Positions 1-64,000 of a stretch of DNA of 64,000 nucleotides are shown here, in pieces. Source of the DNA: Spirochaetota bacterium (GTDB lineage Bacteria; Spirochaetota; UBA4802; JAFGDQ01); assembly GCA_043803405.1 (NCBI GenBank), contig JAZDKB010000003.1, positions 56,143 to 120,142 of the forward strand, read 5' to 3'. The notes under the pieces were generated by a model that worked only from the letters and a program-made list of their open reading frames with translations, made no database searches and was not told where the DNA came from. The translations under genes were made by a program, and so were the position numbers. Numbering within the stretch: position 1 is the first letter of the stretch; each line of letters begins with the position of its first letter.

Positions 1-1197
1 GAAAACCCATCCGGAGTCAGCAAAGATATTAATTATTTAAATAACGAAAAAGACAATATTCACAATATATCCAACAACCAAAACGAAAAAACCGATGATA
101 AATCCGAACTTGCCGGCGCCGATAAAACCCATAAAGATGTTCAGGATTCCGCTCTAAGAACAAAAAAAACTAATAATAAAGAAAAAGCATCTGAAATTGA
201 AGATCCTTCTTTGTTGTTAAAAGAAATAAATTATATTTTAAATATGATTAAGGGAGCACCTTTTGAAAAAAGGCAAATACAGGAGATTAAATCGGTTTTA
301 TCTGAATTAAAAAACAGTCTCATAACAAAGAATGATAATCCGGATAAAAATATAATTACACAGAACAGCCTTGAATTGAAAAAAATGCTGGAGAAACTTA
401 AAAGCTTAATTGAAACCGCGAATGAGCGTTCCGGCATTAAGCGCCTGAATTTCGACAACAAAGATGTTATTGCAAAGACTGAAAAAAGCGGGGATATACG
501 CGATATAGAGGATCTTAAAAAACAAATATCAAAACTTATCGAAGATCTGAAACAGAATATAAATCATAAAAAAACCGAAAATATTTTCAGCAAAATCGAA
601 GATGTTAATGAAAATAAAAATCTGAATGTTCAAAAAGTTCTTCAGGAAAATACTTCGGCCGACAAAAGCGAAAACGCACAGGCGAAGGATAATTCGTCCG
701 GCTTCAATTTCTCCTCGCAAAGAAAAGAAGTGGAAAGTACAGGATCGAGCCTTCACAAAGGAAATGCCGCAGGAACCGAGAGAAGAAACGCGTTCGAGGA
801 TCAGCTTGATGCGGTGATGCAGAATGCAAGGATAGTTGTGCGCGACAGCAAAAACGGAAGCTTCTCCATAAGGCTGCAGCCCGAGTCGCTCGGCACAGTC
901 AACGTAAACCTAAACCTTGAGCAGGGCGTCATTATGGGAAGATTTCTCGTGGACAGCGCAGAAGCAAAAGAAGTCCTGCTCGAGAATATGCAGTCTGTAA
1001 TTGAGCGCCTTCAGGATAACGGAATTTCGGTCGGCGAATTCAACGTAAATGTCCGGGAAAATAAAAGTTCATTTTCCGGATTCAGAGAGGATGCATTGCC
1101 GCATATTATCAATCATAAAGAACCGGTAACTGCAGGCAATGAATATGAAATAAATTCGCATTACATGCACGATGGTGCCATAGATCTCATTATATAA
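1..1197 (+). CDS. fliK: Flagellar hook-length control protein FliK (5'-truncated by window)
   Basis: Frame is open from base 1 into ORF 211..1197. C-terminal FliK motif IRLQPESLGTVNVNL...AKEVLLENM...LQDNGI; directly upstream of flgD-flgE. Confidence 0.88.
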   Translation, partial: ENPSGVSKDINYLNNEKDNIHNISNNQNEKTDDKSELAGADKTHKDVQDSALRTKKTNNKEKASEIEDPSLLLKEINYILNMIKGAPFEKRQIQEIKSVLSELKNSLITKNDNPDKNIITQNSLELKKMLEKLKSLIETANERSGIKRLNFDNKDVIAKTEKSGDIRDIEDLKKQISKLIEDLKQNINHKKTENIFSKIEDVNENKNLNVQKVLQENTSADKSENAQAKDNSSGFNFSSQRKEVESTGSSLHKGNAAGTERRNAFEDQLDAVMQNARIVVRDSKNGSFSIRLQPESLGTVNVNLNLEQGVIMGRFLVDSAEAKEVLLENMQSVIERLQDNGISVGEFNVNVRENKSSFSGFREDALPHIINHKEPVTAGNEYEINSHYMHDGAIDLII

Positions 1198-1268
1198 ACA
1201 GAGACATATAACCATTTGTACTTTAGACACAAATAAGACATTATTTATTTTTTAATAAAAGGTATGTT

Positions 1269-1802
1269 ATGGAAAATAATTCAGCAGCAATTACAAATTC
1301 AGTAAAAAAGCAAAACACAAATAACACTATAACAAATTCCCCCAGAAAAAATAAAGTGGGGAATGAAAATCTGGATAAAGACGCTTTTCTAAAACTTCTG
1401 GTTACGGAACTGAGACATCAGGACCCGACCCAGCCTATGGAAAACAAGGAATTCATATCGCAAATGGCACAGTTTTCCGCGCTGGAGCAAATGACAAACG
1501 TAAACAAATCGATTCAGCAGCTTAACAAAACTTCCAGATCAGCAGAAGCGTATTCACTTCTCGGTAAAAACGTCAAAGCGTTCGATCCGGCATCCGGCAT
1601 AAAGGTTGAGGGAGCAGTCACTTCAATATTTTACAAAAACGACGAAATAAGACTTATGGTAAATGGAAAGGAAATCGGATTAAATGATATTCATTCAGTA
1701 TACACAAATGATCCGGAAAATAAAACCGGGAAAGCAAACGTAACGGATTATAATCCTAAAGATAATAAGAATAATAACGATACTAATAAAGCAGGGAATT
1801 AA
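1269..1802 (+). CDS. flgD: Flagellar hook capping protein FlgD
   Basis: LDKDAFLKLLVTELRHQDPTQPMENKEFISQMAQFSALEQM signature. Confidence 0.96.
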   Translation: MENNSAAITNSVKKQNTNNTITNSPRKNKVGNENLDKDAFLKLLVTELRHQDPTQPMENKEFISQMAQFSALEQMTNVNKSIQQLNKTSRSAEAYSLLGKNVKAFDPASGIKVEGAVTSIFYKNDEIRLMVNGKEIGLNDIHSVYTNDPENKTGKANVTDYNPKDNKNNNDTNKAGN

Positions 1803-1855
1803 TTTTTTTATTACATTTTGTTTAAAAAAAATTTGGATCCAGGAGCAAAATCGCC

Positions 1856-3229
1856 ATGATGAGATCACTTTTTTCCGGTGTTTCCGGATTAAAAAACCAT
1901 CAAACCAGAATGGACGTAGTCGGCAACAATATTTCCAATGTAAATACTTACGGGTTTAAAACCAGCAGGGTAACTTTCCAGGATATGTTGTCGCAAACAA
2001 TTGCAGGCGCAGCGAAACCGGAAGAGAACAAGGGCGGAGTTAATCCAAAACAGGTTGGGCTGGGAATGACCATAGCATCGATCGACAGGCTCTTTACACA
2101 GGGAAGCCTGCAGACGACCGGGAACCAGACCGACATGGCTATATCGGGAGACGGATTCTTTATTACCGGGAAAGGCGATAAAAAATATTATACAAGAGCA
2201 GGCAATTTTACTTTGGACAAAGACGGCTCGCTCGTAAGCCCGGCTAACGGCTTAAGAGTTCAGGGCTGGATGGCTACACGAAATGAGAAAGGCGAAAAAG
2301 TTGTAAATACATCCGGAACAGTTGAAGACCTGGTTGTCCCCATATACGGTAAAGTTGAAGCGAAAGAAACGACATACTTAAAATATAAATGCAATCTTGA
2401 TGCCAAAATGCCGGTGCTGCCTCCGAACGCTACAGGCGCAATGAGGGCTTCTGCCGGCGTTACGACAAACATTGATGTTTACGACAAACTGGGCGACCCT
2501 CACAGGCTGACCCTCACGTTCTGGAAAACAGCGCCGAATCAGTGGACAGCTTCGGCAGGCATAACCGGCGCACTCGGCCCGGTAATGCTCGACGTGCCTG
2601 CTGGCGCTAACCAGGCCGACCAGGCTAACACATCCAACAGAATGAACCTGCGCTTTTCTCCTGAAGGAAGGCTTATTTCCGTCGCGGACGAAAGCAGTCC
2701 GGACGAACTGAATCAGGGGAGTCTTGGGGTCAATTTTAAATACAGAATCGCGGGCGACCCGACTGTCAGGACAATCAACATGGATATCGGCAAAGCCGGA
2801 CTGGTTGAAGGTATTACCCAGTATTCAAGCCCTTCTACGACCAAAGCTGTTGAGCAGAACGGCTTCACAATGGGATACATGGAAGCATTTAATATAGACG
2901 ATTCCGGCGTTATTACCGGAGTATATTCAAACGGTACAAAAGAGACAATCGGACAGGTCGGTATGGCTGTGTTTAATAATCCGGGCGGCCTTACCGCGAA
3001 CGGCGAGAACCTGTTTGAGACATCGAACAACTCAGGAATGCCGAACATAGGAGCCGCTTCCGAAGCAGGCAGAGGGAAGATAGTAGCAGGAACACTGGAA
3101 ATGTCGAACGTTGATCTTTCTGACCAGTTTACGGATATGATCATTACTCAGCGCGGATTTCAGGCTAATTCGAGAACAATAGTTACATCTGATCAAATGC
3201 TTCAGGAATTAATTAACCTTAAGAGATAA
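1856..3229 (+). CDS. flgE: Flagellar hook protein FlgE
   Basis: N-terminal GNNISNVNTYGFK, YTRAGNF, C-terminal LEMSNVDLSDQFTDMIITQRGFQANSR; GGAG RBS upstream. Confidence 0.97.
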   Translation: MMRSLFSGVSGLKNHQTRMDVVGNNISNVNTYGFKTSRVTFQDMLSQTIAGAAKPEENKGGVNPKQVGLGMTIASIDRLFTQGSLQTTGNQTDMAISGDGFFITGKGDKKYYTRAGNFTLDKDGSLVSPANGLRVQGWMATRNEKGEKVVNTSGTVEDLVVPIYGKVEAKETTYLKYKCNLDAKMPVLPPNATGAMRASAGVTTNIDVYDKLGDPHRLTLTFWKTAPNQWTASAGITGALGPVMLDVPAGANQADQANTSNRMNLRFSPEGRLISVADESSPDELNQGSLGVNFKYRIAGDPTVRTINMDIGKAGLVEGITQYSSPSTTKAVEQNGFTMGYMEAFNIDDSGVITGVYSNGTKETIGQVGMAVFNNPGGLTANGENLFETSNNSGMPNIGAASEAGRGKIVAGTLEMSNVDLSDQFTDMIITQRGFQANSRTIVTSDQMLQELINLKR

Positions 3230-3234
3230 AGTCT

Positions 3235-3300
3235 GATTAAGAGTGCTTTCTAAAATCCATTTGATAATTATTATCGGATTTTAGGACGCACTCATTAATC
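3235..3300. repeat. Imperfect inverted repeat between convergent genes (terminator-like or MITE-derived)
   Basis: gattaa-gagtgctttctaaaatcc ... ggattttaggacgcactc-a-ttaatc, with inner gataat/attatc stem. Confidence 0.65.
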
Positions 3301-4560
3301 GATAATAACAGGCAGCATAATTTGCGCCAGCACACTGCTCTTTGCCCGGTTCTCAATATGATCCTTTACATCATGTATTAAAAAAATTCCCCCGTGCTTC
3401 CTTGTTATATTATCAACAATCGTCAGCCCCAGGCCAAGGCCGATTTTTTCAACTTTCTGAATGCTTTCATCAGGCGGCAGAATTCTGAAAAAAGGTTCAA
3501 GAACAAGTTTTTCGTATTTTTGAGGTATTCCGCCGTAAGGATTCTCAGTTATTTCATTCATAGTGCAAATCCACAGGTAACCTTCTTTTATAAATGAAAA
3601 GAGATTTATAGTGCTGCCATGAACCGAATATTTATACGCATTAATAACAAGTTCTTCTATTATCAAAGTTAATTTCTCGAGATTAATATTCAAATTACAG
3701 TTTGTTTTAAGTTCAGGGTATGTTATTTTTAAATTTTTTTTCTCAAGATAAGGTACAACATCTTTTACCATTCCGGGAATAGCCGATATCAATACTGCTG
3801 AATTTGTTACATCAAAAGCAAAAACATTCTCAAGCAAATTTGAAATCTCGTGCAGCCATTTAAGCTGCTCCGTGCACATTTCATAATTATCGATAAGAAG
3901 ATTAATCATTTCTTTATCTATTGAATATGCATTGCCCTCGTCTTTTTTTGCATTATTAATAATATCGATAATAGTAAGCAAAGAACCGAAACCTTTCCCC
4001 TGTGTCAGGGAAGTCTTAAGATTATAAATGGATTTAATTTCAGCATATTCCTTTGCAGCAACTCTTCTGTCCTCTTTATAATTCAGCCATTCCAGATGAT
4101 TCCTGATTTTTAAGGAAGCTGCATTCGATAACTCGGCTTCCATATCTCTAAGATTTTTGTATTCCAGGCTTTTTCTAATAACCTTCTGAAACAGATCCGG
4201 ATCCAATGGTTTAATTAAATAATCAAAAACACCCAATTTCATAATATCTATGATCGTATCGGATGAATCAAGCGCAGTCTGGACCAGTATTACAGCATCG
4301 GGAATTTTTTCTTTAAGCTTTTTAATAAATGTCTTCCCATCCATTACAGGCATCATTAAATCCACAATATAAATGGAAAAGGATTTTTTTTCCATAAGTT
4401 CCAGTCCCTTCTGCCCGTTCTCGGCAATTTCGCAAGGAACATCCATATTTCTGCACAACTCGTTCAGCAAATCCTGATTTTCCTTTACATCTTCCAGAAT
4501 TAATATAGGGGCTTTAATACTATATTTACTGATAACCATATTCCCGTTTCTGGCAGCCAT
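3295..4560 (-). CDS. Response regulator receiver + HATPase (atypical hybrid kinase, no obvious H-box)
   Basis: REC motifs ILILED, IVDLMMPVMDG, YLIKP; C-terminal EELVINAYKY, EPFFR, GLGLGL. Confidence 0.85.
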   Translation of the reverse strand: MAARNGNMVISKYSIKAPILILEDVKENQDLLNELCRNMDVPCEIAENGQKGLELMEKKSFSIYIVDLMMPVMDGKTFIKKLKEKIPDAVILVQTALDSSDTIIDIMKLGVFDYLIKPLDPDLFQKVIRKSLEYKNLRDMEAELSNAASLKIRNHLEWLNYKEDRRVAAKEYAEIKSIYNLKTSLTQGKGFGSLLTIIDIINNAKKDEGNAYSIDKEMINLLIDNYEMCTEQLKWLHEISNLLENVFAFDVTNSAVLISAIPGMVKDVVPYLEKKNLKITYPELKTNCNLNINLEKLTLIIEELVINAYKYSVHGSTINLFSFIKEGYLWICTMNEITENPYGGIPQKYEKLVLEPFFRILPPDESIQKVEKIGLGLGLTIVDNITRKHGGIFLIHDVKDHIENRAKSSVLAQIMLPVIID

Positions 4561-4681
4561 TATTTTTCCCCTGTTTACAAGCCGGTTTATTAAGTAAAAT
4601 ACATGTCACTTATCAGATCGTTTATAAGATCAACCTGTCGAAAAAATATTTTAAACAAGCAACTATAAATTGTCCGTCAGT

Positions 4682-6256
4682 TCAGTTTATTATCTGGGAC
4701 GTTTCAATAACCGGAATTGATATAGTAAACGTAGTTCCCAGTCCTTCAATGCTCTTTAAAGAAATTGATCCGTTATGCGCATCGATTATTTTCTTTACAA
4801 TGCTAAGGCCTATCCCTGCCCCCTGCCTTTCCCTTATTAAACCATTCTCACCCATGCAAAATGCTTCAAATAACCGATCCTGAACTTCTTTTTTTATTCC
4901 TATACCGTTATCTGCTATGTCCACTTCTATAGATTTATTTTTTCTGCGGGTGTTTATCTTAATATGCCCGTCATCCTTTGTAAATTTTACAGTATTGGAT
5001 AACAGCTGAAGAAACATCTGCTCCAGCCTGCTTTCATCACCAAGTATAAGCGAATCGTTATTCTCATTTATATATTCTATTTTCCTGTTTTGAGTTGCAG
5101 TTTTCTCTCTAAAAATATTGATACAGGAAAGCAATACTGAATCTATTCTTGTAGGTTTTTTTTCGAATTTAATTTTTCCCGAATCTATCCTTACAAGGTC
5201 CAGTATATTATTTATTATCTCAAGCAATCTCATACCGGAATTATTAATATTTTCCAGATATTCGCCGTAAGTGTTACTGTTGTAGCCGTTTTTCATTAAT
5301 TTGGAAAATCCGATTATTGAGTTAAGCGGGGTTCTTAGCTCGTGGCTCATATTTGCTATAAATTCGCCCTTTGCCCTGTTGGCTGTTTCCGACATTTCCT
5401 TTGAACACATAAGCTCAAATGTACGTTCTTTAATTAATTCTTCAAGGTTATCGCGATGTTTTTTTAATTCTTCCTCCCCTGCCTTGCGCTCTGTTATATC
5501 CCTGGAATTGACTATTACACATGATACGATCCCGTTTTCGTTCACCACAGGGCTGAACTTTGATTCCAGAGTGCGCCATAATCCGGTTTTAAGTTTAAAC
5601 CTGTATTCCTTAACCAGAAAAGAATACAGATTTTTAACCAGTCCTGTATATTCAGTAATAAGCTTTTGTTTATTATCAGAATGAACAAAATTAAAAAAAT
5701 TCTCGCCAATAAGTTCTATAGGTTCATACCCGAACTGGGATTCAATGGAAGGGCTTTTGTATAATATTATTCCGTCAGTATCGATTATGCTTATTATGTC
5801 GGACCCGTTTTCAACCATCATTCTGAACTCTTTTTCTTTGCTGAGCATATTCATTTCTGTTAATTTCCGCTCAATGGCAAAATCGATCGACTTCTCCAGC
5901 AAGTTAGCGTTAAAGTCTCCTTTAACCAGATAGTCCTGCGCCCCAAGAGAAATCGCCTTTGGGCCGATCTCATTAGTGTATGCTCCGGTAATTACTACAA
6001 TGGGTATCCCCGGCCTTTTTTGATTAATAACCTGCAATGTGTGCAGATTAGTGCTGTCCGGCAGATTCAAATCCAGAAGTATTGCATCAAAGTCTTTCGT
6101 ATCTAATTTCGATATAGCCGATGAAAGAGTTTCTGCATGTTCAACAATATATGTGTATTTTATTGAACTTGAAAACATATCGTGCAATAAATAAATAATT
6201 GATTTTTGATCCTCAACAATTAGCACTTTCAGGGTCTTGGCCGGAGCTTCTTTCAT
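4682..6256 (-). CDS. REC-PAS-HisKA-HATPase hybrid sensor histidine kinase
   Basis: LLDLNLPD (REC), PAS (SDIISIIDTDG...FVHSD), ANMSHELRTPLN H-box, DNGIGI, GAGIGL. Confidence 0.93.
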   Translation of the reverse strand: MKEAPAKTLKVLIVEDQKSIIYLLHDMFSSSIKYTYIVEHAETLSSAISKLDTKDFDAILLDLNLPDSTNLHTLQVINQKRPGIPIVVITGAYTNEIGPKAISLGAQDYLVKGDFNANLLEKSIDFAIERKLTEMNMLSKEKEFRMMVENGSDIISIIDTDGIILYKSPSIESQFGYEPIELIGENFFNFVHSDNKQKLITEYTGLVKNLYSFLVKEYRFKLKTGLWRTLESKFSPVVNENGIVSCVIVNSRDITERKAGEEELKKHRDNLEELIKERTFELMCSKEMSETANRAKGEFIANMSHELRTPLNSIIGFSKLMKNGYNSNTYGEYLENINNSGMRLLEIINNILDLVRIDSGKIKFEKKPTRIDSVLLSCINIFREKTATQNRKIEYINENNDSLILGDESRLEQMFLQLLSNTVKFTKDDGHIKINTRRKNKSIEVDIADNGIGIKKEVQDRLFEAFCMGENGLIRERQGAGIGLSIVKKIIDAHNGSISLKSIEGLGTTFTISIPVIETSQIIN

Positions 6257-6576
6257 AGAAATTCTTTATATACACAATATCAGTAAGTTAGTTTTAAAAG
6301 TAATCTTTTAATTTCCGGAAATATCCATGAAATGGCTTACATGAAAATTTTCAGAGGCATCATTTATAAATTGAATTATATCCCAGAGCTGTAAAAAAGT
6401 CAAAAAAAATATTGAAATGAATTTTTATATTAAAAAATATTTTTCTGGTTGAAAACCGCATATATAATATTAGAAGATTTATTATTTGTATTTATTTAAT
6501 AGCCTATATATTAATTTATCCGATTATGAATTATTTTGTATTACATATAGCGTTTAACGAATATTAATTTAGAGCC

Positions 6577-6659
6577 TGTCATTTCGAACGCATGTGAGAA
6601 ATCTAAAATTTATTTCATATTAAGGATTTCTCAGTCGCTATCGCTCCTTCGAAATGACA
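6577..6659. repeat. Palindromic intergenic element (RPE/REP-like)
   Basis: Perfect 12-bp IR tgtcatttcgaa/ttcgaaatgaca enclosing perfect 9-bp IR tgagaaatc/gatttctca. Confidence 0.75.
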
Positions 6660-6737
6660 AATACACTATTTCAATCGTTAACATCTGTAAGATATTTTAG
6701 CAACAGGCCGGGACAATTATTTATGGAGAGCAGTCCA

Positions 6738-7193
6738 ATGGACGATAAAATTTTACAAATAGCAACCAACAAAAAAGCCAGGTTTGAATACGAGATATCC
6801 GATACGTTTGAGGCGGGTATTGTTTTGACAGGCACCGAGGTTAAGGCTCTGCGGATGAAAAAAGTAAATATAGAAGACTGTTACGCAAGGATAAATAACG
6901 GGGAAATATTTGTAATCGGCATGAATATTTCCCCTTATGAGAAAGGGAATCGTTTTAATCACGAACCCGAGAGGGAAAGAAAAATGCTGATGCATAAACA
7001 TGAGATCAGAAGGCTTACAGGAAAGTTAAAGGAAAAAGGATTTACACTTGTCCCGCTTAAGATGTATTTTAAAAACGGGAAAGTAAAGGTTTTACTGGGT
7101 CTGGGGAAAGGGAAAGCGAAGTATGATAAAAGACAAGCTATTCAGAAAAGGGATATGGACAGAGAAATGCAGAGAGAGTGGCGGAACAAATAA
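6738..7193 (+). CDS. smpB: SsrA-binding protein SmpB
   Basis: IATNKKARFEYEI, EAGIVLTGTEVKALR, GKGKAKYDKR. Start moved to ATG 6738 after GGAG RBS. Confidence 0.96.
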   Translation: MDDKILQIATNKKARFEYEISDTFEAGIVLTGTEVKALRMKKVNIEDCYARINNGEIFVIGMNISPYEKGNRFNHEPERERKMLMHKHEIRRLTGKLKEKGFTLVPLKMYFKNGKVKVLLGLGKGKAKYDKRQAIQKRDMDREMQREWRNK

Positions 7194-7200
7194 ACTATTA

Positions 7201-8250
7201 TCAATTCATTATTTCAAAAATTGATGGGGCTTTATCCTTAAGGGAATCTATCATTTCAAAGAATTTAACCGAATCGACTATATAATAATTACCGGAATAT
7301 TTTATCACAGCTTTGCCGCAGCATTCCCCCTTGAGTTCGTAAGAGAACGGGATTTTCCGTGCGTATGACTTTTCGTAATCAAGACCCCAAAAACCGTTCC
7401 TGTTCTCGAAAAGCAAACCGGATGAAAAAAATTCAACATCCAGCAGATTTTCGAATTGAAACAGATTCTTTATTTTCATAGACGGGACAGACAGTCTTGC
7501 CAGTACGTATTTTCCTGCATTCCCTGTAATATAATACAGTTCATTATACCTGAGCAGCAGTTTATTGGAGCTTAAACTTAAATTTTGTATAACTGCCGAA
7601 TTGCTGTTTAAATCGAAAATATTATAGTTATATTTTCCTGCTATACCAACAGCAGTGCCTAATAGATTTCCGGCCCTGTACATATACACTTCGTAGCTTT
7701 CTTTATCGGAAAACGAATTGGATTTATCGGGCATTAATAGTCTTTCAGTATCGGTAGCCTGGTCGTAAATAAAAATTCCTTTATTCTTATAATAATATAT
7801 ATTTTCGCTGCTGATAATAAATGCCTTAATTTGTTTATCATCCGGTGTAGGCCCGCATGTTTTAACCAAACTGCCTTCAGAATTATAAATCCTGATATCA
7901 GTTCCGTTTGATAATCCCAGTTTCCCGGCGTCCTGATCATAACTGACAATATTGTAATTATCAGCCAGCTCCAGTTCCATCTCCAGCGGCCAGATAATTT
8001 TAAGTATTTTTTTTTGCCTGCTGAATAAAACATTATGTCCGTAAGATAATCGGTTTTCATTTACTTTTTTTATGCTGGATGCAATGACAAGTCCCTCTTC
8101 AATACAGCTGGCAGCTTTTGCAATCTCACCGTTATTGTATAACTCCAGGCCTTTATTTATTTTTTTTTCTGCATCCTGTGAACAGCCAAAAATAAAAGCT
8201 GCACATATTATAAAATAAAAATATTTTTTTATATCGTATAATGGGATCAT
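7201..8250 (-). CDS. Hypothetical lipoprotein (TPR-like N-terminus, beta-rich remainder)
   Basis: 349 aa ORF; hydrophobic signal ending IFGC lipobox. Confidence 0.7.
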   Translation of the reverse strand: MIPLYDIKKYFYFIICAAFIFGCSQDAEKKINKGLELYNNGEIAKAASCIEEGLVIASSIKKVNENRLSYGHNVLFSRQKKILKIIWPLEMELELADNYNIVSYDQDAGKLGLSNGTDIRIYNSEGSLVKTCGPTPDDKQIKAFIISSENIYYYKNKGIFIYDQATDTERLLMPDKSNSFSDKESYEVYMYRAGNLLGTAVGIAGKYNYNIFDLNSNSAVIQNLSLSSNKLLLRYNELYYITGNAGKYVLARLSVPSMKIKNLFQFENLLDVEFFSSGLLFENRNGFWGLDYEKSYARKIPFSYELKGECCGKAVIKYSGNYYIVDSVKFFEMIDSLKDKAPSIFEIMN

Positions 8251-8296
8251 AGTTATTTCTGCTTTTTACATATATTTGTTTTTATTACGACTCATC

Positions 8297-8659
8297 TTAT
8301 CCGAATATTTTTTGTCTGAAAAGAAAAAATACAGCGCCCAGCAGGCAAAGGCTGGCCCAGAGATAGTCAAGAGAGAGTTTCTCTTTCATATAGAGAGTCG
8401 CAAACGGAAAAAATATTGATAATGTAATAACTTCCTGAATTATTTTCAACTGTCCCAGAGTCATTGCTTCGTGTCCTATTCTGTTTGCAGGCACCTGAAT
8501 AAGATATTCGAATAAGGCAATACCCCAGCTGGCAAGGGCTGCCACAATCCACGGCTTATTGGATAAATTTTTTAAATGCCCGTACCATGCGAATGTCATA
8601 AAAACGTTGCTACAGCATAGCAATGAAATTGTTAAAACGTATTTACTCATAACAGTCAT
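8297..8659 (-). CDS. DMT-superfamily small membrane protein (DUF486-type)
   Basis: SNVFMTFAWYGHLK, SWGIALFEY.IQVPANRIG, QLKIIQEVITL. Confidence 0.9.
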   Translation of the reverse strand: MTVMSKYVLTISLLCCSNVFMTFAWYGHLKNLSNKPWIVAALASWGIALFEYLIQVPANRIGHEAMTLGQLKIIQEVITLSIFFPFATLYMKEKLSLDYLWASLCLLGAVFFLFRQKIFG

Positions 8660-8736
8660 CCTGTCAATTATTTTACATTTAAAGTGCAGTCAGAATCTGA
8701 ATAGCACAGAAGGAAATATAATACTAAGAAAAAAGC

Positions 8737-11700
8737 TTATAATGCCTTTATATGAGTATAGTATACGGCACCGGAACCCACAATGGACGACAACTCGGCT
8801 TTAAGCTTCTCGGAAGGCATTGTGTTAAAGGCATGATGCGCTTTGATCGTCTTCTTGTTCCCGCTATTGCCGTTTAAATGGAAGAATACGGGGCATCTGG
8901 TCCCGCCTGCCTGGTATTTTACAATAACGGATTTTAAGCTTCTCAGTATTTGTTCGTCGGGAGCTGCAGTATTAAAATTAATATGAATACCGGAAACGGA
9001 ATCTCTTTTTGCATCTTTAAGGCTTTTAACATCACGCGCGATAATCTTTACAGCCGTGTCTTCTTCAAAATCTACTTTGCCTTTTATAACCAGGGGATCA
9101 TCCGATTCAATAAGCTCACCGAACTTTTCATATACATTCGGAAAAAAAACCGCCTCAATAATGCCGCCTGTATCTTCAATACTGCATGTACAGAAAACCT
9201 TCCCGTTCTTCGAAGTCCTTACCTTGAGATTGCTTATTATACCGACAACGGATATTTCTCCGCTTTTGTTTTGCCCGTCTATTTCCGCTATTGGGATAAA
9301 CGGAAGGCCGGCCAGTTCTTCTTTATATTTTTCAAGCGGATGGCCGGATATGAACAATCCGAGAACTTCCTTCTCGTAATTCAGTTTTTCTTTGCTGTTC
9401 CAGTCATCCGTGCCGGGCAAATTAATAGTAATATTCTCCGGATCCGGCTGTCCGTCGGATTCAAAAAGACTGCCCTGCCCTGATGCTTTATCGATCTGCA
9501 GGTTTTTGGCAATCTCTGTAATAATATCTATCGAGTTAAAAAGCATAGCCCTGTTTCCGTATACCGAGTCCAGTGCCCCTGCCTTAATAAGAGCTTCGAG
9601 AACGCCCTTGTTAAGAACAGCAGTGTCTATATTCTCAAGGAATTCCTTAAGCGTGTTAAATCTGCCGAACCTGTTTCTCGATTGAATAATCGCGTCTATT
9701 ACTTTGCTTCCAGCTCCTTTTATTGCGCCAAGCCCGAAGCGTATACACGACTCCTGAACTGTAAAATCGTATTCGCTTGTATTGATATCAGGGGGCAGAA
9801 CCAGTATGCCCATCGTTTTGCAGTCATTAATATACTGAATAATGTCTTCCTGCTTATCCGGCTGTGAGGACAGCAAAGCTGCCATGTATTCGATAGAATA
9901 GTTCGCTTTTAAATAAGCAGTCTGATAAGATATTACAGCATAGGCTGCTGAATGCGATTTATTAAATCCGTATTCCCCGAATTCGCGCATAGCAGAATAT
10001 ATATCCTGAGCCAGCTTAATATCTATTTTGTTTTTAATTGCTCCGTCGAGAAAAGGCTTTTCCATTTTATCGACAATTTCCATTTTCTTTTTTCCCATTG
10101 CCTTTCGGAGCTTGTCCGCGTCGGGCATTGAGAATCCGCCCATTACCTGGGAAATCTTCATTACCTGTTCCTGGTACACAATAACGCCTAGCGTATCTTT
10201 CAGAATAGGCTCAAGGATCGCATGAGGGTATTTAATCTTTTTGGGATTCCGTTTTCTTGCTATAAAGTCTTTTGTCATGCCGGAGTTCAGCGGACCCGGC
10301 CTGTAAAGAGCAACGATCGCTATAATGTCTTCAAAGTCTGTCGGGCCAAGCTCGCGCAGAAGCTTTTGCATGCCCGAACTTTCAAGCTGGAACACACCGT
10401 TGGTATTCGCGTTTGCCAGCAGCCTGTATGTCTTTTTATCGTCCATAGGAATCTTTGCAATATCGACATCAATGCCCCTGTGCTTTTTAATAAGCTTTAT
10501 GCACTTCTCAATAATAGTCAGGTTCTTTAAACCGAGAAAATCCATCTTAACCAGACCGGCTTTTTCAAGGTCGCCTTTTTCGAACTGGGAAGAGATGCTC
10601 CCGTCGCTCGAGTCCCTGTACAGCGGCACATGCTCGGTTATGGGTCCTCTCGATATTACAACACCCGCAGCGTGCTTGCCTACCGAACGGCACAGCCCTT
10701 CAAGAGTGCGCGCGGTGTCGATATGCTTCTTCCACTCACTGTTTTCATTGTACAGCTTTCTGAATTCGGGCACATCTTTCAGAGTGTCTTCCAGATTGGA
10801 GAAGTTCGGGATCAGCTTGGTTACCTGGTTGGCATCGGCAAACGGGACATTCATTACGCGGGCAACGTCTTTCAGCACAGCTTTTGCCGTCAGCCTGTTG
10901 AAAGTATTGATCTGGCTTACATGATCTTCGCCGTATTTATTCTTTACATAATCTATTATTTCTTCCCTGCGTTCTGCGCAGAAATCTATATCAATATCCG
11001 GCATTTCATTTCTGTCCGGATTCAGAAAGCGCTCAAACAGCAGGTTGTATTTCATCGGATCAAGATCAGTAATCCTGAGGCAGTACGATACAACTGAACC
11101 TGCTGCCGAACCGCGACCCGGACCAACGGGAATGCTCATCCTCCTGGCCTGTTCAATAAAATCCCAGACAATTAAAAAATATCCGGCAAAATTCATTCCT
11201 GTTATTACTTTGAGTTCATATTCGATGCGTTCCTTTACGGCATCCGGTATCCCGTTCGGGAATCTTTTTTTAGCTCCTTCGTATACAAGATGCTTCAGGT
11301 ACGAATCAAGAGTATAGCCATCAGGAACATTAAAATGAGGCAGGATAACGTTCCCGAGCGAAAGCTTAATATCAGTCATGTCCAGAATTTTCCTGGTGTT
11401 CAAAGCAGCTTCAGGATGATCGGGAAAGATTGCCTTCATTTCTTCGGCTGATTTAAAATAAAACTGATCAGAGGAAAATTTCATCCTGTTTGCATCATCG
11501 AACGTTTTGCCGGTCTGTATGCAGAGCAGGATGTCGTGTGAATACGCATCGCTTTTTAAAAGATAATGACAGTCATTCGTTACTATTAAAGGGATATTAA
11601 GCGATTTTGATAATTTTATCAATTCCGCATTGGCAGTCTTCTGCTCCGGTATATTGTGATCCTGTAACTCGAGGTAAAAATTATCCCTGCCGAACATTTC

Positions 11701-12198
11701 ACTGAACTTTCCGGCCATTTTCCTGGCATCTTCATATTTGCCCTTTAAACAGAGCGACGGTATTTCGCCTTTTATGCACGCGCTGGAACAAATGAGGCCG
11801 TCCTTGTGTTTTTCAAGGACTTCGTGGTCAATTCTGGGCTTATAATAAAAGCCTTCAGTGTAACCGATTGATGACAATTTAACAAGATTTTTATAACCGG
11901 CTTCGTTCTTCGCTATAAGAATTAAATGATACGAAGAATCTCTTCCTTTATTTTGTGATTCTTTTTTAAAACGCGATTCAGGAGCTATATAGAATTCCTG
12001 GCCTATAACCGGCTTAATCCCGGCTTTTTTAGCCTCCTGATAAAATTCAATAGCGCCGAATAGGTTGCCGTGATCCGTAAGCGCGACGCCGGGCATTCCG
12101 AATTCGGCTGCTTTCGCGACCAGTTTTTTTACCCTTATTGCTCCATCCAGAACGGAAAAATCGGAGTGATTATGCAGATGTACAAAGTCCATGGGCAT
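8737..12198 (-). CDS. dnaE: DNA polymerase III alpha subunit
   Basis: FVHLHNHSDFSVLDGA PHP domain, GPGRGSAAGS, PDIDIDF catalytic motif, YGFNKSHS, OB fold. Start probably ATG 12198 or 12192. Confidence 0.98.
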   Translation of the reverse strand: MPMDFVHLHNHSDFSVLDGAIRVKKLVAKAAEFGMPGVALTDHGNLFGAIEFYQEAKKAGIKPVIGQEFYIAPESRFKKESQNKGRDSSYHLILIAKNEAGYKNLVKLSSIGYTEGFYYKPRIDHEVLEKHKDGLICSSACIKGEIPSLCLKGKYEDARKMAGKFSEMFGRDNFYLELQDHNIPEQKTANAELIKLSKSLNIPLIVTNDCHYLLKSDAYSHDILLCIQTGKTFDDANRMKFSSDQFYFKSAEEMKAIFPDHPEAALNTRKILDMTDIKLSLGNVILPHFNVPDGYTLDSYLKHLVYEGAKKRFPNGIPDAVKERIEYELKVITGMNFAGYFLIVWDFIEQARRMSIPVGPGRGSAAGSVVSYCLRITDLDPMKYNLLFERFLNPDRNEMPDIDIDFCAERREEIIDYVKNKYGEDHVSQINTFNRLTAKAVLKDVARVMNVPFADANQVTKLIPNFSNLEDTLKDVPEFRKLYNENSEWKKHIDTARTLEGLCRSVGKHAAGVVISRGPITEHVPLYRDSSDGSISSQFEKGDLEKAGLVKMDFLGLKNLTIIEKCIKLIKKHRGIDVDIAKIPMDDKKTYRLLANANTNGVFQLESSGMQKLLRELGPTDFEDIIAIVALYRPGPLNSGMTKDFIARKRNPKKIKYPHAILEPILKDTLGVIVYQEQVMKISQVMGGFSMPDADKLRKAMGKKKMEIVDKMEKPFLDGAIKNKIDIKLAQDIYSAMREFGEYGFNKSHSAAYAVISYQTAYLKANYSIEYMAALLSSQPDKQEDIIQYINDCKTMGILVLPPDINTSEYDFTVQESCIRFGLGAIKGAGSKVIDAIIQSRNRFGRFNTLKEFLENIDTAVLNKGVLEALIKAGALDSVYGNRAMLFNSIDIITEIAKNLQIDKASGQGSLFESDGQPDPENITINLPGTDDWNSKEKLNYEKEVLGLFISGHPLEKYKEELAGLPFIPIAEIDGQNKSGEISVVGIISNLKVRTSKNGKVFCTCSIEDTGGIIEAVFFPNVYEKFGELIESDDPLVIKGKVDFEEDTAVKIIARDVKSLKDAKRDSVSGIHINFNTAAPDEQILRSLKSVIVKYQAGGTRCPVFFHLNGNSGNKKTIKAHHAFNTMPSEKLKAELSSIVGSGAVYYTHIKAL

Positions 12199-12290
12199 AA
12201 TGATTACAACCAGGGGACATAATTTCAAGCATAAAATTCCAAAAAAACGAGTCCGGGCTCCGATTTTTTTAAAGAATAATCCTTAAAAGA

Positions 12291-12318
12291 TTGACATTGA
12301 ATGCTAAATAAGTATAAA
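12291..12318 (+). promoter_or_regulatory. Candidate sigma70 promoter for Trm112 gene
   Basis: TTGACA-N16-TATAAA. Confidence 0.45.
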
Positions 12319-12355
12319 TAAATTGATTCTTAATATTATAAATTCAGGACAGGAA

Positions 12356-12520
12356 ATGATAGATACAAAGCTTCTTGATATTTTAGCGTGCCCTGCATGC
12401 AAAGGCGATGTGGAGTACGACACAAAAAACGAAAAATTAATCTGCATCGATTGCAAAAGAAAATACCCGGTCAGAGATGGGATTCCGGTAATGTTAATTG
12501 ATGAAGCCGAAACAGAATAA
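12356..12520 (+). CDS. Trm112 family (UPF0434) small zinc-finger protein
   Basis: LLDILACPACKG...LICIDCKRKYPVRDGIPVMLIDEA; start ATG 12356. Confidence 0.92.
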   Translation: MIDTKLLDILACPACKGDVEYDTKNEKLICIDCKRKYPVRDGIPVMLIDEAETE

Positions 12521-12703
12521 AACGTCCTTACCGCGTCTTTTGCTGCTGCGTCTTTATCTCTCAGAATATTATTTGCATATTTCTAATTGACAGAATATTT
12601 TTGTTTATAAATTACATTATATATGAACAGCCGGAAAAGGCAGGGTCGGAAACACGTTATTTTATTCATGCAATTTTAATACAGACAAAACAGAGGTTAA
12701 ACA

Positions 12704-13837
12704 ATGTTCGAATCAAAATCGCCGATGGTCAGAGTGGGAGCATATATCATCATCGGTTTTTTTACTTTAATAATAATTATATCGTTCGGTATGCCGGACT
12801 TTATGACCAAGCTTGGGATGGATGATAATGTAGTTGCAATAATCGACGGAGAAAAAATCTACCGCCTGGAGTTTGTCAGATACAGGGAAAACATGGCAAG
12901 CCAGATCCCGAATGCGGATAAAAAGGAAATGCAGGACATGATCCTCAATAACCTGATAATGAGAAAACTGATGCTGCAGAATGCGCATAAAATCGGAGTC
13001 GCTGTTTCGGACGAGCGTGTAATGAACAGCATTAAAAATATATTTAAAGACAAAAGCGGCAAGTTCAGCAAGGAATATCTGGACAGGTACCTGGCGCATT
13101 ACCATCTGGGACTGCCCGACTTCTTTTTAACGGTAAAGGAAGACCTGATGCTGAACGAATTCAGGCATCTGGTTTTTCAGGGAGTAGGCGTTTCCCCTGA
13201 AGAGGTTGCAACAGAATACAGACTGGAGAATTCCCATATACAGATAAAATATTGTTATCTTTCAACATCTGATCTTAACAAAAGATTCAAAAACAGCATA
13301 AACGTAACTGAGAAGGAAATAGACGAAGAGCTGCAGAAAAGCAAAGATGAAATAAAAGATCCCGCAACAGACAGGAAAAGAATCAGGGATAAGATCGAGA
13401 AAAATAAAATCGCAGCACTAAAGAATGATCTCATCAATAAAATCGACAAGCTGGCTGAAGGAAAAAAATCATTCGATGAAGCGGCCTCCAGTCTCGCAGG
13501 CGGAATATTCGTATCCGGTCTTTTTAAATTGGGCGATCCTGTAAAAGAAGGGGGCGGCAAAGGAAAAATGTTATACTCTTTCAGCAATTCCCCTATATTT
13601 AACGACAATTTATTGTCACTTGAAGCAGGAAGGACATCAAGGGCGATTGACGGGTTTGACGGCATATATATATTTACGCCTGTGAGCAATGCTCTTATAA
13701 CAAGAGAACCTTCCGCAAAGGAATACGCAAAAATGGAAGAAGAGCTTCTTGAACAAAAAAATAATTCGGTGTTTATGTCAATAATGTCGTCCATACGGGA
13801 TAAAGCAAAAATTACCAGAAATTTAAAATTTAATTGA
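12704..13837 (+). CDS. SurA N-terminal domain / PpiD-like membrane-anchored chaperone
   Basis: N-terminal TM helix, VAIIDGEKI, ILNNLIMRKLMLQNAHKIGVAVSDE. Confidence 0.8.
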   Translation: MFESKSPMVRVGAYIIIGFFTLIIIISFGMPDFMTKLGMDDNVVAIIDGEKIYRLEFVRYRENMASQIPNADKKEMQDMILNNLIMRKLMLQNAHKIGVAVSDERVMNSIKNIFKDKSGKFSKEYLDRYLAHYHLGLPDFFLTVKEDLMLNEFRHLVFQGVGVSPEEVATEYRLENSHIQIKYCYLSTSDLNKRFKNSINVTEKEIDEELQKSKDEIKDPATDRKRIRDKIEKNKIAALKNDLINKIDKLAEGKKSFDEAASSLAGGIFVSGLFKLGDPVKEGGGKGKMLYSFSNSPIFNDNLLSLEAGRTSRAIDGFDGIYIFTPVSNALITREPSAKEYAKMEEELLEQKNNSVFMSIMSSIRDKAKITRNLKFN

Positions 13838-13951
13838 TTATTCGGGATTCAGGATTTATAATCATCAGGACTGAACGACAAAAAAAGAAATCCAATTATG
13901 TAAATTCAGGCAAATATATAACTTTGTAAATATTAATCATGAGGGAATAAT

Positions 13952-14425
13952 ATGAATGTTAATGCAGAGTACGTAAATCCGTTTCTTAAAGCTGCAAGCT
14001 CGGTTTTTAAATCCGTAGTAGGCGTGGATTTAAGAAGAGGGAAACTTGTCGTTAAAGACAAACCTTCTCCGTCTCATGAGGTTGCAATAATCATAGGCAT
14101 AACAGGAGGCATTCAGGGGGTTGTGGTTTACAGCCTTGCCATGAGTATGGTTTATAAAATAGCGGATATCCTTATGCCGGGCTTATCTAAAGAACAAATA
14201 GACAGCGAATGGAAGGATATTATGGGCGAATTCGCGAACATGATTACCGGAAACGCAATGAATCTATTTACCGACATAACAAAGGGCACACAGCAGGTTA
14301 ACATAACTACGCCTACTGTAGTCGAAGGAAAGGAATTTACGATCTCTGCAATTCAGCAGACAACGCTTGGGATAAACCTGTACAGCCCTATGGGATCTCT
14401 GGAGATGAATGTCGCACTAAAATAA
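13952..14425 (+). CDS. cheX: Chemotaxis phosphatase CheX
   Basis: EYVNPFL, IGITGGIQG, MGEFANMITG, ITTPTVV. Confidence 0.93.
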   Translation: MNVNAEYVNPFLKAASSVFKSVVGVDLRRGKLVVKDKPSPSHEVAIIIGITGGIQGVVVYSLAMSMVYKIADILMPGLSKEQIDSEWKDIMGEFANMITGNAMNLFTDITKGTQQVNITTPTVVEGKEFTISAIQQTTLGINLYSPMGSLEMNVALK

Positions 14426-14430
14426 GGCTG

Positions 14431-15294
14431 CTAATCAACAAACGCTTTACTGTAATAGGTAGTTTCAATATCCTTTAAGTTCTTTTTAACCTTGCTTAAC
14501 AGGGGCGAATTATAAAAAAACGGGGCTTTCTCAACACCGGCCTTTTTTAAAAAGATTTTATATATCTTTCTTGCGATCCCGATATCTTTCAGCATTGCAT
14601 CCTTTTCAAACACCTGTGCAATTACAAAATACGCGTCATCAATGGTTTCTCTCTTCCCGTAATTCTTAATTACTTTTATGGCAGCTTCAAGAGACTGGTT
14701 TCCTTTGTTATTTTTACAGTATAATTTGGCGATTGCGATAAGCGAATCGTCAGCCAGTTCATGATCCGGGAAAAGAGCAGGCACCCGGTAAAAGTACTCG
14801 ATCGCCCCGGACTCGTCCCCCTTTTTCAGGTTTATCTCTCCTGTGTAAAAAAGCGCAGCAGGATATTCGCCTGATTCCTGGTTTATTGAAGCCAGTGTTT
14901 TTACGGCATCGCTGTAATTATTCTGCTGGGAATATATTTTCGACAGCCAGATGGAACTGATATCCCTGAACGAGCTGTCCGGATATTTTGTTTTTAATTC
15001 TTCAAATTTCTGCCTGGAATTTTCGTAAAGAGATGCCTCGAACAGCTGAATCCCGCTCTTTAACAGCGCCTCGTCAGGAGATGGGAAAGATGCGGATTTA
15101 TTATTTTTGCTCTCCTTCCTGTCGTCCGTACCTGCGTTTTCCTTTTTTGCAGGAGCAGATTTTGTTTCTTTTACCAACGCGTTCGAATTTATAATATTTT
15201 CAATTATATCTTCAAGCTCCCTGGACTCCACTGCGTACAAAGGAAACGCGAATAAAAGCGTCAGTATGGAACTAATGTATAATATCTTTTTCAT
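14431..15294 (-). CDS. Secreted TPR protein (YfiO/BamD-like repeats)
   Basis: Signal peptide; TPR units such as FEELKTKYPDS, ALFYTGEI, FPDHELADDSL. Confidence 0.8.
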   Translation of the reverse strand: MKKILYISSILTLLFAFPLYAVESRELEDIIENIINSNALVKETKSAPAKKENAGTDDRKESKNNKSASFPSPDEALLKSGIQLFEASLYENSRQKFEELKTKYPDSSFRDISSIWLSKIYSQQNNYSDAVKTLASINQESGEYPAALFYTGEINLKKGDESGAIEYFYRVPALFPDHELADDSLIAIAKLYCKNNKGNQSLEAAIKVIKNYGKRETIDDAYFVIAQVFEKDAMLKDIGIARKIYKIFLKKAGVEKAPFFYNSPLLSKVKKNLKDIETTYYSKAFVD

Positions 15295-15857
15295 TTATCA
15301 ATGATCTTTGATTTAGGATCTATAGGACGGTTTTCTTTCACTGTTTTCCCGGTCATCTTTAGTTTAGGTATTTCCTTTTGAAGTTCCCGTACTTCAGACT
15401 TTTTAAACTTATCATCAGTTTTATCGACATCTGCGATTTTTTTGTTGTCCATAAAAGGCAATGGCTGTTTTTTAATATCTGAAGCAGGTTCAATGATTTT
15501 CGTATCCAGCTCTGTCTTTATTGTTTCATTAGCAGGAAACTCCGTTTTTTTTAGCTGCTTATCGGCTTTTTCTTCAATAAGCTCGGATTCGAGCAGAGAC
15601 TTGAACCGCGATCTCTCCCTGCTTTTTTTAAAGCTGAAATCGAAGAGAGTGTTTGTGTCTTCAGTAAGCGGCTTGCCGAACTTTCTGGCAGAGCCCTTGC
15701 CCATGTTATACCCGATGTATATGCCTATTATGACCAGAATAAACACAAAGCCGTAAAAAGATGTCTTTATTATATTGACGGTCTTTTTATCAAAGCTGTC
15801 TATAAATCTGTTTATTATAATAATTATTTTATTTAATATGTTTATAATAAAGTTCAT
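15291..15857 (-). CDS. Hypothetical single-TM protein
   Basis: 188 aa ORF with 4-bp overlaps to both neighbours; one hydrophobic segment. Confidence 0.75.
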   Translation of the reverse strand: MNFIINILNKIIIIINRFIDSFDKKTVNIIKTSFYGFVFILVIIGIYIGYNMGKGSARKFGKPLTEDTNTLFDFSFKKSRERSRFKSLLESELIEEKADKQLKKTEFPANETIKTELDTKIIEPASDIKKQPLPFMDNKKIADVDKTDDKFKKSEVRELQKEIPKLKMTGKTVKENRPIDPKSKIIDK

Positions 15858-16720
15858 TGCATTAAATCCGCTTTATCTATTATAAAGATCACCCTGCATT
15901 TTTTCAAATTATTTATTGTCTGCCGGCTGCTCAGAAGCCTGCGCGTATCTTTTTCCGATATTACCGGGCAATTATTCAGGCCGTCAACAGCTGCGGCAAA
16001 GTAAGGAGAGTTTCCCGATCGAGCGTCTATAAAAGCCTGATCCTCATTATAGCAGTACGACACCATGCCTCTCTTAACTGCTTGCGAGCTGTCGATGAAT
16101 CGTCTTCCGAAAATCTCGAGCCCTGAATCGCTGTACACCGAAGGAAACAGCATAGGCTTGATATTGTGTCCGCGGCCGTCCACAATTAAAGCCGTGTAGG
16201 GAGTTGATATGGGGACTTCCGTTCTTACAGGGAAATCGTCCGACGGGTAATCGAAAGGCAGGGACGCAATAATGCTCCCGAAGTTCAGCTTTGCCTCACA
16301 GACCGACGAATCGAATTCCGCAGGATATTCCTTAAATACAACATTCTTGTTAATTTTGTCCGATATGCTTCTTTGTGTGTCGTTGCTTGTTTTCATAATA
16401 TCCAGAAGGCTGTTTTGAGAATCGATCCGCATGCTTTTAATTGTATCAGCCATAATAGCTATGGCAAATTCCTTTGCGGAATTATAGTTGATCTCCCTTG
16501 CCCTGTTAAGCGGAATAGCTTTGCCTGTAAGCATGTCCACAGAGTCGCCTTCTTCGTTAAAGGCAATCTGCGACTTGCCCCTGGAAACAACATACCCCTT
16601 TTGCCAGTCTATTTTGCTTTTATATTTAAGCAATACTTCGTTCGCTGCGGATATCCCGCATAATATAAATAAAAATATTATGATAAAGATGCGAACGCCT
16701 GTACGATGACTGATTTTCAT
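15854..16720 (-). CDS. Conserved secreted hypothetical protein (LPP20-associated type)
   Basis: Signal peptide, IDWQKGYV, YTALIVDGRG...PMLFPSVY, KCRVIFII. Confidence 0.7.
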   Translation of the reverse strand: MKISHRTGVRIFIIIFLFILCGISAANEVLLKYKSKIDWQKGYVVSRGKSQIAFNEEGDSVDMLTGKAIPLNRAREINYNSAKEFAIAIMADTIKSMRIDSQNSLLDIMKTSNDTQRSISDKINKNVVFKEYPAEFDSSVCEAKLNFGSIIASLPFDYPSDDFPVRTEVPISTPYTALIVDGRGHNIKPMLFPSVYSDSGLEIFGRRFIDSSQAVKRGMVSYCYNEDQAFIDARSGNSPYFAAAVDGLNNCPVISEKDTRRLLSSRQTINNLKKCRVIFIIDKADLMQ

Positions 16721-16768
16721 ATTTCCGTGTAACTTTAAAGATAGTGTTTGGTTATAGATATATATTAC

Positions 16769-18490
16769 TTATCGGATTTTTTGCAGATTTTGTTTACACA
16801 TTCCGAGCATCCGGGTCAGTTTTGCGAAAGTTGCGTTCAGTTCGTTCATCAGGAGTTCGGAAGCCTTTTGCTGCGGCAGATCGGGATGCCTTGCGAAATA
16901 CACAAAGACCCTTCGCAGAAAAGGCGTGATCAGCTTTGAAGCAAAGCTATTGTTTATTATGTTCAGCATTTCCTCATCTGAAGATATGCCGGAAGAGGTC
17001 TTCCGTTTTATATCTTCTATTGCCGCGATCGCTTTATTTACTGCATCCAGAAGGACAACCGGCTTTTTAATGCTGCCGCTCTTATTGCCAAGCTCAGCTT
17101 TCAGAATCTGATCCGGAGTGCGCGGCTGCGTTTTCGTCGACTGTAATATCTCCCCGAGCGGCGTTTCCACCGTGTTCTCTATCCTGGCTCCGCCCTCTGT
17201 AGCATTAATTACAGGAATGTTAACCCTGGCTGCGGAATCCCTGAACCAGTTCCTGTAAATATCAAAAACAAAGTCCGTGACTACCTTTCCTTTGCCTTTA
17301 TATCCTTCTATATATTTTATCTTTCTCTTACGGATCACCCTCTGGTTTATTGTTTCTAGGTTAAGGAACCTGGATGTTTTCGGCAGCCATTCGTCGTTAT
17401 GATATGTGCCCGAGCAGTGTATTTCCCTGCCTGTATACGCGAGATCCTGGCCTAAAAGCACAATTGAACTGCACCCGAGATTAAGGAGCAGGTCGAAAAC
17501 GCTGGTAGCAACCGATCCGCCGGACTGGATATCACCCACAGCACCCGTAAACTCCTCCATCCAGTCCCATATTGGAGTTGTCTCCCTTTTCACATTGCCA
17601 TTTTTATCGCTGTAATACTTTGTGGTAGTGCTTAATATCTTTTCACCCGGATATGATCCGACCAGCCTCGGATAACATACCATATCCGCAAGGAGTACAG
17701 ACCCGCTTTCCATGATACCGAGAAAATGCTTTAGGCTGTATTTCTGCGAATCGAGCGTCATTACAATATGCGGAACTACGCCCATCCTGTGCAGCACTTT
17801 AAACGCGGTATCCACGCAAACAATAAGCGCCCTGTCCCTGATGCTGTTAAGGAGCCGCGCGTTCTTTTTCAGCGAAGGCCCGGCTGACACTATTATGCCC
17901 GGCATTCCCCGGAACCTGCCGAAGAGTTCAATGACCGGTGTTGAAGTATATACATGATGTATGTTTTTAAATATATGACTGATCCAGTTCTCTTCAAATT
18001 CAAACCTGGTGAGGAGATCGCTTACCTTGGATCCTATGTATTCTTTTATACCTTTTAACACAGCATCGTAAAATTCCCTGTTCAGGGAATACGACGGCCT
18101 GTGAATATAAGTGGAAGCTCCCTTTATTGTTGAAATATCTATTTGTTCAAACACAGCAGGGAGATCCGCTGTTGATGTTACTGTTGAGATATCCTTAATA
18201 GCGCCCGGATTATTTAAGCGCGCCAGTTGTATCACTTCAGCATCTTTTTCAATTATGATTATTAAATGAGCCGGGAATCTTTTTCTAAGATATTCAGCAT
18301 GATATCCGAGAGCAAGCCCTGCAATAATTATTAAATTCGACCTGCCGGGATTGAATGACCCGGCGCTTCTCTCTGATTCTTTTAAAGGATCGTATATGGA
18401 ATGAAGCCTTACTTCGCGGGAGTCCTCGGGATTTATATATAGAAGGGTTTTTGATCCGGCCGGTGTGTCAGCGATTTTGTATTTTGCCAT
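16769..18490 (-). CDS. Motility-associated factor (Maf/DUF115) glycosyltransferase family protein
   Basis: LHSIYDP.KE, GLALGYH, IIVSAGPSLKKN, GGSVAT, LLGQDLAY, INATEGGARI. Confidence 0.9.
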   Translation of the reverse strand: MAKYKIADTPAGSKTLLYINPEDSREVRLHSIYDPLKESERSAGSFNPGRSNLIIIAGLALGYHAEYLRKRFPAHLIIIIEKDAEVIQLARLNNPGAIKDISTVTSTADLPAVFEQIDISTIKGASTYIHRPSYSLNREFYDAVLKGIKEYIGSKVSDLLTRFEFEENWISHIFKNIHHVYTSTPVIELFGRFRGMPGIIVSAGPSLKKNARLLNSIRDRALIVCVDTAFKVLHRMGVVPHIVMTLDSQKYSLKHFLGIMESGSVLLADMVCYPRLVGSYPGEKILSTTTKYYSDKNGNVKRETTPIWDWMEEFTGAVGDIQSGGSVATSVFDLLLNLGCSSIVLLGQDLAYTGREIHCSGTYHNDEWLPKTSRFLNLETINQRVIRKRKIKYIEGYKGKGKVVTDFVFDIYRNWFRDSAARVNIPVINATEGGARIENTVETPLGEILQSTKTQPRTPDQILKAELGNKSGSIKKPVVLLDAVNKAIAAIEDIKRKTSSGISSDEEMLNIINNSFASKLITPFLRRVFVYFARHPDLPQQKASELLMNELNATFAKLTRMLGMCKQNLQKIR

Positions 18491-18554
18491 AATTGATCAG
18501 TATATTTCGTCCAGGGGTGATTCGAATAATGAGATTAAAGTTTGGTTATCCAGT

Positions 18555-18614
18555 AAATCCCCCCTAACCCCCCTTTAATAATGGGGGTGGATCGCGAAGC
18601 GAGCCGGGGGATTT
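18555..18614. repeat. C/G-run palindromic intergenic element
   Basis: aaatccccc...gggggattt outer IR, with inner acccc...ggggt and tcgc-gaa-gcga hairpins. Confidence 0.6.
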
Positions 18615-18690
18615 TTCATTCGAAAGAGTTAATTAATGCAACTATATTCAGCATAACACAGCCCTACTGACTCAGTTAGTCCCCGTCCGT

Positions 18691-20166
18691 CTATTTAAAA
18701 GCTTCCTTGAGTTCCTTATGCAAATCGTCCACATCCTTTTGCGTCCGCAATTGATATTTCTCAAGGACCGACTCTTCCAGATAATAATAATTGTATTTGC
18801 CTGATTCGAATTCGGCAAGCATGTTACCCAGGTACACAGGGAAAATAAACTCTTTGAATTTATCGTTAGCTTCAAGTGGCGAATGATGAAACTTAATTGC
18901 GTCTACCAGGTATTCCGGGAAATTCCACTTCTTTGCCATAAGCTCCCCTATTGTGGAGTGACTGATCCCGAGCGAGACCTCTTCCAGTATGGTAGACGTT
19001 CTTATTTTTCTGTCTTTTGTCAGGTCGGATATCCAGGCTGTAAATTTCGAATCAGCTGCCAAAAGTACAAGCTTCCCCAGGTCGTGGAGCAGTCCGCCCA
19101 GATACGCGAACTCGACAGTCTTTGACTTGCCGAATTTCTGAGCAATATACCTGGCATAGTCTGCTGTTTTTGTGCAGTGATTCCATATCTCTTTAAATTT
19201 TGTATATCTTTTTTCCAGAATGCTGCGCGTGCCTGTAACCAGAAGCAGGTCATGAAGGTTCGAAAATCCTATTATAAGCACAGCCTCGTTTATATGTTCA
19301 ACTCTTTTACCTAAAAAGAATCCTGCCGAATTGGCGAGCTTTAATATTTCGCTCGTTAGCGCCGGATCGGAAATTATCTTTCCTACTACCTGTTCTATTG
19401 TGGATTCGGGGTCCTTGCAAAGCCTTAATAATTCCACTATATTCTGGTTAAAGCTCGGAAGCCCGTCAACTTCGCTTATTATCTGCTTCTTGATCTGGGT
19501 TGTGATTACTTTAGGCTTTAATTCATAAGGTATTTCAAATTTTGCCTGCGTGGTTTTGCCGTCCGTTGATATGTTGAACGCGCTTTCTCCCATCCCTGTA
19601 TTTTTAAGAAGCAGGATTGAAAGCACAATACCCAGGCCTGCGCCCTCGGTCTCATCGTATATTTCCTCATAAGCCTCGGTAAAATCCTTATATTCCCTGG
19701 CTTTCTTCATCCTTATGTTTATCCTTTCCATTTCCACTGCATGTATGGGGACATTGTTCTCAACCATGACCTTAACCCCGTCATCCGTCATCGCAACAGA
19801 AAGGATTGCCCTGAAATCGGTACTTTCCAGCTCTTTTTCAATAGTATCTGTGCCTATTACCTCTTTCCTGAAGTTTTTAATCGCGTTCGAATATTTTTCC
19901 TGGTTATTGATATCCAGTTTAAGTTTTAAAAAATAATACCTTTTCGCATTTGCCTTTACCGCATTAGCGATTATCTCTCTTAATATGGTAACAACTGAAT
20001 CGAGGAGATAGATCATATCTATTTTGGCTAATACCTTGGAAAAAAAAGCGTCTATAGATTTTAGCAATGTTTCATTGTGAAAGGGAAACTTAATGCTGAC
20101 CGTCTTTTCTTTATCCAGCAGGGAGAGCAGGTCGCTCGGTTTAATGTTCTGCATGATACGCTCCAT
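18691..20166 (-). CDS. HATPase-like + HDOD domain signal transduction protein
   Basis: LREIIANAVKAN, EGAGLGI; DPALTSEILKLANSA, WNHC, GLLHDLGK, WNFPE...IKFHH. Confidence 0.9.
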   Translation of the reverse strand: MERIMQNIKPSDLLSLLDKEKTVSIKFPFHNETLLKSIDAFFSKVLAKIDMIYLLDSVVTILREIIANAVKANAKRYYFLKLKLDINNQEKYSNAIKNFRKEVIGTDTIEKELESTDFRAILSVAMTDDGVKVMVENNVPIHAVEMERINIRMKKAREYKDFTEAYEEIYDETEGAGLGIVLSILLLKNTGMGESAFNISTDGKTTQAKFEIPYELKPKVITTQIKKQIISEVDGLPSFNQNIVELLRLCKDPESTIEQVVGKIISDPALTSEILKLANSAGFFLGKRVEHINEAVLIIGFSNLHDLLLVTGTRSILEKRYTKFKEIWNHCTKTADYARYIAQKFGKSKTVEFAYLGGLLHDLGKLVLLAADSKFTAWISDLTKDRKIRTSTILEEVSLGISHSTIGELMAKKWNFPEYLVDAIKFHHSPLEANDKFKEFIFPVYLGNMLAEFESGKYNYYYLEESVLEKYQLRTQKDVDDLHKELKEAFK

Positions 20167-20264
20167 GACCGCAGTATGATAATAATTATATAAACAGTAT
20201 CTATATTATCGTCAATATTTATTTATTTACTTAACAATCTATTACCGGATTCTGAAATCTCAAT

Positions 20265-20519
20265 GAAACAGCATAAGAATCTAAGTGAGGTAGCGGTCGA
20301 GTGACTGTGAGACATTAACCGTAAGACAAAGGTTACGGACAAGGAAATCGTTTTCCTTATGCCGTACGTCGCGTACACAAAGGATATTTCGAGATAGGGA
20401 GCAAACTGGGCTCAAGCTCGATCAAGACAGGTAAAAGCCCGATTGTAGATGTGAAGTAAACTTAAGCTCAGGAGCGCTTTTCATGAGAAGAAGTATCTCG
20501 TAAGCGCTCCCTGAAAAAA
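20265..20519 (+). ncRNA. Candidate unidentified structured non-coding RNA (or non-coding end of a mobile element)
   Basis: About 45% GC over 20281-20520 versus about 15% over 20181-20240 (hand counts). No credible ORF, and at least 4 stem-loops. Confidence 0.45.
20494..20519 (+). repeat. 26-bp direct repeat, copy 1
   Basis: tatctcgtaagcgctccctgaaaaaa, identical to 23787-23812. Confidence 0.92.
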
Positions 20520-20752
20520 CAATGAAACCTGCCGCAGACTGCCCGGTCATCGCCAATTATATCCGGTAAACATTCCTGTTTAATAGACAAATAATAATAA
20601 TTCAAAAATAATGTTGACATCATTATAGAATATTTGTCAGAATGAACGATTTTCATAATTTTACCCTGCTATAGAAGTTAACTTATTAAATTCTGAAAGT
20701 CACTGCTTTAAAATATCCTTATCAAAATAACTTAATTACAACAGGAGGAGTT

Positions 20753-23044
20753 ATGAAAGACTGCTTTAAATTTTTGCGCGTTTTAATCATTTTCTTAATA
20801 ATGCTGGGCATGGTTTCCTGCGGAGGCGGAGGAGGAAGCAGCAGTCCCGGAATTACCGGAGACCCGCCAACGTCGCCCGGTTCTCTCGATACATCCTTTA
20901 ATCCCGGAGCAGGGCCAAATTCCCAGGGCAAAATATATTGCATGGCTATTCAAAGCGACGGCAAAATAATTATTGGCGGAGAATTTAATTACTACAGCAG
21001 CTATTCAAGAAACAATATCGCAAGGATCAATTCGGACGGCTCCCTCGATACAACCTTTGATCCTGGCACAGGCGCAGATGATGTTGTAAGAAGCCTTGCT
21101 ATCCAAAGTGACGGCCAAATTGTTACAGGAGGCAGGTTCATAACCTATAATGGTTCTTCACGAAGTCATATCGCAAGGCTCAACACTGACGGCTCACTTG
21201 ACTCTTCCTTTGATCCCGGCACAGGCACAGACACATATTCTTCTATCTATTCCATCGCGATTCAAAGCGACGGTAAAATTATTATTGGAGGGGCATTCAC
21301 AACCTATAACAGTTCTTCAAGAAGCTGTATCGCAAGGATCAATTCCAACGGTTCACTCGACACTTCCTTTGATCCGGGCACTGGCACAGGTACAAATTAT
21401 GCCGTTAAATCTATTGCAATTCAAAGCGACGGCAAAATTGTTATTGGCGGGGATTTCATAACCTATAATGGTACTTCAAGACACTATATCGCAAGGATCA
21501 ATTCCGACGGTTCCCTCGACACTTCCTTTGACCCTGGCACCGGAGTTGGTTGGGGTATTGTACTATGCGTAGCAATTCAATCCGACAGCAAAATTATTAT
21601 TGGAGGAACATTCGAAACTTATAACGGTTCTTCAAGAGACACAATTGCAAGGATCAATTCCGATGGTTCCCTCGACATTTCCTTTGCTCCAAGCATAGGC
21701 GCAGGTTATTATTTAAATGGTATTGCCATTCAAAACGACGGCAAAATTGTTATTTGCGAACAGTATTCATCCAATATTATCAGGATTAATACAGACGGTT
21801 CTACCGACAGCTTATTCAACCTTAACAAGCCTTCCTTTTATGAAAGTATGGATAGCGGTTTCTATTGTCTGGGGATTCAAAGCAACGGTAAAATTGTTAT
21901 CGGCGGTTTTTTGGAAAACGATTACGGCACTGCAATAAAAAGCATTATAAGGCTGGAATCAACCGGGTCACAGGATAATTCTTTTGCAGCTACTATCCCT
22001 CTTCAGAACGAAGTTCTATCATTAGCCTGCATGGCAATTCAAAGCGACGGCAAAATTATTGTTGGAGGAGAATTCTCGGGCTACAGCGGCATTGCCAAAA
22101 ATAATTTAGCAAGGATAAACACTGACGGTTCACTCGACTCTTCCTTTGATACGGGCACAGGCGCAAATTATTCCGTAAATTCCATTGCAATTCAAAGCGA
22201 CGGTAAAATCATTATAGGCGGGTACTTCACAGCCTATAACTCAACTGTCAGAAACCGTATTGCAAGAATCAACACTGATGGTTCACTCGACACTTCCTTT
22301 GATCCAGGTACAGGCGCGACTAATTACCTTAATTCCATTGCAATTCAAAGCGACGGCAAAATTCTTATTGGAGGCGGATTCACAGCTTATAACTCAACTG
22401 TCAGAAACCGTATTGCAAGGATAAACACTAACGGTTCAATCGACTCTTCCTTTAATCCCGGCACGGGTGCAAATAGTTCGGTAAGTTCCATTGCTATCCA
22501 AAGCGACGGTAAAATTCTTATTGGAGGCGGATTCACATCCTATAACTCAACTGTCAGAAACCATATTGCAAGGATCAACACTGACGGTTCACTCGACTCT
22601 TCCTTTGATCCCGACACGGGTGCAAATAGTTCGGTAAGTTCCATTGCTATCCAAAGCGACGGTAAAATTCTTATTGGAGGTGGATTCACAACTTATAACT
22701 CAACTGTCAGGAACCATATCACAAGGATAAACTCTGACGGTTCACTCGATACAACCTTTAATCCGGGTACAGGCGCAGGTGATAATGTAAAATGTATGTC
22801 AATTCAAAGCGACGGCAAAATTGTTATTGGAGGAGAATTCACAACTTATAACTCAACTGTCAGATGCCGTATCGCAAGGATCAATTCGGACGGCTCTCTG
22901 AACACAACCTTTGATCCTGGTACAGGCGCAGATGATGATATAGAGTGCATGTCAATTCAAAGCGACAGTAAAATCATTGTTGGCGGAGAATTTTCAAGCT
23001 ACAACGGCACTGCGCGAAACAACATCGCAAGGATCAATCCTTAG
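20753..23044 (+). CDS. Lipoprotein with 14 delta-60 (DUF5122-type) beta-propeller repeats
   Basis: AGGAGG RBS; lipobox MVSC + Gly linker; 14 copies of a ~51-aa unit SLDTSFDPGTGA..V.SIAIQSDGKIIIGG.FT.YN...R..IARIN.DG. Confidence 0.92.
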   Translation: MKDCFKFLRVLIIFLIMLGMVSCGGGGGSSSPGITGDPPTSPGSLDTSFNPGAGPNSQGKIYCMAIQSDGKIIIGGEFNYYSSYSRNNIARINSDGSLDTTFDPGTGADDVVRSLAIQSDGQIVTGGRFITYNGSSRSHIARLNTDGSLDSSFDPGTGTDTYSSIYSIAIQSDGKIIIGGAFTTYNSSSRSCIARINSNGSLDTSFDPGTGTGTNYAVKSIAIQSDGKIVIGGDFITYNGTSRHYIARINSDGSLDTSFDPGTGVGWGIVLCVAIQSDSKIIIGGTFETYNGSSRDTIARINSDGSLDISFAPSIGAGYYLNGIAIQNDGKIVICEQYSSNIIRINTDGSTDSLFNLNKPSFYESMDSGFYCLGIQSNGKIVIGGFLENDYGTAIKSIIRLESTGSQDNSFAATIPLQNEVLSLACMAIQSDGKIIVGGEFSGYSGIAKNNLARINTDGSLDSSFDTGTGANYSVNSIAIQSDGKIIIGGYFTAYNSTVRNRIARINTDGSLDTSFDPGTGATNYLNSIAIQSDGKILIGGGFTAYNSTVRNRIARINTNGSIDSSFNPGTGANSSVSSIAIQSDGKILIGGGFTSYNSTVRNHIARINTDGSLDSSFDPDTGANSSVSSIAIQSDGKILIGGGFTTYNSTVRNHITRINSDGSLDTTFNPGTGAGDNVKCMSIQSDGKIVIGGEFTTYNSTVRCRIARINSDGSLNTTFDPGTGADDDIECMSIQSDSKIIVGGEFSSYNGTARNNIARINP

Positions 23045-23086
23045 CATGAAATGCAGTTTTTGGCAAAGAAGCTTGTCTTAGAGCAC

Positions 23087-23132
23087 ACGCAAAAAAAGCG
23101 CCCTGAAACGCAAGGGCGCTTTTTTATTGCGT
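23087..23132. terminator. Bidirectional intrinsic terminator
   Basis: aaaaaaagcgccct-gaaacgca-agggcgctttttt downstream of the repeat-protein gene. Confidence 0.85.
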
Positions 23133-23307
23133 ATAAGCAGAAAAGACAGCAACAGGCCGACGATAACTCCCTTTCCTTCCGGCCTCCGGCTATATTCCAC
23201 TTAGCATTTACAACCGAAAGCTTAATACGAAAAAGGATATGCTATTTATATACGAATGAAAATTATACCGGCAATCAATACACTTATACTATTAACCAGA
23301 TGCAGAA

Positions 23308-23433
23308 GGCCAGCACGGATGCCGGCCGCGAGGCGTGGGACAGGATGTCCCTTACGCCGAGCAAGCCGGCCGCGGCGTTTGAGCGGCCGACCTTTCTTTT
23401 CGCCCTTTTCTTTGGGCGTACAAAGAAAAGGGC
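23308..23433. repeat. GC-rich four-hairpin intergenic element with GGA loops
   Basis: ggccagca-CGGA-tgccggcc; ggcgtgggaca-GGA-tgtcccttacgcc; cggccgc/gcggccg; perfect 13-bp gcccttttctttg/caaagaaaagggc. Confidence 0.8.
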
Positions 23434-23448
23434 AAGGGGGACTTTCAG

Positions 23449-23658
23449 TCAGTCAATCATCTTGCGCAGGGTATTTACATCATCTGAGAACACAAAGCTA
23501 TTATTTTTGTATTCCTCCTGGCACTCAGCATAACTATTGTAAATTTTATTTCTTTCCTCTTCAATAATTGCCTTTTCCAGTATATTCTTTATTTCAATCT
23601 TTTCAGTCAGTGATAAATTCCTGACATCATCTACCAGGTCATTGAATGTTGTTTGCAT
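23449..23658 (-). CDS. Small protein resembling antitoxins paired with RelE/YafQ-type toxins (orphan)
   Basis: 69 aa, AAGGA RBS; pattern FNDLVDDVRNLSLTEK.EI..ILEK.IIEE.R..IY...FSDD...L..MI recalled from toxin-antitoxin-linked proteins. Confidence 0.55.
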   Translation of the reverse strand: MQTTFNDLVDDVRNLSLTEKIEIKNILEKAIIEEERNKIYNSYAECQEEYKNNSFVFSDDVNTLRKMID

Positions 23659-23786
23659 AAAAGTAATTCCTTTATAATAAGATAATATTACCGCCCAAAC
23701 TGTTATTATCTTTGTGTAAAATACTAATAATTAAATAGAAAGTAAAGGATTTTTTGCCTGTAAGAATGCTATAGTAAGTAACGCGA

Positions 23787-23812
23787 TATCTCGTAAGCGC
23801 TCCCTGAAAAAA
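23787..23812 (+). repeat. 26-bp direct repeat, copy 2
   Basis: tatctcgtaagcgctccctgaaaaaa, identical to 20494-20519. Confidence 0.92.
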
Positions 23813-23971
23813 TATCAATGATTAGCGCCGACCGGCACAGATTATTCATTGACAATACCTGATATTCCCCCGCCTATTGCACATATCCATTCGCTTTAAT
23901 TTTTTTCGATTAACCGCCGCAGGCTATTTGTCGAAATAAAAAGAAAACACACCCAACAATCAGGAGCAAAC

Positions 23972-24964
23972 ATGAACAAAAAATGCGTGGCTTTATTATC
24001 CTCTATTCTTCTTTTTAGCGCCTTCACAGGCAACACCGCTTTCAGCGACGATACCATTAATCTTAAATCCGAAGGCAAAAAAGACACATACAAGTTCCCT
24101 CAGTTTTATAAAGGCATTTATCTTAATGTTTACTCAGCAAGGAATATGGACAGGCTTACAGGCTTTATGGAAAAAGCGAAAAAGAACAGGATCAATACAC
24201 TTGTGCTCGATGTACAGACAGGCAAAGCAGACACCTGCGCGGTTTCGCAGGAAATCGTTTCGCATTGCGTGAAGAACGGCTTTCATCCTGTTGCAAGGAT
24301 CGTTGTGTTCCCGGACGGGCTAAGCCACTACCCTGTAACCGAAGAGTTCATAAACGGCAAACTGAATATCGCAGAAGCAGCGTGCATTAACGGCTTTAAG
24401 GAAATTCAGTTCGATTATATAAGGTTCAGCGATATCCGCGTATCGAAGCGCCTTACGTTTGCTGAAAAATATGCTTTTATAGAAAGCTTCTTCCGTAAGG
24501 CAAGGGCGCGTGTTGAAAAATATAATACCAAAATAGCGGCAGACGTTTTCGGCAGGATCCCGCTGAATCAGGATGACGGCATAGGACAGAAGATGGAAGT
24601 ATTCGACAAGGTAGTGGATATAATATGCCCAATGGCATATCCGTCCCATTATACATGGAGCGCCAAGCTGATGGCAGACCCGTATCACACTGTATTCATC
24701 ACTTCCAAAAGCGCAAAAGAAAGAAGCAAAAAAGCGGAAATAGTGACATACATCCAGGCATTCCAGATGAAGGTCGGCAAATCGAATCTTACTTTCGACA
24801 AATACATAGAGGTACAGCTTAAAGCTGTTCACGATTCCGGAGTGCGGGGATACATTCTCTGGAACGCGTCACAGAATTACGATGTGGCGTTCAGGGTACT
24901 CGGCAAATACTACAGGGAAGCTCAGGAAGCGGCTAACCTGAACACAAAGGATAAGTCGTCGTAG
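23972..24964 (+). CDS. Putative glycoside hydrolase (DUF4015 family)
   Basis: KGIYL, ARIVVF.D, GFKEIQFDYIRF, AADVFG, PMAYPSHY, YIQAF, GYILWNA. Confidence 0.88.
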   Translation: MNKKCVALLSSILLFSAFTGNTAFSDDTINLKSEGKKDTYKFPQFYKGIYLNVYSARNMDRLTGFMEKAKKNRINTLVLDVQTGKADTCAVSQEIVSHCVKNGFHPVARIVVFPDGLSHYPVTEEFINGKLNIAEAACINGFKEIQFDYIRFSDIRVSKRLTFAEKYAFIESFFRKARARVEKYNTKIAADVFGRIPLNQDDGIGQKMEVFDKVVDIICPMAYPSHYTWSAKLMADPYHTVFITSKSAKERSKKAEIVTYIQAFQMKVGKSNLTFDKYIEVQLKAVHDSGVRGYILWNASQNYDVAFRVLGKYYREAQEAANLNTKDKSS

Positions 24965-24970
24965 ATTATC

Positions 24971-25480
24971 TCACTCAAACTCCAGCAGGAACTCGGACTT
25001 GTTGTTTAGCGGGTCATTCTTCAGCTTTATTACAGCAGCCTTATCATCCGGCAGATCAAAATAAAGATACGACGGCTTGGGCTGCTCAATATTGTTAAGC
25101 TTTACATACTGCCCTTTTTTTTCGTCAAGAACCCACTTTTCCACAACAAGAAGATGCCTGTTGTTGCCTGCTATCTTTGCTTCGAAAGTCTTCTTTTGTG
25201 ACTCAAGGCCGATCGTAGTGCGGCCTGCGTCTATCTTGTCTATAAATATCCTGTAATACGATCTCCTGTCCCAGGATGGATCATCTATGTTGACATCAAA
25301 GCCCACAAATTTAAAATTAAACTCTCTTGGCTGAACGTCCGGAACAATAGTATTATTATTGACCTGGGTGGTCACTGTCTGCGGATCTTCAACACGTATG
25401 TCGGGCTTCCTTACATCGCCGGAAGAACACGACATTAAAACAAGCAAAGAAAAAATGACCAGGCTAAATACTATCCGCAT
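24971..25480 (-). CDS. Hypothetical lipoprotein
   Basis: 169 aa, lipobox LMSC; coupled to upstream gene. Confidence 0.75.
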   Translation of the reverse strand: MRIVFSLVIFSLLVLMSCSSGDVRKPDIRVEDPQTVTTQVNNNTIVPDVQPREFNFKFVGFDVNIDDPSWDRRSYYRIFIDKIDAGRTTIGLESQKKTFEAKIAGNNRHLLVVEKWVLDEKKGQYVKLNNIEQPKPSYLYFDLPDDKAAVIKLKNDPLNNKSEFLLEFE

Positions 25481-25481
25481 A

Positions 25482-27062
25482 TCATTCTCCTAATTCAATT
25501 GTATAAGGATCGTCATAATTACCGGATACAGATTCTATAATTATATAGCCTTTAAGGTCAATCATTTCTTTAAACGAGACGGACTCCCCGTCCTTTACCT
25601 GTTCAGTTTTAACGACAAACCCCATTGGGTCTGTTACAGAGATTTTAAACTCCGCATTCTTAATGCCGTTAAACGTAAACTTTTTCCTCACCCGCGTTTT
25701 ATATTCTATAAGATAATAATCCCTGTCGTCTTTCCTGGAAATAAAGCCTGTGATCCTGCTGCCTTTTATTCTCGTGGCTTTTTCCTTTGTGTCATTCGGT
25801 TCAATCTCGAAGCTCTCGTTATACGGAATAAATGACACATTCAGATTATAATCCGGGCTTGTGTTGTCGCCCCTCCTTGAAGATACCTCTATGTAAAAAG
25901 CCATCTTTAACAGGGCATCTGGCATTATTTCCGCGCCCGGGCCTTTTACGTTATCGATCTCGAACAGCTTCTTTCTGTTTTCGTCAAATATCCTTACTAT
26001 CAGATCCAGGCTATCGGACGACGCATCAATTCTGTAAAGATACTGCTCGTCCGCAACAGCTTTTCCTTCCGCATCCGCTGCCGGGGCAGTATACAGATAA
26101 TAGTCCCTGTCTCCCTCGGAAAATATTTTGCCGGTGATCCCGGGCTTTTGCATCGGGTTGGCAGATTCGAAATTATTGTTCGGCTCAATCTCCGTGGAAT
26201 AATCGTACGCCTTTGCAGTTGTCTGCAATGTGTACATTGCTCCGTTATTTGATTCGAAGTTCGAGGCCGCCATGATATAATATCTGCCCGGCTTCATAAT
26301 CCCGATTCCCTCAAGCCGTTTGGCCTCTCCTGTGTTGCCGGCGCCTGAAGAAGCAATTTCGTTTTTATCGCCGTCGAATAAAGAAAGCATTGAGCTTACA
26401 TCCGGCACGCCCGAAATCGTAATATCCAGGAGAACAGGCTTGCCGTCAGCAAGATCAACATCAAAATAATACCAGTCTTCTTCCCTGGATAATGAAGCAG
26501 TGTTGGTGTTCAATTTATTGAAAGCCGGAGAAAAATATCCTTTCACTTCCCTTCCTATTTCCAGCAGATTTGCGTTTACATCATCATCATTGGGTTCCTT
26601 CTCTTCTCCATCCCAGCTTCCGGACCTGAGATGCAGCACATAATTGTTCTCGGGATTGCCCTGCGGAATATCGCGGTCTCCATGCAGAATTTCAATGTAG
26701 TACGCACCTGCGTAAAAATACATATTGCGCATCCTTTCCGGGGAAGACTTCCTTGAATCGTCAATATACTTTATTTCAAGAGGCTCAACACTTCTCTCCC
26801 TCCATATCCTGATCGCATGATTGATTCCCTTGACAGGAGAAAGCTCAATATCCATAACTATCGGGCTGACAATGTCGAGCCTGTAAAAATCATGATCAGA
26901 ACCCGTATCAAGCAGTCCCTCTACGGCAATATCAGGCTCAATTTTATTTGCAGAAGTAAAGCTATTATTAGGCTCCTTTTCCCTGTACACGTCTTTTTTA
27001 CAGGAATAAAGAGCTGATAATAACATTAATGATGCTAATATATATATATATTTAGTGCTCAT
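25482..27062 (-). CDS. Lipoprotein with four PPC-like (E.EPN[N/D]) beta-sandwich repeats
   Basis: Lipobox LYSC; EKEPNN, EKEPND, EIEPNN and EIEPND, each followed by D.D[YFW]Y. Start moved to ATG 27062. Confidence 0.82.
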   Translation of the reverse strand: MSTKYIYILASLMLLSALYSCKKDVYREKEPNNSFTSANKIEPDIAVEGLLDTGSDHDFYRLDIVSPIVMDIELSPVKGINHAIRIWRERSVEPLEIKYIDDSRKSSPERMRNMYFYAGAYYIEILHGDRDIPQGNPENNYVLHLRSGSWDGEEKEPNDDDVNANLLEIGREVKGYFSPAFNKLNTNTASLSREEDWYYFDVDLADGKPVLLDITISGVPDVSSMLSLFDGDKNEIASSGAGNTGEAKRLEGIGIMKPGRYYIMAASNFESNNGAMYTLQTTAKAYDYSTEIEPNNNFESANPMQKPGITGKIFSEGDRDYYLYTAPAADAEGKAVADEQYLYRIDASSDSLDLIVRIFDENRKKLFEIDNVKGPGAEIMPDALLKMAFYIEVSSRRGDNTSPDYNLNVSFIPYNESFEIEPNDTKEKATRIKGSRITGFISRKDDRDYYLIEYKTRVRKKFTFNGIKNAEFKISVTDPMGFVVKTEQVKDGESVSFKEMIDLKGYIIIESVSGNYDDPYTIELGE

Positions 27063-27081
27063 TAGCCATAGTTTTACGTAA

Positions 27082-27142
27082 TAGACCTGCTGCAAATCAT
27101 AAGTATCTCTTCAATCGAAATGACAGTTTTGCAACAAGTCTA
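27082..27142. mobile_element. MITE-like element, copy 1
   Basis: TIRs tagacctgctgcaaa / tttgcaacaagtcta bounded by TA; core contains gaaatgacag. Confidence 0.65.
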
Positions 27143-27232
27143 ATATATTTAATTTAAAATAATTAAGCTGGTGTTTTTGCAGTAACAATAATTCAATTTA
27201 TTTAAGCTGCCAGTTTTATATAACTTTTCAAT

Positions 27233-27817
27233 TTATTGCGTCTTTTCTTCATCCCGCTTTTTAATATAGGCAATAAGCCTGGAGAACAATTCATAAAATT
27301 CTTTTAACTCGTCTTTTTTTCTAAGCGGCCTTAAGTCGGGATATGTGCCGCTGATTATTTCTTTTATATATTCGGACATTAAATAAATAGGCCCGGATAT
27401 TTTATGCGTTTTCCTGATCAACACAGGGTATAAAATAAATCCTGTGGAAATTAAGAATATGATGACTATCAGGAATATGACATTGTTACGCTGAGTCAAC
27501 TCCTTAACAAGAATTATGTTGTTTTTCATTGACTCTGAATTCTTTTCATTTTTTTCTTTTATTTTGCTATTTAAATCCGATTTATCCCCGTCTTTAATCA
27601 TCACAATTTGCAGCATTGATTCTATTATCTCGCTCTGAGCATCCATGATATTATTCTGTTCCTGAATAATTTTCTCTATTTTCTTATTATCATTATAGAA
27701 ATTAATGCCAACCGTTATTATAACAATACAAATCAAGCCAAAGAAAATACTCATAAAGGAATAGGTAGTCTTTAACTGAAATTTTCTGTCTACAATCTTA
27801 TTCTTTCTTTGATCCAT
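27233..27817 (-). CDS. Two-TM membrane protein with HAMP-like C-terminus
   Basis: IVDRKFQLK, two TM segments, THKISGPIY...LRKKDELKE. Confidence 0.8.
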   Translation of the reverse strand: MDQRKNKIVDRKFQLKTTYSFMSIFFGLICIVIITVGINFYNDNKKIEKIIQEQNNIMDAQSEIIESMLQIVMIKDGDKSDLNSKIKEKNEKNSESMKNNIILVKELTQRNNVIFLIVIIFLISTGFILYPVLIRKTHKISGPIYLMSEYIKEIISGTYPDLRPLRKKDELKEFYELFSRLIAYIKKRDEEKTQ

Positions 27818-27942
27818 AAATCGTATCCTTGCATTTGCCGGGCTAATAAATAAGAAAAGTATAAATAATAAATGTTATCGATTATATAATGGCTGTATAA
27901 ATATTGCAATAATAATAAAATATCATTTAAGCAAGAATCATT

Positions 27943-28137
27943 TTATTCATTGCAAAAAGAATCCTCTTGCCGGTCTTTGCTGTTTTTTTTGCAATGGCTT
28001 TTTCTACATGCTTCGCATCTCTCATCGCTGCACATCTGACATTCAAAACAATCCTTGCAGTTATGCTTTCTTGGTTTAGTGGTCTCATCAGGCACAAAAA
28101 CCTTTCCTGTAAATCCGGGTATTTGTATGAAAGCCAT
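27943..28137 (-). CDS. Small Cys-rich protein (64 aa)
   Basis: AAGGA RBS before ATG 28137; MAFIQIPGFTGKVFVP...CKDCFECQMCSDERCEAC...C...C. Confidence 0.7.
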   Translation of the reverse strand: MAFIQIPGFTGKVFVPDETTKPRKHNCKDCFECQMCSDERCEACRKSHCKKNSKDRQEDSFCNE

Positions 28138-28187
28138 GCGTTTAATCCTTTTAAATAGAGTATAATTGCGTCCTGAAACCCGGTATA

Positions 28188-28241
28188 AATAATAGACTTG
28201 CTGCAAATCTAAAATGACAGGTTTGCAACAAGTCTATTATT
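28188..28241. mobile_element. MITE-like element, copy 2
   Basis: aataatagacttgctgcaaa / tttgcaacaagtctattatt (20 bp, 1 mismatch); core aaatgacag. Confidence 0.65.
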
Positions 28242-28497
28242 AAAGGTAATAAACGTAGTTACCTTCAGGCTTTAGAACATGTTTTGAATAAATAATAACA
28301 TAAATTAATATAATGGCATAATATTTTAATTAAAGCGATCTTAAATCAATTACAACCGCGTCATATATAATACCCACATGTATTCAAAATGCCCACCTAT
28401 ACATAATTCTTAAAAATCCATAAAAGATGCAATTTATTTCAAATATTTAAAAAATATGCTGGATAATTTTAATTGTCATATTTATTAATGGCTTACT

Positions 28498-29532
28498 ATG
28501 AATATAAAAATATATATCATATCAATTATACTTATTATTATTTGTTATAATAATCTTAACGCAGGTTTGCTTATAAACGAAATAGCCAGCGCAACAACGG
28601 GCGATGACTGGGTGGAACTATTTTATTACAGTCCGGATAAAGAATCAATGAATATATCCGGTTTATATGTAACAATGTATTACGGAGCGAATGAAAATCT
28701 TTCAGCTGATCCGGTTACAATCTATTCCTACGACAGGCCCGAAACGCCGTGGGACGACAGATTTGTTGTCATTCACTTTGCTGCTTCCGGAATGACGGAC
28801 GAGACGGACAATACCGGTGACACAAACCGGAACGGATGCATGGATCTTTACCGGAATATCTCGGCAGGGAACCTGTGGACTACAGACTGCGTTGTCGCAA
28901 TTGACGCAGATGATGATCCGAATAACGGCAATACAATCGATTTTGCTGCATACTCAAACAGGGATGGCTCTGTAAATGAAACAATCGAACAATACCTGAT
29001 CGCCGCGCAAAATATAAATCAATGGAACACTTGCCCGGGTAAAACAAGCCAGGAATGCATGATAGACATTGGCGTAAATACACTTGCTCCATACATGACA
29101 ATATCCAGAAAGAGCCCGGCTGATACCAATTCCCTTAATGACTTTTCAGTTACAAAATACATGACCCCCGGAAGGGAGAATATTTTAAGCGAGAATATTT
29201 CTTCAGGCAGAAATCTTTTTAAAACTATTAAGAACAAAATCAGCATAGGGCCGGAAAATTTTGCAAACGGCAATGTTAATATCGAATTATTTGTTTTTGA
29301 AGAATGCAATATCAGATTAAGGATATTCTCATCAATAGGCGTTCTAATATATGAATCGCCACTTTACACTAATACCGGCCCTGGCAATTTTCCTATAACG
29401 TGGGACATAAAAGGATCAGGCAAAAAAGCTGCTACGGGACTATACTTTGCGCAAATAGAAGCTACAAGAAAAGAACTAAAAAAATCTCAAGAGGAGAGAG
29501 TCTATGTAATAGTGAGCCAATATAAAAAATGA
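28498..29532 (+). CDS. Secreted lamin-tail-domain protein with C-terminal FlgD-Ig/T9SS-CTD-like domain
   Basis: Signal peptide, LLINEI...DWVELF, TPGREN; C-terminal LRIFSSIGVLIY...ITWD...ATGLYFAQIEA. Confidence 0.78.
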   Translation: MNIKIYIISIILIIICYNNLNAGLLINEIASATTGDDWVELFYYSPDKESMNISGLYVTMYYGANENLSADPVTIYSYDRPETPWDDRFVVIHFAASGMTDETDNTGDTNRNGCMDLYRNISAGNLWTTDCVVAIDADDDPNNGNTIDFAAYSNRDGSVNETIEQYLIAAQNINQWNTCPGKTSQECMIDIGVNTLAPYMTISRKSPADTNSLNDFSVTKYMTPGRENILSENISSGRNLFKTIKNKISIGPENFANGNVNIELFVFEECNIRLRIFSSIGVLIYESPLYTNTGPGNFPITWDIKGSGKKAATGLYFAQIEATRKELKKSQEERVYVIVSQYKK

Positions 29533-30851
29533 AAATTGCTTTAGCCCTGCTTCTGGCTAATACACTGAATCTTTCCTTTGAATACAAAGAGACAAATCCG
29601 TATTCTCTTTTCCCGTATAATTATGCCGTGTCCGATATTAATACGTTCGGGCATCTTTCCAATCCCGCTTACCTGCCTCTCTGGGAAGGGGCATACCTGA
29701 ACATGGACTACGCAAAACCGTACATGATGGATGAGCTGAACTCCGGCAACATCCGTGCCGGAAGCAATTTCGGGAACGCTGCCTTGCAGGCAGCCTGGAA
29801 CAGGTTCGGCATCCCAGAATACAACGAGGATGTTCTAGAAGGCAATCTCGGTTACAGGCTTGCGGGATTTTTAAGAGCCGGGCTGGGAGTATCTTACTAT
29901 CATATTAATATAAATACGGACACTATTAAATTCAATTACAGTACCGTTGATTTCAAATTATCCGCACTGCTTATACCGCTGGAATGGATCAATATTGGCT
30001 ACTTACAGGAAAATATATATTCGCTGCTCAGGAAAAATAGAACAAACGAAACCACAGTAGACTTTCTATATGCAAACCGCAGCATTGGCATAGCGTTAAA
30101 ACCCGCTAACGGTATTACATTTGCATACAACCTCAATAAAACATATTACACGTACATTAACAGCTTTTCAATGACTGCCAACATGTTGACGTGTCTCAGT
30201 CTTAAAGGAGGCTATTCCCGCGAAACTTCGACTTACTCTTTAGCTGTAAACATTATGTATAATAAATTTTCAGTATGCTACGGGCTTTCCCATCACACAT
30301 ATCTGGGCTTGACTCACAAACTCGGACTTACTGTTGCCTCAACTGAATTTTCGGTTGAAGAGATCAATTACAATAAAAGTTTAAGCAGACGCACTCTGCC
30401 TAAGAAAAAAAAGAGAGTAAATATTAATACATGTTCTCCTGAAGATATTATGGAAGCGAATCTGTTTAGAACGGAAATTATTGAAAGAATTATTAAATAC
30501 AGGGATCTGATAGGCCCCGTAAGCGAGAAAGCACTTATGCAAATCGGCGTTTCGGAAAAAGAATTAAACGACGTACGGGAACATATCACAGGCATAGCAG
30601 ACGATGCCGGAAAAAAGGAAAGCAAAAACTATAAGAAAGCTTCAAAAGCCGGTTACAACACAGATACAAGAAAACTGCTGTTCCAGAGGTTGCTGGAAAA
30701 CGGCCTGTCGGCAGGTACTGCTCTCAGAATAGCTGATATGGCAAAAACATCAGGCCGGGATGAAATTATACGTCAGGTAAAAGAACTCTCCGACATCGAT
30801 GAAGAAAAGAAAAAAAGAATAATTGAAACATGTACAAAATTACTGCAATAG
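29529..30851 (+). CDS. PorV/FadL-like beta-barrel fused to degenerate ComEA-type helix-hairpin-helix domain
   Basis: NPAYL, YAKPYMMDEL, alternating beta strands, HTYLGLTH; then RVNINTCSPEDI...IIERIIKYRDLIGP. Confidence 0.68.
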   Translation: MKIALALLLANTLNLSFEYKETNPYSLFPYNYAVSDINTFGHLSNPAYLPLWEGAYLNMDYAKPYMMDELNSGNIRAGSNFGNAALQAAWNRFGIPEYNEDVLEGNLGYRLAGFLRAGLGVSYYHININTDTIKFNYSTVDFKLSALLIPLEWINIGYLQENIYSLLRKNRTNETTVDFLYANRSIGIALKPANGITFAYNLNKTYYTYINSFSMTANMLTCLSLKGGYSRETSTYSLAVNIMYNKFSVCYGLSHHTYLGLTHKLGLTVASTEFSVEEINYNKSLSRRTLPKKKKRVNINTCSPEDIMEANLFRTEIIERIIKYRDLIGPVSEKALMQIGVSEKELNDVREHITGIADDAGKKESKNYKKASKAGYNTDTRKLLFQRLLENGLSAGTALRIADMAKTSGRDEIIRQVKELSDIDEEKKKRIIETCTKLLQ

Positions 30852-32440
30852 CATTATTTTTATTTGCCTGCATAAAAGCATACGCCGATATGCCGGTGGA
30901 TTTTGTTATTAAAAGCGAATATAAAAAGGATACTATCGAATATAATGACATTACCAGATATTATTACAGGGAAAGATTATCTATTTTATTTAGCGAAGAA
31001 AGTTCTTTAAATGTATCCTGTATTTATCTTAAGAAGGAGAAGGATAAGAAATACACATGGAATCTCTTATTAAAGGATATCTCGCCGTGCATGTCTTTTT
31101 ATCTGGGCAACTATTTCGTGAGCTTCGGTTCCGGCCTTCTGGCCGGAGCGAAAAGGACCTATGACCCGGACATATATTCAATTAAAATCAGCAACCCGGA
31201 AACCGCAGATATTAATAAAACATTCACTCCCTGCAACACAGGAAATCCGGTATTCGCTTTCAACGGAATTGCAGGATCGTCCAGACTTAAATTACAGGAT
31301 TTAAATTTATCTTTAAACGCTTTTTATTCGATTAAAGAAAGATTTATTGATGAAAACTCATACGAATCAAATCAAATATCAGGCACAATGGATACAGTTG
31401 ACGGCAAAATCGGAAAAGCTTACAACCAAAATGAACCGGTGGAGATCCAAACTTACGGGCTTATGTTATCAGCCGGGAGTTCGAATTCTATTTTACTTCA
31501 GACATATTTTCTGAATGCAAGTATTCACAGCAGATATAAAGAAGAGATTGTCTGGGAATACAATGAAGAATCCGGCGAATCAAACAGCATATCAAATTTA
31601 AACGGATTCGGATTATATGCGCAATACAAGGACGATTTTTTAAAAATTATACTTGATGGAGCCATGACCCAGAAAGAAACGTTGCATGAAGATAATACGA
31701 GAAACAAAGATAACGGCTTCGGGATATTATACAGCCTGAGATTCACTCCGCCGTTTGTGGCTATTGAGATTGCAGGGAAAGAGATGAACAGCTCATTTTA
31801 TTCTCCTTACGGTTCGTCTATCGGAGAGGATTACCCGGAGTCCGCCTGGTTCTTTAATACCGCAATTAAACCTTATTCAAATTTCATTCTTAACGCGAAA
31901 GCATCCTCTGAAAAGAAGAAAGCGCCTTCATCAACTGATAATACAATGCCTGTTATAAAAAAAGAAACCATTTCTCTTGCGTACTTTTTTGGAAAACTCG
32001 AAAAACTGGAGATCGCATTAAAGAGAACAGAAAAAACAAATGACGAAACAGTGAAAAACCAGCAGGTACAGGCTTCGACTAAGATAGCGATTACTGATGC
32101 GATAAAATCTCTTTTGTCGGGCACAACCGCGTGCAGACAGAATAATCCCTCAAAAATTCTTTCAGCAGGTTTTGAGTTATTAGTTGCAGGCTACATGAAA
32201 TTTTATATTCATTACATAGTTGCCAGTATTTCGGACAACTATACTTCATACATTGTTGTATCTCCCATCAGGGATTCATCAACCAAAGGATTTTTTATTA
32301 AAGAGGATTCAAATATCGTAGTAATTAAATCAGATATTGAAATTAAAAATATCTTTTTCTCATGCAGATATTTGTATCAATTTACACGTAGTCACTCATT
32401 GCATTCACGTCTGGAATTCATTGCCAGCGGCCTTTTTTAA
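30830..32440 (+). CDS. Predicted outer-membrane beta-barrel of the ComEA/HhH-associated type
   Basis: Signal peptide, LGNYFVSFGSGLL motif, amphipathic strands, terminal Phe. Confidence 0.62.
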   Translation: MYKITAIALFLFACIKAYADMPVDFVIKSEYKKDTIEYNDITRYYYRERLSILFSEESSLNVSCIYLKKEKDKKYTWNLLLKDISPCMSFYLGNYFVSFGSGLLAGAKRTYDPDIYSIKISNPETADINKTFTPCNTGNPVFAFNGIAGSSRLKLQDLNLSLNAFYSIKERFIDENSYESNQISGTMDTVDGKIGKAYNQNEPVEIQTYGLMLSAGSSNSILLQTYFLNASIHSRYKEEIVWEYNEESGESNSISNLNGFGLYAQYKDDFLKIILDGAMTQKETLHEDNTRNKDNGFGILYSLRFTPPFVAIEIAGKEMNSSFYSPYGSSIGEDYPESAWFFNTAIKPYSNFILNAKASSEKKKAPSSTDNTMPVIKKETISLAYFFGKLEKLEIALKRTEKTNDETVKNQQVQASTKIAITDAIKSLLSGTTACRQNNPSKILSAGFELLVAGYMKFYIHYIVASISDNYTSYIVVSPIRDSSTKGFFIKEDSNIVVIKSDIEIKNIFFSCRYLYQFTRSHSLHSRLEFIASGLF

Positions 32441-32667
32441 AAATTTACTATAAATAATTAATAAATTTATTATTATTATCATTTTTATTTGACTTTCGTG
32501 TTTTTTATATGTATTAGTATTATGTATAAGCCTGTTATTTATTAATAATTGACGATCTCTCAAGTAAAGAATAATTAATCCACATTCCCTATAAATAAAC
32601 AAGGAAATACATTCATTTTTTTTAATAATAATTATCTCAAATAATTTAAATTTGAAGGTAAATTTTA

Positions 32668-33027
32668 ATGAAAATAGATGTTCATAGAAATGAATATATC
32701 GTAAATATTAAATTAACCGGTAAATACGATATTGAAGAACTTCTCTTTTTCAGCACTCTCTTTACAGATGAAATAAGCAAGAAGCCTCCTGTTATTGCCC
32801 TGGATTTAGCACATTTAACCTATATTGACTCTTCAGGTATCGGCTCACTTATCAGATATATGAATATGGCTTTAAAAAAGAATATTGACTTTATTTGTTA
32901 TAATCTGAACGAGAATATTGAGAATATCTTTAAAATCTCAAAACTCGACCAGTTCCTGCCTATTTTATCCAATGAAGATTTTCAAAAAAAGTATAACAGC
33001 TTATCTACTGCAAGCAAAAATAATTAG
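32668..33027 (+). CDS. STAS domain anti-sigma factor antagonist
   Basis: LDLAHLTYIDSSGIGSLI, IFKISKLD. Confidence 0.92.
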   Translation: MKIDVHRNEYIVNIKLTGKYDIEELLFFSTLFTDEISKKPPVIALDLAHLTYIDSSGIGSLIRYMNMALKKNIDFICYNLNENIENIFKISKLDQFLPILSNEDFQKKYNSLSTASKNN

Positions 33028-33249
33028 TGTCCCAATCTATTTCCCCGGTATTCAATAAAATAAATCCTCTAAAAAATTATCCTGCATAAACAGATTATCC
33101 CGAATTATTTTTGAGAAATTATTATTAGAAAGCATGCCAGGATAACTCACTAATTTATAATTGACGAATTAGCATATAAATGCAATTGCATTCTATTTAA
33201 TTCAAATACAAAAAATTAATCGAGCTCAGTTCAGCTTTGGAGTAACAAT

Positions 33250-34227
33250 ATGTCAAGGATACTCTCCGGAATACAACCCTCAGGAAAACTTCACATAGGC
33301 AATTATTTTGGTATGATGAAGCCAATGATAGAATATCAGGAAAAACATGAACTTTTCTGTTTTCTGGCAAATTATCATGCTATGACCAGTTCGGAAGATG
33401 GAAACGTATTAAAAGAAAATACAATTGAAGCAGCTATTGACTTTCTTGCACTGGGGCTGGATCCGGGAAAGTGCCATTTCTGGGCTCAATCTGATATACC
33501 TGAAGTTACACAGCTGACATGGATATTGTCCTGCCATACTTCACTCGGGTTGCTTGAGAGAAGTCATAGCTACAAAGATAAAGTTGCACACGGGATTGTA
33601 CCGAATGCAGGTCTTTTTATATATCCTGTACTCATGGCTGCAGATATTCTGCTTTTTCAATCCGAGTTTGTGCCTGTAGGCAAAGATCAAAAACAGCACT
33701 TGGAAATAACAAGGGATATAGCGCAAAGTTTTAACTCAAAATTCGGTGAAACCTTTGTGATTCCAGAACCAAAAATATCTGAAGAATTGGCTCTGCTTCC
33801 CGGTCTTGACGGTCAAAAAATGTCCAAGAGTTATAATAATGCCATTTATATATTTGAAGAAGAAAAAGAATTAAGAAAAAAAATCATGAGAATTGTTACA
33901 GACTCAACACCGGTTGAAGCTCCGAAAGATCCGGATAAGTGCAACTTGTTTGCTTTATATAAACTCTTTGCCGATAGTAATAATATAGAAACAATGCGTG
34001 ACAAATACAAGGCCGGCGGTACCGGCTATGGTGAAGTTAAAAAAGAATTATTTGCTATAATTTGGGAATACTTCAAAAACGCAAGGGAGAAAAGAAAGCA
34101 TCTGGAGAAAAACAGGGATGAGATTTATAAAATACTGCAAAATGGAGCTGTAAAAACAAAAGTAATTGCAAGGAAAACCATGGATGACGTTGAAACGAAA
34201 GTCGGCCTTAAATATTATACCAGATAA
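33250..34227 (+). CDS. trpS: Tryptophan--tRNA ligase
   Basis: SGIQPSGKLHIGNY, YPVLMAADIL, VPVGKDQKQH, KMSKS. Confidence 0.98.
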   Translation: MSRILSGIQPSGKLHIGNYFGMMKPMIEYQEKHELFCFLANYHAMTSSEDGNVLKENTIEAAIDFLALGLDPGKCHFWAQSDIPEVTQLTWILSCHTSLGLLERSHSYKDKVAHGIVPNAGLFIYPVLMAADILLFQSEFVPVGKDQKQHLEITRDIAQSFNSKFGETFVIPEPKISEELALLPGLDGQKMSKSYNNAIYIFEEEKELRKKIMRIVTDSTPVEAPKDPDKCNLFALYKLFADSNNIETMRDKYKAGGTGYGEVKKELFAIIWEYFKNAREKRKHLEKNRDEIYKILQNGAVKTKVIARKTMDDVETKVGLKYYTR

Positions 34228-34373
34228 ATTGCACCTTTAAATGATTGCACTTTTTGTTTGTTTGTGTTATAAATCTTGAATCCTGAAAGCCAAACGCTAT
34301 GTCTGTTTTAAAAATTAGAAGAGTATCTGGTAAGCTGATGCTGTAAGAAATTGACGATTTGAACAAAAGCAGT

Positions 34374-36401
34374 ATGAATAAATATATATTAATATCAAAA
34401 AGAATAGCAGACTGCATATCCCTTCCAGATAATAAATCAACAAATATTACTGTAACAAAAAGTATTGACACTGCCATTAAAAATATATTACAAAACAAAA
34501 TAATTAACGGTCCTGTATATGCAGCAATATTTCTCCATGTTAGTGAATTAAAAAAGCTCTCAAATTTTTTAACCAGCAAGTATAATTATAATGAATTATT
34601 ATATGAAATAATAGTAATCGGCAAGGAAAAAGATCTTAAATTCCTGCAAAACAGCGCGCTTCAGCATATTTCCGATATTAAAACATCTTCCGTATCATCG
34701 ACCGAATTCGATCTTCTTGTCAGAAAAGCATTTTTGCATAGTGAAGGATTTCACAGATATAAAACCGAAATGAATAACAATATTCATGTGCTTCAGGATA
34801 TGCAGCAGGATCAGGAAGATCTGATCAATATCGGAAAATCTCTATCAACAATAAAAGATCCTGATGAACTGTTAAAAAATATCCTTATGATAAGTAAAAA
34901 GATTACATGCGCCGATGCAGGTAGTATTTATATTATAGAAGAAAATACAGCAGGAAAAAAATATTTAAGATTTAAATATTCACATACATTCAGCCGGCAG
35001 CTTCCCATGGAGGAGTTCACTCTTTCAATAAATAAAAATTCAATTGCAGGGTATGTAGCTGTAAAAGGCGAAGTGCTGAATATTCAGGATGCATATAACA
35101 TTCCGAAAAATGCGCCATATTCCTTCGACAATTCCTTTGACAAGCAGACAAATTATTTCTGCAGATCAATGCTCGTGGTACCCATGAGGAATCATATTGA
35201 TCAGATCATCGGGGTAATACAGCTTATTAATAGCAAAAAACTTCAGGATAATAAAATCTGTAAAAATGGAAACGAAGCTTTTAATATAAAACTAAGAATT
35301 CCCAAAGATTTTAATGAACTTGTCGTATCGTTCGATTCTCGATATGAGAGCCTGATGGAATCGGTTGCCGGTCAGGCTGCAATCGCAATAGAAAACAACC
35401 GGATGATAAAGCAAATACAGAACCAGTTTGAAGAGTTTATAAAAGCATCGGTAACGGCAGTCGAGTCAAGAGATATTGCCACATCAGGGCATTCATTCCG
35501 TGTCGCCGAAATCTGCAAAGAGATGGCCAGAGTAATAAGCAATAAAAACAGCGGTCCGTTTAAAGACATAAAATATACGAATACGGAAATTAAAGAGCTT
35601 GAATTCGCTGCATTGCTTCACGACTTCGGTAAAGTCTATATAGACATAAACATATTTAAAAAAGATAAAAAGTTATATCAAAAGGAATTTGAAAACCTTA
35701 TTTTAAAACTTAATTATTTTTATAAATTTATCGAATTAAGTTATGCATATAAGGAGACAAAGCAATCATTAAAAAATAAGAAAGATATACAGCTTAATAA
35801 AGAAGATAAATTAAAGAAAATCATTCAAATAAAAGACCGCATAACTTTACTGAATGAGCCTACTATTACCGAAAAAGATCCGGGCGAAATTTTAACAGAA
35901 ATTCAGAAGGAAATAAAAGGCATAAAATTATTCGATATAGACGGCAAAAAAATTAATCTTATCACAAAACATGAAAGGAGCAACCTTGAAATCCAGAGAG
36001 GCAGCCTTAATCCTGTTGAAAGAAAAGAAATCCAAAACCATGTTGTCCTCACGTATAATTTTGTAAGCAAAATTCCATGGCCGCCTGAATTTAAAAATAT
36101 TCCGAAGATTGTGCTTTATCATCACGAAATGCTTGACGGATCCGGATATCCCAAAGGGATTAAAGGGGATAAAATTCCGTTACAGGCACGGATAATGTCA
36201 ATTGCCGACATTTACGATGCTCTTATAGCAACCGACAGGCCGTATAAAAAATCCATTAAACATTCTACAGCTTTAAAAATATTGAAGGAAGAAGCTCTAA
36301 AGAACAGGCTGGATAGAAATTTGCTCGATATTTTCATTAAAGAAAAAATTTATAGAATAATCGATAAGAATACTTTTAAGTTAAAGATTTCAGAAAATTG
36401 A
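34374..36401 (+). CDS. GAF + HD-GYP c-di-GMP phosphodiesterase
   Basis: GAF (ADAGSIY, SIAGYVA, SMLVVPM), GHSFRVA, LLHDFGK, HHEMLDGSGYP, DRPYK. Start uncertain (34359 or 34374). Confidence 0.92.
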   Translation: MNKYILISKRIADCISLPDNKSTNITVTKSIDTAIKNILQNKIINGPVYAAIFLHVSELKKLSNFLTSKYNYNELLYEIIVIGKEKDLKFLQNSALQHISDIKTSSVSSTEFDLLVRKAFLHSEGFHRYKTEMNNNIHVLQDMQQDQEDLINIGKSLSTIKDPDELLKNILMISKKITCADAGSIYIIEENTAGKKYLRFKYSHTFSRQLPMEEFTLSINKNSIAGYVAVKGEVLNIQDAYNIPKNAPYSFDNSFDKQTNYFCRSMLVVPMRNHIDQIIGVIQLINSKKLQDNKICKNGNEAFNIKLRIPKDFNELVVSFDSRYESLMESVAGQAAIAIENNRMIKQIQNQFEEFIKASVTAVESRDIATSGHSFRVAEICKEMARVISNKNSGPFKDIKYTNTEIKELEFAALLHDFGKVYIDINIFKKDKKLYQKEFENLILKLNYFYKFIELSYAYKETKQSLKNKKDIQLNKEDKLKKIIQIKDRITLLNEPTITEKDPGEILTEIQKEIKGIKLFDIDGKKINLITKHERSNLEIQRGSLNPVERKEIQNHVVLTYNFVSKIPWPPEFKNIPKIVLYHHEMLDGSGYPKGIKGDKIPLQARIMSIADIYDALIATDRPYKKSIKHSTALKILKEEALKNRLDRNLLDIFIKEKIYRIIDKNTFKLKISEN

Positions 36402-36834
36402 TATACGGAATTCCTGTTGATGGATCAATTAAATTTGCATCTATCTCCAGCAAATGTTTTAATACAAATCCCCTGTTTTTTATTTCGGGATGGGGGATTG
36501 CAAGTGTCTGCGATTTAATAATCAGATCATCATATAACAGGATATCAATATCGATTATCCTTGGGCCTTTCAGAATCGTTTTTTTTCTTCCCAGTTTCTT
36601 TTCTATAGATTTAAATATTTTTAATAATTTTTCAGGCGGGATAGCAGTTTTAACAAGAATAATCTGATTTAAAAATAAGGGTTGATTTACATAATCTACT
36701 GGGTCGGTCTCTTCTATTGAGCTCTCTTTAACAAAGGTAATATCCGGCTTGCTTAAAAGTTCCAGGCGCGCCTTGTTTATATTGATAGCCCTGTCGCCAA
36801 GGTTGGAACCTAATCCAACATAAACAAGAGACAT
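36376..36834 (-). CDS. folK: 2-amino-4-hydroxy-6-hydroxymethyldihydropteridine diphosphokinase
   Basis: YVGLGSNLGDR, GPRIIDIDILL, IPHP...RGFVL. Confidence 0.96.
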   Translation of the reverse strand: MSLVYVGLGSNLGDRAININKARLELLSKPDITFVKESSIEETDPVDYVNQPLFLNQIILVKTAIPPEKLLKIFKSIEKKLGRKKTILKGPRIIDIDILLYDDLIIKSQTLAIPHPEIKNRGFVLKHLLEIDANLIDPSTGIPYINFLKSLT

Positions 36835-36836
36835 AT

Positions 36837-37682
36837 TTATAATTTATCCCTGTAATCCACTCCGGATAGCTCGATAATTTTGCACATCTCTTTTATTCTG
36901 GAAAGTATTCTTCCCTGCGATTTATCTTTAAATGATACAAAAGGATTATTGTTTGACGTAAATATCGTAAATTTAAGAGCTTCATATCTCGCATCAACAA
37001 GATTATAAAGCGTTTCAAGCTCCCAGTCCGAATCGCGTTGTACGCCGAAATCGTCAATAACCAGGACATCAACCTCGGCATATTCCCTCTCGATTAAATC
37101 AGCCTCTCCGTAAGAGGGCGAACTCTCGTTAAATGAAGCCTTAAGTCTATTAAAAAATGTCCGTGATATTTTTACAAACTTACTTTCAACAGCATGTCTT
37201 TTTACAAGCTCTGTTAAAATTATCGAGGAAAGAAGCGTTTTGCCGGTGCCTGGATTCCCCCATAAAAATAATCCTTTTTTAACATCCGGAAATGTCTGAA
37301 TTATATCGTAGGCGGCGGATTTTACCTGTTCGGTTATTCTGTTTAATACTTCGTAATTGTTTATAAACTTCCATTTGTACTTTTTATCAATTCCGGATTT
37401 TGAATAAATACTTTTAATCTTTTGAATCTTTAAATTAATATCGCGGCAAGTGCACTGAATTATTTTGCCGTTTTCGCTAAAATAATACGGGGGGACTCCT
37501 CCGCATTTGCAATTGCTGACTACGCATTTAGGGCATGGCATTATCGGCTCCATCCCCAGTTGCTCAAAATGTGGATCATGCACTATACCGGTAAAATCGC
37601 AGCTGAAACAAAAATTACTTTTAATATTTGTTCTAGTGTCCCAGTTCCTGAGTTTAATATTGTTCATTTTAATAGCGTTCAT
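36837..37682 (-). CDS. DnaC/DnaI/IstB-like AAA+ ATPase with Cys-rich N-terminus
   Basis: Walker A GNPGTGKT, Walker B VIDDFG, TIFTSN, RILSRI, GVDYR; N-terminal CxxC/CxC clusters. Confidence 0.88.
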   Translation of the reverse strand: MNAIKMNNIKLRNWDTRTNIKSNFCFSCDFTGIVHDPHFEQLGMEPIMPCPKCVVSNCKCGGVPPYYFSENGKIIQCTCRDINLKIQKIKSIYSKSGIDKKYKWKFINNYEVLNRITEQVKSAAYDIIQTFPDVKKGLFLWGNPGTGKTLLSSIILTELVKRHAVESKFVKISRTFFNRLKASFNESSPSYGEADLIEREYAEVDVLVIDDFGVQRDSDWELETLYNLVDARYEALKFTIFTSNNNPFVSFKDKSQGRILSRIKEMCKIIELSGVDYRDKL

Positions 37683-37895
37683 TTGGCCTTAATCCGGGTA
37701 AAAAGTATAATATCAAGAATTAATTAATCCTCCTTACAGCAGAGCCGTGAGGCAAATAAATAAATTCCGTAACCTTCCGCAGCAAAACTACATGGAATCA
37801 GACTCAAAGATATTGGAGATTCAAACATCCCGATAATATATAGGAGACATAACACTGTCAAGAAAATTAACAAAAAATAGCATTAAATCTAAAAA

Positions 37896-39617
37896 TTAAA
37901 GAACAACTTTTTGTCTTTTTTTAATATAAGCAAACCGAGACCTGTATAGTCTCATTCCCAGGGTATTCTGTTCTTCAATTATTTCTTTTATAATCTCATC
38001 CGTTGTGAGCGGATTTATTGTAACACTGCGAAGTACAACTACTTTTTGAGGATAATACCGCGTAGATTCAAGTCTGGTTCTTGATACAAAACTGTTGTCT
38101 TCTTCTCTTAAATATCTGTGGAGCTGGACATTCAGAGTATTTAGCATATTATTTATCTTTTTAACACTTTTCTGCATAGCTCCGGACTTATCTGATCCAT
38201 TTTTAATCTTACTCATTAATTCGTTTAATTTTTCCTGTACTTCATGAGGGACGAATCTGTAAGTAAATATAAAAAGCTCCGGGGTAGACATGGCTTCAAA
38301 ATTTTCATGTTTATCAACCAACGCTTTTATTGTTTTTGTATTATTAAAAGCAAATTTAAGTAACAGTTTAAAACCGTCCGTACCCATTATTTTTAATGTA
38401 GCCCATGGTTTTAAGCACGAGAACGGCCTTGATCCCTCAATCGTGAACCTTCCCTGGTCGACTGAATCGGGCCGTAAAACATAGCTGGAGGAGTGCTTTA
38501 TATTCTCCAGATCATTCTCATTTTTAAATAAAATCATTCCCATTGATAACGGCGAATATAAAAGCTTATGAGCATCGAAAGTAACAGAATCGGCATGTTC
38601 TATACCTTTGAGCATATGCTTATATTCATCAACAAGAAGAACAGCTCCGCCCCATGCTGCATCAACATGAAAATGTGATAAATTATTGTCCGCAATTTTC
38701 CTTAATTCAACAAGATTATCAATGTTGCCGGTTTCTGTTGTTCCTGCAATGCCTATCAGGGAAATAATTTTAATTTTTTCTTCATTACTGCTATTATGTT
38801 GTTTAATTTCGCTACAGAGTTTCTTTAAAGCTGTAATATCTATTTTATTCATAGAATCAACAGGCACTTTAATAACATTATCCTGTCCAATACCGATAGT
38901 CCTGGCTACTTTATCAATTGAATAATGACCTCTGCGTGAAACAAGTACTACGGCCTTACTGCATTTATAATACTTTAAAGCATCATACAATCCTGCTTTT
39001 CTGATCCCGGGGAACCTGTCTTTGGGAGGAAACGCCTTATTCCTGGCAACCAGCAACGCAGTAAGATTGGCAATTGTTCCATCCGATGTAATATTACCTA
39101 AGGCGATTTTATAATTTTGAACATTTTTTTTATAAAAAGATGCGGGCTTTTTAAAAACAAGCTGATGTATCCATGCAAGGAATTCACGCTCAACAAGAGA
39201 AGATGCCTTTGCAGTTTCAATCTTTACCTGATTCTGATTTAATGCTGCAATTATCATCTCTAAAAGTATCATAAAATACGGGATGGCGCTGGTCATATGC
39301 CCGATATAATACGGATTGCCGACTTTTACCGAATGTGCTATAACTTTATCTTTAATTTCTGAAAGGACATCCTTCAGTAAATGAGGATATTTCGGAAGAT
39401 GTATATCGGAAAAAAGTTTTGCGAGTTGAGGAAGCGGGATTGAGCTATGTATACCGCCTTTATCCTGAAAAAAATGATGGATCAGGTTAAGAAGTTCGTT
39501 TCCGAAGTCTACAAACTTATCCGGGGAATCGGGCATTATAAAAAGCCTTCGGAAATGCTCCAGATCAGCAATTACTTCACCCTTTTGTGGAACGCGTCTC
39601 TTGTGATCATGGTTCAT
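37896..39617 (-). CDS. panP: PLP-dependent group II decarboxylase, PanP-like aspartate 1-decarboxylase
   Basis: YIGHMTSA, LNQNQVKIETAK, GTIANLTALLVARN, GTTETGNID, HVDAAWGG, DAHK, EGSRP. Confidence 0.82.
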   Translation of the reverse strand: MNHDHKRRVPQKGEVIADLEHFRRLFIMPDSPDKFVDFGNELLNLIHHFFQDKGGIHSSIPLPQLAKLFSDIHLPKYPHLLKDVLSEIKDKVIAHSVKVGNPYYIGHMTSAIPYFMILLEMIIAALNQNQVKIETAKASSLVEREFLAWIHQLVFKKPASFYKKNVQNYKIALGNITSDGTIANLTALLVARNKAFPPKDRFPGIRKAGLYDALKYYKCSKAVVLVSRRGHYSIDKVARTIGIGQDNVIKVPVDSMNKIDITALKKLCSEIKQHNSSNEEKIKIISLIGIAGTTETGNIDNLVELRKIADNNLSHFHVDAAWGGAVLLVDEYKHMLKGIEHADSVTFDAHKLLYSPLSMGMILFKNENDLENIKHSSSYVLRPDSVDQGRFTIEGSRPFSCLKPWATLKIMGTDGFKLLLKFAFNNTKTIKALVDKHENFEAMSTPELFIFTYRFVPHEVQEKLNELMSKIKNGSDKSGAMQKSVKKINNMLNTLNVQLHRYLREEDNSFVSRTRLESTRYYPQKVVVLRSVTINPLTTDEIIKEIIEEQNTLGMRLYRSRFAYIKKRQKVVL

Positions 39618-39871
39618 AATAAATTCTTCTTAAAGCAAGATACCGAAAATTTTATTATTTCGAAAAACAAATTTCCAAAAGGCTGAGAATATGGAGATTA
39701 TTTATTAATAGGCGTTTGTTGCAAGAAATTTTTTTGATTAATAAAATAAAATGTCATAATTATATTTTTCAAATTCCACGCTTCCTTTGCTAAAAAAAAA
39801 TTAATTTATTCTAAAATAATTGTTAAATGTTCCGACAATATATACCGGGACAACAAGGACTATAATAACTT

Positions 39872-40165
39872 ATGAATAAAAATAATAATATCTGGTCATT
39901 TCCTCTGCATATTGCCTTTGAAATGGTATCTCTTTATTCAAAGAGTTTTGAAGAAGTGCCTTATAACCAGAATATTATATTTGATCTGACCGGAACAAAA
40001 AATATTCATTCTTCTTTTATCGGATTTTTAATTAATGCCAAACAAAGAATTAAAAAAGAAGGCGGAAAACTTGAGCTTTATATTTCGCCCGAGCTTGAAA
40101 AACTCTTTATTAAAAAAGACTTAAGAAGATTTCTATCATATAATTCAATAAAAAAATCCGCGTAG
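39872..40165 (+). CDS. Short STAS-like protein
   Basis: IIFDLTGTKNIHSSFIGFLI...GGKLEL. Confidence 0.72.
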   Translation: MNKNNNIWSFPLHIAFEMVSLYSKSFEEVPYNQNIIFDLTGTKNIHSSFIGFLINAKQRIKKEGGKLELYISPELEKLFIKKDLRRFLSYNSIKKSA

Positions 40166-40338
40166 TTTCTTTTCTTCGTAAATCTAAAATTAATAATTGA
40201 AATATTTTTAATTGCAGCCTTTATCCTGTTTATGTTATGCTTTTTCTAAAAAATATAAACCGGCATACTTTGACCTTATAATAAAATAATTTAATTATTC
40301 ACTGCGATTGCCGCTGTTTCATAGATGGTATTTAATAA

Positions 40339-41946
40339 ATGAATTTTATGAAATATTCAACAATATTGAAATTAACGCTTATTTTTTGCCTGTTGTTCTT
40401 TTCAGGTGCCGGCCTAACAGGCAAACCTCAATTTAAAGAAATAAAAATATTAGGGTTAAAATTACTAAATGAGAGAAGCTTAATTCAAAAAGCTCATCTT
40501 GATAAAATCCCGGCGAATGAGAATCAGTTCATATCAATTTCAAAAAAGATTGCTGCTTTTTATCAAAAAAACGGTTATATCCTTGTAAGGACATATCTTG
40601 TTCAGGAAAATATTGATAAAATAATTATTTTTGTTGATGAAGGACAAATCGAAAGAATAATATTTAAAAGGCTGGATACTATTGACACTATTAAAATTAA
40701 ATACGAATTCGAACTGAAGGAGCGAATATATAATAAATATATTATTGAAAAAGAAATTAACCGGGTCAAAAATAAATATAAGTTTAAAGACGTAATACAT
40801 ACCTTAGTTCCTATAACTGAAGGAGAAAAAGCTTTTTTCCAGTTAAATGAAGTTATTACAATCCCCTGGTTGCCCTCAATCAGGATCCCTTTTTTTGATG
40901 AATATTGCTCCAGGTACAATCTGGAGATAGAATTTATCAGAGGGAAAAGCGAGCAAAAAACAATAACTTACGGAATAAAAACAAGTTACTCCAAGGGATT
41001 TATACCTGATTTAGTATATCGCCATCCTGACTTTCTTCAAAAAAAAGACGTATTTATTATAGGCTCATCAATCGGACTATATTACGGTTTTGACCTGAAT
41101 TTTAAAAATCCGCCGAAATGGACATTCATGGAAGTTCATTCTGAATATTATTTCAGTCCCATAGGAATTTATTTTACTCCTATGGCATCGGGATCGGCAT
41201 ATTATTCAAGGGCATCGCGAAAAGATCTGGGAATAATAAATTATAATTATTTAAAATTAAGAGGCATATTTGCTCCCGGTGTAACCTTGCTTAACAATCT
41301 TCATATTTACGCAGGTCTTGGAGGTGAAAGAGTATTTATTTTCGATCCTAAAACGGAATCCGATTCGATCTATGCAGCAAACATTAACAGGCATAACGAT
41401 ACATGGGCTGTATATGAAACCAGAATAAAATTGGATGCACGGCCATGGACTCTGAAAAAAACAAAAAAACAGGAATTGGAAGCGGTTTATAATTATTATA
41501 AAAACAAAAAATCATTTCATGAATCGACAATAGAATGGAACGGCACTATAGAGTTTAAAAACCTTGACCTTTATTTATTCACAATTGAGTTTGAAAAAAT
41601 CTGGGACAGGCCTCCCTTTTATCATGAATATTCCGTTTCCGGCGCAAATTTTAAGGGATTTATGGGCAAAAGTTATTACACAAGGAATGTCTTACGATTT
41701 GCAAATGAATACAGAATTTCCGTTTACAGAGATTTGTACCATATTGGTTTATTTACCGATATTACCCGATTTGAAGGCTCAGGTTATGATTTAAACGGAT
41801 ATCAAAGCGGTTTTGTAGCAGGAATAGCAGGGCATATTATCTTTCTCGACCAGTTTGAATTTAACATATTTTTCGGCAAGGATTATCTGTTTTCAAAAGA
41901 GGAAAGCCAGTATAATATATATTTAAATGCAGGTAAAAAATGGTAA
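40339..41946 (+). CDS. POTRA-containing Omp85/ShlB-like outer-membrane protein
   Basis: Signal peptide, FYQKNGY...IFVDEGQIERI POTRA, barrel strands, C-terminal Trp. Confidence 0.7.
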   Translation: MNFMKYSTILKLTLIFCLLFFSGAGLTGKPQFKEIKILGLKLLNERSLIQKAHLDKIPANENQFISISKKIAAFYQKNGYILVRTYLVQENIDKIIIFVDEGQIERIIFKRLDTIDTIKIKYEFELKERIYNKYIIEKEINRVKNKYKFKDVIHTLVPITEGEKAFFQLNEVITIPWLPSIRIPFFDEYCSRYNLEIEFIRGKSEQKTITYGIKTSYSKGFIPDLVYRHPDFLQKKDVFIIGSSIGLYYGFDLNFKNPPKWTFMEVHSEYYFSPIGIYFTPMASGSAYYSRASRKDLGIINYNYLKLRGIFAPGVTLLNNLHIYAGLGGERVFIFDPKTESDSIYAANINRHNDTWAVYETRIKLDARPWTLKKTKKQELEAVYNYYKNKKSFHESTIEWNGTIEFKNLDLYLFTIEFEKIWDRPPFYHEYSVSGANFKGFMGKSYYTRNVLRFANEYRISVYRDLYHIGLFTDITRFEGSGYDLNGYQSGFVAGIAGHIIFLDQFEFNIFFGKDYLFSKEESQYNIYLNAGKKW

Positions 41947-41947
41947 A

Positions 41948-41979
41948 GACGGGAAGAACAATAGTTTATTCTCCCCGTC
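41948..41979. terminator. Hairpin between convergent genes
   Basis: gacgggaagaa...ttctccccgtc. Confidence 0.55.
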
Positions 41980-42016
41980 CTGTGAAGAAAAATTTTAAGT
42001 AATAATTTCTTTTAAA

Positions 42017-42226
42017 TTACTTCTTTACTTCTTCTTTCTTCATTTCTTTCTTTGCTTCTTCTTTCTTTACTTCTTTCTTTGCATCTTTCTTTGCAGCTTT
42101 CTTTGTTTCTTTCTTTGCTTCTTTCTTTGCTGGTTCTTTAACAGCTTCTTTCTTTACTTCTTCTGCTGCGAAAGCGATTGATGCTGCGAACATAACTGCT
42201 GCGATAGTAACGAGTAATTTTTTCAT
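42017..42226 (-). CDS. Small secreted Lys/Glu/Ala-rich repetitive protein (Asr-like composition)
   Basis: GGAGG RBS, signal peptide MKKLLVTIAAVMFAASIAFA, then KKEA/KKEV repeats. Confidence 0.85.
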   Translation of the reverse strand: MKKLLVTIAAVMFAASIAFAAEEVKKEAVKEPAKKEAKKETKKAAKKDAKKEVKKEEAKKEMKKEEVKK

Positions 42227-42282
42227 TAAATCCTCCGATTTTTTAATTGTATTTTAATTCTTTTATTTTAACTTCCTGTTTA

Positions 42283-42312
42283 TATAACGTCAAATAATAC
42301 TAAATAGTGACA
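42283..42312 (-). promoter_or_regulatory. Candidate ECF sigma promoter
   Basis: TGTCACT-N16-CGTTATA on the minus strand upstream of the small KE-rich gene; near-copy at 42846. Confidence 0.6.
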
Positions 42313-42325
42313 TTTTATAAAAAAA

Positions 42326-42835
42326 ATGTTGGATAATAAAAAAATTTCCGAATTATACGATAAATTCTCCAGAGAACTGATGATCTATATTTATTCCTTT
42401 ATCCGGTCACAGGAATCATCGGAAGACATTTTGCATGACACATTTATACGGCTTTTATCACACGCAAAGGATGATTCAATAGTAGATAGCAATTTAAGAG
42501 CTATGCTATACACAATAGCCCGAAATTTATGCATTGATTATATAAGAAAAAAAAGCCGTAATTCGGAAACGCAGCTGGATGAAAACATTGAAGTATCCGG
42601 AAATAAGGTTATTGATGATTTAAACGCCAAATATCTGCAGGAAAAAATTAATGATTTTATTCAAAACGCCGATCCTGTATCGCGCTCAATTTTCATAATG
42701 AAAAAAGAACTATCATTAACGTATGAATCAATAGCCGAAAGGCTTGGTATTTCCGAAAGAACTGTAAAACGTAAAATGCGTCAAATATCCGAAAACCTCC
42801 TCGAAGAACTAAAAAGATGTAATTTTTTAAATTAA
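42326..42835 (+). CDS. ECF RNA polymerase sigma factor
   Basis: EDILHDTFIRL, LYTIARNLCIDYIRK, YESIAERLGISERTVKR. Confidence 0.93.
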   Translation: MLDNKKISELYDKFSRELMIYIYSFIRSQESSEDILHDTFIRLLSHAKDDSIVDSNLRAMLYTIARNLCIDYIRKKSRNSETQLDENIEVSGNKVIDDLNAKYLQEKINDFIQNADPVSRSIFIMKKELSLTYESIAERLGISERTVKRKMRQISENLLEELKRCNFLN

Positions 42836-42845
42836 TGAGCATCCC

Positions 42846-42874
42846 TGACACTTAATCGCGATTTATTCGTTATA
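42846..42874 (+). promoter_or_regulatory. Candidate ECF sigma promoter
   Basis: TGACACT-N15-CGTTATA upstream of the anti-sigma gene. Confidence 0.55.
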
Positions 42875-42898
42875 TTAATTAAGAAGGGGAGATTTACA

Positions 42899-43915
42899 AT
42901 GAAACACCTTTCACAGAAAGAATGTATCGCGTTAATGTTTGAACTGTTAAATAAAAAACAACAGGTATATGCAGAAAATCATATTAAAAGCTGCGATAAA
43001 TGTGAAAAAAAATTTAATTCTTTATTACCAATTGCAGTTCCATATCTCAAGAACAATGTAATTTTTCCGGAAACGTTAAAAAAGCGTATATTAATTTCCG
43101 TTGTTAAAATAACAAATTCTGAAAAAAAGGCAAAATTAATCGATATTATTCAATTTTTTCGTAAAAGAGCAATATTATACGCTTCAGTCACTGCCAGTCT
43201 CATTATTATTGCTGCGGGAACCGTTTTTTATTTTAATGTAAAGACCAGCACCGCTTATTTTAAAATTGCCCGTATGTACGGCAAAGCTCAAATAGATGCA
43301 ATTCCTGCCAAGCTTAATGATACAGTCAGTTCCGGCAACACGATTTCAACCAACGATAATTCCGCAATGATGCTGCTGACCTTGCGCGATAATAAAATGA
43401 TGATAATGGGGGAATCGTTGCTGACTATCAATAAGGCCAAACTCAACAGAAGCAACAACCTGGAAGTCAATTACAGCCTCGACAAAGGCATTCTACTCAA
43501 CAAAAACAATCAAAACGCATCTGTTAAACAGGCTTATACTACACCGCATGCGTTAATAAGGGCACAGGACGCAGACTTGATGCTGCAGACTTCAAATGAT
43601 GCTAGCAGTATTTTGCTGATTAAAGGTAAGCTCGAAGTCGTCGATAAAAAATCTTCAAATAAAATTACCATTGATTCACCCGGAGAATATATAATTACTA
43701 ACGGCGACGGTATGAAGATGACAAAAACCGAAGATGTTGTAATCCGCGATATTCAAAAACTGGATGAAGTTTTTGAAATGAACGAGGATGAAAACCCTGC
43801 AACCCAAAATCAGAATCCGGATGATTCAATAAAAAACAGCAACTTACCTGATGACGCCGCCAGTGTATTGCGCGAAAAGCTCTCCCGGCATATTGATCAG
43901 GATGCGGATCAATAA
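42899..43915 (+). CDS. Anti-sigma factor (zinc-finger HxxxCxxC + TM + FecR-like domain)
   Basis: HIKSCDKC, one TM segment, GNTIST...LDKG...TTPHA...LIKGKLEV. Confidence 0.82.
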   Translation: MKHLSQKECIALMFELLNKKQQVYAENHIKSCDKCEKKFNSLLPIAVPYLKNNVIFPETLKKRILISVVKITNSEKKAKLIDIIQFFRKRAILYASVTASLIIIAAGTVFYFNVKTSTAYFKIARMYGKAQIDAIPAKLNDTVSSGNTISTNDNSAMMLLTLRDNKMMIMGESLLTINKAKLNRSNNLEVNYSLDKGILLNKNNQNASVKQAYTTPHALIRAQDADLMLQTSNDASSILLIKGKLEVVDKKSSNKITIDSPGEYIITNGDGMKMTKTEDVVIRDIQKLDEVFEMNEDENPATQNQNPDDSIKNSNLPDDAASVLREKLSRHIDQDADQ

Positions 43916-43986
43916 AAATAATCCTGGCAGGCTGTAATACTGCATGACCGGATTTCATTTTAACCGTTAACGAAATATTTCAGCTT

Positions 43987-44913
43987 TTAAAACTCACCTA
44001 CCATTTTAATTTCCGGCTCCAGTATAATTTTAAATCTGTTATACACAGTTTCTTTTATCAGATTTATCAGAGTAAGTATATCGAGCGAAGTGGCATTCCC
44101 CGAATTAATAATAAAATTAGTATGAAGTTCGGAAACACGTGCCCCGCCTATTCCTTTGCCTTTTAATCCGGATTCATCCACGAGCTTCCATGATGAATAT
44201 CCGGCTGGATTTTTAAAGACTGATCCCGCTGATGGATAATTAAGCGGATGTTTGCTTTTTCTTTCCTGTAAAAGCCTGTCAATTTTCGCTTTAACTTTTT
44301 CCTTATCCGGTGTTCTTTGCATCTTAAAATAGCCGCCAAGCACAATGTATTCCTTCGGAATCCCCATTGTCCTGTATCCTGCAGCATTCTTTGCCAAAGA
44401 ACAATTTGTTACGACGCCCTCTGTGTTCATGATCGATATGCTTGTCAGAATATCCGCAAAATTTCCGTCAATAGTGCCTGCGTTCATTACAATGCCTCCG
44501 CCGATGCAACCCGGGATTCCCGCCATGAACTCCATTCCCTCATAACCGAAGTCAACGCAGTAATTTAAAAATTTTTCTTTTAAATTTATTGCATCAGAAT
44601 AAACCAATCCATCATCTTGAACTGAAATTTTGCCTTTTATTTTACCCGATGCGCTGTTCTGCATAATAACAACGCCCCTGATGCCTTTATCTCCGACAAG
44701 GAGATTGGTGCATCCCCCAAGCAGAGTAACAGTCACGGATTCTTCCCTGGATAGCAAAATTATTTCTTTTAATGAATTTTGATCATTTGGCCAGATAATA
44801 AAATCAGCAGGCCCGCCGGTTTTAAAGCTTGTATAATTTTTTAAAGGTTCGTTTATCTTTAGAATACCGAGTTTATTTAATTCTAATTTTAATTTATTAT
44901 CAAAGTAGCTCAC
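43987..44913 (-). CDS. murB: UDP-N-acetylenolpyruvoylglucosamine reductase
   Basis: YTSFKTGGPA, GIPGCIGG..VMNAG, PSAGSVFKNP, HTNFIIN, LEPEI. Confidence 0.96.
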   Translation of the reverse strand: MSYFDNKLKLELNKLGILKINEPLKNYTSFKTGGPADFIIWPNDQNSLKEIILLSREESVTVTLLGGCTNLLVGDKGIRGVVIMQNSASGKIKGKISVQDDGLVYSDAINLKEKFLNYCVDFGYEGMEFMAGIPGCIGGGIVMNAGTIDGNFADILTSISIMNTEGVVTNCSLAKNAAGYRTMGIPKEYIVLGGYFKMQRTPDKEKVKAKIDRLLQERKSKHPLNYPSAGSVFKNPAGYSSWKLVDESGLKGKGIGGARVSELHTNFIINSGNATSLDILTLINLIKETVYNRFKIILEPEIKMVGEF

Positions 44914-45099
44914 TATTATTCTTAATCCTAAACTTTTAATTTAATTATTATGGAAAATGCAAATTACCGTAATTATTGCAAGTATTTTAAATAAAAATAT
45001 CAAGCTTTATAAATATCAAGATTTTACTTTACAAACTCGATAATATGTATAAGGCTCTGTAAAATATCAGGTAATGCAGGAAAATATATTTAAACAATT

Positions 45100-45660
45100 A
45101 TGCTGTCTTTAAAAAAATCAAAGAAGGATATCCCGGATCTGACCGAATTTACGGATGATGAAGGGCGCAAGTGGATTCAGACATCTGCGGATGATCTTTT
45201 CGCTTCCAGCGAGTTCCATGATATACTTGATAAGATCGAAAAAGATAAAAGCAAAGACGAAATTATCCTTGCCAAGTTTGATTTTCGAAAAGTAAATAAG
45301 GAATATCACGAAACTATTCTGGATTTGCAGGCAAGACAAAAAAAGCAAAATGAAATACTGAAGAAACTTCTTATCGATGCAAAAGATACGATTGACAAAA
45401 AAAACGCCAAGCTGAAAGAATTGGTTAAATATATAAGAAAAATTCATTTACTTTTGGCATATTATAAAACTAATCCTGAAAAAATTGAAGAGCTTATTCC
45501 TTCTCCTGATACTGTATTTTATGAATTGGTGAGCGCTGTTGAAGAGCCGGAAAAAACGGAAGCAGGCGGGGAAATAGTCAAAGAGACTGTCAAAACAGTT
45601 ATTAAATATACTGATGTTGATGAGATTTTGCTTGATGACGAGGGGAATGAAAAAGGCTAA
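45100..45660 (+). CDS. Hypothetical coiled-coil protein
   Basis: 186 aa charged helical ORF upstream of cysS. Confidence 0.72.
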   Translation: MLSLKKSKKDIPDLTEFTDDEGRKWIQTSADDLFASSEFHDILDKIEKDKSKDEIILAKFDFRKVNKEYHETILDLQARQKKQNEILKKLLIDAKDTIDKKNAKLKELVKYIRKIHLLLAYYKTNPEKIEELIPSPDTVFYELVSAVEEPEKTEAGGEIVKETVKTVIKYTDVDEILLDDEGNEKG

Positions 45661-45716
45661 CATCCTAAAGAATGATCTTGCCTGACGGGATTAGCCCCAA
45701 AAGCTCAAAAAAATAT

Positions 45717-47147
45717 ATGACCTTAAAACTACACAATACCCTTTCCGGCAGAAACGAAGATTTTATTCCCGGCGGCGTTCAGAAAGAAAACATCGCGGAT
45801 TACCCTCCAGTGACGATTTATTCATGCGGGCCTACAGTTTACAGCTACGCGCATATCGGTAACTTCAGAACTTTCGTGTTCAATGACCTGCTTAACAGAT
45901 ACCTTAAGTTCCGCGGTTTTAAAGTGCGGCATGCGATGAACATTACGGACGTGGACGATAAAACAATCGCAGGAGCAAAAAACGAAGGCGTTACGTTAAA
46001 AAATTATACGGAAAAGTACACGGACATTTTTCTTGAGGATTTAAAGTCGCTTAATATTGAACCCGTGGATTACATGCCGAAAGCAACTGAATCTATTGAT
46101 GCCATGATCGACATTCTGACAAGGCTGAAAGAAAAGGGCATTGCTTATGAAAAAGACGGATCGCTCTACTTCAGTATAGCGAAGTTTCCTTTATACGGCA
46201 AACTGAGCAGGCTGGATCAGAGAGAGATAAAGTGCGGCCTCCGGTACGATAGTGACAGCTATGAGAAAGAAGATGTGCGTGACTTTGCTCTCTGGAAAGC
46301 TGCTGCGCCCGGCGAGCCGTCTTGGGAGACGCCTTTTGGAAACGGCAGGCCGGGCTGGCATATTGAATGCTCTGCTATGATAAGAAAAATATTCGGAAGC
46401 ACGATCGATATACATACAGGCGGCGTGGACCTAATTTTTCCTCATCACGAGAACGAGATTGCCCAGAGCGAAGCAGCCTACGGCGAGCGCTTTGTACGGC
46501 ACTGGATACACGCGGAGCATCTTCTGGTTGACGGAGCCAAGATGTCCAAATCGCTCGGTAATTTTTATACATTGAGAGATCTGGAAGGGAAAGGTTTTTC
46601 GCCGAGGTCAATAAGGTATCTTTTATTATCAGCGCATTACAAGAAACAACTTAATTTTACTTTTGACGGACTTAAACAGGCTGACGCTGCCCTGGAGCGC
46701 ATCGACAATTTTATCATCAGGCTGAACGATGTAAAAAACGAAGGAAGCGGCAATCCCGAACTGGAAAATATTATACAAAAATTTATTTCAAAATTTACAG
46801 AGACAATGGACGACGACCTCAATACTGCAGGGGGGCTGGGTGTTCTTTTTGATTTTATTCATGAGGTTAACTCACTAATAAGCGGAGAAAAACTTTCCAA
46901 TGTAGATACTCAGAAAATTTTTAATTCGCTTAAAAGAATAGACTGTGTATTCGGCTTTATTTTTAATAAGAGTACAAAGCAGGATAATGTTGATACTAAT
47001 AGAATCGAACAGCTTATAAAAGAAAGAACGGACGCGAAGAAAGGCAAAAATTTTAAAAGGGCTGACGAAATTCGGGATATGCTGCTTAAAGAAGGCATTA
47101 TTCTTGAAGACAGCAAAGACGGAACGCGGTGGAAAACAAAGAAATAA
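45717..47147 (+). CDS. cysS: Cysteine--tRNA ligase
   Basis: CGPTVY..AHIGN, GRPGWHIECSAM, FPHHENE, KMSKS; start ATG 45717. Confidence 0.98.
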   Translation: MTLKLHNTLSGRNEDFIPGGVQKENIADYPPVTIYSCGPTVYSYAHIGNFRTFVFNDLLNRYLKFRGFKVRHAMNITDVDDKTIAGAKNEGVTLKNYTEKYTDIFLEDLKSLNIEPVDYMPKATESIDAMIDILTRLKEKGIAYEKDGSLYFSIAKFPLYGKLSRLDQREIKCGLRYDSDSYEKEDVRDFALWKAAAPGEPSWETPFGNGRPGWHIECSAMIRKIFGSTIDIHTGGVDLIFPHHENEIAQSEAAYGERFVRHWIHAEHLLVDGAKMSKSLGNFYTLRDLEGKGFSPRSIRYLLLSAHYKKQLNFTFDGLKQADAALERIDNFIIRLNDVKNEGSGNPELENIIQKFISKFTETMDDDLNTAGGLGVLFDFIHEVNSLISGEKLSNVDTQKIFNSLKRIDCVFGFIFNKSTKQDNVDTNRIEQLIKERTDAKKGKNFKRADEIRDMLLKEGIILEDSKDGTRWKTKK

Positions 47148-47872
47148 TATTCGGCCGCAATCCTGTTTTGGAATATATTCGCAGCTTAAAGACTGCGGAT
47201 GCAGTACTCCACGTTTCTAATACTGCGCACGGAAGGATAATAGACGAAATTATAAGCGCTGCAAAAAGCAAACGCATAAAGATCGACTTCTGCGGAAAAG
47301 ATATACTATTCAAATTTGAACCTTCATCAAGGCACCAGGGCGTTGTACTTGAGCTCGCGCGGACTATGCTGGAGGCTTCCAGGGAAATTACTTTACGGGA
47401 TTTCCTTGCAGCCGTTGGTGCAGAGAAAGGCGTACTCGTTTTTCTGGACCAGATCACCGACCCTCACAACACTGGCTCGATCATAAGGACAACGGAAGCT
47501 CTCGGCGGCCGCGGTGTAATACTCACAAAAGACCGCTCCGCGGGCATAACGCCGGCAGCAGCAAAGGCGTCTGCAGGCGCCACCGCGCATCTTCCTGTTT
47601 ATACTGTCCCGAACGCTGCCACATTCCTCGAAAACGCAAAAGAAGCCGGGTTCTGGATTATCGGCACTTCGGACAAAGGGAGCGTTGAGTTAAGCAAACT
47701 TAAAGAACTTAAGCCTGCTGTTATAATAATCGGAAGCGAAGGCACAGGCATGCGGAGTCTCACTGAAGCAAAATGCGATTTCGTTGCCGGGATTCCTTTA
47801 AAGGGGAACATTTCCTCTTTAAATGCAGCAGTAGCAGCAGGCATAATCCTTTACGAAGCTCTTAAGGATTAA
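47129..47872 (+). CDS. rlmB: 23S rRNA Gm2251 methyltransferase (TrmH/SpoU family)
   Basis: IFGRNPV, HQGV, DQITDPHNTG, IGSEGTG, SSLNAAVA; follows cysS. Confidence 0.92.
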   Translation: MENKEIIFGRNPVLEYIRSLKTADAVLHVSNTAHGRIIDEIISAAKSKRIKIDFCGKDILFKFEPSSRHQGVVLELARTMLEASREITLRDFLAAVGAEKGVLVFLDQITDPHNTGSIIRTTEALGGRGVILTKDRSAGITPAAAKASAGATAHLPVYTVPNAATFLENAKEAGFWIIGTSDKGSVELSKLKELKPAVIIIGSEGTGMRSLTEAKCDFVAGIPLKGNISSLNAAVAAGIILYEALKD

Positions 47873-47920
47873 GAGAGCTTTTTATAATCTTTGATTTCTA
47901 CAAATTATTTAAAAATAAAA

Positions 47921-48076
47921 TTTTCCGGGGCAAGTCCCTGTTACTGAACTACCAGCTGCCACCCGCGGTGTCGGCCGTCGCGAAAGCAAAGGTATTATGT
48001 TTCAAGGTGTTGTCGATTTGTGTGCAACCACATAAACCGATAGACTTTCATCCTCGATGCAAGCGTCAAAGTATTT
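47921..48076. mobile_element. Degenerate IS200/IS605-end-like palindromic remnant
   Basis: Two decayed GCAAG-loop hairpins (ggggcaagtccc; ttcatcctcgatgcaagcgtcaaagtatt) plus an internal stem tttgtgtg/cacataaa. Confidence 0.4.
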
Positions 48077-48087
48077 TGCCTTTAAAT

Positions 48088-48119
48088 AAAAACAGCCTGC
48101 GGATTAACGCAGGCTGTTT
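48088..48119 (-). terminator. Intrinsic terminator of RRM gene
   Basis: aaacagcctgcg-gattaa-cgcaggctgttt with a T-tract on the minus strand. Confidence 0.85.
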
Positions 48120-48139
48120 CTAAAATCCGATATAAATTT

Positions 48140-48520
48140 CTAGTAGCGTCTTCCGCCGCCGCCACCGCCGCCGTAACCGCCACGGCCACCGCCACCGCCG
48201 CCATAACCGCCACCGCCGCCGCCACCGCGTCTTCCGCCGCCACCGCCGCCACGGCCGCCTCTGCTATCGCGGTCATTGCTTTTTGGTCTGGCTTCATTCA
48301 CAGTAATGCTTTTCCCTTTTATCTGCGTACCGTTCAGTCCTTCGATTGCCGCCTTGCCTTCTTCTTTTGAGGCCATCTCCACAAATCCAAAACCTCTTGA
48401 CTGGCCGCTGAATCTGTCTTTGATCACGTTTACCGAAGTAACCTGACCGAAAGCCTGAAAGGCGCTCTGAAGATCTTCTTCGTTGACTTCATTCGCCAAA
48501 TTACCTGCATAAATATTCAT
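48140..48520 (-). CDS. RRM RNA-binding protein with Gly-rich tail
   Basis: NIYAGNL (RNP2), RGFGFVEM (RNP1), VNEARP, RGG/GY tail. Confidence 0.96.
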   Translation of the reverse strand: MNIYAGNLANEVNEEDLQSAFQAFGQVTSVNVIKDRFSGQSRGFGFVEMASKEEGKAAIEGLNGTQIKGKSITVNEARPKSNDRDSRGGRGGGGGGRRGGGGGGGYGGGGGGRGGYGGGGGGGRRY

Positions 48521-48590
48521 TATGCTCTCCTTAAAATGTAATATTAAGTTTAATGAAATTCGAAGATCTTATTCAATAGCGCAGTAATAA

Positions 48591-48718
48591 TAGAGTCCTG
48601 AAAATATCTTCGTTCCAAAAACTATATTGATAGTTTAATATAGAAAAAATTTTTCATTGCATTTCCGTTAAATTAAGGAGAGTTTTTCGATTAAACATTT
48701 ACGATTTTCAGGACGCTC
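48591..48718. repeat. IR-bounded element (MITE-like) upstream of RRM gene
   Basis: Perfect 11-bp IR gtcctgaaaat (48595) / attttcaggac (48704), extendable to gag/ctc. Confidence 0.55.
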
Positions 48719-48923
48719 CATTTTAAGAAGGAAAGACGCCGGATCATGTGCCGCATCTTAGTTGCAATGAAGAAGTGATTATATTAATACTATATCAATT
48801 CGTTACTAACATAGACATTAATCCGGCAAATATCAAACATTTTTTTTATTTTTTTTAAATTATTTTTGTGGGCATTTATTGTTTTAAAATTTTAGCCCAC
48901 GGATTACCTCAATGGCAATATAT

Positions 48924-49922
48924 TTATTTAGCTTTCTTGCCAGGTTTCATATCCTGCTTAAAATCCGACAGGGTCTTAAAGAATCTCTTTGTGTTGCCTT
49001 CGCGCAGTATAAAGACGTACGGAGATTCCGAAGAAGTGCAAAGATAATTATCTTTATCTTTTTTATGTACCTTAAGTTCAATCTCTTTGCCATACACCTT
49101 CGTCTTTATTTGACAAATGACTCCCGAAAGGTCTTTTTTATTTATATCAGTAAACGAGTCGGCGCGTACTGAACTAATAGAATTAACAAATGAATCTACT
49201 TTGTTCTTATCCATCTCGATGCCGGGAAACTCTTTACAAATCCATTTCTCTGTTTTAATTTTCTTTTTTTCTTTGGATTTATCTTTATCTTTTTCCTTTG
49301 CATGCATATTGTCTTTTTCATCAACTTCTTCGGTTTTCTTTTCAAAGCTTAACCTGCCGTTGTATAAAAGCTCAAAAGACAGCACTTCGTCCTTGCCGAC
49401 TTTATAAATCTGTTTATCTCTCAATTCCTCTACATCTTTATTAAAATCGTCCGGGAGATTGCCGCTTGCAAGATAAACCTTTTCATCGCCGGCAAACTTA
49501 ACATAAGTATTACGGTTTGTAGAACTGGTCTTGCCGATAAGAATATCCCTTTCAGTTTTTCCCTTGTTTTTTACAACGACCTTTACCGCCTGTTCGGGCA
49601 TAAGATCATATTTTGTATAATAAGGGCCTTTTGAAATAAAGTCGGTTATCTCAAGCTCTTTCATATCCTTTTCCAGCTTTTCCACAGTTTGTTTGTCCGC
49701 AGGATATGCCTGCTCATTTATGAGCCATTTATTATCTTTATAAGAGAGCTTAATTTGCTTATCTTTTTTTAAAATCAGGATCTCATCAATTGCATCCAGC
49801 TTCTTAACATCCGGGACATCGCCGGATTTCTTATCCTTGCCCGAAAACACAAGATAAAGCGCAAGAATAGCGATTACACCAAGGCTTACAGCGATTCTTT
49901 TATTTTTAATTATGCTAATCAT
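48924..49922 (-). CDS. DUF4340 domain protein
   Basis: N-terminal TM, W.I....YPAD, ILIGK, YVK, LRDKQI. ATG 49922 overlaps the gldG-like stop. Confidence 0.85.
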   Translation of the reverse strand: MISIIKNKRIAVSLGVIAILALYLVFSGKDKKSGDVPDVKKLDAIDEILILKKDKQIKLSYKDNKWLINEQAYPADKQTVEKLEKDMKELEITDFISKGPYYTKYDLMPEQAVKVVVKNKGKTERDILIGKTSSTNRNTYVKFAGDEKVYLASGNLPDDFNKDVEELRDKQIYKVGKDEVLSFELLYNGRLSFEKKTEEVDEKDNMHAKEKDKDKSKEKKKIKTEKWICKEFPGIEMDKNKVDSFVNSISSVRADSFTDINKKDLSGVICQIKTKVYGKEIELKVHKKDKDNYLCTSSESPYVFILREGNTKRFFKTLSDFKQDMKPGKKAK

Positions 49923-52015
49923 TTGGCAAATTCCTCCATAATTCTTTTTTTGCGTCTTTCTCTTATTCTCCAAACGATTATTCCCGCAATAATAACACAG
50001 ATAGGCAGACCGGCGATATTAAAAAATTTAATAATAAATTTTATGCTGTCAGCCCTGTCTTTAAGGGGATTAAAATCAATTCCCTTGCTTCGCATTTCAG
50101 GAGTCTTGTCATTTCCCGAAAGATAGTCGAGCGCGTTGTGAAGGAATACCGCGTTCAGCGACTTGCCGTCCTTCTCAACTATATTCGACAATGAAATTTC
50201 GGATGATCCTGCAACAATTATCTTTGCCGGCTTTAAGGCTTTCTCGATCATTCCGGAAGACGTGATCGTAGAGTCCTTAACCTCGGGTATTTTTACGTTC
50301 TTGTTTTTATCCTTGTTATCCTCTGCCGGGATATCTTTTCCTTTAAAATAGCTTGCGAACTTTCCTTCCAGAAGAACTGCAAGGTCACGCTTTGACATCT
50401 GCGACTTATCGGCAGGCGGGCTCATCCCGAACGGCATAAAATCAATTCTGCCCTGCATAAGCCAGCTATTCTCGGAAGATGAGACAAGTAACAATTCTTT
50501 AATACCCATTCCTTTAATTGCTTCCTTGTTAACAGTAACCGACGAGCCTTTTGGCCATAGCAGGGTTTTAACATAACTTGTAACTATGCTGTCCTTGTTA
50601 AGTCCTTCATTCTGAATAAGAGGGACAAAATAAATATCCATGGAGCCGAAGCTTTGCTGTGTAGCTTTATAGCATTTCTGATCAAGCACAATGTCTTTAT
50701 TTACCGTAACGCCATAATTCGACAATAGTTTATCAAGGCCTGTATTTACAGGCAAAACAAACGGCCTGCCTCCGCCGAACCTGCTGAGTTGCGGATCATT
50801 GACCTCGTTGAAGGAATCAACAAGGAAAAGAACCGATTTGCCTTTCATAATAAACTGATCTATCTTGAATAGTTCATAATCCGTAAATTCGCGCTTTGGG
50901 CCATTTATTATTAGCGTGTTAATTTCTTCGGGAATATTTTCCTTGGTAAGATCTATCTCTTTCAGATCGTACATGTCGGAAAGCATGGTTTTTAAATTAC
51001 CGGCGCCGTTTTGGGAATCGGCTGTGTCTCTTTCCTCATGGCCTGTAACATATCCTATGCCTGGATTATTATTGATTACACTGTCGACAGCCTTGTTGAT
51101 GCTGTCTTTTAAACCATCCAGGTCCCCTACCACATACTGGCCGAATATTGATCTCGACAAAAGCTGAATCACTTCGAATTTATTACCAAGCTCAACAGCC
51201 ATCCCCAGCAATCCTTCGCCTGCTGCTATCATTTTACCTTCATTGGTAGTCATTGCCGGCCACTTTAGCTTAACGATCCCGAAATTCTCTGCTGTGCTCA
51301 TGGCGTATTTTTCTTTTACAGAATCAACATAGTGAAATTCAAGCTTGTTATAATTTTCCTCACTCGTTTTCCTGACAATGTCCCCAATTTTTTTATCAAT
51401 ATTCTGTGAGCCGGAAACCGGGAGGTTGCTGCTTGCAAATAATGTAACTTTAATGGGATGTTCGAGCTTGCTAAGAACGTCTATTTTGCCGGTCATCTTT
51501 TTTATCGCAGTTGTTATGCGGTATTCGAGCCCGTCTGCTTCGGTTATTGAGTTTACCTTTTCAATTACATCGCCATGAACAATCGCAAGCCCCATGTATG
51601 CGTTTCTGAATTTAAGCTGATCGCTTGCAATTTCCTTAACCTGTATGGGGTGTATACCGAAATTGGACGCTTTATCCTTGTCTTTTTCTACATCTATAAT
51701 TTCGTAACTGAAATATTTGTTACCAGCAGAGGAATACTCTTCCATTAAATCTAATAGATAGCGCCGCACCGAATTATATGGAGCAGGCAGGTTATCCGAA
51801 AAAAATACTTTAATATTTAATGGGTCAGCAAGATTGGAAACTACATCCTCGCTGATTTCCGAAAGAGAATATGAATTGTTCTTTGTTAAATCGCATTTAA
51901 AATTCAGCGTGATGCCTGCAAGATTTACCAGTATAATAATTATTATATATAATATTATTTTATTCCTTTCTATTATGAATTCTTTTATGAGATTAATTAT
52001 ATTTTGAATCATCAT
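49919..52015 (-). CDS. GldG-family ABC transporter auxiliary protein
   Basis: DLTKNNSYSLS, FFSDNLP, LEYRIT, GHEE, IDQFIMKG, NAVFLHNALDYL, C-terminal TM. Confidence 0.9.
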   Translation of the reverse strand: MMIQNIINLIKEFIIERNKIILYIIIIILVNLAGITLNFKCDLTKNNSYSLSEISEDVVSNLADPLNIKVFFSDNLPAPYNSVRRYLLDLMEEYSSAGNKYFSYEIIDVEKDKDKASNFGIHPIQVKEIASDQLKFRNAYMGLAIVHGDVIEKVNSITEADGLEYRITTAIKKMTGKIDVLSKLEHPIKVTLFASSNLPVSGSQNIDKKIGDIVRKTSEENYNKLEFHYVDSVKEKYAMSTAENFGIVKLKWPAMTTNEGKMIAAGEGLLGMAVELGNKFEVIQLLSRSIFGQYVVGDLDGLKDSINKAVDSVINNNPGIGYVTGHEERDTADSQNGAGNLKTMLSDMYDLKEIDLTKENIPEEINTLIINGPKREFTDYELFKIDQFIMKGKSVLFLVDSFNEVNDPQLSRFGGGRPFVLPVNTGLDKLLSNYGVTVNKDIVLDQKCYKATQQSFGSMDIYFVPLIQNEGLNKDSIVTSYVKTLLWPKGSSVTVNKEAIKGMGIKELLLVSSSENSWLMQGRIDFMPFGMSPPADKSQMSKRDLAVLLEGKFASYFKGKDIPAEDNKDKNKNVKIPEVKDSTITSSGMIEKALKPAKIIVAGSSEISLSNIVEKDGKSLNAVFLHNALDYLSGNDKTPEMRSKGIDFNPLKDRADSIKFIIKFFNIAGLPICVIIAGIIVWRIRERRKKRIMEEFAK

Positions 52016-52021
52016 ATACGG

Positions 52022-52804
52022 TTATCTCCTTTCCTCGAGAATTTGAACGGTTCCCAGAACACCGACTGCCATTACAGAGAAAAAGTAAATTATATCCCTG
52101 GAATCCATTATACCTTTCGCGAAATTTTTAAAATGATAATCTGCGCTAAGGTATTCCGCGAAATTCAGTAACGCCGAAGGAAGAAAGAATAAAAATTTGT
52201 CGATAAGCGTAAGGAGAAGGCAGAGAAGCATGCCTATTATAAATGCGATGATCTGATTCTTCGTGAGAGAGGAAGCGAAGATGCCGATAGCAGAGAAAGC
52301 GCCCCCGAGCAGAATAGCGCCGAAATAACCTCCGATCACTGGACCAGCGTCCGGTGAGCCTACAACTATTATTGAAACCACGTAAATAAGAGTAGGAGCA
52401 AGCATACTTGCAGTAAACACTATGCCGGCAAACAGTTTGCCCAGAACCACATCGCTTAAGGATACAGGCAGGGTCATCAGTATTTCAAAGCTTCCCGTAT
52501 GTTTCTCCTCGGAAAAAAGACGCATTGTAACGGCAGGAATTATGAACGAAAAAATCATTGGCAGAAGCTTGAAGAATTCCCTTAGCTCGGCCTGGTTAAA
52601 TATAAAGAACGTTGAAAAGAAAAACCATCCTGTTACAACCAGAAATACTGTTATTACTATATATGCAATCGGAGTGGAATAATACGACATCAACTCCTTT
52701 TTCATTATTATAATAGCTTTTTGAAAAGTTTTTTTAATAACAGGCAATGCTGTTTTAAATGTACTATTTATTGCCGTCATAACTGTTCCAATATTCTTAT
52801 TCAT
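52022..52804 (-). CDS. GldF-like ABC-2 permease
   Basis: KELMSYYSTPIAY, PAVTMRLFSEE..TGSFEILMTLP, SSLTKNQIIAF. Confidence 0.92.
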   Translation of the reverse strand: MNKNIGTVMTAINSTFKTALPVIKKTFQKAIIIMKKELMSYYSTPIAYIVITVFLVVTGWFFFSTFFIFNQAELREFFKLLPMIFSFIIPAVTMRLFSEEKHTGSFEILMTLPVSLSDVVLGKLFAGIVFTASMLAPTLIYVVSIIVVGSPDAGPVIGGYFGAILLGGAFSAIGIFASSLTKNQIIAFIIGMLLCLLLTLIDKFLFFLPSALLNFAEYLSADYHFKNFAKGIMDSRDIIYFFSVMAVGVLGTVQILEERR

Positions 52805-53729
52805 TGTTCCCTCCTCTTGTCAGTTCTCTGAACACGTTTTCAAGCGAACGGGTTTCTTTTATCATTTCATAAAGCGGCCATCCCTTCTCGCTAAGCATTT
52901 TAAAGATTTCAGGCCTTATCTCCTGATCGGCAGCTGCGAGGATCACAGCTGCAGTCAAATCCTTATCGTCTCCCTTTGACACGTCTTTTACGCCCTGAAT
53001 ATTTCTTAAAGCACTGTTTAAAGAATCAAAATCAATATTGGAGACTTTTATTGATATTTTAGATGATGCGCCCTGTGTCGCTTTTAATTCCGAAGTACGG
53101 TTGTCTGCAACAATTTCGCCTTTGTCTATTATGATAACCCTGTCGCAGGTGGCCTCAACTTCGGATAGTATATGTGTTGAAAGGATTACGGTCTTCTCTT
53201 TGCCTATCTCTTTGATGAGTTTTCGTATTTCTATGATCTGATTCGGATCAAGACCGCTCGTGGGTTCATCCAGGATAAGTATATCGGGATTGGATATCAT
53301 TGCGTGTGCAAGACCCACTCTCTGCTTGTATCCTTTCGATAATTCAGATACGTTCTTGTGCATCATTTCTTTAAGGCCGCATATATCCGCTATTTCCTTT
53401 ATTCTTCCTGCGCTTTCGATCCCTCTTATCTGTCTTATGTAATCCAGGTAATCGAACACTATCATATCGCCGTATATGGGCGCGGACTCCGGCAAATAGC
53501 CTATTATGCTCCTGACTTTGTCAGGATTCTCGTCTGCATAAAAATCTCCTACGCAGATTTTACCTGATGTGGGTTTAAGAAAGCATGTTAGCATTCTGAG
53601 CGTAGTAGTTTTACCCGCCCCGTTAGGCCCCAGAAGCCCGGTAATCTCGCCGGTTTTAACCGAAAAAGAAATATTATTCACAGCCCTGAATTCGCCGTAA
53701 TACTTAGACAAATCGCTTACGCTTATCAT
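52797..53729 (-). CDS. GldA-like ABC transporter ATP-binding protein
   Basis: GPNGAGKTT, LSKGYKQRVGLA, ILDEPTSGLDP, STHIL. Confidence 0.94.
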   Translation of the reverse strand: MISVSDLSKYYGEFRAVNNISFSVKTGEITGLLGPNGAGKTTTLRMLTCFLKPTSGKICVGDFYADENPDKVRSIIGYLPESAPIYGDMIVFDYLDYIRQIRGIESAGRIKEIADICGLKEMMHKNVSELSKGYKQRVGLAHAMISNPDILILDEPTSGLDPNQIIEIRKLIKEIGKEKTVILSTHILSEVEATCDRVIIIDKGEIVADNRTSELKATQGASSKISIKVSNIDFDSLNSALRNIQGVKDVSKGDDKDLTAAVILAAADQEIRPEIFKMLSEKGWPLYEMIKETRSLENVFRELTRGGNNE

Positions 53730-53774
53730 CAGCCCAAGACCTCCATAAACTAAAAATATTTAATAAAATATTAT

Positions 53775-54143
53775 TTACTTATTTACAGGAATTCTACCGA
53801 AGTCGTCTTCCAGGCGTTCGATGTCGTCCTCGCCGAAGTATTCGCCGGTCTGAACCTCGATTATCACGAGGTCATCCCGTCCGTTGTTCTTAATCCTGTG
53901 AGCAGCGCGTTTTGTTATATCAACCGATTGGCCTGCGCTTACTTCTAACTTTGCATCATCAATTGTTACTGTACCTATGCCCTTTACAATAAACCAATGC
54001 TCAGAGCGCTTATTGTGAATCTGATAGCTCAGCCGCTTGTCAGGATAAACCGTTATCCTTTTTACTTTGTGATCCTTCATGTCACAGAGGACTTCGAAAA
54101 ATCCCCATGGACGGCGGCTGTCATCATTATTCTTTTTTTTCAT
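53775..54143 (-). CDS. Phosphomannose isomerase type II C-terminal cupin domain protein
   Basis: RPWG, VKRITV, LSYQIH..RSEHW, IEVQTGEYFGEDDIERLED. Confidence 0.92.
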   Translation of the reverse strand: MKKKNNDDSRRPWGFFEVLCDMKDHKVKRITVYPDKRLSYQIHNKRSEHWFIVKGIGTVTIDDAKLEVSAGQSVDITKRAAHRIKNNGRDDLVIIEVQTGEYFGEDDIERLEDDFGRIPVNK

Positions 54144-54174
54144 AATAAACAGTATTCGGCTGACGAGCCCCCTA

Positions 54175-55260
54175 TTATCCGTTATTCTTCATAAAGTCTT
54201 TCATAAAATCGACAAGCGCCTTTATGCCCTCAACTGGCATTGCGTTATATACAGAAGCTCTGCACCCGCCGACAGACCTGTGCCCTTTAAGTCCCGATAA
54301 GCCTGCTTTTTCAGCCTGCGATAAAAATTTCTCTTCGAGATCCTCGGTCTTTAGTCTCCATACGATATTCATCTTAGACCTGGATTTGGCGTCAACAGGG
54401 CATCTGTAATATCCTTTGCTCTCATCAATCATGTCGTAAAGCATTTTGGCTTTTATATCTCTTCTCTTTACGATCTCAGCCATACCGCCGATTGACTTTA
54501 TCCACTTGAATGTTAAATTTGCCATCCAGATAGAAAAAGTCGGAGGCGTATTGTACAAAGAGTCATCTCCGGCATGAAGGTCATATCTCAGGTACGCAGG
54601 AAGATCTTTCCTTGCCTGATCAAGCAATGTCTTTCTCATTATGATTAAAGCCATCCCGGACGGTGCAAGATTCTTCTGGGCGCCTGCATAGACCATCGCG
54701 AGTTTATTCCATGGCAGCGGGCGCGACATTATTTCCGAAGACATGTCTGCTATTAAAGGCACAACGCCTGTATCCGGGAAATCCTGCCACTGAATGCCGC
54801 CTATTGTCTCGTTTGAGCATATATGCACATAAGCTGCGCCCGGAGTAAACTTAAGCTCGCCTGGCTGCGGTATCTTTATATAATTCTCTGCCTTGTTGTC
54901 CCAGATAACATTGGTCTTGCCTATGAGTTTGGCGTCATCCAGCGCTTTCTTTGCCCACGAGCCTGTTAGAACATAATCTGCGCTCATGCCGCTCTTCAAA
55001 AATGCCATCGGGATCATACCGAACTGAAGCGTTGCTCCGCCCTGCAGAAACAATACGGTGAACTCATCCGGAATCGCAAGGAGTTCCTTTACAAGGGATA
55101 ATGTCTCTTTATGTACCTTGTCATATACTTTTCCCCTGTGGCTCATTTCCACAAGGGACATTCCTGTGCCTTCGTAATCCACCATTTTCTTTGCCGCTTC
55201 TTCAAGCGCCGGCAGCGGAAGAATGGAAGGGCCTGCTGAAAAATTATAAATTCTTGCCAT
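54175..55260 (-). CDS. serC: Phosphoserine aminotransferase
   Basis: YNFSAGP, EMSHR, LQGGA, NETIGG, ADMSS, YAGAQKN, GHRSVGGCRAS. Confidence 0.97.
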   Translation of the reverse strand: MARIYNFSAGPSILPLPALEEAAKKMVDYEGTGMSLVEMSHRGKVYDKVHKETLSLVKELLAIPDEFTVLFLQGGATLQFGMIPMAFLKSGMSADYVLTGSWAKKALDDAKLIGKTNVIWDNKAENYIKIPQPGELKFTPGAAYVHICSNETIGGIQWQDFPDTGVVPLIADMSSEIMSRPLPWNKLAMVYAGAQKNLAPSGMALIIMRKTLLDQARKDLPAYLRYDLHAGDDSLYNTPPTFSIWMANLTFKWIKSIGGMAEIVKRRDIKAKMLYDMIDESKGYYRCPVDAKSRSKMNIVWRLKTEDLEEKFLSQAEKAGLSGLKGHRSVGGCRASVYNAMPVEGIKALVDFMKDFMKNNG

Positions 55261-55661
55261 ATTAAACTATTTCAACCTCCGTCTTTCTTTTGTCAGATAA
55301 TTATACTGCAGGAGCTAAAATTTCTTTGCGTAAACCCAAAATAATAATAGCCGGATAACTGCATAATATCCCATTATCATGCACAAATAAGAGAATATGT
55401 TTTCATAGTCAAGAATATATTAAAAGGTATAATGAAAATATTATAAATGTTTTGAATATGGAAAAATTTTTATTTTAATGAAAGCAAAAGGGAATTTTTT
55501 TAACAAACATTACCGAATGGGAGATCGGATATCCGGAAAGTTAAAAAACAAAAACTGTACTGTTTTATTGGACTTTTTCACTGAATATAGTTAAGAATGC
55601 GTCCCAAAACCTATATATTGCCGTGTTGTGTATTTTTAGTATTTTTGAGATGAGCCGAATG

Positions 55662-55985
55662 CTATTCTTCGGGATTCTGCTTTAATCTGGACATGAATTG
55701 CCGTATAAAGTTTATCATGCTTGCCAAAACCAGAGCGCTTATAATAATATCCAGCATATATGGCAAATTAATACCGGTTCCTTTGAAAATTCTCAGCGCA
55801 TCTACTTTGTAACAAATTAAAAGAGATACAAGAATTACAAGCAAATCCCTTGTGGCCTCAACCGATCTGAGCGAAGATATAGCCTTAAGAGCAGAGATTG
55901 AGAAGATTGCCATAATAGCAGCATACAATACTACTGAAATTATCAGCAGATTTACAATATTCTGAAGCAATATTTCCCCTTTCAT
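55662..55985 (-). CDS. Hypothetical membrane protein (3 TM)
   Basis: Hydrophobic ORF; GGAG RBS before ATG 55985. Confidence 0.72.
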   Translation of the reverse strand: MKGEILLQNIVNLLIISVVLYAAIMAIFSISALKAISSLRSVEATRDLLVILVSLLICYKVDALRIFKGTGINLPYMLDIIISALVLASMINFIRQFMSRLKQNPEE

Positions 55986-56249
55986 ATATAAGTCTCCCAA
56001 AAATAGTTATTAGTGCAGCAAGGAAACCGTTTTAACAATGCGCTTCATAATTTAATAAAGCGCCAAATAATCATACAGCAGTTTGCGAATAATATCAAGC
56101 TATAAAATTTAAATAATTGACTTACTAAAAATATTTTAAATTATTTTATAAATACATCCAAAATCGATTAATAACATGATGTGCTTCGGAAAGCATGCAA
56201 AGGTTTCCGGATAGTATTTAACAATACAATTTTAAAGCATTTTAGCAAA

Positions 56250-57263
56250 ATGAATTTTAAAAAAATTATATTTTTTCTTGCCTTGCTTTCAATAATAGCA
56301 ATCGGAATGTTCTTATTGAACAAAGCACCTTCCGGTATGCGCGATGACGCTTTTCTTGTCGAGAAAGGAGACTCGCTAAGACACATTGCCGGAAAGCTTA
56401 TGGATAAGAATCTGATTAAAAACGACAAGTTCTTCGTTTATCTGGCGATCATTGAAGGCAGATCAAACATAATGACCGGCAAGTATAAAATCTACAAAGG
56501 AATGTCGTCCAGGGATATTATAAAAAAAATGTCTGCCGGGGATATTATTAGACGCAAAGTCACAATACCGGAAGGATTCAATCTTTATGAGGTCGCCGAA
56601 AAGCTGGATGAAAATAAAATTACTGATGCAGACTCATTTCTGGAACATGCATTTGATCAAGTATTTTTACAATCAATCGGAATAAAACATGAGTCCGCAG
56701 AGGGGCTTCTTTTCCCCGATACGTATATTTTTAACGAAAGCGAGGATGCAAGGGATATTATTGTTATTATGCATAAAAATTTTAAAAACGTGCTGAATCA
56801 GTTTAATTTCTCAGATAAAAAGATTGCCGGTCTTAATATTTACGCGATAATTAATATCGCATCTCTCATTGAAAAGGAAGCCAGGGTGCATAAAGAAAGA
56901 AAATACATTTCCGCTGTGTTTCATAAAAGGCTGAACCTGGGCATGAGGCTCGACTGCGATCCTTCCGTGAAATACGGCCTGAAGAAATTCAAAGACAGGT
57001 TAACATATAAAGATTTAAAATACGATACACAGTACAATACATATCTGCATACAGGGCTGCCGCCAACTCCTATTTGCTCGCCGGGAAAAGAGTCTATTAC
57101 AGCAGCGATAAATCCGGCAAAAAGCAATTATCTTTATTTTGTTGCAAGAAACGACGGGTCGCACTATTTTTCAAAAACACTCAAAGAACACAGCAGGGCT
57201 GTGGACTATTATCAGAAAGGCATAAGGAATGGCTTTAACGACAGGCAAAACTTACAACCCTGA
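56250..57263 (+). CDS. mltG: Endolytic transglycosylase MltG
   Basis: VTIPEG, EGLLFPDTY, ASLIEKE, YNTY...GLPPTPICSPG, YLYFVA; start ATG 56250. Confidence 0.95.
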   Translation: MNFKKIIFFLALLSIIAIGMFLLNKAPSGMRDDAFLVEKGDSLRHIAGKLMDKNLIKNDKFFVYLAIIEGRSNIMTGKYKIYKGMSSRDIIKKMSAGDIIRRKVTIPEGFNLYEVAEKLDENKITDADSFLEHAFDQVFLQSIGIKHESAEGLLFPDTYIFNESEDARDIIVIMHKNFKNVLNQFNFSDKKIAGLNIYAIINIASLIEKEARVHKERKYISAVFHKRLNLGMRLDCDPSVKYGLKKFKDRLTYKDLKYDTQYNTYLHTGLPPTPICSPGKESITAAINPAKSNYLYFVARNDGSHYFSKTLKEHSRAVDYYQKGIRNGFNDRQNLQP

Positions 57264-58491
57264 AATCGTCTCTCCGGCAGGGAATCTTGAAAAGCTGAAG
57301 ATCGCTGTGAAATTCGGAGCCGACGCTGTTTACTTCGGCGGCAAAGAATTTAATCTGAGGGATCAGGCAGGGAATTTTACTTTAGATGATATTAAAGAAG
57401 CTGTTCGGATATGTGCTGGAGCGGGAGCAGAAACCGTTTTCCTGATGAATTCTTTTCTCCATGAAAAAAACATCGAAGATGCAAAAGAATATATTAAGCA
57501 AATCAAAGATTTTAACTTTAACGCTGTTATGATATCCGATCCCGGGATGCTGATGCTTTTAAAGGATGCAGGGATTAAACAGAACATTCATCTTTCCACA
57601 CAGATGTCCACGCTCAATCATTACTCGATCAGATTCTGGAACGAGGCGGGCATTAAGCGCATTGTACTGGCGAGGGAAACAACACTCGAAGAAATAAAGA
57701 GTATACGGGAAAGCACGGACGCAGAGATCGAAATATTCGCGCATGGCGCGCTGTGCATCTCGTACTCGGGGAGATGCCTGCTGTCGAGGTTTCTCTCGGG
57801 CAGGGATGCGAACCAGGGGAGCTGCTCGCATCCGTGCAGATGGAACTACGCACTTGTTGAGGAAAAGCGGCCTGGGAATCATCTCGATATAATAGAACAC
57901 GCGGCCGGGACCGAGATATTATCATCAAAAGACCTTAGCCTGATCGGCGTTTTACCCGGCTATGTAAACGCAGGAGTGAATGCATTTAAAATAGAAGGCC
58001 GGATGAAATCTCTTTATTATACTGCGAATACAACCCGGATTTATAAACACGCTGTTCAGACTATAATAAATAAAAATGATTATGATAAATTTTTACCATT
58101 CTACCTTGACGAACTCGATCTGGTAAGCCACAGGCCGTACACGAACGACTTGTTTAATGAATTTAACAACATGAGTTTCAGCGAAATACCATACATCCAA
58201 AAAGTACTCTTCCTGGGATACGCAGTATCCGGCGGCGGAGATGAAACCGAAGCATATATCAAAACATTTAACCCGATATATCTCAATGAAGAAATAGACG
58301 CAATATATCCGATAATTAATTCAAATATCAGGGACTGTAAAATAAAAGTTAAAGAGATTACAGATGAAATTAAAAACGAATCTGTTGAAATGGCCAGGCC
58401 GGATAAAATTTATCGTATAAAATTCGATAAAGCTATTGACAATGACGCGATACTAAGAAGAAGATTAAAGATTGGTTCAAAGGAGCTTTGA
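57229..58491 (+). CDS. U32 family peptidase-like protein (TrhP-type tRNA hydroxylation)
   Basis: PAGNLEK, GADAVY, HLSTQ, VLARE, HGALCISYSGRCLLS, C..PCRW, KIEGRMK. Confidence 0.92.
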   Translation: MALTTGKTYNPEIVSPAGNLEKLKIAVKFGADAVYFGGKEFNLRDQAGNFTLDDIKEAVRICAGAGAETVFLMNSFLHEKNIEDAKEYIKQIKDFNFNAVMISDPGMLMLLKDAGIKQNIHLSTQMSTLNHYSIRFWNEAGIKRIVLARETTLEEIKSIRESTDAEIEIFAHGALCISYSGRCLLSRFLSGRDANQGSCSHPCRWNYALVEEKRPGNHLDIIEHAAGTEILSSKDLSLIGVLPGYVNAGVNAFKIEGRMKSLYYTANTTRIYKHAVQTIINKNDYDKFLPFYLDELDLVSHRPYTNDLFNEFNNMSFSEIPYIQKVLFLGYAVSGGGDETEAYIKTFNPIYLNEEIDAIYPIINSNIRDCKIKVKEITDEIKNESVEMARPDKIYRIKFDKAIDNDAILRRRLKIGSKEL

Positions 58492-58524
58492 AATTTAAAA
58501 TTAGAATACGATTTTTTTTTTGCG

Positions 58525-58639
58525 AATTAGCTGGGATAATAATTATCAATTTAAAGGCGGCAAGGATGCCGCCGAACGCCGCTTCGACAGGATGTCGCAT
58601 GAGCGGCGAAAAAATTGATAATTATTATCCCAGCTAATT
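58525..58639. mobile_element. MITE-like element: 28-bp perfect IR enclosing two GGA-loop hairpins
   Basis: aattagctgggataataattatcaattt / aaattgataattattatcccagctaatt; inner ggcggca-AGGA-tgccgcc and cgccgct..cgaca-GGA-tgtcg..agcggcg. Confidence 0.75.
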
Positions 58640-58690
58640 TTAATATCTTAGGACGCATAGTTAATACCTTTATATATTACGGATACATTT

Positions 58691-59953
58691 ATGAGCAGCA
58701 AAACATACACGAAACCGCCCGGAATAGAAGATATTTTTCCGGATAAAATAGCGGCATGGAACTTTGTATTAAATACGGCAAAGGACGTATTTAATATTTA
58801 TAATTTTAAAGAGCTGGTAATCCCGATATTCGAATTCACTGACGTATTTATTCGAGGCATTGGAACTGAGACAGACATAGTATCAAAGGAAATGTTCTCT
58901 TTTGAGGACCGCGGAGGAAGGAGCCTTACGCTGCGGCCGGAAGGCACAGCGGGTGTCGTAAGGGCTTATGTTGAGAATGGCGAATATAACCGGCTTTCGA
59001 TCGCGAAATTTTTTTACTCCGGGCCCATGTTCAGGGCCGAAAGGCCTCAGAAAGGAAGGCTCCGGCAGTTCAACCAGTTAGGGGCGGAGACATTTGGCAG
59101 CATAAATCCTTTTTACGACTTCGAAATCATATCCATGATGGACGCGCTCGCAAAAAGGCTGGGAATAAGCGATTACGTTCTACTAATAAATTCTATCGGC
59201 TGCCCTGAATGCCGCATAAATTACATAAGCGAACTGAAAAAGTATTATGCAGTCAATAAAGACGATCTCTGCGAAGACTGCCGGAAAAGACTGGAACGGA
59301 ATCCTTTAAGGCTTCTGGACTGTAAAAACGAAAGATGCGTTGAGCTTAAAATAAAAGCTCCCAGAATAACGAACTTTATCTGCAAGCCGTGCGCTGATCA
59401 TTACAGCATGCTTAAAGGCTTTCTTAACGATAATAATATACGATTTAACGAAGACCCGCTGCTGGTGCGGGGGCTAGATTATTACACTAAGTCGACATTC
59501 GAATTTGTGAGCAAAGGACTGGGCGGGCAAAACGCGTTCGCAGCAGGCGGCAGATACGACAACCTTGTAGAGACGTTCGGGGGCAAACCGACTCCCGCAG
59601 TAGGATTTGCTGCTGGAATCGAAAGAATCCTTCTGCTTCTTGACGAAAGCAAAATCAATCAAAAACCGCTCGATATATTTCTTATTCATTCCGGAGAAGG
59701 TGGATTGAAAAAAGCATTTGAAATATTAAACATTTTAAGAACAAATAATCTCAGCGCGGATATGGAACCGGAACCCGGCAGCTTTAAGTCCCAGTTTAAG
59801 AAAGCAGACAGGGAAAACGCAAAATATACGGTTATTATCGGGGACGATGAAATAAAGAGCAACAGCATAGCTCTGAAAAATATGGGAAACGGGCAGCAGG
59901 AAAATATTGCTGGCGAAAAAATTATACAGCATTTAAAGTCTGTACTAAAATGA
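58691..59953 (+). CDS. hisS: Histidine--tRNA ligase
   Basis: LRPEGTA, MFRAERPQKGRLRQF, LVRGLDYYT, GGRYD, GFAAGIER. Confidence 0.98.
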   Translation: MSSKTYTKPPGIEDIFPDKIAAWNFVLNTAKDVFNIYNFKELVIPIFEFTDVFIRGIGTETDIVSKEMFSFEDRGGRSLTLRPEGTAGVVRAYVENGEYNRLSIAKFFYSGPMFRAERPQKGRLRQFNQLGAETFGSINPFYDFEIISMMDALAKRLGISDYVLLINSIGCPECRINYISELKKYYAVNKDDLCEDCRKRLERNPLRLLDCKNERCVELKIKAPRITNFICKPCADHYSMLKGFLNDNNIRFNEDPLLVRGLDYYTKSTFEFVSKGLGGQNAFAAGGRYDNLVETFGGKPTPAVGFAAGIERILLLLDESKINQKPLDIFLIHSGEGGLKKAFEILNILRTNNLSADMEPEPGSFKSQFKKADRENAKYTVIIGDDEIKSNSIALKNMGNGQQENIAGEKIIQHLKSVLK

Positions 59954-60059
59954 AATAGTTAGAACTCATCTCAAAATAACCGATGCTTTAAAAGCAACAA
60001 TAAATAAAATGTTTGCAAATAATACCGGTTCAATTTAATCTATATACTGTAAAAAAACC

Positions 60060-61937
60060 ATGAAAAATATTGAGGCTACAGATCCAAGGGAAAAATTCAG
60101 ATTCCTTGATGAAAAAACGGCAAAGGAACCTCATATTTACGAGGTCCTGAACGAGATTTTACTGTACCAGATGAACTCACTGCCCTTGGGCGATAAACAA
60201 CTCGCCACAATGGATGTTCTGAAAAAATCCGGAAAAATAAAAATACCTTTTACTACAACCAGGGACAGAACAATTGAATACCTGATGGAGACCCTGTTAA
60301 AAAGGTATTCGCACTTTATGCGTCCTGTAGTTTCTTTCGATTTCCACGTTGAACAATCGACACGACAAATAGATATTTACGAAACAACGGAATACACTAT
60401 TTTGCTGGACAATAATGATTTTGAAAAGCTGCTTGCCTTAAGGGATAAACAATCAATAGAAAATCTGCATGATTTATTAAAAAAATACAGGTTCTTTAAT
60501 TTATCCAAACTGATAAAGAAAGCGGACGAGAAAGAAGAGCTGTCCAGGATAATCAAGAAAGAACTCGACAAGACAATATTTACGTTTAAAAACTATAATA
60601 TTGATAATGATAAAATCGAATGGGCTGAGGACTTCTGTTTTCACGTTGATAATTATGAGCCTGTAAAGGAATCTATTAATCTAACTTCGCTTAAGGAAAT
60701 AATTTCATTATATTCCGATTCCGTGAGAAGAGGTCTGAATAAATTCGGCATACTGAATTCCGAGTTCAGCGATTACAGGGATACAAAGCTTGCCTATATT
60801 TTCAGCATATTAACGGACGATCTCGCCAGTACGCTTTCTGAAAAAGACCTTGTAGACGTAAAGAATCTGCAGTCGCTGGTATCCTGCATTAACAGGGTAG
60901 ACAAGGTAGTCGATCCTGTGCTGATCGTTAACGAAGACATAGTTAAATTCATAAGGGAACATAAATTAACTACTGCGACCGAAATAACAGCCACATTAAC
61001 TGAATTAACTGTGGACACCCTGAACAAATGGGCCGCTTCTGAAAACCTTAGAGCCAACAAAATCCTTGCTTTTAAAAATGAGGAAGGCGAGACGTTTTAC
61101 ATTGACGGCGAAAATTATTTTACTATGATCTCGGAACTTAACCAGCTTATTTTGTTTCAGCCTGAAAAGCTGAGCGACATGTCGCGCGCTGAAAAGCGTA
61201 AGGTCAATACAAGAATGGATATCCTGTATGGCGCTTTTCTTAATTTAACAAAACGCTCTGAAAAAATAGAAGATTACATTAAAATCAATTCGGAAAAACT
61301 TACAATATTAAAAAAGATAATAACCGATTATGATAATTATAAAAGAAAGCTTATTTCTAGCGAAACCTTGCAGCAGGAAGGCGAAGCAAAACCCCGAAGA
61401 GCCAAAAAAAGAGAAAATATATTCTCAATAATTATTAAAGCTATTTTTGGTATTTTTGGTTCTTTATTCGGTTCCCGTTCAAAGGGTGAGTCGGCTGATG
61501 ACTCCGCAGGCATGGATGACATGGGCGGACTTTCGAGAAAAGACATATCTCACGAAACTACGAAAATTTACAGAAAAGCCGTAAGCATGAACTCTCCAAT
61601 AGTAGCGCTTTCGGACCTTATTGAACTTACCCCGGAAAACGAATATCTTGTCAACAGGGTAATAAAAGACCTTAGAGAAAATAATCTTAAGATTGTTATT
61701 CCGATTTATAACGCGAGAAAAAATCTTTATCCGAAAAGAAGCCAGAAACTGCTGATGTCGGATATCGAATACCTGCTTGTTTCGCCTGAAGACGCGAAGT
61801 TCCCTGAAACAATAAGATCGTTTACGGATTCGCTTATGGGCAAGAAGATAAAAGATGAACTGATCCCTGCTACCGCAATTATAGCGGTTGAAAAATATCT
61901 CTTAACGCTTTACAGACAGAAAAAAGCGTCCAGGTAA
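60060..61937 (+). CDS. Hypothetical protein
   Basis: 625 aa ORF; no motif recognised. Confidence 0.75.
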   Translation: MKNIEATDPREKFRFLDEKTAKEPHIYEVLNEILLYQMNSLPLGDKQLATMDVLKKSGKIKIPFTTTRDRTIEYLMETLLKRYSHFMRPVVSFDFHVEQSTRQIDIYETTEYTILLDNNDFEKLLALRDKQSIENLHDLLKKYRFFNLSKLIKKADEKEELSRIIKKELDKTIFTFKNYNIDNDKIEWAEDFCFHVDNYEPVKESINLTSLKEIISLYSDSVRRGLNKFGILNSEFSDYRDTKLAYIFSILTDDLASTLSEKDLVDVKNLQSLVSCINRVDKVVDPVLIVNEDIVKFIREHKLTTATEITATLTELTVDTLNKWAASENLRANKILAFKNEEGETFYIDGENYFTMISELNQLILFQPEKLSDMSRAEKRKVNTRMDILYGAFLNLTKRSEKIEDYIKINSEKLTILKKIITDYDNYKRKLISSETLQQEGEAKPRRAKKRENIFSIIIKAIFGIFGSLFGSRSKGESADDSAGMDDMGGLSRKDISHETTKIYRKAVSMNSPIVALSDLIELTPENEYLVNRVIKDLRENNLKIVIPIYNARKNLYPKRSQKLLMSDIEYLLVSPEDAKFPETIRSFTDSLMGKKIKDELIPATAIIAVEKYLLTLYRQKKASR

Positions 61938-62023
61938 ACTAATAACCCGCCGCGACACTGAATTTAATTCCGAAGAGGCTCTTTGTAGAAATAAATTCTC
62001 AGAAAAACGATTAATAAAATAAA

Positions 62024-62266
62024 TTAATCTGTTGATTTATGCGTGGATAAATGGTCCGATATTGCTTCGTGCTTTTGACCGCCGCCTTTTTTGTAATCAT
62101 TTACATAAAAACCGGATCCCTTGAAAATAATCCCTACGCCTCCGCCAATAAGCTTTTTCACTTTACCGCCGCATTTTAAGCATTTATCGATCGGATCGTC
62201 TTTAATTGACTGGAACATTTCAAAACGGTGTTTGCATTCCGTGCATTCATAATCATAAGTCGGCAT
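62024..62266 (-). CDS. FmdB family zinc-ribbon protein
   Basis: MPTYDYECTEC.H.FE..Q...CLKCGG...IIFKGSGFYVNDY. Confidence 0.93.
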   Translation of the reverse strand: MPTYDYECTECKHRFEMFQSIKDDPIDKCLKCGGKVKKLIGGGVGIIFKGSGFYVNDYKKGGGQKHEAISDHLSTHKSTD

Positions 62267-62503
62267 TTATATTCTCCAAACCTGGGTTGTATTTTTCTAT
62301 TGTTATATTTAATTAATTTATTAAAATATTTGTGTTTCGCCAAATTTTTTTTGCGAAGCTATAATAGGAAATGACATTTTATATCAACTTAAGTCAATAA
62401 CTATTTAAATAAAATTTACGCCATTTGAGATTGACATAAATAAAAGTTTTAATATATTGTAAATATATTTTTTTATTTTATTTTCCATTAACTGCAATAA
62501 AAA

Positions 62504-63829
62504 TTGAAAACGAATTCGTGTACTTTCCACATAGAAACATTTGGCTGCCAGATGAACAAAGGCGATTCCGAGCTGATGGCACTTTCGCTCTCGAACGCCG
62601 GTTTTGCCGAAGCAACTCCGGACGCGGTTGCCGATATTCTCGTATTCAACACATGCTCGGTGCGCCAGCACGCGGAAGACCGTGTGATATCGAGAATCGG
62701 TGCTATTAAGAGCGCTCGCCTTACCGGAAGCATAATAGTAATAACTGGATGCATGGCGCAAAGGATAGGCGAAAGCCTGATAGAAGGCGGCCTTGCAGAC
62801 CTTGTGATAGGGCCTTACGAGTCCCCGCGCATCGGGGAAATAGTGCTGGAGCACTTCTCCGGCAGTGGGAAAAGGCTTTACCGTTCTCTTTTGCCCGAAG
62901 ACTTTAGAACGCGCATTGACCCTGCCCTTGCGGACAAAAAGGACAGCCAGCCATGGCACAAGTGGGTTACGATAACGCATGGGTGCGAAAACTTCTGTTC
63001 ATACTGCATTGTCCCTTATGTGAGAGGGCGCCTTATATCTTTCCCGTCTGATTTAATTCTCGATTATATTAAGCGGCTTGCTGCCAGCGGCATAAAAGAG
63101 ATTACGCTTCTAGGACAGAACGTCAACCAGTACGGGGAAGCGGGCGGCATCACGTTTTACAAACTACTGGAAAAAGTTGCAGATATTGACGGGCTTATTA
63201 AAATAAACTTTCTTACTTCGCATCCGAAGGACTTTGATGAAAACATAGTAAATGTCATCCGTGATAATGAAAACATATCAAGGGCCATTCATCTGCCTTT
63301 GCAGAGCGGCTCCGATGCTGTGCTCACGGCCATGAACAGAAAATACACTATAGGTCATTATCTTACAATAATTGAAAAGATAGACGCGAAGCTTGACAGG
63401 TATTCGATTTCCACGGACATCATTGTCGGGTTCCCGGGCGAGAGCGCGGAGGACTTTAACGCCACTCTCGATATTGTGAGGCGCGTGAGATTCGACGATG
63501 CGTTCACGTACGCCTATTCCCCGAGATCGGGCACTGCCGCGTTTCAGTTAAAGGAAACGCTTTCCAAAGATGAAAAGATTGAGCGGCTGAATGCGCTTAT
63601 TGAGCTTCAAAGAAAAATCTCGAAAGAGAAGCTGGCTGCAAGAGTGAATACGCGCGAGGACATGATCGCTGAGCGGATCAGCAAGAGATCGGATAAAGAG
63701 CTTATGGGAAAAACCTTTCTGGATCATCCTGTAATTACTCCCGGTGTTCCGGATGATATTGGCAAAAAAATAAAGATAGAAATTACTGAGTTAAAGGGCA
63801 ACACCCTTTACGGGAAGAGGATAGTGTAA
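62504..63829 (+). CDS. miaB: tRNA methylthiotransferase MiaB
   Basis: TFGCQMN, NTCSVR, GCMAQR, CENFCSYC radical SAM motif, LLGQNVN, TRAM tail. Confidence 0.95.
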   Translation: MKTNSCTFHIETFGCQMNKGDSELMALSLSNAGFAEATPDAVADILVFNTCSVRQHAEDRVISRIGAIKSARLTGSIIVITGCMAQRIGESLIEGGLADLVIGPYESPRIGEIVLEHFSGSGKRLYRSLLPEDFRTRIDPALADKKDSQPWHKWVTITHGCENFCSYCIVPYVRGRLISFPSDLILDYIKRLAASGIKEITLLGQNVNQYGEAGGITFYKLLEKVADIDGLIKINFLTSHPKDFDENIVNVIRDNENISRAIHLPLQSGSDAVLTAMNRKYTIGHYLTIIEKIDAKLDRYSISTDIIVGFPGESAEDFNATLDIVRRVRFDDAFTYAYSPRSGTAAFQLKETLSKDEKIERLNALIELQRKISKEKLAARVNTREDMIAERISKRSDKELMGKTFLDHPVITPGVPDDIGKKIKIEITELKGNTLYGKRIV

Positions 63830-63861
63830 GATGTAATTGTCGGGATTGAAGCAGAGGATGC

Positions 63862-64000
63862 GAGAGTGTAAAAAAGATTGTGTAAACAGCCATAGAATAA
63901 ATAATTGAAGACAGAGGAGAAGAAAATGGCTGAAGGAAAAGAAATAGTAGAAGAACTGTTAAAGCAGATAGATTTTAAGAATTTAACAGTAAATCAGATA
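63862..64000 (+). mobile_element. Left end of IS256-family insertion sequence (truncated by window)
   Basis: IS256-like IR gagagtgtaaaaaagattgtgtaaa at 63862; GAGGAG RBS; ORF from ATG 63926 (MAEGKEIVEELLKQIDFKNLTVNQI...) resembles IS256 transposase N-termini. Confidence 0.65.

Follow-up and report, generated by a model that had tools for sequence, protein, structure and literature searches.

The intergenic block at positions 20265-20519 of the window (the whole stretch of 64,000 nucleotides analysed, which belongs to contig C3; the genome, here G000, has 3.98 Mb, is 94% complete and by its gene content would be that of a spirochaete) is, on a slight balance of probability, a lineage-specific patchwork, assembled from remnants of mobile DNA and an att-like repeat at a rearranged intergenic junction prone to insertions, and not a conserved non-coding RNA (ncRNA) gene. 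As judged from sequence comparisons, its opening 65 nt represent a decayed copy of a small palindromic repeat found only in this genome, and its 3' hairpin contains 26 bp that recur at the distal end of a neighbouring islet of 3.3 kb. The block is located between two divergent genes, one encoding an HDOD/HD-domain protein (18691-20166, minus strand; Pfam HDOD, E 4.7e-50), which constitutes the left native flank, and the other encoding a DUF5122 lipoprotein (20753-23044, plus strand).

The proposal of a previous sequence-only reading that the block is a conserved ncRNA gene was not supported by the search for homologues, in which the block was not found by DNA search in two genomes of the same genus nor in four others of the same family. 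The same search, applied as a control to 6S RNA, recovered it in three of five family genomes with 78-85% identity and, as a consequence, a vertically inherited ncRNA gene is unlikely at this position. Against 40 relatives, blastn yielded just chance-level matches of 21-49 bp with E values of at least 0.01, in six of them, and among 400 genomes of the phylum (two candidates scored per genome) a single one gave a match, of 23 bp. No homologue of the block was detected in phages and plasmids. A covariance model built from the single sequence produced one match in 121 genomes of the order, located inside a 266-aa ORF, and none in five genomes of the family or in 149 of the phylum; covariance-model analysis of 33, 44 and 39 retrieved loci did not identify any homologue either. 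The loci retrieved with exact patterns from viral contigs (0, 44, 0, 0, 17 and 1), metagenomes (2) and species genomes (0 and 22) did not extend past the pattern in any case; these scans detect exact words only, and genomes outside the phylum were probed only in this way, which leaves room for a donor there. Finally, the literature found by text search, which works by words and not by sequence, does not name the element; this is no proof of its being undescribed, and unpublished or supplementary RNA-motif tables could bear on its novelty. Many multi-hairpin intergenic loci of bacteria are described as unannotated (bioRxiv 10.64898/2026.09.22.753630).

The absence of the hallmarks of known RNA classes, also pointed out previously, was corroborated. 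Rfam 15 gave no match at gathering (best E values of 1.7 and 2.1 in searches at E <= 10, far below the cut-offs), and the group II intron of the genome was recovered as a control at E 1.3e-8. ARAGORN found neither tRNA nor tmRNA in the block, and the tmRNA, the 6S RNA and the RNase P motif of this genome are on other contigs. An SRP RNA was ruled out, since no small-SRP model matched and no Ffh domain was found as partner in the genome; Ffh was not found in five of five relatives either, so that a missing SRP RNA does not explain the block. A fragment of a group II intron or a retron RNA was likewise rejected, because the only reverse transcriptase found in the genome is that of the group II intron of contig C9, and no alignment of the block with the domains of this intron rose above shuffles (the best, 9/200, was one of six comparisons). 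A TnpB guide RNA was also discarded, with no TnpB domain in three of three genomes.

Two observations made during these searches concern other loci. The intron of C9 (L166; G000 C9:276419-280045) is apparently complete and encodes a reverse transcriptase of 483 aa. In addition, the Ffh SRP domain was not found in any of the six genomes tried (G000 and its relatives G001, G002, G004, G007 and G011). Absence of SRP has been reported for Leptospira (PMC4758666), and a loss of this type may extend to the whole group formed by G000 and its relatives.

The beginning of the block matched a genome-private palindromic repeat with units of 11/22 nt, which we take to be REP/MITE-like. A profile built from its three other copies, all of them intergenic (G000 C36:79935-80077, C15:165346-165515 and C7:46820-46981), recognized positions 20255-20319 on the plus strand with an nhmmer E value of 0.00096, the best E value in the reversed-genome control being 2.5. 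With the windows overlapping the block set aside, the first 100 nt of the block ranked 1 of 7,633 intergenic windows, and windows from 20350 onward scored as background against this profile. None of 121 other genomes of the class contained the core pattern of the repeat, and no copy was detected in viral contigs or plasmids. The following ~140 nt (20320-20467) are orphan sequence, matched nowhere searched.

At the other end, the reported duplication of the 3' arm is exact: 26 of 26 nt are identical in two copies separated by 3,293 nt (20494-20519 and 23787-23812, both on the plus strand). The chance expectation of a 26-bp repeat within 20 kb is about 1e-6, and these two are the only exact copies in the whole genome. 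Copy 1 is attL-like and starts inside the loop of a hairpin; copy 2 is attR-like and is found without the 5' hairpin arm. This 5' edge is sharp, the upstream flanks of both copies being unrelated (925/1,000 shuffles were as good), and downstream of the copies there is a weak likeness (22 and 49 of 1,000 shuffles, uncorrected). A sharp 5' edge together with downstream likeness is the attL/attR pattern left by integrases that target tRNA or tmRNA 3' ends. The earlier suggestion that an ncRNA gene had served as integration target was supported in that the duplication is arranged like an integration identity block, and not supported as to a single conserved ncRNA gene. Throughout the genome there are 74 exact intergenic direct-repeat segments of at least 22 nt within 20 kb, the majority belonging to longer repeats; duplications that arise locally with no integrase are therefore not rare here, and a plain local duplication is possible.

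The 3.3-kb islet delimited by the 26-bp repeats comprises the DUF5122 lipoprotein gene, a palindromic element and a lone antitoxin-like gene. The lipoprotein, a DUF5122/delta-60-repeat beta-propeller of 763 aa (Pfam PF17164, E 1.5e-190; TIGR02608) that would be the cargo of the islet, was not found in six of six family genomes and was present in 11 of 121 genomes of the order at E <= 1e-30. The promoter and leader of its gene were assigned from the sequence to 20555-20752 (plus strand), and a paralogue of this leader, in which the lipoprotein start is truncated, is found on contig C49. This paralogue (G000 C49:18850-19500) contains the promoter and the signal-peptide start followed by an early stop. 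The palindromic element (23306-23435) is dispersed, with 80-86% identity by blastn to three sites of C49 that sit among RHS-like cassettes; it is formed by two hairpins with loops of the A(C/A)GGAT type (TwoAYGGAY-like) plus an inverted-repeat end, and no significant Rfam family was obtained for it. A true Rfam match to TwoAYGGAY occurs elsewhere in the window, at 58520-58644. The antitoxin-like gene (23449-23658, minus strand) encodes 69 aa and gave a weak match to the VapB15 antitoxin (E 0.0034, below the cut-off). It was absent from six of six family genomes searched, and homologues were present in 4 of 121 genomes of the order. In these four genomes a second conserved gene, presumably a RelE-type partner, begins after it; this second gene is missing here. 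No integrase was found in the islet or in the scan of window ORFs, and the five tyrosine-recombinase genes of the genome are all elsewhere. An empty site with a single repeat copy was not found, and the searches gave no other genome or contig with the block.

The gene order on both sides of the block differs from that of the relatives. Orthologues of the HDOD gene were identified in five of five family genomes tried (53-71% identity), and orthologues of the DUF4015 gene, which is the right native flank (23972-24964, plus strand; Pfam PF13200, E 4.5e-50), in three of five. The HDOD gene adjoins a MORN-repeat gene in two relatives (G001 and G002) and the DUF4015 gene adjoins dnaG in two (G001 and G006), whereas in this genome MORN and dnaG are adjacent on contig C19. 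Since one reciprocal event explains both new adjacencies, MORN-dnaG on C19 and the HDOD/DUF4015 interval here, we infer a reciprocal rearrangement, most simply an inversion, with the block interval as one of its breakpoints. Three further genera each show a neighbour of their own upstream of HDOD. Neither the block nor the 26-bp repeat has a copy at the reciprocal junction on C19. On this contig, several words of the leader upstream of dnaG are kept, by eye, in G000 and two relatives (G000 C19:126470-126570; L029 and L031), a possible cis-regulatory motif.

A −35-like hexamer at 20210-20215 (minus strand), read from the sequence, would belong to the HDOD gene's own promoter; the same word is present upstream of the HDOD orthologue in L020 and L021, and a variant of it in L019. 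As the HDOD gene keeps its own promoter word, which is placed outside the block, the block is probably not the leader of this gene and that candidate was discarded as unlikely. Elsewhere, the window contains three copies of a 29-nt repeat (27118-27146 and 28187-28241), which are possible operator sites; two of the copies are arranged as an inverted pair.

Taking these data together, a circular mobile DNA would have recombined into this site through the 26-bp identity block by means of an enzyme, probably a tyrosine recombinase, which either disappeared later or works in trans. Such an integration would have left attL (copy 1) and attR (copy 2), and later decay of the islet may have spared the lipoprotein gene, the dispersed palindrome and the lone antitoxin-like gene, in an interval that would also have been a breakpoint of the rearrangement. 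Several results argue for this patchwork: the lack of homologues where a vertically kept ncRNA such as 6S is found; the private repeat at the 5' part, with its core pattern in none of the other genomes of the class; the islet genes that are absent from the family, patchy in the order and, in the case of the antitoxin-like ORF, deprived of a partner; the repeat, sharply delimited at its 5' edge and followed by weak likeness, in a genome with five tyrosine-recombinase genes elsewhere; and the HDOD-MORN and DUF4015-dnaG neighbourhoods of the relatives vs. MORN-dnaG on C19. On the contrary, neither an empty site nor an integrase among the window ORFs scanned came to light, the abundance of local exact direct repeats makes duplication without integrase not rare, the middle 140 nt are unexplained, and the duplicated piece restores the 3' arm of the hairpin exactly, as elements do with functional-RNA targets.

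Composition and folding were also studied. The sequence-only reading had presented the block as a GC-elevated island with several stems. The local rise in GC is real (0.443 vs. 0.18-0.20 just upstream), but it does not distinguish the block, as coding DNA reaches 0.406; genome-wide, 126 of the 810 intergenic regions of at least 255 nt contain a window as GC-rich. The stem words that had been quoted were all found in place when the sequence was checked. However, gggct/agccc, present in letters, was absent among the pairs with a probability >0.2, the ensemble preferring by pair probabilities GAGC/GCTC inside TCGAG/CTCGA, and the two alternative stems in 20319-66 were nearly equal (pair probabilities of 0.40 and 0.49).

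The whole block folded with a z of −2.97 on the plus strand and −2.11 on the minus strand (−2.4 and −1.8, respectively, in a repeat run). Nearly all of this excess came from the hairpin at 20460-20519 (z −4.5, 0/200 shuffles as good); the first 196 nt (20265-20460) alone gave a z of −1.3, equalled by 20 of 200 shuffles. The hairpin itself is a strong interrupted one (20468-20514, plus strand) followed by an A run, and one G-U pair of the hairpin favours the plus strand; no U-tailed terminator was identified there on either strand, with 0 terminator-like sites in the terminator scan. Preceding it, a possible closed multi-hairpin domain was predicted at 20270-20468 (plus strand) with pair probabilities of 0.6-0.95, comprising a closing stem (20270-77/20461-68), hairpins at 20293-308, 20341-58 and 20389-421, and an interrupted helix (20365-80/20443-58). 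This domain showed no excess over shuffles (z −0.94; equally many confident pairs in 16/100 of them). Furthermore, of 203 GC-matched intergenic windows 103 were tested, and 37 of these had a z <= −2.4, a noisy figure obtained from the best strand with 12 shuffles each. A folding excess confined to one hairpin, of a size that is common among GC-rich intergenic windows, is consistent with the patchwork. Nevertheless, 200-nt parts of the tmRNA and of the RNase P RNA of the same genome scored only −0.5 to −1.5 (6S RNA, −5.8) and fold no better than the block, so that folding energy cannot exclude an RNA; a z of −0.9 to −1.3 without the 3' hairpin neither shows nor excludes one. The plus strand, with many confident predicted helices, G-U pairs and 60% purines, also speaks against the patchwork and, if a sense strand exists, the two latter features would make it the likelier one.

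These last data would fit an accessory, horizontally acquired structured ncRNA (about 20270-20514, plus strand) whose 3' hairpin was the integration target and whose 3' arm was restored by the element, an explanation that we consider unlikely. The predicted closing stem, the several confident helices and the G-U pairs of the plus strand agree with it, as do the weak folding z, compatible with an RNA, and the 26-bp repeat that begins in the hairpin loop and restores the 3' arm. There is also a precedent for an att core of this size in an ncRNA gene, since phage phiEf11 is described as integrating in ffs with a core of 27 nt (PMC12540744). However, DNA, covariance-model and pattern searches did not give any homologue, the 5' end of such an RNA overlaps the dispersed repeat, the terminator scan was negative, and the only plus-strand sigma-70-like site listed upstream of 20265 (20153-20180) is inside the start of the HDOD gene.

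Inspection of the block revealed, post hoc, that 20390-20402 (plus strand) is the reverse complement of two halves, of 7 nt each, of the 26-bp repeat with their order swapped, as they would lie at the junction of a small circle. The two 7-mers are at 20390 and 20396 on the plus strand and appear inverted in both copies of the 26-bp repeat. The hairpin, the half-copy located 3.3 kb away and the swapped copy could then be binding or crossover sites for a recombinase or a regulator, generated at the DNA level by successive recombination at the breakpoint, which seems decidedly improbable. The disposition of the 7-mers and the fact that the interval is a rearrangement junction are in favour of such sites, but the reciprocal junction of C19 is without these sequences and the swapped copy, besides having been found post hoc, had matches in 48 of 20,000 shuffles and in 41 of 2,671 GC-matched intergenic windows (about 1.5%). 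By eye, no attC or dif consensus was seen in the block.

That the block is decayed protein-coding DNA with hairpins arisen by chance is very unlikely. Its GC content is near that of coding DNA and two plus-strand frames have codon scores of 0.128 and 0.088 (coding mean, 0.117), but these frames contain 7 and 6 stops in 85 codons. The absence of a credible ORF was confirmed and no decayed protein gene could be recognized: none of the six frames gave a Pfam or PHROGs family, the 44-aa open stretch had 0 matches among 1.84 billion proteins, and two further frames had no protein relative in a word-based, weak search, which makes three of six frames compared with large protein collections. A protein-level relative was not found in the own genome either.

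The swapped-order copy is the sole remaining thread for a novel system. It could be imagined that the block is a horizontally acquired, so far single-copy structured RNA which guides or gates the recombination of the neighbouring repeat-flanked cassette, with the enzyme acting in trans, and that the swapped-order complement inside the RNA serves for this purpose by matching the 26-bp site at the 3' end of the RNA itself; both ideas, taken jointly, are highly doubtful. The sequence-only reading had also contemplated a bridge or guide RNA, and this did not hold up, as no recombinase is adjacent and the block is unlike the IS110 loci of the genome (four of four). The guides of bridge RNAs are described as lying in two internal loops, the two sides of which pair with opposite strands of target and donor (PMC11208160). 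That the block is an orphan bridge or guide RNA which brings a recombinase, acting in trans, to the 26-bp site is highly improbable: both halves of the repeat have complements in the interior of the block, the predicted fold includes long helices with internal loops and IS110-family genes are present on C10 and C18, but besides the lack of likeness to the IS110 loci and of TnpB domains in the three genomes, no 8- or 9-mer guide match of the block to either junction was found, and the bases at 20390-20402 are contiguous, mostly paired in the prediction and matched by both 7-mers to one strand, unlike the guides as described in PMC11208160. As for the IS110-family recombinase genes themselves, they were located at G000 C10:3444-3878 and G001 C73:6270-6704 as 439-aa frames, in two genomes of the same genus, and C18 has two further matches.

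Small decayed islets flanked by direct repeats are common, and as one of them this locus would matter little. If the block were transcribed, it would be an ncRNA outside Rfam at which integration takes place in an uncultured lineage, and the swapped copy of the repeat within it would be a hint of an RNA-directed choice of site; if the self-targeting idea were true, the integration site would be RNA-defined in a manner not previously described.

The block was also compared with the known systems closest to it. The bridge RNAs of IS110/IS1111 elements have a similar length (177 nt for IS621) and several stem-loops (PMC11208160), and the block is partly complementary to a nearby recombination-like site; however, it has no adjacent recombinase, no likeness to the flanks of the resident IS110 elements and no two-sided guide loops, and the core of bridge-RNA systems is of 2 nt, in contrast with the 26-bp repeat of the block (PMC11208160). 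Housekeeping ncRNAs (tmRNA, 6S, RNase P and SRP RNA) resemble it in the intergenic position, the GC content above that of the surroundings and the size of 200-250 nt, but the tmRNA, the 6S RNA and the RNase P motif are located elsewhere and the block is not conserved in the genus. With respect to REP/MITE-like repeats, no terminal inverted repeats, target duplication or mobilising enzyme were identified and only a quarter of the block is involved, whereas those 65 nt at the 5' end do match three intergenic copies found only in this genome. Finally, the islets inserted at the 3' ends of RNA genes (tRNA, tmRNA and SRP RNA) differ in that the target here is no known or conserved RNA gene and in that this islet is of only 3.3 kb, lacks an integrase and has no empty site seen, but they share with it the exact direct repeats of ~26 bp around foreign-looking genes and a duplicated part that corresponds to the 3' arm of a hairpin and has a sharp 5' edge.
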